A DNA stretch of 30,097 bases, from the IMG/VR virus record IMGVR_UViG_2724679538_000002, one strand, 5' to 3'. The position numbers were made by a program, and so were the translations under genes. The stretch comes from a virus. Its lineage: Duplodnaviria > Heunggongvirae > Uroviricota > Caudoviricetes. The notes under the pieces are model-generated. The model was given only the letters and a program-made list of their open reading frames with translations. It made no database searches and was not told the origin of the DNA. Shown here one piece after another: positions 1 through 30,097 of the stretch; positions within the stretch are counted from its first letter, which is position 1, and every line of letters begins with the position of its first letter.

Positions 1-688
1 TTTGCGCTCCAGAAAAGAGTGACGCCCGCGAGTGTGCAGCTCCGGGCGCCGTGGCGTTTTGTGTCTGTGGAGAAACTAACGCATGAACAGTTTAACGGCA
101 AATAACCGTTTGTCGCAACAGCTGGTGGTCAGCGTGGCTGAACACCTGTTGTTACGGCATGAATGCAGATTACCAAATCACCGGGCTGTAAGTAACCACA
201 GAGAACTTTACCTGACTGTGGGGGGGGAGTTGTGCAGGAACTTAACCGCTGGTTTCGTGACGGAAGAGGGCTTTATGTCCATGTTATTCGCTGGGAGCCA
301 GAAACACATCGCGTTATCTATCTTCGCAAAGACTACCCACATGAGTGCTTTAGTCCTTTGTGGAAATTCAGGCGTGATTTTGTTGAGTGCGAAGAACCAC
401 CAGCACATTGATTCTGCCATTCCGGGACGTTACACTGTTCAGGCACCTTATAAAGCGGGTGCCGGGCGTGGAAACCCGGAATTCACCAAAGCGCACAACC
501 GCGCTCTTGCGGTTTTTTTGTGTCATGAGCAGCATTACGCCCAAATTATGGTGGGGCGTGCAGGGCCAACTTCGGTTGGGCCGGGTTCTTTGGTGACCGG
601 TATTTCCACCCCTGTACGTCTCACCACCAATAAGGTCGTGGAAAGCCTTGGTGGTGAGTTATTAAAAATCACCAAAGAGGCTGCCATC

Positions 689-1234
689 ATGGCTACGATC
701 CCAACCCTCACTCAACCTGAAATTGCCATCGTTGATGGTCAGGCTGTTACTTCATCCCTGGCTGTTGCCAACTTCTTCTCCAAACGTCATGACGATGTAC
801 TGAAAAAGATCCGCACGCTTGAATGCTCCGCATCATTTACTGCCCGCAATTTTTCGGTGAGTGATTACACCGATTGCACAGGCCGCAAACTACCTTGCTA
901 TCAAATAACCCGCGACGGCTTTGCGTTTCTTGCTATGGGTTTCACGGGTAAACGTGCTGCCCAGTTCAAAGAGGCATACATCAATGCCTTTAACCAGATG
1001 GAGAAACAGCTTTCAAAGCCATCTGTACCGAGCGACGTTGCACATAACGCCAGCGTTCTCTATTCCTACATTTCATCAATTCATCAGGTCTGGCTGCAGC
1101 AGCTTTATCCTATGTTGGCAAAAGCCGAATCTCCGCTGGCTGTTAGCTTGTATGACTATATTAATGATGCTTCGGCACTGGCCTGCCTCATAAATTTGTC
1201 GCTGAACCCTTCAGAGGTAAGGGGGCGCAAATGA
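689..1234 (+). CDS. Rha-family phage regulatory protein (antirepressor-like)
   Basis: Translation from the internal ATG 'MATIPTLTQPEIAIVDGQAVTSSLAVANFFSKRHDDVLKKI...' matches the N-terminal signature I recall for the Rha family. RBS 'aaagagg' lies about 8 nt upstream. The same frame is open back to an ATG at 83, so an N-terminal extension cannot be excluded. Confidence 0.7.
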   Translation: MATIPTLTQPEIAIVDGQAVTSSLAVANFFSKRHDDVLKKIRTLECSASFTARNFSVSDYTDCTGRKLPCYQITRDGFAFLAMGFTGKRAAQFKEAYINAFNQMEKQLSKPSVPSDVAHNASVLYSYISSIHQVWLQQLYPMLAKAESPLAVSLYDYINDASALACLINLSLNPSEVRGRK

Positions 1235-1455
1235 TCCGGAATATTTTCAAACTGTTTACCAATCAGACTTTCCGTTGTCCTCGTCCGGGTCAGTGGTACA
1301 CCACGCCTGCAGGGCATGTTCTACGTGTTAGCTTGGTGGACCGTGAATGTCAGAAGGTGATTTGTGAACCGCTGGGCCGTAATTACCGCGTCAGTATGCC
1401 GCTTATAGCCTTTCGCTCCGGAAAAAACATGAAGCATCTCGGAGGTGCAGCATGA
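1231..1455 (+). CDS. hypothetical small phage protein (74 aa)
   Basis: ORF is translationally coupled at both ends (ATGA overlaps with the Rha stop and with the start of the downstream replication gene). No recognisable domain. Confidence 0.45.
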   Translation: MIRNIFKLFTNQTFRCPRPGQWYTTPAGHVLRVSLVDRECQKVICEPLGRNYRVSMPLIAFRSGKNMKHLGGAA

Positions 1456-2270
1456 GTATGGAGCTAATGGTTAAAGCGATGAAAATTCGAGTGGGAAATC
1501 CATTGCGAAAACTGGTTCTGATTAAGCTGGCTGATAATGCCAGCGATCAGGGCGAGTGCTGGCCCAGCTATCAGCATATCGCTGATCAGTGCGAGATTAG
1601 CAAACGTTCTGTGATGAATCATATTGCGGCCCTCTGTGAGTCCGGGCTGGTAAAAAAAGTCACCAGGAAAGGTGAAAAAGGTAACTCAAGTAATATCTAT
1701 CTTCTTCATCTTGATGGTGCAGGAGATTCACTAGGGGGTAGTGCAAATAATTCACTATCTGGTGCAGCAAATTCACCAGGTAGTGCAGGAGTTGCACCAG
1801 GGGGTAGTGCAGGAGATTCACCCAGAACCAGTCACTCTTTTGAACCAGTCAATGAACCAGTCAATGAACCAATAGCTGTTGGTGCATCTGCTGATGAGTC
1901 TGTGCGAGTTCGTTCAAACCGACCGGAATACTCTCCGGAGTTTGGGCAGGCATGGCTGGCATATCCCAAACGTGCTGGTGGCAATTCAAAATCTGCAGCC
2001 TTCAAAGCCTGGAAAGCCCGTTTGAATGAGGGGGTAAAACCCGAAACCATGCTGGAAGGTGTGAAACGCTACGCGGGCTGGGTATCTGCGATGGGTAACA
2101 GCGGCACACAATTTGTGAAACAGGCTGTCACGTTCTTTGGTCCGGATCGTCATTTCGAAGAATCCTGGGAAGTTCCTGCGGTATCTGCAGCCAGACGCGA
2201 GGACCCGTACTTCAAAGCCAGTTACGACAACGTGGACTACAGCCAGATCCCGGCAGGATTCAGGGGGTAA
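1452..2270 (+). CDS. phage replication initiation protein: N-terminal HTH domain, low-complexity linker, DnaT-like C-terminal domain
   Basis: N-terminus 'LRKLVLIKLADNASDQGECWPSYQHIADQCEISKRSVMNHIAALCESGLV' is a typical replication-protein HTH. The Gly/Ser/Ala-rich linker is encoded by the iterons. The C-terminus ends '...DYSQIPAGFRG', which resembles the C-terminus of E. coli primosomal protein DnaT as I recall it. Confidence 0.65.
   Translation: MSMELMVKAMKIRVGNPLRKLVLIKLADNASDQGECWPSYQHIADQCEISKRSVMNHIAALCESGLVKKVTRKGEKGNSSNIYLLHLDGAGDSLGGSANNSLSGAANSPGSAGVAPGGSAGDSPRTSHSFEPVNEPVNEPIAVGASADESVRVRSNRPEYSPEFGQAWLAYPKRAGGNSKSAAFKAWKARLNEGVKPETMLEGVKRYAGWVSAMGNSGTQFVKQAVTFFGPDRHFEESWEVPAVSAARREDPYFKASYDNVDYSQIPAGFRG
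1716..1870. repeat. intragenic iteron array (candidate phage origin of replication)
   Basis: Five direct repeats of roughly 17-21 bp built on 'GGT(AGT)GCAGGAGATTCACC' (approx. 1716-1731, 1737-1755, 1761-1777, 1779-1798, 1803-1823), followed by two tandem copies of 'GAACCAGTCAAT' (1842-1865). They lie inside the replication gene, as lambda ori does inside O. Confidence 0.55.
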
Positions 2271-2272
2271 TC

Positions 2273-2761
2273 ATGAGTCTTTTGAATGAAGTTCAGAAAT
2301 TCATTGAAGCCCATCCGGGGTGTACTTCCGGAGACATTGCGGATGCTTTTGCAGGTTACTCACGGCAGCGCGTTCTGCAGTCAGCAAGCAAGTTACGTCA
2401 GAGTGGGCGTGTGGCTCACCGTTGTGAAGGGGATACACGCAGACATTTCCCGCGCCTGACTGAGAGAGCACAGGAGCCGGAACCACAACCAGTTCGTGAA
2501 ACCAGACCTGTGCGCAATTTCTATGTCGGCACTAACGATCCCCGTGTGATTTTGTGCCTGACCCGCCAGGCTGAAGAACTGGAGTCCAGGGGCTTATACC
2601 GTCGTGCTGCAACGGTGTGGATGGAGGCATTCCGTGAAAGCCACTCCCAGTCAGAACGAAACAATTTTCTGGCGCGCCGCGAGCGGTGTGTACGCAAAAG
2701 TAAAAGGTGCGTGGCATCGGGTGAAGAGTGGTATCTGCCAGGCAATTACGTGGGGGCTTAA
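2273..2761 (+). CDS. putative transcriptional regulator, PerC-like C-terminal region (tentative)
   Basis: 162-aa ORF starting 4 nt after the upstream stop. The C-terminal segment '...GLYRRAATVWMEAFRESHSQSERNNFLARRERC' resembles my recollection of PerC/Pch-type activators. Not verified. Confidence 0.4.
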   Translation: MSLLNEVQKFIEAHPGCTSGDIADAFAGYSRQRVLQSASKLRQSGRVAHRCEGDTRRHFPRLTERAQEPEPQPVRETRPVRNFYVGTNDPRVILCLTRQAEELESRGLYRRAATVWMEAFRESHSQSERNNFLARRERCVRKSKRCVASGEEWYLPGNYVGA

Positions 2762-3087
2762 TGACGACGTTAACTCAATGCCAGCAGCAGGTGCTGGATA
2801 TGCTGATTTCTTACCAGAAAGAACGTGGCTTCCCGCCAACCAATCAGGAGGTGGCAACCATGCTGGGATACCGTTCGGTGAATGCAGCGGTGGAGCATCT
2901 TCGCGCACTGGAGAAAAAAGGCGTCATCACGATAAAGCGTGGCGTGGCCCGGGGGATAACGCTTCATACCGCAGTGAAGGACGACGACAGCGAGACGGTC
3001 GGGATTATCCGCGCACTGCTTGCCGGTGAGGAAAACGCCAGGCTGCGTGCAACTCACTGGTTACATGAGAGGGGCCTGAAAGCATGA
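2761..3087 (+). CDS. LexA N-terminal DNA-binding-domain protein lacking the S24 peptidase domain
   Basis: 'MTTLTQCQQQVLDMLISYQKERGFPPTNQEVATMLGYRSVNAAVEHLRALEKKGVITIKRGVARGITL' aligns by eye with the E. coli LexA N-terminus ('[58 protein letters not shown]...'). The protein is only about 108 aa, so it has no room for the cleavage site or protease domain. Start overlaps the upstream stop (TAATG). Confidence 0.75.
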   Translation: MTTLTQCQQQVLDMLISYQKERGFPPTNQEVATMLGYRSVNAAVEHLRALEKKGVITIKRGVARGITLHTAVKDDDSETVGIIRALLAGEENARLRATHWLHERGLKA

Positions 3088-3473
3088 AGCTTATCCTGCC
3101 TTTTCCGCCCAGCGTGAACACGTACTGGCGACACCCTAACAAAGGGGCGTTTGCAGGTAAGAGCCTGATAAGCGCGGCGGGGCGAAAATTCCAGAGCGCG
3201 GCGTGCGCAGCAATAGTTGAGCAGTTACGTCGTCTGCCGAAACCAACGTCGGCACCTGCTTCAGTGGAGATCGTGTTGTTTCCTCCTGATAACCGGATCC
3301 GCGATCTGGACAACTATAACAAGGCGCTGTTTGACGCCCTGACCCACGCGGGTGTGTGGGAAGACGACAGCCAGGTAAAAAGAATGTTGGTGGAGTGGGG
3401 ACCGGTTATCCCGGAAGGGAAGGTCGAGATCACTATCAGTAAGTACGAGAAAACGGCGGGTGCAGCCGCCTGA
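3084..3473 (+). CDS. rusA: RusA-family Holliday junction resolvase
   Basis: 'MKLILPFPPSVNTYWRH...' with the conserved acidic region 'DLDNYNKALFDALTHAGVWEDDSQV'. Typical size (129 aa) and typical position in a lambdoid nin-like region. Confidence 0.9.
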   Translation: MKLILPFPPSVNTYWRHPNKGAFAGKSLISAAGRKFQSAACAAIVEQLRRLPKPTSAPASVEIVLFPPDNRIRDLDNYNKALFDALTHAGVWEDDSQVKRMLVEWGPVIPEGKVEITISKYEKTAGAAA

Positions 3474-3492
3474 TTAAGAGGAGAAACGAAGT

Positions 3493-4302
3493 ATGAATAA
3501 TCTGATGGTCATTGATGGTATTGAAGTTCGTCGTGATGCTTATGGACGTTACAGCCTGAACGATCTGCATCGTGCCGCAGTAGCATCTGGTGCAAATGCC
3601 AGAACGAAGGAGCCGGGAAAGTTTCTTTCCAGCCAACAGGCTGTTGAACTTGTTCAGGAATTGACCGATACCCAAAATTTGGGTATCGGTCCGGTTAATA
3701 CAGTTCGTGGTGGTCCTAAGCAGGGGAGTTATGTCTGCAAGGAACTGGTGTATGCCTATGCAATGTGGATCAGTCCGTCATTCCATCTGAAGGTGATCCG
3801 TATTTTCGATATGGTAGTCAGTGCACCGGAAAAATTATCCGGGCAGGCTGCTGACAAGATGCAGGCAGGTGTGATTCTGCTGGACTTTATGCGTCGGGAG
3901 TTAAACCTGTCTAACTCATCTGTGCTTGGGGCCTGTCAGAAACTCCAGGAGGCTGTTGGCTTACCGAATCTGGCACCGCGCTATGCCATTGATGCTCCGG
4001 CTGATGCGCCCGATGGTTCAAGCCGCGCCACGCTGTCACTGAGTGCACTGCTGAAGCTGTATGGTATCCGCCTGACGGCTAATCAGGCATATCACCAGAT
4101 GGCGAAGCTGGGGATCGTTGAACAACGCGAACGATACAGTCGTACCGCGATTAACAACATTAAAAAATTCTGGTCGCTGACGGCGAAAGGCTGCATGTTC
4201 GGCAAGAACATCACCAGTCCTGCAAATCCGCGCGAGACGCAGCCGCATTTCTTCGAATCCCGATTCCCTGAGCTGTTAAAGCTGCTCGATACCGTTCATT
4301 GA
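3493..4302 (+). CDS. KilA-N domain protein
   Basis: N-terminus 'MNNLMVIDGIEVRRDAYGRYSLNDLHRAA...KFLSSQQAVELV...VYAYAMWISPSFHLKVIRIF' has the characteristic KilA-N pattern. Good RBS ('aagaggag') upstream. Confidence 0.85.
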   Translation: MNNLMVIDGIEVRRDAYGRYSLNDLHRAAVASGANARTKEPGKFLSSQQAVELVQELTDTQNLGIGPVNTVRGGPKQGSYVCKELVYAYAMWISPSFHLKVIRIFDMVVSAPEKLSGQAADKMQAGVILLDFMRRELNLSNSSVLGACQKLQEAVGLPNLAPRYAIDAPADAPDGSSRATLSLSALLKLYGIRLTANQAYHQMAKLGIVEQRERYSRTAINNIKKFWSLTAKGCMFGKNITSPANPRETQPHFFESRFPELLKLLDTVH

Positions 4303-4303
4303 G

Positions 4304-5299
4304 GTGACCGTGAGAGCACTACTGACCCCTGAAATTGCCCCGCGTATGGGGATCGTATTGTTCAGACCAGGTTCAGAGCTGATGCCCCTGTTTATGCAGG
4401 GGCGTGTCCTGCTGGAGCCTGAGCCGGAACGTTATTCATCTTTTGCCAGTGGTGCCGTTCCGGCGGCATCACAACCGCTGGCGGATGATCCTGCCGTTCG
4501 GGGCGTGTTCCGCAATGAGGCAGTGATCCGTCGTGCTGGTGGCGTGGAATGTCTTGAAAGCTGGTTACTTCGTGAAAAGGGCTGTCAGTGGCCTCATTCC
4601 GACTGGCACAGCGAGAACATGACCACAATGCGCCACGCGCCTGGCGCAATCCGTCTGTGCTGGCACTGCGATAACCAGTTGCGTGACCAGTTCACGGAAC
4701 GGCTGGAATCAATGGCAACGGATAACTGTGCCCGCTGGGTGTTATCTGTTGTGCGCCGTGATCTCGGTTTTGATGACAGTCACGTTGTGACAATGCCGGA
4801 ACTGTGCTGGTGGCTGGTTCGTAATGACCTGGCGGATGCCTTACCGGAAAGTGCAGCCCGTAAGGCACTGAGATTACCGAAGCCTGTTGTGCCGTCTGTC
4901 ACCCGGGAAAGTGACATTGTGCCTTCGGTTCCGGCCACCAGCATCATCCAGGATAAAGCGAAAAAGGTGCTGGCGCTGAAAGTGGATCCGGAGTCGCCGG
5001 AGTCTTTTATGTTACGCCCAAAACGTCGCCGCTGGGTTAACGAAAAGTACACGTGCTGGGTTAAGACGCAGCCGTGTGCATGTTGTGGAAAGCCAGCCGA
5101 TGATCCCCACCACCTGATAGGCCACGGCCAAGGTGGAATGGGTACAAAAGCGCATGACCTCTTTGTATTGCCTTTGTGCAGAAAGCATCACGACGAGCTG
5201 CATGCGGATACCGTGGCATTTGAAGAGAAATATGGCTCCCAGCTGGAGCTGATATTTCGTTTTATCGATCGTGCGCTGGCAATTGGCGTGCTGGCCTGA
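4304..5299 (+). CDS. DUF968-like prophage protein with C-terminal Cys/His (HNH-like) cluster
   Basis: GTG start 1 nt after the KilA-N stop. The C-terminal 'CWVKTQPCACCGKPADDPHHLIGHG...LPLCRKHHDELH' is a zinc-binding/HNH-like motif. Sits immediately upstream of Q, as ydfU-like genes do in E. coli cryptic prophages (from memory). Confidence 0.5.
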   Translation: MTVRALLTPEIAPRMGIVLFRPGSELMPLFMQGRVLLEPEPERYSSFASGAVPAASQPLADDPAVRGVFRNEAVIRRAGGVECLESWLLREKGCQWPHSDWHSENMTTMRHAPGAIRLCWHCDNQLRDQFTERLESMATDNCARWVLSVVRRDLGFDDSHVVTMPELCWWLVRNDLADALPESAARKALRLPKPVVPSVTRESDIVPSVPATSIIQDKAKKVLALKVDPESPESFMLRPKRRRWVNEKYTCWVKTQPCACCGKPADDPHHLIGHGQGGMGTKAHDLFVLPLCRKHHDELHADTVAFEEKYGSQLELIFRFIDRALAIGVLA

Positions 5300-5316
5300 T
5301 TTTGTGGAGAAAGTTG

Positions 5317-5682
5317 ATGCGTGATATTCAGATGATTCTTGAACGTTGGGGAGCATGGGCTGCGAGTGATAACTCTGGTGTTGATTATTCACCTATAGCT
5401 GCTGGGTTTAAGGGGCTTCTTCCCTATACCAGCAAGACACGTCTGGCTTGTTCGGATAGTGATGCATTAATTATTGAAGGTTGTCTTGCTCGTCTAAAGC
5501 AAAAAAGACCTTATGAGCATTCGCTTCTTGTGGCACATTATTTATACAGAATATCCAAGCGTAAGATTGCAAAGGCGCGTGGAAAGGATGAGAAATTGAT
5601 ACGTATAGAAATACAGTTAGCCGAAGGATTTATTGATGGCTGCCTTTCCATGCTAGATCTAACATTAGATTTGGACGTTTAA
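5317..5682 (+). CDS. late-gene antitermination protein Q (short Q / QuuD-like family)
   Basis: 'MRDIQMILERWGAWAASDNSGVDYSPIAAGFKGLLP...CSDSDALIIEGCLARLKQ...' matches the short (about 125 aa) Q antiterminator family. RBS 'ggagaaag' precedes the ATG at 5317. Confidence 0.85.
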   Translation: MRDIQMILERWGAWAASDNSGVDYSPIAAGFKGLLPYTSKTRLACSDSDALIIEGCLARLKQKRPYEHSLLVAHYLYRISKRKIAKARGKDEKLIRIEIQLAEGFIDGCLSMLDLTLDLDV

Positions 5683-5683
5683 T

Positions 5684-5715
5684 AATACGCCCCATGCAGG
5701 GGCGTATTATTTACT
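5684..5715. terminator. bidirectional intrinsic terminator between convergent Q and KAP genes
   Basis: Perfect 10-bp stem 'aatacgcccc'/'ggggcgtatt' with a 5-nt loop, 1 nt after the Q stop and directly abutting the KAP gene stop, followed by a T-rich tract. Confidence 0.65.
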
Positions 5716-7042
5716 GGATGAATGACATTTGATTAATATATTTTATCAATAACTCTCTGGGTGTAGTACTCCAAAAATTTAGGTGTTCATAATCAGTATA
5801 AACATTTGTGAATTTTTTAAGTTCTTCATCACTTTTAGGGGCAAATCGCTCATTAAGAGTAATACTGTCTTTAATTATTCCGAAGAATACAATAGATATT
5901 TCAGGAATTTGTGATCTTCTCTCATAAGAATAAGGTATTTCTTTTATGTTAAGCAGGTCTGCTAAATGAGATATAGATTCAGCGGTAATTTCTTGTTTTA
6001 GTTTTTCCTTGTCACCAAAGCAATGTATGAAGACAGCTACGACAAAGATCCTATTTATTAAAGGATCACTGCTTTTGTACTCATCGTCGTTTAACAGTTG
6101 AAAAATGTTAAGATTACGTGAAAAAGTTTGTGTTTCACGTAAGGATAAGTTGGTTCGTTGAATTAAATCACGGATAAATCTACCAGATAAACTATTAATT
6201 TCATTTAGTGATTTCGTCTTGTCTACAAGGTAATTCCAATATATAACAGATGTTTTACATACGACGTGACCATCTATTAAACATGTATCTGGAAGCGTGA
6301 TGGTATATTTTATAAACTTGTCAAGATACTTTTGTGAGTTAATACTATAACCATAAATATGATTTATCGATGCTTTTAATTGTTCTGTGTTTGTAACTAA
6401 AATAAAAAAAACATTATTGATGTCAAAAATGTGTTTTATTGTTTCAATGACATTTGTTGAAAAACTCGGCTTACATCGGTCTAATTCATCAATTATAATT
6501 ACTATCTTTTGATTTTCTGAAATGCTTTCGATGCAAGATTTAAGTGAATTTATGTTTTTCTCTGATTCCATATGGTCTTCAAGCAAATTTTCAATAGTCC
6601 CATCTATTGCTGCATTGCTTGCTTTCTTCATCGCATCTTGGAATTCTTCGGCAACTTCACTAGCCTCCTGTCGTAAAAACCAACCTGCACCAGCTTTTAG
6701 TACCGTTTTTAAACCAAATCGAATTGCAGGAAGAGATCTCTTAATGAAGTGTTGTTTTTCTTCCTCAGGCAAAATGCTGGCAATTGCAGAGGTTATGAGA
6801 AGTAATGGAGATTCTGCATGATCCCCTTTAAAGGCATCAATATAAACAACTTTAGATTCGGTTTCTTGCTCAATAATGAGATTTTTCAGTTTGATACTAA
6901 ATTCTGTTTTCCCTGTTCCCCATGCGCCGTCTATTACCAGTGGTGAAATGTCTGCCTCTGGTTTTAGCAACTTGATGATATTTTCAGCGATGTTTCTTCG
7001 TTGGAACTCGTCACGTTCAGTGAAAGATAGTGTATCTAACAT
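5711..7042 (-). CDS. KAP-family P-loop NTPase
   Basis: Walker A in the KAP-typical form 'IDGAWGTGKTEF' and Walker B 'IVIIIDELDRC'. 443 aa with no alternative frame. Visibly AT-rich relative to flanking phage genes. Convergent with Q. Confidence 0.85.
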   Translation of the reverse strand: MLDTLSFTERDEFQRRNIAENIIKLLKPEADISPLVIDGAWGTGKTEFSIKLKNLIIEQETESKVVYIDAFKGDHAESPLLLITSAIASILPEEEKQHFIKRSLPAIRFGLKTVLKAGAGWFLRQEASEVAEEFQDAMKKASNAAIDGTIENLLEDHMESEKNINSLKSCIESISENQKIVIIIDELDRCKPSFSTNVIETIKHIFDINNVFFILVTNTEQLKASINHIYGYSINSQKYLDKFIKYTITLPDTCLIDGHVVCKTSVIYWNYLVDKTKSLNEINSLSGRFIRDLIQRTNLSLRETQTFSRNLNIFQLLNDDEYKSSDPLINRIFVVAVFIHCFGDKEKLKQEITAESISHLADLLNIKEIPYSYERRSQIPEISIVFFGIIKDSITLNERFAPKSDEELKKFTNVYTDYEHLNFWSTTPRELLIKYINQMSFIQ

Positions 7043-7165
7043 AATATAAACCTGTTAACTCCTACAGTAAAAAACGAATAATACGACTTTGGGATTAAAA
7101 ATCATTAACGCGGTCCGCAAAAATTCTTGTAATCTGTTAAGAGTGGTTACTTCGCCACACAGCTT

Positions 7166-7191
7166 AAACCCGCTGTCGAGCGGGTTTTTTT
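7166..7191 (+). terminator. intrinsic terminator with no upstream + strand gene (possible tR'-like terminator of a short late leader RNA)
   Basis: Stem 'aaacccgc'/'gcgggttt' with loop 'tgtcga', followed by 7 T residues. It sits in the KAP-to-next-gene intergenic region. Confidence 0.5.
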
Positions 7192-7314
7192 GTACCTGTA
7201 AACCTGGTGCAGTACGGTAAACACGCTGGTGGTAGTGAATACTGATTTTTTATCTTGCTGGCTTTTTAGACAAGAGTTATTGGTATGTCATGTTAACCAT
7301 GAAGGTAAAAAGAC

Positions 7315-7509
7315 ATGCTAAAACAGCAAGATATGACAGAAACGGCGAAAGTTGTTTTTAATGAATTAAGCATCGAACCGGCAACAGTCGGGGAGATTGC
7401 ACAAAACACATACCTTTCACGCGAACGCTGTCAGTTAATACTGACCCAGTTGGTTATGGCGGGGCTGGCAGATTACCAGTTCGGCTGTTACAGACGCCTT
7501 CAGCAATGA
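7315..7509 (+). CDS. small winged-helix-like DNA-binding protein (possibly PapI/FaeA-like)
   Basis: 64-aa ORF with RBS 'aagg'. The pattern 'VVFNELSIEPATVGEIAQNTYLSRERCQLILTQLVMAGLA' is compatible with a small wHTH regulator. Family assignment is a guess. Confidence 0.4.
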   Translation: MLKQQDMTETAKVVFNELSIEPATVGEIAQNTYLSRERCQLILTQLVMAGLADYQFGCYRRLQQ

Positions 7510-7658
7510 AGGGCTTTTAATTTGTGAAAATGGGCGGCTGGTGGGTGTTGGTAGCACCTGCCAGCCATTCGCTCATGCTTACTGGTCACAAGCGAACCAC
7601 GGCCCACTGCTTTAGCGCAAAAGCAGAGTGAGCCTACCAGAGTTACGCTTACTGATCC

Positions 7659-16091: not shown

Positions 16092-18126
16092 TCCCCGCGC
16101 CAGCCTTGCGGGTGTCGATGCCGCAAACGGTCAGTGCTGGTACGAAATCCGTGCGCAGGCAACCGGACGGGTGGAAATTTTCCTCTATGACGTGATTGGT
16201 GGATGGGGCATCACCGCGCAGCAGTTTATCGCTGACTGTAAAGATGCGGGGGTGTTTGAGGCCAGCGCCATTGATCTGCATATCCACAGTCCGGGTGGTG
16301 ATGTGATGCAGGGCTTTGCCATCTTTAACACGCTGTCACGCCTGAAAGCGAAGGTGGATATCTGGGTGGATGGTGTCGCTGCCAGTATGGCATCGATGAT
16401 CGTCTGCCTTCCCGGAGCCACAGTGCATATGCCTGAAAACGCCTGGATTATGGTGCATAAGCCCTGGGGCGGGATCGCCGGTGATTCCGATGATATGCGT
16501 GATTATGCCGACTGGCTGGATCGCAACGAGGCGCTGATGCTGTCTGCCTACATGAATAAAACCGGACTGGGGCAGGAGGAGCTGGAGGCCATGCTGAAAG
16601 CGGAAACCTGGCTCAGCGGCGCTGAAGCTGTGGAAAAGGGCTTTGCAGACTCCCTCGAACCCGAATTACAGGCTGCGGCCTGTGTGAACCAAAATAAACT
16701 GAAGGATTATCAGAATATGCCAGAACAGGTTAATGCTCTTTTTGCTCCGCGTGCAGAAACTCAGGTTACCCCACCGCAGGCCAGCCAGCCTCCGGCACCA
16801 CAGGTATCTCAGGACACGCAGCAGCCAGGCGCCGTAGATATTGCCGCGCTGGCCACTCAGCTTCAGCAGCAGATGCAGGCTGCCAATGCGGAACGCGTGA
16901 ACGCTGTCTCTGCCGTGTTCGACGCATTTCCGGCATTTGCCTCGCTGAAAGCGGAATGCCTGAGCGATTTCACCTGCTCGGCTGAAAAAGCCCGTGAACG
17001 ACTGCTGCAGGCGCTGGCGGCGGGTACCACGCCCTGTGCCGGGCCGGGAGCAGCACACATTTACGCAGGCAACGGCAATCTGGTGGGTGATTCCATCCGT
17101 GCAGCAGTGATGGCTCGCGCAGGGTACAGCGAAGCCGAAAAAGACAATGCCTATAACGGCTTTACGTTACGCGAACTGGCGCGTGCCTCACTGGTGGATC
17201 GCGGCATCGGGATTTCAGGACATGCCGCACCGATGGCAATGGTGGGGCTGGCATTCACCCACAGTGGCAGTGACTTTGGCAATATCCTGATGGATGTTGC
17301 TCACAAAGCGGTACTGCAGGGCTGGGACAGCGCCAGTGAAACGTTTGATCAGTGGACCCGCAAGGGCACACTGTCAGATTTTAAAACTGCCCACCGTGTG
17401 GGGCTGGAGGCTTTCCCGACCCTGCGACAGGTTCAGCCGGGCGCTGAATATAAGTATGTAACCCTTAAAGATCGTGGTGAGCCCATTGCGCTGGCTACGT
17501 ATGGCGAACTCTTCAGCATTGATCGCCAGACCATCATTAACGATGACCTGGATATGCTGACCCGTATTCCGATGGCAATGGGCGCGGCAGCGCGTACCAC
17601 GGTGGGCGATCTTGTCTGGGCCGTACTGACCAGCAACCCGAAAATGTCTGATGGTAAACCGTTGTTCCATGCCGATCACGGCAACCTGGTGACTGCGGAT
17701 CTGTCCATTGAAGGACTGGATGCAGGGCGTAAAGCCATGTTGCTGCAAAAGTCCGGTAGCCGCCGCCTGAATATTCGTCCGGCCTTTATGCTGACACCTG
17801 TTGCCATTGAATCCCGGGCAAGTCAGTTAATTAAATCTGCCAGTGTACCGGGGGCAGATGCCAACAGCGGCATTGTTAATCCGATCCAGAACTTTGCCAC
17901 CGTTCTGTCAGAAGCCCGTCTGGATGACAGCAGCCCGACCGATTATTACCTGGTGGCGGCACAGGGGCGTGACACAATTGAAGTGGCCTATCTTGACGGT
18001 ATCGATACTCCGTATCTGGAACAGCAGCAGGGCTTTACCGTTGACGGGGCCGCATTCAAAGTGCGCATTGATGCCGGGGTCGCACCGCTTGACTGGCGGG
18101 GCATGGTTAAAGTCAAAAAACAGTAA
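16048..18126 (+). CDS. fused prohead protease (ClpP/S49-like) - scaffold - HK97-fold major capsid protein (tripartite capsid gene)
   Basis: N-terminal ClpP-like region 'IHSPGGDVMQGFAIFNTLSRLKAKVDIWVDGVAASMASMIVC...MVHKPWGG'. A Q/A/P-rich linker. C-terminal region 'LDGIDTPYLEQQQGFTVDGAAFKVRIDAGVAPLDW' is capsid-like. Start chosen at the ATG with RBS 'aaaggag' (in-frame alternative at 16081). Confidence 0.8.
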   Translation: MQRMISPPRRGMTINPRASLAGVDAANGQCWYEIRAQATGRVEIFLYDVIGGWGITAQQFIADCKDAGVFEASAIDLHIHSPGGDVMQGFAIFNTLSRLKAKVDIWVDGVAASMASMIVCLPGATVHMPENAWIMVHKPWGGIAGDSDDMRDYADWLDRNEALMLSAYMNKTGLGQEELEAMLKAETWLSGAEAVEKGFADSLEPELQAAACVNQNKLKDYQNMPEQVNALFAPRAETQVTPPQASQPPAPQVSQDTQQPGAVDIAALATQLQQQMQAANAERVNAVSAVFDAFPAFASLKAECLSDFTCSAEKARERLLQALAAGTTPCAGPGAAHIYAGNGNLVGDSIRAAVMARAGYSEAEKDNAYNGFTLRELARASLVDRGIGISGHAAPMAMVGLAFTHSGSDFGNILMDVAHKAVLQGWDSASETFDQWTRKGTLSDFKTAHRVGLEAFPTLRQVQPGAEYKYVTLKDRGEPIALATYGELFSIDRQTIINDDLDMLTRIPMAMGAAARTTVGDLVWAVLTSNPKMSDGKPLFHADHGNLVTADLSIEGLDAGRKAMLLQKSGSRRLNIRPAFMLTPVAIESRASQLIKSASVPGADANSGIVNPIQNFATVLSEARLDDSSPTDYYLVAAQGRDTIEVAYLDGIDTPYLEQQQGFTVDGAAFKVRIDAGVAPLDWRGMVKVKKQ

Positions 18127-18130
18127 TACA

Positions 18131-18154
18131 CCGCCGCGTCAGGCGGTTTTTTTT
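18131..18154 (+). terminator. intrinsic terminator/attenuator after the capsid gene
   Basis: Stem 'ccgcc'/'ggcgg' with loop 'gcgtca', followed by 8 T residues, 5 nt after the capsid stop. Confidence 0.6.
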
Positions 18155-18196
18155 ACTCAGGCGGCACCATCGGGAGCCGCTTATACGGAGGTAAAA

Positions 18197-18526
18197 ATGT
18201 CAAAAAATTATGTTCAGGACGGTACGACCGTTGAATGGGTGAACGATAGCGGTAAAACAGTCTTATCCGGGGAACTGGTCGTTAAAGACAATCTGATCGG
18301 GGTGGCGCATGCGGATATTCCGCAGGATGGCTCAGGTGTTTTGCATACAACGGGGATTTTTGCATTACCCAAAGAAGCTGAAGAACTGACACAGGGAAAA
18401 CGGGTATATCTCAGGTCTGATACTGCCACGCTGACAGCAACAGAATCGGGCAATGCGCTGGTGGGAACCGTATGGGCAGCGGCAGAAACCAGCGATGCTA
18501 CCGTGTGTGTGCGTCTCGGTTACTGA
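18197..18526 (+). CDS. putative head decoration protein
   Basis: 109-aa ORF with RBS 'ggagg', directly downstream of the capsid gene. Gly/Thr-rich and probably beta-rich. Assignment rests on position. Confidence 0.45.
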   Translation: MSKNYVQDGTTVEWVNDSGKTVLSGELVVKDNLIGVAHADIPQDGSGVLHTTGIFALPKEAEELTQGKRVYLRSDTATLTATESGNALVGTVWAAAETSDATVCVRLGY

Positions 18527-18882
18527 TGGGCAACTTCCATGAACGGCTGATGCGGGCAGAGGCCCGCATAACGCGACTTTTTGCGCAGCCATACCCCGCA
18601 GTGTTGTACATCGGTAATGAATGTCGTCAGGTGAATGTGATTTTTGAAACGCCGGATGCTCCGGTCAGTGTTCCGGGCGGCGGAGAAATCAACAATCACG
18701 CCCCGGCATTCAGTGCGATGACGACGGATATTGTCGGACTGTCCAGGCATGATGAGGTGGTGGTGAACAATATTCGCTACCGGGTAACGCATGTCGGTGC
18801 GAACGAAGCCGGGCGCACCCGTGTCACGCTGGCGTATGGCGCACCGGGAAACGTTCAGCCACCGATTGAACAATGGAGCTGA
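18526..18882 (+). CDS. hypothetical head-tail connector/completion protein
   Basis: Translationally coupled (TGATG overlap). Position between head and tail modules. No motif recognised. Confidence 0.4.
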   Translation: MGNFHERLMRAEARITRLFAQPYPAVLYIGNECRQVNVIFETPDAPVSVPGGGEINNHAPAFSAMTTDIVGLSRHDEVVVNNIRYRVTHVGANEAGRTRVTLAYGAPGNVQPPIEQWS

Positions 18883-18883
18883 T

Positions 18884-19540
18884 ATGGCGCGAGGATCCAG
18901 ACTGCGACGGGATTTACCGATCGATATTGATGTGGATGCTATCTGGCAGATTGCGGACAGTATCGGTGCCACACAAAAACAGTTTCGGGCAGCCTACTCC
19001 CGGGCGCTCAGACGAACTGCTGCCACCCTGCGCAAAAAAGCGCTGGCTGATCTGAAAGACGGGCTGGCGCCGCGCAGTATCGGGCTGGTACGCCGCCGTC
19101 TGCTCTCTTTTCGCCTCGACAGAGGCTCCCGGCTGGATAATTTCAGGATCTGGTTTGGTCTCAACGCCATTAAGGTTAAAGACCTGAAAGGGCGAATTAA
19201 CGGGCGGCTACGCCCGCGCCATACCCTGCGGGATAAATCCACGGGGCGTTTTATCAAAGCTCGTCGGCAGGTAAAAAATGCCGGGTTTACGCCTAAAGGC
19301 AGTCTGCTTTCGACACTGACCTTCGAAAATGGCGAAGTCGCCCGCTCAAAACGAGAGAACCGACGAACGGTGGTTATTCGTGATCCGCAAACCCGGCGTA
19401 CCCGGGAAGCTGAGGTGGATATTTACGAACCGATGCTCAATTACATTGAAGATAACGCCTTTGCCGAAGCAATGGACATTTTCATGCACCATTTTGAAAC
19501 AGATATCCGCGGGCGGGTGAAAGCCAGGATATCTGTATGA
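18884..19540 (+). CDS. hypothetical virion morphogenesis protein (basic, Arg-rich)
   Basis: Starts 1 nt after the upstream stop. Position in the head-tail joining region. Confidence 0.4.
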   Translation: MARGSRLRRDLPIDIDVDAIWQIADSIGATQKQFRAAYSRALRRTAATLRKKALADLKDGLAPRSIGLVRRRLLSFRLDRGSRLDNFRIWFGLNAIKVKDLKGRINGRLRPRHTLRDKSTGRFIKARRQVKNAGFTPKGSLLSTLTFENGEVARSKRENRRTVVIRDPQTRRTREAEVDIYEPMLNYIEDNAFAEAMDIFMHHFETDIRGRVKARISV

Positions 19541-19550
19541 GGTCATCACA

Positions 19551-20102
19551 ATGGCTGAACCTTTATCTCTGGCGCGATATCACGATGCGGTTATCAGTGC
19601 GCTAAAGCAGATAACATGGGTAAGTGATGCCGGAGCTTATCCTGAAAAAAATATTCCCCGTTTCACCGGGCTGGTGACACCTGCCGTGTATTTCACGATT
19701 AACAGCTGGGAGCAGAACGGCGGCAATGAGGGGCAACTCAATGTTGAACTCTCGTGCGATCTTTATGTGGTGGTTGATGCCGCGTCTGGTCTCAGTTGTC
19801 CGGAAATCTTCCTGCGAACAGCGGCAGCAGATATTACGCAGTGGATTGACGGGCAACAGTTTGGTCTGACTCACATTTCACCCGCCGTATTCACTGCTGC
19901 AGAGCGTGACGAATTTGATCCTCGCATGGATGACTACCTGGTGTGGCGGGTGTCGTTTACCCAGGAGGCGGCTTTTGGCGTGGATCCGTTCACCCGCACC
20001 GCTATGCCACTGAGTCAGGTCTGGCTGGGAGTAGCACCGGATACGGGGCGGCAGCATGTGGACGACTATTACCTTATCCTGGAGGCGGGAGCTGATGAGT
20101 GA
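19551..20102 (+). CDS. hypothetical tail-completion/neck protein
   Basis: RBS 'gaggt'. Overlaps the downstream baseplate V gene. Position immediately upstream of the tail genes. Confidence 0.4.
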   Translation: MAEPLSLARYHDAVISALKQITWVSDAGAYPEKNIPRFTGLVTPAVYFTINSWEQNGGNEGQLNVELSCDLYVVVDAASGLSCPEIFLRTAAADITQWIDGQQFGLTHISPAVFTAAERDEFDPRMDDYLVWRVSFTQEAAFGVDPFTRTAMPLSQVWLGVAPDTGRQHVDDYYLILEAGADE

Positions 20103-20712
20103 CATTACAGGGGATTTGCAACGCAGACTGGCAAATCTGGTACGACGCGGTGTGATTCATTCTGTCCGGCATGATGGTATCCCCAAATGCCGGGTTGATC
20201 TGGGCGATATCATCACGACCTGGCTGCCGCTGTGTCAGGGTTTTTCTGGCGCAAACCGGGCTGATTCGAATCCTTATGCCGTCGGTGATGCGGTGACAGT
20301 GTTGTCGGAGGCCGGAGAGTTAAACAACGGGCGGGTGTTTCCTGGCTGGAACACCGGGAAATTACCCGTGCCGGAGGGCAGCGACAGCGAACATATTACC
20401 CGTTACAGCGACGGCACAGAGATCCGGTATGACCGGGCAGCTCATGCCCTGACGATCACCCTGACCGAAGGAGGCACTTACAAAATCATCGGTAAGGGTA
20501 CGCTTGATGGTCCGGTTGAAATCACCGATACCCTGACTGTACAGGGGAAAACGCAGATTAACGCCGATACGACGGTGAAGGGTAATATTGGTGCCTCTGC
20601 AGAAATTACCGACAAAACCGGCAGTATGAGCGGGATCCGCAACATCTTTAACGAGCACAACCACCCCGGCGACAGTGGCGGGAGTACGGATAAACCTAAT
20701 CAGAAAATGTGA
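20095..20712 (+). CDS. baseplate assembly protein V (P2 gpV-like spike/hub)
   Basis: N-terminal 'LQRRLANLVRRGVIHSV' and C-terminal 'NEHNHPGDSGGSTD' parallel P2 gpV ('...HTHKHPGDSGGTTG') as I recall it. Confidence 0.8.
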   Translation: MSDITGDLQRRLANLVRRGVIHSVRHDGIPKCRVDLGDIITTWLPLCQGFSGANRADSNPYAVGDAVTVLSEAGELNNGRVFPGWNTGKLPVPEGSDSEHITRYSDGTEIRYDRAAHALTITLTEGGTYKIIGKGTLDGPVEITDTLTVQGKTQINADTTVKGNIGASAEITDKTGSMSGIRNIFNEHNHPGDSGGSTDKPNQKM

Positions 20713-20733
20713 CCTGCTGCGGCAGGTTTTTTT
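20712..20733 (+). terminator. hairpin plus T-tract (attenuator) between V and sheath genes
   Basis: Stem 'acctgc'/'gcaggt' with loop 'tgcg', followed by 7 T residues. Confidence 0.45.
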
Positions 20734-20749
20734 ATGGCTGGAGAAAGAC

Positions 20750-22219
20750 ATGTCTCAGTTACATGGTGTTGAAACAATTGAACTGACCTCGGGAACTGTG
20801 GCGGTGACCACTATTCAGACGGCGATTATCGGTCTGGTGGGCACGGCACCGGAGTCGTCTGCCGGGAGTGCGGCAGCGGTCACCACCGGGACGCCGATTC
20901 TGGATAACGTACTGAACTTCACAGCAAAGGAGAGGGGCCGGGCTGGCAATGTTATCCAGGTGGACGCGGTGGCGGCGGTACCAGATACGGAAAGCCCGCA
21001 GGCTGTTAACACATCGGCATCCTGGGATGACGTTACGCGCAAACTGACGGTGACACTGGGCTGTGATGAGCAGGGGGTGATCACGGCGCGACCTGCTGAT
21101 GTGGTCAGTGTGGTCAATGCGCTGGATGGTGTCAAAGTTCAGGCCGAAGGCAGTGGCGAGGGGCTGGTGGCAACGTTCAGTGTAAAGCTGGAAGGGGGCG
21201 AAGATGAGCCTTTTCCGTTAAATACGCCTGTGGCTGTGGCGGGCACCGCGCTCATTAATCGTCTGGGAGACAAGGGGACTCTCAAACAGGCGCTGACAGA
21301 GATTAATGATCAGCGTAATGCGCTGACAGTGGTGGTGCGGGTGGCTGATGAAACTGACGGGGCAAAAAAACGGGCAGCCATACTGAAAGGGATTGGGCTT
21401 CTGTCATCAGCAAAATCCATTACCACGTATCAGCCACGTATTGTGATTGCGCCGGGATTCAGTGAGGACGATGCGGTCGGGAAAGCCCTGGAAACGGTGG
21501 CCGGAAAATTACGTGCGGTGGCCTATGTTGACTGTGCTTCTGGAGCAACGTTGCAGGAGGTGGTACAGCGCCGTCAGTCCTATGGTGCCCGTACTGAACT
21601 GTTGCGACCGCGTGTTCAGGCTGCCGATGCGGATGGCCAGTTAGTGTATCGCCCTTACTCTGCTTTTGCCGCCGGATTACGTGCCCGTATCGACTACGAA
21701 AAGGGCTGGTGGTGGAGCAAATCGAACCAGGACATCAACAATATCCTCGGAGTGGAGCAGATCGACGAATTTATTCTCGGGGATGAAAACTGCGATGCGA
21801 ACCTGCTCAACATGCAGAACGTATCCACCATTATCCGTCGTGCGGGCTTTAAACACTGGGGAAACCGTCTGTGCGCAACCGATCCGCAGTGGCGTTTTGA
21901 ATCCGTACGACGTACAGCAGATGTTATCGAGGACAGCATTCAGGAAACCATGCTGGAGTATGTTGACCGTCCGCTGGATCGCGAAAATGCCGATGACATT
22001 ATCGGCACCATTAATGCCTATATGCGACAACTGGTCGGACTGGGCGCCATCTTCGGCGGTCGGGCCTGGCTGGATGAAGAACTTAATACCGCAGAGAGCA
22101 TGGCGGCAGGTGTCCTGTATATCAACTATGACTTTGGACCGAAATCGCCGACTGAACTTATCAGTCTGCGCGTCCGGGTGAATAATAACTATGCGCTTGA
22201 GGAGATGCTGGCAGCATGA
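20750..22219 (+). CDS. contractile tail sheath protein
   Basis: 'MSQLHGVETIELTSGTVAVTTIQTAIIGLVGTAPE' is a typical tail sheath N-terminus. About 489 aa. RBS 'ggagaaag'. Followed by the tube gene. Confidence 0.8.
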   Translation: MSQLHGVETIELTSGTVAVTTIQTAIIGLVGTAPESSAGSAAAVTTGTPILDNVLNFTAKERGRAGNVIQVDAVAAVPDTESPQAVNTSASWDDVTRKLTVTLGCDEQGVITARPADVVSVVNALDGVKVQAEGSGEGLVATFSVKLEGGEDEPFPLNTPVAVAGTALINRLGDKGTLKQALTEINDQRNALTVVVRVADETDGAKKRAAILKGIGLLSSAKSITTYQPRIVIAPGFSEDDAVGKALETVAGKLRAVAYVDCASGATLQEVVQRRQSYGARTELLRPRVQAADADGQLVYRPYSAFAAGLRARIDYEKGWWWSKSNQDINNILGVEQIDEFILGDENCDANLLNMQNVSTIIRRAGFKHWGNRLCATDPQWRFESVRRTADVIEDSIQETMLEYVDRPLDRENADDIIGTINAYMRQLVGLGAIFGGRAWLDEELNTAESMAAGVLYINYDFGPKSPTELISLRVRVNNNYALEEMLAA

Positions 22220-22722
22220 GCGATAAAAATACACTACGTGCCTGGACTTTCTTCCGGCAGGGGATCCGTATTCAGGGGGCGCATGAGTTTACGCCGCCAT
22301 CGCTGACAATCGTGAAAACTGACCTGCGAACTGGTGCCCAGGATGCGCCCACGCCCGTGGATGACGGGATGGAAGCACTGACCTGTCAGGTGAAATTTTA
22401 CGGTCTGGACACGGATATGCTGGCCAGCTTTGGATTTGTCAGTGGCAGTCGTTCCCGCTTTACGGCCTACCAGGGGTATCTCGGCAACGGTACTGCTCGC
22501 GGTACTGTTGAGGAAATTGAAGGGTTTATTCAGGCTGTCACGCCGGATGCGCGGGGTAAGGATAATCTTTCTGAAAATGCTATCACGGTCGATATTGCGG
22601 TCAGTTATTACCGACAGACGCTGGATGGTCGTGAACTGTTTGCCATTGATACCGAGCGCTTTTCCCGTCGGGTAAATGGTGTCGATATGTTGTCGGGTCT
22701 GGCGGCAAAAGTTCGTCTCTGA
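22216..22722 (+). CDS. tail tube protein (P2 FII-like)
   Basis: 168 aa, overlaps the sheath stop, followed by a hairpin and the E/E'/T cluster. Confidence 0.75.
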   Translation: MSDKNTLRAWTFFRQGIRIQGAHEFTPPSLTIVKTDLRTGAQDAPTPVDDGMEALTCQVKFYGLDTDMLASFGFVSGSRSRFTAYQGYLGNGTARGTVEEIEGFIQAVTPDARGKDNLSENAITVDIAVSYYRQTLDGRELFAIDTERFSRRVNGVDMLSGLAAKVRL

Positions 22723-22746
22723 TTATTCCCGTTCTTTAACTACCTG

Positions 22747-22767
22747 ACGGCCTGCGGGCCGTTTTTT
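22747..22767 (+). terminator. hairpin plus T-tract (attenuator) after the tube gene
   Basis: Stem 'cggcc'/'ggccg' with loop 'tgcg', followed by 6 T residues. Confidence 0.5.
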
Positions 22768-22780
22768 AATGGAGGTGATT

Positions 22781-23080
22781 ATGCCTTTTCCCGGTGAAAC
22801 CCGCGTTATCCGATTGTTTTCCCCTGTCACTCTGGAGGGTGGCGTGATCCTTGAGGAAGTGACGATGCGTGAACCGCTGGTGCGCGATCGTATTGCTCAT
22901 GCCAAAGATCGCGGTAATGAAGAAGAAAAAGAAGCCCGGATGGTTGCGCTGTTGTGCAACCTCAGTGAAAAGGACATCTGGCAACTGACGGCTGCAGACT
23001 ATGCGCAACTGCTGGATGCCTTCAATGTTTTTATGCTACCGCCCGCGAAGCGTCCGAAAGACACCTCCTCCGGGCGATAA
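22781..23080 (+). CDS. tail assembly chaperone (P2 gpE-like)
   Basis: ATG after RBS 'ggagg'. Roughly 100 aa, acidic, located between tube and tape measure genes. Confidence 0.65.
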   Translation: MPFPGETRVIRLFSPVTLEGGVILEEVTMREPLVRDRIAHAKDRGNEEEKEARMVALLCNLSEKDIWQLTAADYAQLLDAFNVFMLPPAKRPKDTSSGR

Positions 23081-23208
23081 AACTCCTTGGACGGCGACTG
23101 CATTTTCCTATGTCGGACTATCTGGATATGCCGTTCAGCACTTTCTCTGATTTTCTTACTGATGAACTGGAGACGATGAACCGTGGGCGGAATAAGCCAG
23201 AATCTTAA
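22781..23208 (+). other. putative -1 programmed frameshift product (E+E'-like)
   Basis: The -1 frame is open from 22969 to the stop at 23206-23208. A run of five T residues at 23028-23032 ('gtttttatg') allows P-site tRNA-Phe slippage. The predicted fusion is about 142 aa, and the extension overlaps the start of the tape measure gene as in P2 E+E'/T. Confidence 0.45.
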
Positions 23209-25093
23209 AGCCGTTATCACGTTTGGCGGTAACCTGGACAGTTCATGGAAGCGATCGGCTGACGGTTTACAAAAGAGCCTGAATGATGTCGGGAAACGTT
23301 CAGAACGTCTGACAAAGGAGCAGACAAAACTGGCTGCTGAAATTAAACGCGCGAAACTGGCAGGTGAAAGTCTGGGAAATTTGAAACGCCGTTATAGCGA
23401 AGTTTCCAGAGAGATCCGCAAGGCAGAGGCAGAGCAGCAGAAACTGAATGTCCAGATGCAAAAAGCACAGCGGATTGAGGCATTCAAAGGTGCCGGGAAG
23501 GGGTTGTTCCGGCGTGGTCTGGGGATTGCCGGTCAGGTCGGAGGTATGTTCGGTACCGGACTGGCATTTGGTGGCGGTGGTGTGGTGGCCTCAGCGCTCG
23601 GCACGCTTATCGCCCCGGCAGCAACGAATGCTGAAACTGCCACCCGCGCCAGTGTGGCTAAAAGCTACGGTGTGGATGTCGCCACCTTCAGTGCGTGGGA
23701 CTCCCTGGCCCGGCAGTACGATATGAATGCCGAAAATATTGGTGACCTTTTTGAGGAGTATCTGCACAAAGCGGGTGAGTATAAGCAAAACGGGAAACAG
23801 GGTTCTCTGCAGGATGCCTTTGAAACGCTGGGATTTAAAGAGGGCGATTTTGCCGGGCTCAGTGATATGGCGCAGTTCGATAAAATTGTTGAGCGGGCGC
23901 TCAGTCTCCAGGATGAGGCAAAAGCATCTTTTGCGCTGGACTCTCTTTTTGGCGGGGAGGCCAGTAAGCTGCTGATGCTGATCAAACAGTCGGGCAGAAG
24001 CTACCGGGAGCTGATGGACGAGCAGCGTCGTTATAACCTGGTGACCCGGGAGGGGGCAGAAGGTGCGATTGCCGGTAATCAGGCTATCAGTAATCTGCGC
24101 ACGGTGTTCTCTTCGGCGGTGGCGGAGATTTCCGGGCAACTGGGTAATGAGCTGGCACCTGATATCCGGCGATTAACGGACGATTTGGCAGACTGGTTTA
24201 AAGGGGGCGGCGTCAGGCGTATTGTCACTTTCCTGCGTAACGATCTTTATCCCGGGGTGTTGAGCTTTGGTCAGGGCGTGGTTTTTGTTGGTAAAATTGT
24301 CTATGCGCTGGCTAAAAAACTGGCCTGGCTGTTACCGGATGAGCGTGAAGATCAGCGTGATGTGCTGAAGGCGCTCGCCAGAAGTGGTTCCGTTGACCTT
24401 GCCAGACTGACCGCGCAGCGAAGTGGACAGGGGGAATGGTTTGAACAGCAGTTAACAGCGCATCCGGACTTACCGGAAAAGGTGAAACAGTCCTGGACAT
24501 CGACACGTGGTTATTTTGGTTTTGATTCGGATGATGAGGCATTTAACCAGTCTGTTGATCACTATCTGACCCCGGAAAGCCACGAATCCTTATTAAACTG
24601 GAATACCGCTTTACAGCGTAACCAGCGGGAGTCTGCATCGTTTCCCCCGGTAACAACGGAAAATAACACAGTTATTCATACCGCTCCGACGACGACAGAA
24701 AACAACACATTTATGCATTACGTTCCGGCAATGACGGAGAACAATACCGAAGCCTGGAATAAAGATGTGTTACCTCCCGTCTTTCCTGCTGTTCTACCGG
24801 AATTCACATTTTCTTCACGACAACAACAAGCCGCGGATCCGCGTTCTGCCAGAGAGCAGGAGGACAAAACAGGGGGCTACTGGGAAAATCTGCTGCAGAA
24901 AATGGACGCACTGGATAAACAGCCGCCGTCCAGGCAGGTTATCGATAACCGGAAGTTTGATTATCACTTCGAAATTAATGCAGCTCCCGGGCAGGATGAA
25001 AAAGCCATTGCCGATGAACTGACCACGGTCACCCGAAATAATCCGGCTTTTAACGGGGACAACCGTCTGACGGATGGAGGACTGGTCTGGTGA
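23183..25093 (+). CDS. tail tape measure protein
   Basis: 636 aa, coiled-coil-rich N-terminus, Gly-rich hydrophobic segment 'GIAGQVGGMFGTGLAFGGGGVVASALG', internal 'TENNT' repeats. GTG start with 'ggag' about 9 nt upstream. Confidence 0.8.
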   Translation: MGGISQNLKAVITFGGNLDSSWKRSADGLQKSLNDVGKRSERLTKEQTKLAAEIKRAKLAGESLGNLKRRYSEVSREIRKAEAEQQKLNVQMQKAQRIEAFKGAGKGLFRRGLGIAGQVGGMFGTGLAFGGGGVVASALGTLIAPAATNAETATRASVAKSYGVDVATFSAWDSLARQYDMNAENIGDLFEEYLHKAGEYKQNGKQGSLQDAFETLGFKEGDFAGLSDMAQFDKIVERALSLQDEAKASFALDSLFGGEASKLLMLIKQSGRSYRELMDEQRRYNLVTREGAEGAIAGNQAISNLRTVFSSAVAEISGQLGNELAPDIRRLTDDLADWFKGGGVRRIVTFLRNDLYPGVLSFGQGVVFVGKIVYALAKKLAWLLPDEREDQRDVLKALARSGSVDLARLTAQRSGQGEWFEQQLTAHPDLPEKVKQSWTSTRGYFGFDSDDEAFNQSVDHYLTPESHESLLNWNTALQRNQRESASFPPVTTENNTVIHTAPTTTENNTFMHYVPAMTENNTEAWNKDVLPPVFPAVLPEFTFSSRQQQAADPRSAREQEDKTGGYWENLLQKMDALDKQPPSRQVIDNRKFDYHFEINAAPGQDEKAIADELTTVTRNNPAFNGDNRLTDGGLVW

Positions 25094-25101
25094 GTAATTT
25101 C

Positions 25102-25560
25102 ATGTCTTTTATTGATGAATTTGGTCAGCAACAGGCTGAAAACCTGCGTTCGGCAGGAGCCGCCCGCGTGATGATGATGCTGGGAGATTTTGCTTTTTCG
25201 ATTGATACGACAGCCTATAACCAGCTGACCCGCGAAGCAACCTGGCGCTGGAGCGAACAGGAGCGCATTGGTAAGCAGGATCTTCTCCAGTACACCGGAA
25301 AGCCGGGGCGTACCGTCAGACTTGAAGGCGAATCCCATGCCTTTTTTCGAAAAGGTGTTGGCCCCGTCAATGACCTGTTTGCTCTTGCCGACCAGGCGAA
25401 GCCACTGCAGCTGGTCAGTGGAGAAGGGGATGTTCTGGGATGGTGGGTGGTAACTGACTTTACTGACACCACTAACCGGTTCCTGCCGGGAGGTGGTCAC
25501 CGTAATAAAAACTGGACAATGACACTGAAACACTATGCCGACGATATATCAAACCCGTGA
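25102..25560 (+). CDS. tail protein (P2 gpU-like)
   Basis: Position immediately after the tape measure gene and size of about 150 aa. An alternative GTG start at 25090 overlaps the tape measure stop. Confidence 0.55.
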   Translation: MSFIDEFGQQQAENLRSAGAARVMMMLGDFAFSIDTTAYNQLTREATWRWSEQERIGKQDLLQYTGKPGRTVRLEGESHAFFRKGVGPVNDLFALADQAKPLQLVSGEGDVLGWWVVTDFTDTTNRFLPGGGHRNKNWTMTLKHYADDISNP

Positions 25561-25750
25561 CGGTGATGTGCTGGATGCGATTTGCGCCGCGCACTATGGC
25601 AGCGAAAATCTCGCTGACACGATAATCCAGGTTCTGGAGGCAAATCCCGGGCTGGCTGATCGTGGCGCGGTATATCCCTCCGGTCTGTCTGTTATTCTGC
25701 CGGAACGGGTGATCCCGGTTGTGGAGTCTGCTTTCAGCTTATGGGATTAA
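25535..25750 (+). CDS. tail protein X (P2 gpX-like)
   Basis: 'MPTIYQTRDGDVLDAICAAHYGSENLADTIIQVLEANPGLADRGAVYPSGLSVILPE' parallels P2 gpX as I recall it ('...GDTLDAICVRYYGRTEGVVETVLAANPGLAELGAVLPHGTAVELPD'). Confidence 0.75.
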   Translation: MPTIYQTRDGDVLDAICAAHYGSENLADTIIQVLEANPGLADRGAVYPSGLSVILPERVIPVVESAFSLWD

Positions 25751-25751
25751 T

Positions 25752-30097: not shown

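Follow-up and report, generated by a model that had tools for sequence, protein, structure and literature searches.

The replication initiator encoded in the window (by which we mean the entire 30,097-nt stretch of viral DNA analyzed here) ends in a short peptide, IPxGFRG, that it shares with the E. coli protein DnaT, and among the phage lineages compared this peptide tracks the type of helicase-loading set with which an initiator is found. By sequence comparison, this association of tail and loader is the new element of our study; the initiator gene family is already well known, and the gene itself is ordinary. Our comparative data suggest a lambda-style origin that lies inside an initiator-only module and at which the host DnaB-DnaC complex would be recruited through the tail, an interpretation that we hold with slightly more conviction than doubt. 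By means of the peptide held in common with DnaT, the initiator would then probably borrow the helicase-loading machinery of its host.

The gene in question (1452..2270, + strand; 272 aa) was taken from the list of open reading frames. In a profile search, its product matches PHROG 270, 'replication initiation protein', over aa 3-271 (2.6e-87), and the DNA of this region is 96-97% identical to that of SfV (about 97% to the orf39 region, annotated as "replication protein"), mEp460 and Stx2c phages. On these sequence grounds, the open reading frame is the replication initiator, of the SfV orf39 type, of an SfV-type lambdoid prophage, in agreement with the replication function that the first-pass annotation had assigned to it. 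Prophages of E. coli, Shigella and Salmonella, Stx2c-converting and serotype-converting phages among them, have few replication modules as common as this one. The start of the initiator gene overlaps the stop of an upstream open reading frame for a 74-aa protein (1231-1455; ATGA), a member of a PHROG with unknown function. Downstream, Pfam matches give the gene order PerC-like (2273-2761; 162 aa), LexA-DNA-binding-like, RusA, KilA-N, DUF968 and Q, and all 80 related loci have the PerC-like gene. The junction between these two genes reads AGGGGG TAA TC ATG (2262..2275, + strand), and in it the Arg-Gly codons of the tail also provide the gene downstream with its ribosome-binding site; the same form, TTC AGG GGG TAA nn ATG, is present at dnaT-dnaC, at the Gifsy-2 pair of O and a DnaC-like gene, and at Rac ydaU-ydaV. 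A search at the locus found neither promoter-like sites nor a meaningful terminator.

The initiator is a modular protein, the N- and C-terminal domains of which match separate PHROGs. Its N-domain (about aa 1-88; 1452-1715, + strand) contains a winged-helix DNA-binding core (aa 17-67; 1500..1652, + strand) that is recognized by Pfam HTH_36 (1.8e-11); a DnaD_N match to the same domain (3.6e-5) stays under the Pfam cut-off of that model. At least 590 relatives of the N-domain are present in IMG/VR. It is followed by a segment rich in Gly, Ser and Ala (DGAGDSLGGSANNSLSGAANSPGSAGVAPGGSAGDSPRTSHSFEPVNEPVNEP; aa 89-140) for which the repeats described below code, then by a helical C-terminal domain (about aa 160-242; 1929..2177, + strand) of a type widespread among initiators, with 4187 cluster representatives, and finally by a C-terminal tail predicted to be disordered (aa 243-272; 2178..2267, + strand; pLDDT <50). 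Neither Phage_rep_O (PF04492) nor Phg_2220_C (PF09524) matches the whole protein at E<=0.01 or its C-terminal part at E<=10, although the same two models do match the relatives Gifsy-2 O and mEp390 gp42. Database proteins found with the C-domain as the query were mostly truncated entries, and alternative tails were visible among them.

As the first-pass annotation had claimed, the gene carries repeats in the segment coding for the Gly/Ser-rich linker. Repeat search and TRF agree on a 21-24-nt unit over 1717-1822. Put in register, this array resolves into five 15-bp cores of the form GTGCA-N5-T(T/G)CAC that start at 1717, 1741, 1762, 1783 and 1807, with spacings of 24, 21, 21 and 24 bp, and in each core four to five of the five bases in the two arms are complementary. 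The pattern search places them at 1717..1731 (GTGCAGGAGATTCAC), 1741..1755 (GTGCAAATAATTCAC), 1762..1776 (GTGCAGCAAATTCAC), 1783..1797 (GTGCAGGAGTTGCAC, a perfect 5+5 palindrome) and 1807..1821 (again GTGCAGGAGATTCAC). In the 30-kb window the core pattern has six matches, all of them in the array, against 0.25 expected, and none of 100 shuffles reached this number; five cores yield six matches because the palindromic copy counts on both strands. Natural variants have four to seven iterons, the number changing in whole 21-bp steps. A second array (1825..1871) consists of GAACCAGTCA three times plus a partial copy, with a period of 12, and codes for (EPVN)n. The exact copies of GAACCAGTCA start at 1825, 1842 and 1854, TRF reports 2.6 copies of the perfect 12-nt unit TGAACCAGTCAA at 1841-1871 (100% identity), a unit that the repeat search gives as well, and related loci have two to five copies of this repeat.

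Several properties support the assessment, made from sequence comparison, that the repeats behave like lambda-type iterons, a point on which the first-pass annotation was borne out: they are dyad-symmetric and occupy the part of the gene that codes for the linker, immediately behind the winged-helix domain. Moreover, the type of repeat goes with the N-domain and not with the C-domain in the sequences that we compared. ST64B shares the N-domain, the iterons and the 12-nt repeats at about 97% identity with the window, whereas its C-domain is just 79% identical at the protein level. In SfII_41 and phiP27 L17, another N-domain is accompanied by another dyad repeat (TCAGAWTCTGA; period 15; five to six copies) at the equivalent position, and the C-domains of these two proteins differ despite their common N-domain and repeat type. 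By analogy, the initiator would bind the iterons. An AT-rich stretch (1673..1715; 27.5% GC) adjoins iteron 1; it is the most AT-rich part of the gene and falls within the lowest 2.2% of window 40-mers (40-nt sliding GC). We speculate that it is a candidate unwinding element; coding alone could explain its composition, because the same nucleotides specify the conserved wing KGNSSNIYLLHL. No DnaA box was found near the repeats.

Lambda O and the window initiator each have an N-terminal winged-helix domain and a separate C-domain, with origin binding and helicase recruitment, respectively, as their functions in lambda O and as their probable functions in the window protein; lambda O likewise has four to five dyad-symmetric iterons within its own gene, in the linker straight after the N-domain (codons about 117-145 in lambda O; 89-124 in the window initiator), and in both cases N- and C-modules are exchanged as a mosaic. 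The window initiator differs from lambda O in that it has no match to Phage_rep_O or Phg_2220_C and no P gene, and in that it ends in a DnaT-type peptide; in addition, its AT-rich stretch lies to the left of the iterons, that of lambda to the right.

The first-pass annotation had called the C-terminus DnaT-like, and this likeness holds for the last nine residues only. The terminal peptide SQIPAGFRG (2241..2267, + strand; motif IPxGFRG) closes the protein as ...DYSQIPAGFRG, and E. coli K-12 DnaT (NC_000913) ends in ...SEPDSQIPPGFRG, that is, in SQIPPGFRG. BLASTP against DnaT covers just these nine residues, eight of which are identical. Set against the fuller DnaT-type form S-x-P-D-x-x-I-P-x-G-F-R-G, the window protein has I-P-x-G-F-R-G and the preceding S-Q, with N-V-D-Y in place of S-E-P-D; the upstream VN..SEPD part is present in DnaT, 689R5, POCJ13, Rac, Gifsy and SPN1S, and missing from the window tail. 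The three-helix DNA-binding domain of DnaT (Pfam PF17948) is absent from the window protein, as are the N-terminal oligomerisation domain and the acidic PriB-binding linker of DnaT, with HTH_36 occupying the N-terminus instead. Single-sequence searches of PDB, Pfam and NCBIfam with the whole protein and with its C-terminal part returned nothing DnaT-like, and we rejected the C-domain as a DnaT domain at a profile-profile probability of only 2.4%. A weak local alignment between the C-domain and DnaT (AWKARL..GV.PE / LWGIAL..PVTPEE) was likewise set aside, as the structure search did not support it.

IPxGFRG is invariant in 16 DnaT orthologues, and some 100 phage records have it at the end of the protein annotated as initiator. 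This survey used short tblastn queries against a phage collection, an HMM census being unsuited to about 9-17 informative residues among 1.8 billion proteins. Judged from sequence, the tail is a portable, exchangeable cassette that DnaT itself shares with at least five unrelated types of initiator scaffold: the motif terminates proteins with a DnaT domain (SPN1S_0046), with Phg_2220_C (mEp390 gp42), with a lambda-O-like C-domain (SfII_41), with a Phage_rep_O N-domain (Gifsy-2), and with the C-domain type of the window. The window and SfII illustrate the exchange. From nt 2195 onward they have a mosaic cassette in common (2195-2330; 95.6% match), the sequence upstream being unrelated, and SfII_41 carries the identical 24-aa tail on its lambda-O-like C-domain. 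In the literature that we searched, neither the tail nor these origins were described.

No P-like or DnaC-like gene follows the initiator, as had been proposed. Tblastn searches with DnaC, five phage DnaC/IstB-like loaders, two DnaB-like helicases and lambda P found no loader or helicase gene in the whole window, a stretch that does not extend into the early-left part of the phage genome, and Pfam assigns each neighboring gene to a non-loader family. The 80 related loci gave no loader or helicase match in tblastn either, and none was found by annotation, Pfam or tblastn in the complete genomes of SfV (37 kb) and SfII (41 kb), both of which are viable phages. Among 14 tail-bearing lineages, the initiator is followed by a full-length DnaC homologue in eight and stands without a loader in six; none has a phage helicase. 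The eight homologues are about 248 aa long and align with E. coli DnaC from its first residue at 49-50% identity, and on the chromosome dnaT itself lies directly upstream of dnaC, with a junction of the same form as that of the phage pairs. Five of seven motif-less relatives have, instead, a DnaB-like helicase together with an IstB-like loader whose N-terminus is foreign, and the motif is also missing from the P-dependent lambda O, which ends in ...TNTDWIYGVDL. The association between tail and loading set reaches a Fisher p of about 0.001 in a hand-picked sample, the lineages of which exchange modules and are therefore not independent. A simpler rule, according to which the presence of the tail means the absence of a loader, is ruled out by POCJ13, Gifsy-2, Rac and SPN3UB, all of which have both the tail and a DnaC-like gene.

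These comparisons lend themselves to the following model. Dimers of the N-terminal winged-helix domain would bind the five dyad-symmetric 15-bp iterons (1717-1821), as the lambda paradigm and the comparative data suggest; the iterons are two helical turns apart, in the very DNA that codes for the predicted disordered Gly/Ser linker of the protein. The resulting nucleoprotein complex may destabilize adjacent DNA, for which 1673-1715 is the best candidate. The helical C-domain would present the disordered tail, and its terminal IPxGFRG would dock onto the host DnaB-DnaC complex, either on DnaC directly or on DnaB within the complex, as the comparative association suggests, so that host DnaB would be loaded at the phage origin. 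In the comparison, a change of tail goes along with a change of helicase-loading set. As the phage of the window has no loader, it would therefore have to rely on that of its host.

The origin part of this model must be weighed against the view that the repeats are a mere slippage-prone, low-complexity linker and that the true origin lies elsewhere in the phage. Both arrays are indeed in frame (21/24 and 12 nt), code for Gly/Ser/Ala or EPVN repeats and vary in natural copy number, and the single-strand fold of the repeat region has nothing unusual or significant about it (z = -0.5). A coding repeat needs no dyad, however, and the 15-bp cores have one; an unrelated N-domain type possesses its own dyad-symmetric repeat at the equivalent position, the layout corresponds to that of the annotated lambda ori, and repeat type follows the N-domain rather than the C-domain. 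We consider this view improbable. We regard it as very unlikely that an unrecognized loader exists, for instance one of the proteins of 74 and 162 aa, the genes of which always flank that of the initiator. Both of their genes are translationally coupled to that of the initiator, by the ATGA overlap and by the Shine-Dalgarno sequence in the tail codons, the presence of the PerC-like gene in all related loci and the uncharacterized PHROG of the 74-aa protein being further points in favor. Yet the PerC-like protein matches transcription-activator families, other motif-bearing solo initiators (689R5/Evi, SPN1S, mEp390, P0324) have different neighbors, and the sequences of the two flanking proteins show neither an NTPase nor any known DnaB-binding fold. 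The proposal that the tail owes its conservation to nucleotide-level causes alone, as a ribosome-binding site and mosaic recombination joint with no peptide function, strikes us as extremely unlikely. Most copies of the tail do end in TTC AGG GGG TAA nn ATG, with a rare Arg codon that forms a Shine-Dalgarno sequence for the next gene, and the window tail cassette and the downstream module are one 95.6%-identical DNA block in SfII. A Shine-Dalgarno sequence accounts, however, for two codons at most and not for I-P-x-G-F; lineages use different synonymous codons at I, P, x, G, F, R and G, SPN1S keeps the motif as TTT CGC GGT TAA with the next gene 120 nt off, some copies have two to three further residues past GFRG, and chromosomal DnaT has the motif without variation.

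Two further alternatives grant the peptide a function. The first-pass annotation had offered both the PriA/PriB/DnaT-type restart primosome and DnaC as routes of recruitment, and of these our comparison favors host DnaB-DnaC, the tail occurring with full-length DnaC homologues or without any loader, and in no case alongside a phage helicase. Under the PriA/PriB route, the peptide would be the handle of DnaT on PriA or PriB, and the phage initiator would use it to recruit PriA-PriB-(DnaT) to the origin once opened, whereupon DnaB would be loaded. DnaT does work in the PriA/PriB preprimosome, where a small hydrophobic interface joins its C-terminal domain to PriA, according to a 2026 structural paper (PMC13377028). 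The same paper, however, names the acidic linker of DnaT, and not its tail, as the partner site of PriB, and the mature preprimosome entry 9ZBU lists DnaT chains of 154 residues against 179 for the full-length protein. Furthermore, the motif follows the presence of DnaC-type loaders and not anything related to PriA, and it is kept even in phages with their own full DnaC homologue, all of which makes this route hardly probable. Somewhat less remote, though still unlikely, is a role of the tail in handling DNA, through cooperative ssDNA binding or initiator oligomerization at the melted origin, as maybe in DnaT. The target of the tail could be DNA instead of protein, because the loss of residues 154-179 changes the ssDNA-binding cooperativity of DnaT: for dT30, a Kd of 27 uM and a Hill coefficient of 2.1 were obtained with DnaT 84-153, compared with 9.9 uM and 2.7 for DnaT 84-179 (PMC4132743). 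The motif also contains one aromatic and one basic residue. This explanation nevertheless leaves unaccounted for why the motif occurs with DnaC-type loaders or no loader and is absent alongside phage helicase sets or lambda P, and most of the five unrelated tail-bearing domains have no known ssDNA-binding activity.

Recruitment of DnaB-DnaC through the tail, the reading that we prefer, can be extended tentatively. IPxGFRG might be a portable docking peptide for DnaC-DnaB, lambdoid initiators might choose their loading partner via an exchangeable peptide, about 15-25 residues long, at their C-terminus, and the chromosomal dnaT-dnaC operon might be the domesticated C-terminal half of a phage initiator-loader pair; we put this forward as a possibility that is more doubtful than the model for the window itself. 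In such a partner code, the DnaT-type tail would specify DnaC-type loaders of host or phage, the DYG..P.W-type an IstB-like loader plus phage DnaB, and the tail of lambda its own P. A peptide that tracks the loading set is a concrete candidate for how loader-less phage or plasmid-like initiators capture host DnaB-DnaC, and a candidate, too, for the hand-over from the DnaT-containing preprimosome to DnaB-DnaC. If this is true, the tail would be a simple sequence marker of the host factors on which a lambdoid prophage depends.

Among known systems, the Rac pair YdaU-YdaV, the O/DnaC-like pairs of Gifsy-1/2 and POCJ13 gp16-gp17 resemble the window in having the IPxGFRG tail and no phage helicase, and POCJ13 and 689R5 also have the C-domain in common with it; unlike the window phage, which has no loader, these pairs keep one that is 49-50% identical to host DnaC. 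In the iteron plasmids, a single initiator (pSC101 RepA, R6K pi, RK2 TrfA) is enough both to bind the iterons and to bring in host DnaB-DnaC, with no plasmid-encoded loader involved. The origins of these plasmids are located outside rep and in most cases depend on DnaA boxes, in contrast to the origin region of the window with no such box nearby. We know of no sequence relationship between these plasmid initiators and that of the window. Chimeras of HTH_36 and DnaT were described earlier, because DopC of Alteromonadales/Oceanospirillales is one: a lambda-O-derived protein with an HTH_36 N-terminus in which the DnaT motif replaces Phg_2220_C (Brezellec et al., 2017; PMC5509034). DopC differs from the window protein in that it is chromosomal, has the P-derived partner DopE and no iterons, and carries a DnaT domain (PDB 2RU8) where the window protein has the terminal peptide only. 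How DnaT recruits DnaB/DnaC is called unknown in the 2026 structural paper (PMC13377028). Like the window protein, E. coli DnaT bears the terminal SQIP(P/A)GFRG on a disordered tail. Automated annotation gives some of these phage genes the label 'primosomal protein I'.

According to gene calls and Pfam matches, the stretch analyzed here comes from an SfV-like lambdoid prophage and spans its early-right and late parts. The genes are arranged in the order Ash/Rha regulator, 74-aa ORF, 272-aa ORF (1452-2270, plus strand), PerC-like, LexA-DNA-binding-like, RusA, KilA-N, DUF968 and Q, followed by lysis genes and then by myovirus structural genes. Segment 1200-2800 is 96-97% identical to SfV (orf39, "replication protein"), mEp460, many Stx2c phages, 2H10 and 1720a-02, and in the last of these the counterpart of the 272-aa ORF is annotated as "primosomal protein I". 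A PHROG search assigned the encoded protein to PHROG 270 ("replication initiation protein"; 2.6e-87), and Pfam placed an HTH_36 domain at aa 17-67. The protein is modular, since its N- and C-terminal parts (aa 1-140 and aa 154-272) match separate PHROGs. Its C-domain belongs to a large family (4187 cluster representatives) and is nearly always found C-terminally in proteins of 250-330 aa. Translational coupling is implied by the overlap, at 1452-1455, of the initiator ATG with the TGA that ends the conserved 74-aa ORF (1231-1455; PHROG 1153, function unknown).

Both repeat arrays that the first-pass annotation had placed inside the initiator gene were recovered by a repeat search and by TRF. 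Array 1 consists of five 15-bp cores, GTGCA-N5-T(T/G)CAC, at positions 1717, 1741, 1762, 1783 and 1807 (spacing 24, 21, 21 and 24 bp), all of them inverted repeats, perfect in copy 4 and imperfect in the others. In the 30-kb window, six matches to the core pattern were found versus 0.25 expected, a number reached in none of 100 shuffles, and the pattern search returned no match outside array 1. The second array, three copies of GAACCAGTCA at 1825-1863, lies 3' of the iterons. We argue from the sequence that array 1 is a putative origin, presumably bound by the initiator, rather than a mere repetitive linker, and four lines of evidence point in this direction. The annotated ori iterons of lambda occupy the same relative place inside O. 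SfII_41 and phiP27 L17, which share an N-domain unlike that of the window and differ in their C-terminal domains, carry at the equivalent position 5-6 copies of a different, dyad-symmetric repeat (TCAGAWTCTGA, period 15). ST64B is about 97% identical to the window across N-domain, iterons and 12-nt repeats and just 79% identical (protein level) in the C-domain, so that the former three are inherited as one block. Finally, copy number varies: in 80 IMG/VR loci that share the N-domain of the window, 4-7 iteron units were counted, with length changing in 21-bp steps, along with 2-5 units in the 12-nt array. The lowest-GC 40-mer of the gene (1673-1715; 27.5% GC) adjoins iteron 1, and no DnaA box was found near the repeats. 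The 12-nt repeat (1825-1871) encodes EPVN/EPVK; natural variants have 2-5 copies of it, which stay together with the iteron block, and it may act as another binding site or as a spacer, or may simply be a product of slippage.

A DnaT-like C-terminus had also been proposed for this protein. This holds for the last nine residues, which are all that BLASTP aligns (E. coli DnaT ends in ...VNTVSEPDSQIPPGFRG, the window protein in ...DNVDYSQIPAGFRG), and fails for the rest of the C-terminal part: the Pfam DnaT model does not match the window protein, whereas it matches DnaT itself and SPN1S_0046, and comparison of the C-domain and DnaT profiles gave a probability of 2.4%.

The tail is a portable motif. 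Its long consensus, R-x-V-N-x-[IV]-[SP]-x-P-D-x-x-I-P-x-G-F-R-G, terminates DnaT, SPN1S_0046 (an initiator whose DnaT domain is genuine), Rac YdaU, Gifsy-2 O (with a Phage_rep_O N-domain), and POCJ13 gp16 and 689R5 O, both of which have the C-domain found in the window. A short form, YS[QR]IP[AT]GFRG, terminates the window/SfV/ST64B type, mEp390 gp42 (Phg_2220_C domain) and SfII_41, whose C-domain aligns to that of lambda O (E = 7e-26). In SfII, the tail cassette of the window (from nt 2195) and the downstream module recur as a single DNA block of 95.6% identity, which there follows a different C-domain. With short tblastn queries, about 100 phage records were found to carry the tail, all from Escherichia, Shigella, Salmonella or Klebsiella and each with the tail closing the annotated initiator; across DnaT orthologues of 16 genera, its motif residues do not vary. 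The last two tail codons of most copies double as ribosome-binding site for the gene that follows. Selection nevertheless acts on the peptide, since tail codons vary synonymously between lineages and SPN1S keeps the peptide without AGGGGG and without an abutting gene.

SfII_41 (locus L005, 2661-3602), compared with lambda O (L111, 87-986), amounts to a tail swap that occurred in nature: its DnaT-type tail sits on a C-domain homologous to the lambda O domain that works with P. SPN1S_0046 (L015, 2248-3063) matches the DnaT DNA-binding domain PF17948 (3.9e-18) and looks like a phage counterpart of the DnaT C-terminal half. In SPN1S, an epsilon15-like phage of Salmonella, and in a Klebsiella prophage of similar organization (L097, 1805-2575), the initiator has the tail and no loader lies next to it. 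Chromosomal dnaT-dnaC and the phage initiator-DnaC-like pairs have the GFRG-stop-ATG junction (TTC AGR GGG TAA n2-6 ATG AAA AA) in common, down to the MKN with which the loader begins (L001, 1976-1985; L010, 3555-3570; L011, 2010-2030; window, 2260-2275), which suggests that initiator/dnaT and loader form a two-gene module of common origin.

The claim that no helicase-loader gene follows the initiator was borne out: DnaC-, IstB-, DnaB- and P-like genes were undetectable in the window and in the complete SfV and SfII genomes, and the same queries minus lambda P found no DnaC-, IstB- or DnaB-like gene in 80 related loci. The type of tail is associated with the type of helicase-loading set. Among 14 motif-bearing lineages, eight (POCJ13, Gifsy-2, SPN3UB, Rac, P0255, P0234, P0259 and P0312) continue with a loader about 248 aa long, which shares 49-50% identity with E. 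coli DnaC starting at residue 1. The remaining six (window/SfV/ST64B, SfII, mEp390, 689R5/Evi/HannyBb, SPN1S/ST11-OXA245phi3.2 and P0324) have no loader, and a phage helicase is present in none of the 14. Five of seven relatives with other tails (phiP27, Stx2_14040, P0233, P0279 and P0228) instead continue with a DnaB-like helicase and an IstB-like loader whose likeness to DnaC is confined to the AAA+ part (32-35% identity). Of the other two, Bcep22 lacks the helicase but has a loader, and Vibrio D77 lacks both. Lambda O, which works with P, has a tail of its own. Fisher's test on [[0,14],[5,2]] gave about 0.001 by hand calculation, for a hand-picked sample of lineages that recombine.

A second recurrent tail class, [DN]YG.T..P.W(A[RK]) or ...DYGxxxCNW, is found on the same C-domain (L012, 2488-3381; P0228, P0233, P0279, P0232, P0242, P0296 and P0319). 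It is followed by an IstB-like loader and a DnaB-like helicase in every examined case with a contig reaching far enough, and may provide the peptide through which that pair docks.

The gene anatomy, the missing loader, the portability of the tail and its association with the type of helicase-loading set are shown by these data. We propose a model in which a lambda-style initiator would bind the iterons within its own gene and, without a phage loader, would capture host DnaB-DnaC through its DnaT-type tail; in this model, iteron binding, origin function and the partner of the tail are inferred. The first-pass interpretation, recruitment of the host restart primosome or of DnaC, is supported in part, and the observation behind it is confirmed. 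The main rival role for the tail is in the cooperativity of ssDNA binding, on which DnaT residues 154-179 have a modest effect (PMC4132743). [quoted passage not shown] We found no description of the tail in the searchable literature. The gene family and the origin-inside-gene layout are of known kinds, and fusions of this general type have a precedent in DopC, an HTH_36 + DnaT-C chimera (Brezellec et al., 2017; PMC5509034). What is new is the combination of the loader-less state with a putative DnaT-type docking tail, and the association of the tail with the type of helicase-loading set.

The regulator upstream (83-1234, plus strand; 383 aa; Ash domain aa 117-213, Rha domain aa 223-308) is longer than SfV orf37 (278 aa). 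A dam methyltransferase gene separates the PerC-like and LexA-like genes in SfV, SfII and 68 of 80 related loci (L016-L095); it is missing from the window, where the two genes overlap directly (2761-2728 junction). A gene for a 443-aa KAP-family P-loop NTPase (5711-7042, minus strand; Pfam, 2.7e-70) runs antisense in the interval from Q to the DNA methylase and holin genes; it looks like a moron and is possibly a defence gene.

Follow-up and report, generated by a model that had tools for sequence, protein, structure and literature searches.

A stand-alone LexA-type DNA-binding protein of lambdoid prophages and its possible action at SOS-type boxes

Identification of the gene and its proposed role

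The window analysed here, the whole 30,097-nucleotide stretch of DNA of a virus of the class Caudoviricetes (IMG/VR record IMGVR_UViG_2724679538_000002), includes, within a lambdoid prophage of the mEp460/SfV-like kind, a delayed-early gene that is intact and the product of which carries a LexA-type DNA-binding domain and ends in a short helical tail. We tentatively propose, with a probability of about 0.4, that the protein is a dimeric LexA-type repressor which binds SOS-type boxes and is proof against DNA damage. The gene and its two neighbours are as follows.

2761..3087, plus strand: complete gene of a stand-alone LexA-type DNA-binding protein, 108 amino acids plus stop codon, phrog_362
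2273..2761, plus strand: PerC-like (YfdN-like) gene, 5' neighbour; Pfam PerC, E=5.3e-9; phrog_1324
3084..3473, plus strand: RusA Holliday-junction resolvase gene, 3' neighbour; Pfam RusA, E=6.1e-15

The open reading frame of about 108 codons that a sequence-only reading had placed at 2761-3087 was confirmed. Its ATG at 2761 has one base in common with the TAA stop codon of the PerC-like ORF, while its TGA stop codon (3085-3087) and the RusA ATG (3084) overlap as ATGA. A longer ORF of 119 amino acids is open from a GTG codon (2728-3087), but the homologues of 106-108 amino acids begin with MTTLTQ. The promoter and terminator scan gave no signal for a promoter or terminator belonging to the gene itself. 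The gene is part of the rightward early operon, and its early-region location, also put forward in that reading, is borne out in a lambdoid prophage. According to the Pfam search, the phage also encodes a Q antiterminator. With respect to membership of a defence system, PADLOC returned only a weak, partial CARF-like match for the protein (E=3.6e-4).

The LexA-type DNA-binding domain

2761..2964, plus strand: LexA winged helix-turn-helix, residues 1-68 (PF01726; 1LEA; AF2 model; Foldseek)
2878..2916, plus strand: recognition helix VNAAVEHLRALEK, residues 40-52, from the LexA alignment

The Pfam model PF01726 (LexA_DNA_bind) matches residues 1-65 over all of its 65 positions (1-65) with E=2.9e-19 and 69 bits, which is above the gathering threshold of 23.7 bits over the full domain. 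In a phmmer search against the PDB, the E. coli LexA DNA-binding domain (1LEA) was recovered with E=6.5e-16, residues 2-70 aligning on 2-70 without a gap, and E. coli LexA as a tblastn query showed 51.5% identity over 68 residues. For the AlphaFold model, Foldseek gave an rmsd of 1.0 Å to 3JSO over 68 residues at 50% identity; the predicted elements of the model are three helices (6-22, 28-35, and 40-52) and two wing strands (56-58 and 66-68). Judged from these alignments, the resemblance to LexA is far above chance level, and the earlier assignment of the first 70 or so residues to the LexA winged helix-turn-helix holds.

The residues of LexA that contact bases are S39, N41, A42, E44, and E45 (PMC3091678). 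The corresponding residues of the window protein are S, N, A, V, and E, so that four of five are kept and E44 is replaced by Val; the codon of S39 (nt 2875-2877) directly precedes the recognition helix. LexA H46 and the wing residues R64-G65-I66 (RGI) are kept as well.

The missing protease domain and the helical tail

2965..2982, plus strand: flexible acidic linker of variable length, residues 69-74, low model confidence
2983..3069, plus strand: two short helices (75-87 and 91-103), residues 75-103, in place of the S24 domain (AF2)
3022..3027, plus strand: Ala88-Gly89, aligning with the LexA Ala84-Gly85 cleavage site

The full-length LexA model TIGR00498 matches only over its positions 1-91 of 203, with a score of 70.5 against a cutoff of 110.95. 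The protein stops at residue 108 and has no C-terminal S24 domain with its Ser/Lys dyad, as had been read from the sequence; a tblastn search of the whole window with the LexA C-terminal domain as query found no match either (best E=2.7). The accompanying statement that the Ala-Gly pair is absent is literally wrong, since A88-G89 is present and the HMMER alignment pairs RALLAG with GRVAAG of LexA (the A84-G85 site). The error is functionally harmless. Relatives have AN, VG, TR, SG, DD, AD or AC at this position, and A88-G89 was rejected both as a cleavage site and as a decoy, because it is unconserved and sits in a predicted inter-helix turn. Having neither an S24 domain nor a functional cleavage site, the protein cannot be inactivated by RecA*; the RecA insensitivity suggested earlier thus follows from the protease-less architecture.

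Structure prediction of the tail, which the sequence-only reading had envisaged, resolved the two helices listed above as a block with a pLDDT of about 82, preceded by a linker with pLDDT below 50 at residues 71-75, where indels occur in both family alignments. The hydrophobic pattern of the tail, including the invariant A97 and L101, is kept down to 38% identity. The helical moments of the two helices are modest and unremarkable, and in the Foldseek search no fold in the PDB matched residues 75-103. We infer that the tail helices would serve as a dimerisation module.

Distribution and conservation of the family

The phrog_362 profile aligns with residues 1-107 over positions 1-105 of 106 (E=5e-59), the tail included. 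This family is annotated as a phage "transcriptional repressor", and the NCBI entries of about 106-108 amino acids are named "LexA family transcriptional regulator". The gene was found in 2233 of 5426 complete E. coli genomes (about 41%), and its carriers include Stx2c, Stx2a, SfV/SfII, and cdtI converting phages. Full-length relatives with 38-66% identity are present in other enterobacterial prophages, all with a conserved tail. Previously, "LexA family transcriptional regulator, pfam01726" was catalogued as Pham 237 in 15 Stx phages (PMC8136144); the literature yielded catalogue mentions of this kind only, and no functional study of the gene was found. RgdR, a regulator of an O157 prophage, is not the same protein; it is encoded on the cryptic prophage CP-933C.

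Close relatives agree in their length of 106-108 amino acids, in the sequence of the tail, and in overlapping the start of RusA; relatives down to 38% identity have a longer, homologous tail and are still located upstream of RusA. In the nin region of lambdoid phages, the gene precedes RusA, DUF968, and Q and is usually next to them. It stands after the replication genes (often after a methylase gene) and before RusA/DUF968/Q in the window, mEp460, and loci L005, L008, L052, L054, L056, and L057. The stop codon overlaps the RusA start in the window, L005, L008, and L054; RusA adjoins the gene in L056, is separated from it by one gene in L052 and L057, and is not beside it in loci of the L167 type, whose distant member still matches phrog_362 with E=8e-40. 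A DNA methylase gene lies directly upstream in mEp460, L005, L054, and L057 and one small gene farther away in L008 and L056; in the window this upstream neighbour is missing. On this pattern of sequence conservation, the gene is intact and under selection.

Within the family, the helix that reads DNA is highly variable. E44 is kept in no member, and many lineages have L, I, T, D or G in place of E45; the reading helices include SSNAVLLH, SPNAVALH, SQNTVFIH, SPNAATDM, and SVNTITGH.

SOS-type boxes in the window and in related loci

7667..7686, no strand assigned: strong SOS-type box TACTGTAAAAATAAACAGTG with a perfect core, in codons 3-9 of a late-region DNA methyltransferase gene
7050..7069, no strand assigned: moderate SOS-like box ACCTGTTAACTCCTACAGTA, PSSM score 12.9, starting 8 bp upstream of the start codon (ATG) of PDC-S20, a minus-strand gene
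186..201, no strand assigned: weak CTGT-N8-ACAG core inside the Ash/Rha ORF, PSSM score <10, identical in mEp460

The scan for CTGT-N8-ACAG boxes proposed in the sequence-only reading found three perfect cores in the window against 0.38 expected, a number reached in 0 of 100 shuffles. Across the family loci, N8 is the sole enriched spacing (13 observed, 2.6 expected). The box at 7667-7686 has a PSSM score of 22.9, compared with 21.4 as the median of the E. coli sites used for training, and also occurs in mEp460, in Kosakonia L006, and in L056; it is a candidate operator at which host LexA, and perhaps also the 2761-3087 protein, would bind. A promoter-like match overlaps the box at 7050-7069. 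The core at 186-201 is probably without function. The boxes of the window and of mEp460 are not independent, because the two DNAs are about 96% identical.

In the window, no promoter with an SOS box stands directly in front of the gene's transcription unit, and no box lies within 4 kb. In mEp460, a dinI gene lies behind two SOS boxes. A near-consensus SOS box, set within a sigma-70-like promoter, was found 300-1700 bp upstream of the gene in 63 of the 69 loci of the distant subgroup, and 21 distinct box sequences occur. The distant loci examined share an order in which the SOS-box promoter is followed by a phrog_1813 gene (putative, small, unclassified) and then by the LexA-domain gene, and in L167 a dinI homologue precedes both. 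These boxes stay canonical upstream of genes with diverged reading helices; since the helix varies while the boxes do not, host LexA alone can explain them, and they are probably host-LexA sites.

A conserved palindrome of another type was found neither near the gene nor elsewhere in the loci. Searches for inverted repeats surrounding the gene, for perfect palindromes of ≥7 bp common within reading-helix groups, and for enriched 5-mer dyads in the loci brought up hairpins of terminators, repeats within coding sequence, and the SOS box, and nothing else.

Comparison with known systems

The window protein shares with E. coli LexA (1LEA, 1JHH, 3JSO) the N-terminal winged helix-turn-helix fold, with 51% identity at residues 2-70 and no gaps. 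Unlike LexA, it lacks the S24 domain with Ser119/Lys156 and hence self-cleavage, the response to RecA*, and the LexA-type dimer interface; E44 is replaced by Val, and the chain ends in a tail of two helices, about 35 residues long.

One phage protein that consists of little more than a LexA DNA-binding domain, with no catalytic domain, has been characterised before. Protein gp6 of GIL01 (UniProt Q5ILC6), a tectivirus of Bacillus thuringiensis, is a truncated LexA homologue (Fornelos et al. 2018, PMC6182141) with 44% identity to the host LexA domain; its binding site, GaCACAC-GTGTGaC at -43.5, overlaps the -35 of the late promoter P3, which gp6 activates (PMC6182141). The likeness, which is drawn from the description of gp6, extends to expression in a phage whose induction is wired to SOS. 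Unlike the phrog_362 proteins, gp6 ends just past the wing, which its 14-residue extension forms, and has no helical tail. Its phage is a Gram-positive tectivirus, whereas the phrog_362 gene belongs to enterobacterial lambdoid phages with Q antitermination.

A second comparison is offered by LexA two-hybrid fusions, which likewise combine a LexA-type domain with a heterologous dimerisation module and are uncleavable (PMC7595419). According to the same source, LexA-domain fusions repress sulA-lacZ only if the fusion partner dimerises (PMC7595419). The fusions are artificial and carry the authentic E. coli LexA domain, whereas the window domain is 51% identical to it with E44V and the natural tail is a putative dimerisation module.

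The operon of L167 resembles operons described in Gifsy prophages (Lemire et al. 2011, PMC3121763), where LexA controls dinI, an antirepressor gene, and irsA. In L167, as in Gifsy, the operon lies downstream of the replication genes: after a terminator comes a sigma-70 promoter that includes an SOS box, followed by dinI, a gene for a small protein, and, in third place, the LexA-domain gene. The third Gifsy gene, irsA (STM1020, 200 aa), has no LexA domain; tblastn found no match in the Gifsy phages and STM1020 is unrelated, so IrsA was rejected as a member of the family. Similarly, phrog_1813 was rejected as a GftA-type antirepressor, as no similarity was detectable. The window copy differs from the Gifsy operon in having no SOS promoter in front, and the Gifsy dinI-antirepressor operons have SOS control even though they contain no LexA-domain gene.

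Proposed mechanism and alternative explanations

In the damage-proof repressor that we propose, the helical tail would dimerise the protein and take over the dimerisation role of the LexA C-terminal domain, and the dimer would bind a palindromic operator. As S39, N41, A42, E45, H46, and R64-G65-I66 are kept and only E44 is changed to Val, we infer a CTGT-like half-site and occupancy of SOS boxes. Repression would then persist once host LexA is cleaved and the prophage is induced. Candidate targets would be SOS promoters of the host, operons under LexA control in co-resident prophages, and, in the prophage itself, the boxes at 7667-7686 (methyltransferase start) and 7050-7069 (upstream of a defence gene). 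The LexA mimic at SOS boxes put forward in the sequence-only reading thus stands in part: the four kept contacts, the RGI wing, the excess of boxes, and the precedent of dimerising fusions speak for it, and the loss of E44 and, in many lineages, of E45, together with the case of gp6, speaks against it. Since the reading helix differs between lineages, the overlap with SOS boxes may be a property of the window lineage and not of the family. A function dependent on SOS boxes should keep that helix constant, and its variation therefore counts against such a function. Extended to the whole family, the proposal would make phrog_362 proteins RecA-proof LexA surrogates that, upon induction of a prophage or firing of its SOS operon, re-occupy the SOS boxes vacated by cleaved LexA, a phage-encoded SOS off-switch; this we consider unlikely.

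Another explanation, which we regard as a serious possibility if a somewhat doubtful one, is a phage-specific regulator with its own non-SOS operator, similar to gp6. Its LexA-derived domain would have been retargeted, and it would activate or repress one or a few phage promoters (for example those of late, nin-region or immunity genes) without acting directly on host SOS. The helix diversifies at the base-contact positions 42-46, as it does in immunity repressors, while the SOS boxes remain canonical; E44 is absent from every member; gp6 itself recognises a different palindrome and activates P3; and the conserved location immediately ahead of Q and the late region would be appropriate for a protein that controls timing. 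This explanation is weakened by the failure to find a conserved non-SOS palindrome or enriched dyad near the gene or in the loci, by the window variant, which departs from LexA at only one of the five contact residues, and by the Q antiterminator, which already serves late transcription in these phages. Helix variation also speaks against SOS-box dependence in a weaker form, in which the protein would modulate SOS by interference, sharing half-sites with LexA monomers or N-terminal cleavage fragments, or competing with LexA, and so shifting the timing of SOS induction or shut-off. The co-transcription with a homologue of DinI, an SOS modulator, in the SOS operon of L167 and the two boxes before dinI in mEp460 are consistent with interference, and Kim and Little reportedly observed in 1992 that N-terminal domains of LexA dimerise on operator DNA. 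The conserved tail of about 35 residues, however, favours self-association or a specific partner over a bare competing domain, and there is no sign of contact with LexA, which leaves interference improbable.

The neighbouring genes suggest a DNA-binding role outside transcription, as an accessory or targeting factor for RusA or for the upstream DNA methyltransferase. The stop/start overlap or close linkage with RusA across loci and the methylase gene directly upstream in mEp460, L005, L054, and L057 would fit. Yet RusA does not adjoin the gene in L167-type loci, the neighbouring methylase is missing in the window, many unrelated genes share the conserved, modular order of the nin region, and RusA is active alone in vitro; we regard this role as very improbable. 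Finally, the gene could be a decayed, functionless frameshift remnant of a full-length lexA or cI-like gene, a possibility which the sequence-only reading itself had named as fatal to its proposal, and some database entries are indeed fused or truncated (e.g. P0001, P0005, P0033, and P0112). Against it, length and tail are conserved in thousands of genomes with a homologous tail down to 38% identity, the translational coupling to RusA is conserved, and S24-like sequence is absent in any frame downstream or elsewhere in the window, so that we exclude decay with near certainty.

Significance

The gene is present in about two of every five complete E. coli genomes. Should the protein bind SOS boxes, it would amount to a naturally occurring LexA that cannot be cleaved and could alter SOS-dependent mutagenesis, persistence, and toxin or colicin expression after treatment with DNA-damaging antibiotics, as well as the cross-induction of co-resident prophages under such treatment. 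If, in addition, the family as a whole acts as LexA surrogates, the host SOS regulon would be closed, including SOS toxins and colicins, the antirepressor operons of rival prophages would be silenced, and a phage SOS off-switch would be carried by about 40% of E. coli genomes. If the protein has its own operator instead, it would represent an unrecognised regulator of lambdoid development encoded just upstream of Q. On either reading, the gene is linked to the induction switch through its place in LexA-controlled operons of the distant P0132-like prophages, which are apparently of the Klebsiella type.

Genomic setting of the LexA-domain gene

The LexA-domain gene lies in the nin region, among the delayed-early genes of a lambdoid prophage's rightward operon, and is embedded in this early operon, as listed below.

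Genes of the early operon (window positions)
83-1234, +: Ash/Rha regulator
1452-2270: HTH_36/DnaD-like replication protein
2273-2761: PerC-like protein
2761-3087, +: LexA-domain gene, 108 residues, beginning MTTLTQCQQQVLDML and ending HERGLKA
3084-3473: RusA
3493-4302: KilA-N protein
4304-5299: DUF968/HNH protein
5302-5682: antiterminator Q

Its ATG has one base in common with the stop of the PerC-like ORF (2273-2761), and its TGA overlaps the ATG of the following gene as ATGA. An alternative GTG start at 2728 would give 119 aa, yet the close homologues all begin MTTLTQ. No promoter-like or terminator-like signal was found near the gene in the window. In most relatives, a Dam-like DNA adenine methylase gene is located between the PerC-like and LexA-domain genes (35775-36428 in phage mEp460); it is missing from the window, where the two genes abut at 2759-2763 with the one-base overlap. 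The 383-aa ORF at 83-1234, whose true start codon is uncertain, joins an Ash domain (residues 117-213) to a Rha domain (223-308), and the same arrangement in mEp460 is annotated as transcriptional regulator or antirepressor.

LexA-type domain and C-terminal tail

The resemblance of the protein to LexA is real and strong. Residues 1-65 matched the whole 65-position Pfam model LexA_DNA_bind (E=2.9e-19), the E. coli LexA DNA-binding domain 1LEA aligned 2-70 to 2-70 without gaps (E=6.5e-16), and identity to LexA was 51.5% over 68 residues (tblastn, with an E. coli LexA query sequence). The AlphaFold2 model, built from a 12-sequence alignment (mean pLDDT 78.6), contains helices at 6-22, 28-35, and 40-52 and wing strands at 56-58 and 66-68, and Foldseek superposed it on the LexA-DNA complex 3JSO with 1.0 A rmsd over 68 residues. 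The Pfam, 1LEA, and 3JSO matches bear out the LexA N-terminal winged helix-turn-helix recognized in the sequence-only reading, and the absence of the S24 domain was likewise confirmed: only positions 1-91 of 203 in the NCBI LexA equivalog model were matched (70.5 against a cutoff of 110.95), and a search for the LexA C-terminal domain in every frame of the window returned nothing (best E=2.7). The protease half is thus absent, and the protein has no RecA-responsive part.

The Ala-Gly pair, which that reading had also taken to be missing, does exist as Ala88-Gly89 (nt 3022-3027), and HMMER pairs RALLAG with GRVAAG of LexA. This position forms a turn between two helices in the model and is occupied by AN, VG, TR, SG, DD, AD, or AC in relatives; therefore, a maintained cleavage site was ruled out.

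The proposed structure prediction of the short C-terminal tail gave, after a low-confidence acidic linker, two predicted helices at residues 75-87 and 91-103 (block pLDDT ~82). Foldseek found no PDB fold matching the tail, and the amphipathic moments of its helices are unremarkable. A97 and L101 are invariant, and the hydrophobic pattern of the tail is common to all further full-length relatives at 38-50% identity. We infer that the tail may be a dimerization module, because it stands where LexA has its dimerization domain and because repression of an SOS promoter by the LexA DNA-binding domain requires a dimerizing fusion partner, the principle of LexA-based two-hybrid assays (PMC7595419).

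Distribution and synteny of the family

At the DNA level, the window shares 96-99% identity with mEp460, SfV, Ayreon, 2H10, and many Stx2c phages, and 2233 of 5426 complete E. coli genomes carry the LexA-domain gene. Close relatives (106-108 aa) come from E. coli, Shigella, Salmonella, Citrobacter, and Hafnia. Searching 1.84 billion representatives exhaustively with a profile added full-length relatives at 38-50% identity (P0122, P0124, P0125, P0128, P0132, P0133, P0139, P0147, P0152, and P0164), each consisting of the domain and the tail with a short variable linker between them. In these relatives, the gene comes after the replication genes, often also after a DNA methyltransferase, and RusA, DUF968, and Q follow it immediately or nearly so, as seen in Kosakonia (L005), Enterobacter (L008), and the loci L052, L054, L056, and L057.

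A frameshift remnant, which the sequence-only reading had named as a possible counter-explanation, was excluded by the end-to-end match to the PHROG family phrog_362 (E=5e-59), the full-length relatives down to 38% with their kept tail, and the same genomic position. The gene is shown to be intact, widespread, and conserved, with a conserved tail that is predicted to be helical, and its decay is very improbable. Routine annotation names the protein 'LexA family transcriptional regulator', 'LexA-like protein', or 'transcriptional repressor', and it has been catalogued in surveys of Stx phages (PMC8136144); a full-text literature search found no functional work on it.

SOS-type boxes in the window and related loci

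The proposed scan of the prophage for CTGT-N8-ACAG revealed three perfect cores where 0.38 were expected; none of 100 shuffles reached that number. N8 was the only spacing standing out over eight family loci, with 13 cores against 2.6 expected, although some of these loci share DNA and are not independent.

SOS-type boxes in the window (scores from a matrix of 23 E. coli SOS boxes, a lead and not a reference standard)
7667-7686: TACTGTAAAAATAAACAGTG, codons 3-9 of the late-region methyltransferase, score 22.9 (training median 21.4)
7050-7069: beginning 8 bp upstream of the start of the low-GC defence-candidate gene, score 12.9
186: third CTGT-N8-ACAG core, weak

The high-scoring box falls inside the first nine codons of an N6/N4 DNA methyltransferase gene (7659-8711, +), and is also present in mEp460 (L001, 41021), L056, and Kosakonia L006, where spacer changes alter amino acids. 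This points to LexA control, or else to a roadblock, where the late region starts. The defence candidate (5711-7042, -) is a 443-aa P-loop (KAP/PifA/QatA-like) protein with a full-length match to the PADLOC candidate family PDC-S20 (E=6.7e-177), encoded by an insert of 29-38% GC between Q and the late genes, with flanks of ~55%.

Two other boxes were found in E. coli-type loci. In 28 of 80 such loci, the part of the cI repressor gene that encodes the linker joining the HTH and S24 domains contains a near-consensus box TACTGTTTTTACATACAGTA, which matches the consensus at 17-18 of 20 positions (mEp460, 31970-31989; L002, 7103; L004, 1865). In 10 loci, a strong box TACTGTATTTATGAACAGTG follows the start of the LexA-domain gene at a distance of 764 to 2113 bp; in L079 (10765-10784) it is intergenic, shortly after RusA, where the window has the KilA-N gene, and it probably controls a different cargo gene.

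Of 80 viral contigs encoding the distant P0132-like subgroup, 69 have enough upstream sequence; in 63 of these, a near-consensus SOS box is located 300-1700 bp before GYPPT, the conserved motif that begins the helix-turn-helix. The boxes comprise 21 distinct sequences, TACTGTTTATTTATACAGTA being the commonest. This upstream stretch has 70 boxes in 96.6 kb, the remainder of the loci 18 in 748 kb, and shuffled sequence 8 in 5.24 Mb. L167, L052, and L056 have a sigma-70-like promoter whose -10 is overlapped by the box. The L167 operon encodes, in this order, a DinI homologue (PF06183, E=1e-23), phrog_1813, the LexA-domain protein (phrog_362, E=8e-40), phrog_1212, and DUF968, while L052 and L056 lack dinI at this place, a small gene (phrog_1813 in L056) coming directly after the promoter and the LexA-domain gene after that. 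Judging from this promoter-box layout, host LexA appears to control the gene in the P0132-like subgroup. The L167 operon has the same layout as the LexA-controlled dinI-antirepressor-irsA operons that trigger induction of Gifsy prophages (PMC3121763), but their third gene, irsA, is unrelated to the LexA-domain gene, and no similarity was detected between phrog_1813 and GftA.

Just upstream of the dinI operon, L167 also encodes a 109-aa UmuD-like protein (4837-5206, phrog_3469, start GFPSPAKDY, without Pfam match), preceded by a terminator and by a perfect SOS box of its own, TACTGTATATATATACAGTA. In L052, a toxin-immunity-like pair (3863-5232, -; RNAse_A_bac and faint CdiI_2 Pfam matches) is inserted divergently beside the SOS-box promoter of the LexA-domain operon, and L056 has adjacent genes with AcrVA2-like and Cas1 Pfam matches (9794-11390, -) downstream of the late-region methyltransferase.

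Reading helix and candidate operators

The protein would dimerize through its tail and bind a palindromic operator, probably as a repressor. For the window variant, SOS-like boxes are the favoured target, to which we give a probability of about 0.4. LexA contacts DNA through S39, N41, A42, E44, and E45 (PMC3091678); S, N, A, V, and E occupy these positions in the window protein, which also keeps H46 and the R64-G65-I66 wing. Four kept contact residues and the enrichment of boxes in the window speak for the SOS-box-binding mimic proposed from sequence; the loss of E44, the variation of the reading helix across the family, and the analogue gp6, which binds another palindrome, speak against it.

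An operator private to the lineage is almost equally probable. The family reading helices include SVNAAVEH (window), SGNAAFEH, SQNAAAEH, SPNAAAEH, SVNAVAEH, SSNAVLLH, SPNAVALH, SQNTVFIH, SPNAATDM, SVNTITGH, and SPNAALTH; E44 is kept in no phrog_362 member seen and E45 is often lost, whereas NAAEEHL or NAAEDHL is the usual reading in the full-length LexA proteins recovered by that search. A function tied to an invariant host box should have frozen the reading helix. Instead, it varies while the boxes upstream of LL-type and AL-type genes stay canonical, and these boxes are therefore probably host-LexA operators and no guide to the target of the phage protein. Gp6 of the tectivirus GIL01, the one characterized analogue, is 44% identical to the LexA domain of its own host, yet binds a palindrome different from that of LexA and activates a late promoter. 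However, searches for an alternative conserved operator near the gene and in the family loci found nothing usable. Besides binding to SOS-like boxes or to such an operator, interference with LexA is an improbable role, and one tied to the neighbouring RusA or methylase is slightly more improbable still.

A phage regulator consisting of a LexA domain without the protease is a kind already known from gp6; what gives the present one moderate interest is how widespread it is, how it is linked to the SOS switch, and how easily the deciding experiments could be done.

Follow-up and report, generated by a model that had tools for sequence, protein, structure and literature searches.

A compact KAP-family NTPase inserted beside the antiterminator gene Q of a lambdoid prophage as a candidate single-gene phage defence

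PifA, which is membrane-associated without obvious transmembrane helices, aborts infection by T7, and PrrC of the prr locus is a defence gene embedded in a Type I restriction locus. In Enterococcus faecalis, protection is conferred by EF_KAP and its relatives, KAP NTPases fused to unknown C-terminal regions; protection by EF_KAP needs the Walker B motif and the C-terminal region, and the defence was reported not to be abortive (PMC13552941). The single-gene KAP system 'Reve' came from P4 hotspots, was selected among P4 genes that carried no defence annotation in DefenseFinder or PADLOC, and protects E. coli (PMC13586616). PADLOC also lists PDC entries, which are candidates and some of them doubtful: PDC-S12 is YecA, and PDC-S07 is present in 99% of Enterobacter genomes. 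One of these entries, PDC-S20, covers the protein described here.

The gene lies in a 30,097-nt stretch of DNA from a virus of the Caudoviricetes (IMG/VR record IMGVR_UViG_2724679538_000002; hereafter the window) that resides in an E. coli genome. An earlier note, made from the sequence alone, had read it as a horizontally acquired anti-phage gene placed between Q and the lysis cassette.

A KAP NTPase gene in its own cassette

The minus-strand ORF convergent with Q (Table 1) encodes a full-length KAP-family P-loop NTPase with both Walker motifs intact. The earlier note had assigned the family by eye, and the profile search that it proposed bore this out: Pfam KAP_NTPase (PF07693) matched with an E-value of 2.7e-70 and 237 bits (cut-off 20), residues 15–317 aligning with profile positions 1–292 of 293. 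In the search for defence-system models, which the note had also called for, PADLOC PDC-S20 (model PDLC04956) matched at full length (E 4.3e-177; residues 3–442 against profile positions 4–449 of 450). The identical protein in NCBI is named 'MULTISPECIES: KAP family NTPase [Escherichia]' and occurs on 60 contigs. Many members of the family, though not all, have transmembrane helices inserted in the NTPase domain. This trait is absent here: no transmembrane segment was found in the 443-aa protein (maximum 19-residue Kyte–Doolittle mean 1.34), and the relatives have no hydrophobic insertion, in line with the note's suggestion that this compact protein may lack membrane insertions. The AT-rich composition noticed by eye was equally evident, with 32.7% GC in the gene vs 52.4% in the remainder of the window. 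No tRNA genes were found within the window.

The KAP gene forms a 1.4-kb accessory insertion cassette, probably a self-contained one, of a lambdoid prophage. When a synthetic Q/7086+ junction was used to search for empty sites, one unbroken alignment crossed the junction in 71 E. coli genomes, in which a conserved block comes straight after the same Q type, with no KAP gene in between. Phage cdtI has a different, two-gene cassette at the same spot. These empty and alternatively filled sites show the gene to be a moron, as the note had proposed. Alignment with strain SY033 delimited the cassette from 5683 to ∼7097; it comprises a hairpin, the NTPase gene and the upstream region of that gene, and is oriented opposite to lytic transcription. 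Of the further traits of a moron, the terminator-like hairpin and the GC contrast are present, and the gene's own promoter is a candidate that does not rise above chance.

Table 1. Features of the KAP cassette and its flanks (positions in the window)
Feature	Position	Strand	Remarks
Antiterminator Q gene, 126 aa	5302..5682	+	Pfam Phage_antitermQ PF06530, E 2e-51; phrog_79
GC-rich hairpin, 13-bp stem and 5-nt loop	5681..5711	.	Candidate bidirectional terminator; left cassette end
KAP-family P-loop NTPase gene	5711..7042	-	443 aa, ATG start; PADLOC candidate PDC-S20; phrog_8614
Variable C-terminal all-helical half	5714..6256	-	Residues 263–443; alignment and model
Walker B, VIIIDELDRC	6473..6502	-	Residues 181–190
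Helical insertion in NTPase domain	6518..6766	-	Residues 93–175; AlphaFold model; conserved basic motif
Walker A, GAWGTGKT	6905..6928	-	Residues 39–46
Cassette-specific 5′ region of KAP gene	7043..7097	-	Ribosome-binding site and part of candidate promoter; right cassette end
Conserved block	7098..7194	+	Directly after Q in empty-site prophages; empty-site alignment

Q forms the left anchor of the insertion site. Its stop codon (5680–5682) is separated by 28 nt from the KAP stop codon (5711–5713), and both are bridged by the hairpin, which has a free energy of −20.9 kcal/mol on the plus strand and −21.4 kcal/mol on the minus strand (z-scores against shuffles of −5.8 and −6.5, respectively). 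The earlier claim that the two stops share one hairpin terminator was right about the hairpin, but a simple consensus scan for terminators left it uncalled because of its weak T-tails. At the equivalent place, the loci of Citrobacter, Klebsiella, Enterobacter and Salmonella have hairpins as well, each of a different sequence, and the hairpin is missing from the empty site.

At the right end, homology with the empty site picks up again at ∼7098. A promoter for the KAP gene may lie in the cassette-specific 5′ region, which holds a −10-like TATTAT on the minus strand (7083–7078); −10-like elements are similarly spaced at other loci, and the frequency of promoter-like hits around this region in a consensus scan was no higher than in shuffles. 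The conserved block beyond it contains the invariant palindrome GCGGTCCGC (7110–7118), which occurs at every locus that has this Q type. It also contains a strong intrinsic terminator (7166–7187 plus a T run), which the terminator scan did call. In phage SfV the equivalent region, downstream of Q, carries a terminator annotation, and Q is known to bind partly between the −35 and −10 elements of pR′ (PMC6266700). We infer that this block comprises the late promoter pR′, the Q-utilisation site and tR′. Hexamers could be fixed neither for pR′ nor for the KAP promoter: consensus sites were no more numerous than in shuffles, and position 2 of the best pR′ −10 candidate is not the A that is usual there.

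With pR′ placed in this block, the KAP gene would lie between Q and pR′ and therefore outside the late operon. The earlier placing of the gene between Q and the lysis cassette was thus only loosely right: it does not adjoin the lysis cassette, and the holin gene (9755) is 2.7 kb away. Between the KAP gene and the holin gene lie the conserved block, a 64-aa ORF, a DNA methyltransferase, a 100-aa ORF and a second minus-strand ORF. The orphan phage methyltransferase (7659–8711) is the sole modification gene near the KAP gene.

Relatives, architecture and selection

Relatives of the protein form three context-specific clades. In one, which belongs to lambdoid prophages, the gene converges on Q; in the second, from P2/186-like prophages, it is flanked by the CI repressor and integrase genes; and in the third it is found inside Type I restriction operons in the order hsdM–hsdS–KAP–hsdR. 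All three clades match the same PADLOC model, PDLC04956, with E-values of 1e-157 or lower. Among the best 80 IMG/VR contigs, the gene was convergent to Q in 50, and in 25 the CI repressor, KAP and integrase genes lay in this order on a single strand, forming the lysogenic operon of P2/186-like phages. Neighbours of the 24 non-enterobacterial full-length relatives included Methylase_S (13), N6_Mtase (8), HSDR_N (7) and YgjP-like (7) genes, and the hsdM–hsdS–KAP–hsdR order was present at at least seven of these loci. This restriction-linked clade is marine gammaproteobacterial, with the KAP gene between hsdS and hsdR. The contexts of homologues are consistent with the earlier proposal: the genes occupy prophage accessory sites of two kinds, or Type I restriction operons, rather than housekeeping loci.

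The family is common in enterobacterial prophages. Relatives are encoded by 374 of 403 pattern-matched IMG/VR stretches, the allele group of the window occurs in ∼1% of complete E. coli genomes, and one cluster at 90% identity has 2,139 sequences; of the members inspected, most came from Salmonella. A PifA-like plasmid-borne family was ruled out, with one full-length match in 72,556 plasmid records. Across loci where the KAP protein is 46–92% identical, Q is 74–89% identical. The Q-linked KAP proteins form one old clade that has diverged in place, which looks more like a long-term resident of one phage lineage than like rapidly swapped defence cargo. The Salmonella orthologue, presumably STM2238, is 92% identical and intact in a degraded prophage remnant that we take to be SPI-12; no genes for heads or tails lie close to it. 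PADLOC (as PDC-S20) and RefSeq (as 'KAP family NTPase') already list the family, so the idea of a defence gene is not in itself new. We found no paper that names or tests PDC-S20; a search of the literature on KAP proteins in lambdoid prophages and on STM2238 function gave nothing specific and no experiment on this KAP family, and the preprint of Vassallo et al. makes no mention of KAP, P-loop or NTPase.

The catalytic core is strongly conserved. In all three context clades, both the Walker A region (DGxWGTGKTEF) and the Walker B region (IDELDRC[KR]P) are invariant. An AlphaFold model places three helices in the insertion within the NTPase domain (residues 93–114, 128–142 and 151–175; pLDDT <50 at 113–130 and 140–155). 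The insertion carries the motif K-x-L-P-A-[IL]-R-F-G-L-K-T-x-L-K-A-G-x-G-W, which is conserved across the lambdoid and P2-like clades. Within it, P105, A106, K116 and L123 are invariant and W121 is nearly invariant in 43 enterobacterial homologues; in wider relatives W121 is replaced by H or F, and some of P105/A106 are also replaced. Since the published family description puts the canonical KAP transmembrane helices at this position, a soluble helical insertion of ∼80 residues occupies their place. A transmembrane or pore-loop reading of the insertion was ruled out, as it is not hydrophobic and W121 is a histidine in the restriction-linked clade.

In contrast to the NTPase half, with a mean identity to homologues of 56–61% over residues 1–262, residues 318–443 average 20%, with almost no gaps, and the C-terminal half is modelled as helical (pLDDT 73–94). 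We suggest that this half may be a specificity or sensor domain. Neither an effector domain nor conserved catalytic residues beyond the NTPase were found in the protein. A sequence search of solved structures returned nothing at E ≤ 1, and a model-based fold search gave RdrA of RADAR as the closest solved fold.

Over many allele pairs, dN/dS was 0.05–0.18 for the N-terminal NTPase half vs 0.2–0.45 for the C-terminal half, and the whole-gene value against the Salmonella orthologue was 0.14. Judged by these ratios, the KAP gene is under purifying selection despite its hypervariable C-terminal half. Gene-wide positive selection was ruled out, since every pairwise dN/dS was <0.55. The jump in dS within the gene in the comparison with L115 (0.037 against 0.265) indicates recombination inside it. 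The length of the protein is conserved at ∼440–460 aa among relatives.

Proposed role and alternatives

The KAP cassette is probably a single-gene defence of the lysogen against other phages. The points that we counted for defence are the full-length PDC-S20 match, the weaker PifA and QatA matches, the empty sites, the GC contrast, the purifying selection, the intact copy in the Salmonella remnant, the contexts of the family, the pairing of a conserved engine with a variable C-terminus and the published KAP defences. Counted against it were the candidate status of PDC entries, the promoter hits at chance level, the low-confidence model of the conserved insertion and the single old clade of Q-linked proteins. 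We rate a defence role, and with it a presumed anti-phage activity of the protein, as moderately likely, and have far less confidence in the details of the mechanism.

In the mechanism that we propose, the gene would be expressed in the lysogen from its own promoter. AT-rich cargo may be silenced by H-NS, a general point in the literature that counts against lysogen expression. The fast-evolving C-terminal helical half would recognise a product of the infecting phage, and recognition would switch on the conserved NTPase half, perhaps with assembly of a ring or oligomer as for RdrA. Because the protein has no recognisable effector domain or other conserved catalytic residues, the antiviral effect would have to be produced by the NTPase itself, which could consume nucleotides or act mechanically on a target, by the conserved basic helical insertion, which may stand in for the transmembrane hairpin that classical KAP proteins have, or by the two together. 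By analogy with PifA, the outcome that we favour would be lost membrane or energy integrity and an aborted infection. The defence by EF_KAP, reported as non-abortive, is at odds with this outcome. The killing or blocking step is pure conjecture, since the protein has no effector domain, partner gene or transmembrane segment. A bolder version of the mechanism, which we think unlikely, would make the compact protein a minimal, effector-less immune sensor in which the swappable C-terminal half picks the target, the NTPase and the basic insertion (what is left, in soluble form, of the KAP transmembrane hairpin) are the weapon, and placement of the gene is a safety switch. On induction, antiterminated transcription through Q would cross the hairpin and run antisense over the KAP gene, and firing of pR′ beside the upstream region would further block the KAP promoter, so that the prophage would mute its own defence only during its replication.

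Alternatively, the protein might be inactive alone and serve as a sensor or regulator only together with a partner supplied from elsewhere, for example a restriction enzyme or a nuclease of the host, like RdrA with RdrB or QatA with QatBCD. The nearest fold, RdrA, does work with RdrB, homology to QatA is detectable, one clade sits inside Type I restriction operons, and the protein lacks an effector domain and conserved C-terminal catalytic residues. We nevertheless regard such dependence as unlikely, as 75 of the 80 best viral contigs flank the gene with core phage genes only (Q, or the CI repressor and integrase) and no conserved companion, PADLOC models the family as a single-gene candidate, and single-gene KAP defences exist (PMC13552941, PMC13586616). 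That the gene serves the prophage itself, in Q-dependent late transcription, lysis timing or induction, so that its linkage to Q and pR′ is functional, would account for its persistence beside Q, where the upstream region directly borders the pR′ block, despite divergence to 43–48% identity. KAP and Q also travel together, judging from their similar dS against Salmonella (0.275 and 0.26). Such a role is improbable, however: KAP transcription runs counter to lytic transcription, the gene is missing from many prophages that have this Q type, the sister clades in P2-like prophages and restriction operons are found without any Q, and the Salmonella remnant that can no longer make phage has retained the gene.

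That remnant is also a reason to consider a host-fitness or virulence-associated function, unrelated to phages and of benefit in an animal host. There the orthologue lies beside an SspH2-like NEL effector and an OafA-like acyltransferase, and STM2238, believed to be this orthologue, is ∼2-fold up on PreA overexpression. According to a review (PMC7380047), STM2239, the Q gene of SPI-12, is regulated by SsrB and contributes to fitness in vivo. No direct evidence concerns the KAP gene itself, and the family is spread across marine and environmental bacteria in restriction operons, which makes this function decidedly improbable. Least of all do we expect an inert passenger or a decaying gene without current function. 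The composition is AT-rich and foreign, split matches in some viral contigs (L136, L137) suggest frameshifts, and the protein cluster has many truncated 'partial' entries, although these may be contig ends; against decay stand the low dN/dS of both halves, the catalytic motifs that are invariant over three deep clades and the conserved length.

Single-gene defence of the lysogen remains our preferred reading, and the KAP protein of the window a plausible candidate for it. Should it prove protective, an entire candidate family that is catalogued and frequent in enterobacterial prophages, PDC-S20, would be validated, the Q/pR′ junction of lambdoid prophages would join the list of defence sites, and a small KAP NTPase without a partner would be a tractable model for how phage is sensed and stopped. 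If it does not, the family would be another caution on guilt-by-association candidates. The three deep clades, each with one genomic niche, and the recombining C-terminal half are ready material for mapping specificity.

Comparison with known defence systems

RdrA of RADAR is ∼800–850 aa long, works with the adenosine deaminase RdrB and shares 12–13% sequence identity with the KAP protein of the window; PADLOC gave no RdrA match and no RdrB gene lies near the KAP gene, so the locus does not qualify as RADAR. QatA of QatABCD has a weak P-loop likeness (PADLOC 5e-12; NCBIfam QatA 35 bits vs a cut-off of 600), and the neighbours of the KAP gene are Q and the late-promoter block, with no QatB, QatC or QatD beside it, which sets the locus apart from QatABCD. 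Tmn (YobI-like), a membrane P-loop NTPase described in the literature as a defence in E. coli, has transmembrane helices, and no Tmn model matched in the defence-profile search of the KAP protein. The PD-T4, PD-T7 and PD-lambda models likewise gave no PADLOC match. Embedding of the PrrC type has its likeness in the marine gammaproteobacterial clade, whereas the copy in the window has no adjoining restriction enzyme.

PifA, which gives the F plasmid its exclusion of T7, is also a single gene on a mobile element and has a homologous N-terminal KAP domain, with residues 7–252 of the window's protein matching positions 13–255 of the PADLOC PifA profile (4e-18). The PifA profile has 720 positions, however, and the 443-aa protein has no match past 255; it does not have the full-length PifA architecture, and the carrier is a prophage rather than a plasmid. 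PDC-S20 is the same single-gene family of ∼445 aa, with no structural difference, and its status is that of a computational candidate.

Among defences with protection on record, EF_KAP differs in having two modelled transmembrane helices and a C-terminal region of 322 aa, compared with no transmembrane segment and ∼180 aa here. Reve, compared by its description, is probably distinct from the family of the window, because Reve was unannotated by PADLOC whereas this family is recognised by it. With both, the KAP protein of the window shares the same plan: a single protein on a mobile element, in which a KAP P-loop domain precedes an uncharacterised C-terminal region.

The KAP gene and its insertion site

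The window is a lambdoid prophage, apparently complete over the stretch covered. Its genes run from an Ant/Rha-like regulator, a replication O-like gene, RusA, a KilA-N protein, a DUF968/HNH protein and Q, through the KAP gene (minus), a 64-aa ORF, a DNA methyltransferase, a 100-aa ORF and a second minus-strand ORF, to holin, endolysin and spanin, followed by terminase, portal, protease-capsid and tape measure. The 443-aa minus-strand ORF claimed in the earlier note was confirmed, and Pfam KAP_NTPase matched it end to end (residues 15-317, E 2.7e-70), with Walker A (GAWGTGKT) at residues 39-46 and Walker B (VIIIDELDRC) at residues 181-190. The gene is AT-rich, as had been noted (GC 32.7% vs 52.4% in the remaining window). 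The KAP gene is not adjacent to the lysis cassette, as the holin is 2.7 kb away.

Features of the window and of comparison loci (L numbers)
Feature	Position	Strand	Basis or content
ORF with isrK and C4 in its 5' part	83-1234		residues 61-383 match Ant/Rha-like regulator (phrog_821)
isrK	443-519	plus	Rfam, 67 bits
C4 antisense RNA	544-631	plus	Rfam, 84 bits
KAP-family NTPase gene	5711-7042	minus	ORF call, Pfam KAP_NTPase, PADLOC PDLC04956
Conserved block	7098-7194		directly upstream of KAP start; palindrome GCGGTCCGC (7110-7118), strong intrinsic terminator at end
100-aa ORF after methyltransferase	8717-9019	plus	
Second minus-strand ORF	9016-9540	minus	174 aa, phrog_5663
cdtI cassette (L001, NC_009514)	4304-5692	minus	between Q and late-promoter block; orf53 and orf54
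Type I operon (L021, L022, L025, L026, L029, L031, L032, L044)	around 2600-11700 each		hsdM, hsdS, KAP, hsdR, YgjP-like metallopeptidase

A synthetic junction in which 7086-7400 was fused to the Q end gave one unbroken alignment in 71 complete E. coli genomes, and at the empty site of one of them, strain SY033, block 7098-7194 directly follows Q. These alignments delimit the cassette to 5683 to about 7097, so that it holds a hairpin, the KAP gene and 55 cassette-specific bases upstream of the start codon. In phage cdtI, another minus-strand cassette of two genes occupies precisely this position (orf53, 147 aa, no family; orf54, 313 aa, DUF6731), and neither protein matched in PADLOC. Therefore, the site after Q can be empty, KAP-bearing or occupied by other cargo, in agreement with the proposed moron-like insertion.

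The Q and KAP stop codons (5680-5682 and 5711-5713) are separated by 28 bases, which hold a hairpin with a 13-bp stem and a 5-nt loop (about -21 kcal/mol on both strands; z -5.8 and -6.5 vs shuffled controls). The shared hairpin of the earlier note therefore stands; as a terminator it has weak T-tails, and a simple terminator scan did not call it. Citrobacter, Klebsiella and Enterobacter loci each have their own GC-rich hairpin in this gap.

By position and build, we infer that the conserved block comprises the lambdoid late promoter (pR'), the Q-utilisation site and the first terminator (tR'). The same terminator is annotated downstream of Q in the phage SfV record. The palindrome is invariant in all loci with this Q type, cassette-bearing or empty, and recurs in L002, L006, L016, L019 and L100; the Citrobacter, Klebsiella and Enterobacter loci share the GCGGACCGC motif, 60-75 bases ahead of the KAP start codon. 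Located between the candidate -35 and -10, the palindrome is a candidate Q-binding element; Q binds partly between -35 and -10 of pR' (PMC6266700). With the block read as pR', the KAP gene is upstream of the promoter and antisense to lytic transcription, and thus outside the Q-dependent late genes, unlike stx.

Elsewhere in the window, isrK, C4 and the surrounding ORF resemble an antirepressor module of P1/Gifsy type under antisense-RNA control, with the true protein start probably downstream of both RNAs. The 100-aa ORF had no match in Pfam, PHROGs or PADLOC. The second minus-strand ORF has lower GC, lies immediately ahead of the holin and is convergent with the late operon; it is rare (14 clusters only among 5.8 billion proteins), its homologues carry DUF2441 (PF10386), PADLOC gave no match, and it may be another accessory gene.

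Family, genomic contexts and evolution

The defence classifier PADLOC matched the KAP protein full length to PDLC04956 ('PDC-S20', a phage-defence candidate; E 4e-177), with weaker matches to the NTPase parts of PifA (4e-18) and QatA (5e-12). NCBIfam profiles returned QatA alone, sub-threshold, and PHROGs assigned phrog_8614, function unknown. An identical protein is 'MULTISPECIES: KAP family NTPase [Escherichia]' in NCBI (60 contigs). With a RefSeq annotation for the gene and a PADLOC candidate listing for the family, the defence idea was already on record as a prediction. What is added here is the exact insertion bounds between Q and the late-promoter block, with sites that are empty or hold other cargo; three clades each bound to one context, one of them embedded in restriction operons; a conserved insertion motif; and a recombining C-terminal half.

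The 90% cluster has 2,139 members (mostly Salmonella among the 15 listed), and the allele group is beside Q in 50 of 5,426 complete E. coli genomes. Close relatives are nearly absent from sequenced phage isolates and the gene from plasmids; relatives are encoded by 374 of 403 pattern-matched IMG/VR stretches. Among the best 80 viral contigs, 50 are Q-convergent, 25 have the order CI-KAP-integrase and five are at contig edges or split. The Q-convergent position ahead of the lysis genes is shared by lambdoid prophages of Citrobacter/Klebsiella (62-67% identical) and Enterobacter (46-49%). The CI-KAP-integrase arrangement is the lysogenic operon of P2/186-like phages. For P2, the interval between integrase and primase is recognised as a minor defence hotspot (PMC13586616). 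KAP-bearing prophages have other defence-like cargo elsewhere: E. coli P2-like prophages with a KAP homologue (L009-L012, 1-1100) have AAA_13, AIPR or HEPN genes at the other hotspot, and a KAP-bearing Citrobacter lambdoid prophage (L004, 12240-17258) carries a colicin-like and a GIY-YIG gene together with a pair of SLATT_5 and reverse-transcriptase genes.

Further relatives lie in restriction operons. For 24 full-length relatives from further Gammaproteobacteria and other taxa (Shewanella, Psychrobacter, Alteromonas, Aliidiomarina and Neisseria among them), most neighbours belonged to Type I restriction (Methylase_S 13, ResIII 9, N6_Mtase 8, HSDR_N 7, YgjP-like 7). The order hsdM-hsdS-KAP-hsdR occurred in at least seven loci; restriction-operon loci came from Shewanella, Psychrobacter, Alteromonas, Aliidiomarina and related genomes. 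All three context groups, two prophage accessory sites and the restriction operons, matched the same PADLOC model (E <= 1e-157), and a neighbour-joining tree (no support values) gave three clades, each corresponding to one context.

Compared with a 92%-identical Salmonella orthologue, the KAP gene has dN/dS 0.14 and dS 0.275, similar to Q (0.26), so the two were co-inherited. This orthologue (L019, Salmonella Typhimurium AAYVPS010000009.1, 1-16240) is intact and accompanied by Q and DUF968, in a degraded remnant without nearby head or tail genes, and was therefore retained after phage death. Its neighbours include an SspH2-like LRR+NEL effector (788 aa) and an OafA-like acyltransferase (609 aa); the remnant is probably SPI-12, where the orthologue would be STM2238. 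KAP matches in two IMG/VR contigs (L136, L137), split or shortened at 97-98% identity, suggest frameshifted copies in some prophages.

Across genera, Q is 74-78% identical and the KAP protein down to 46-66%. Mean identity to 42 homologues is 56-61% for residues 1-262 and 20% for residues 318-443, with hardly any gaps, and among close alleles the second half has the higher dN/dS (0.2-0.45, vs 0.05-0.18 for the first). Between the window (5714-7042) and L115 (5001-6329), dS rises sevenfold, from 0.037 in codons 1-262 to 0.265 in codons 263-443; this jump indicates that the C-terminal half has been exchanged between alleles by recombination.

Predicted structure and proposed role

The AlphaFold model (mean pLDDT 81.6) has three parts: a P-loop core, a helical insertion of 80 residues that separates Walker A from Walker B and has two low-confidence stretches, and a C-terminal half that is all-helical. 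Among 43 enterobacterial homologues, insertion residues P105, A106, K116 and L123 do not vary and W121 hardly does, which puts them with the best-conserved positions of these members. This motif is kept across the lambdoid and P2-like clades, and several positions are altered in restriction-linked and other distant relatives. Invariant residues are almost lacking from the C-terminal half, and this speaks against an enzymatic effector in that region.

Together, these comparative data fit a single-gene defence that would protect the lysogen. This reading is favoured because the gene has foreign composition, cassette structure and an orientation opposite to the lytic genes; because purifying selection retains it, even in a dead prophage; because it is located in two prophage accessory sites and in restriction operons; and because a conserved engine is joined to a variable recognition domain, with defence ATPases as nearest relatives. 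Less likely rivals are a partner-dependent sensor, a part in the late switch of the prophage itself, a host-fitness role and an inert passenger. The location next to the inferred pR' favours the late-switch reading, and retention in the remnant speaks against it; for an inert passenger, the putative frameshifted copies speak in favour and purifying selection against. The protein has no effector domain or membrane helix, and the gene has no partner. For this reason, defence would place the antiviral activity in the NTPase and the conserved insertion, and a PifA-like abortive outcome is favoured with low confidence.

Protection of cells, dependent on Walker B, is published for other KAP NTPases whose C-terminal region is of unknown function (PMC13552941), and Reve is a KAP NTPase with a protective effect (PMC13586616). 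The earlier suggestion that membrane insertions may be lacking was upheld, since no segment reaches membrane-helix hydrophobicity and the insertion segment is basic and non-hydrophobic. According to the family description, classical KAP proteins have transmembrane helices where this protein has a soluble helical insertion.
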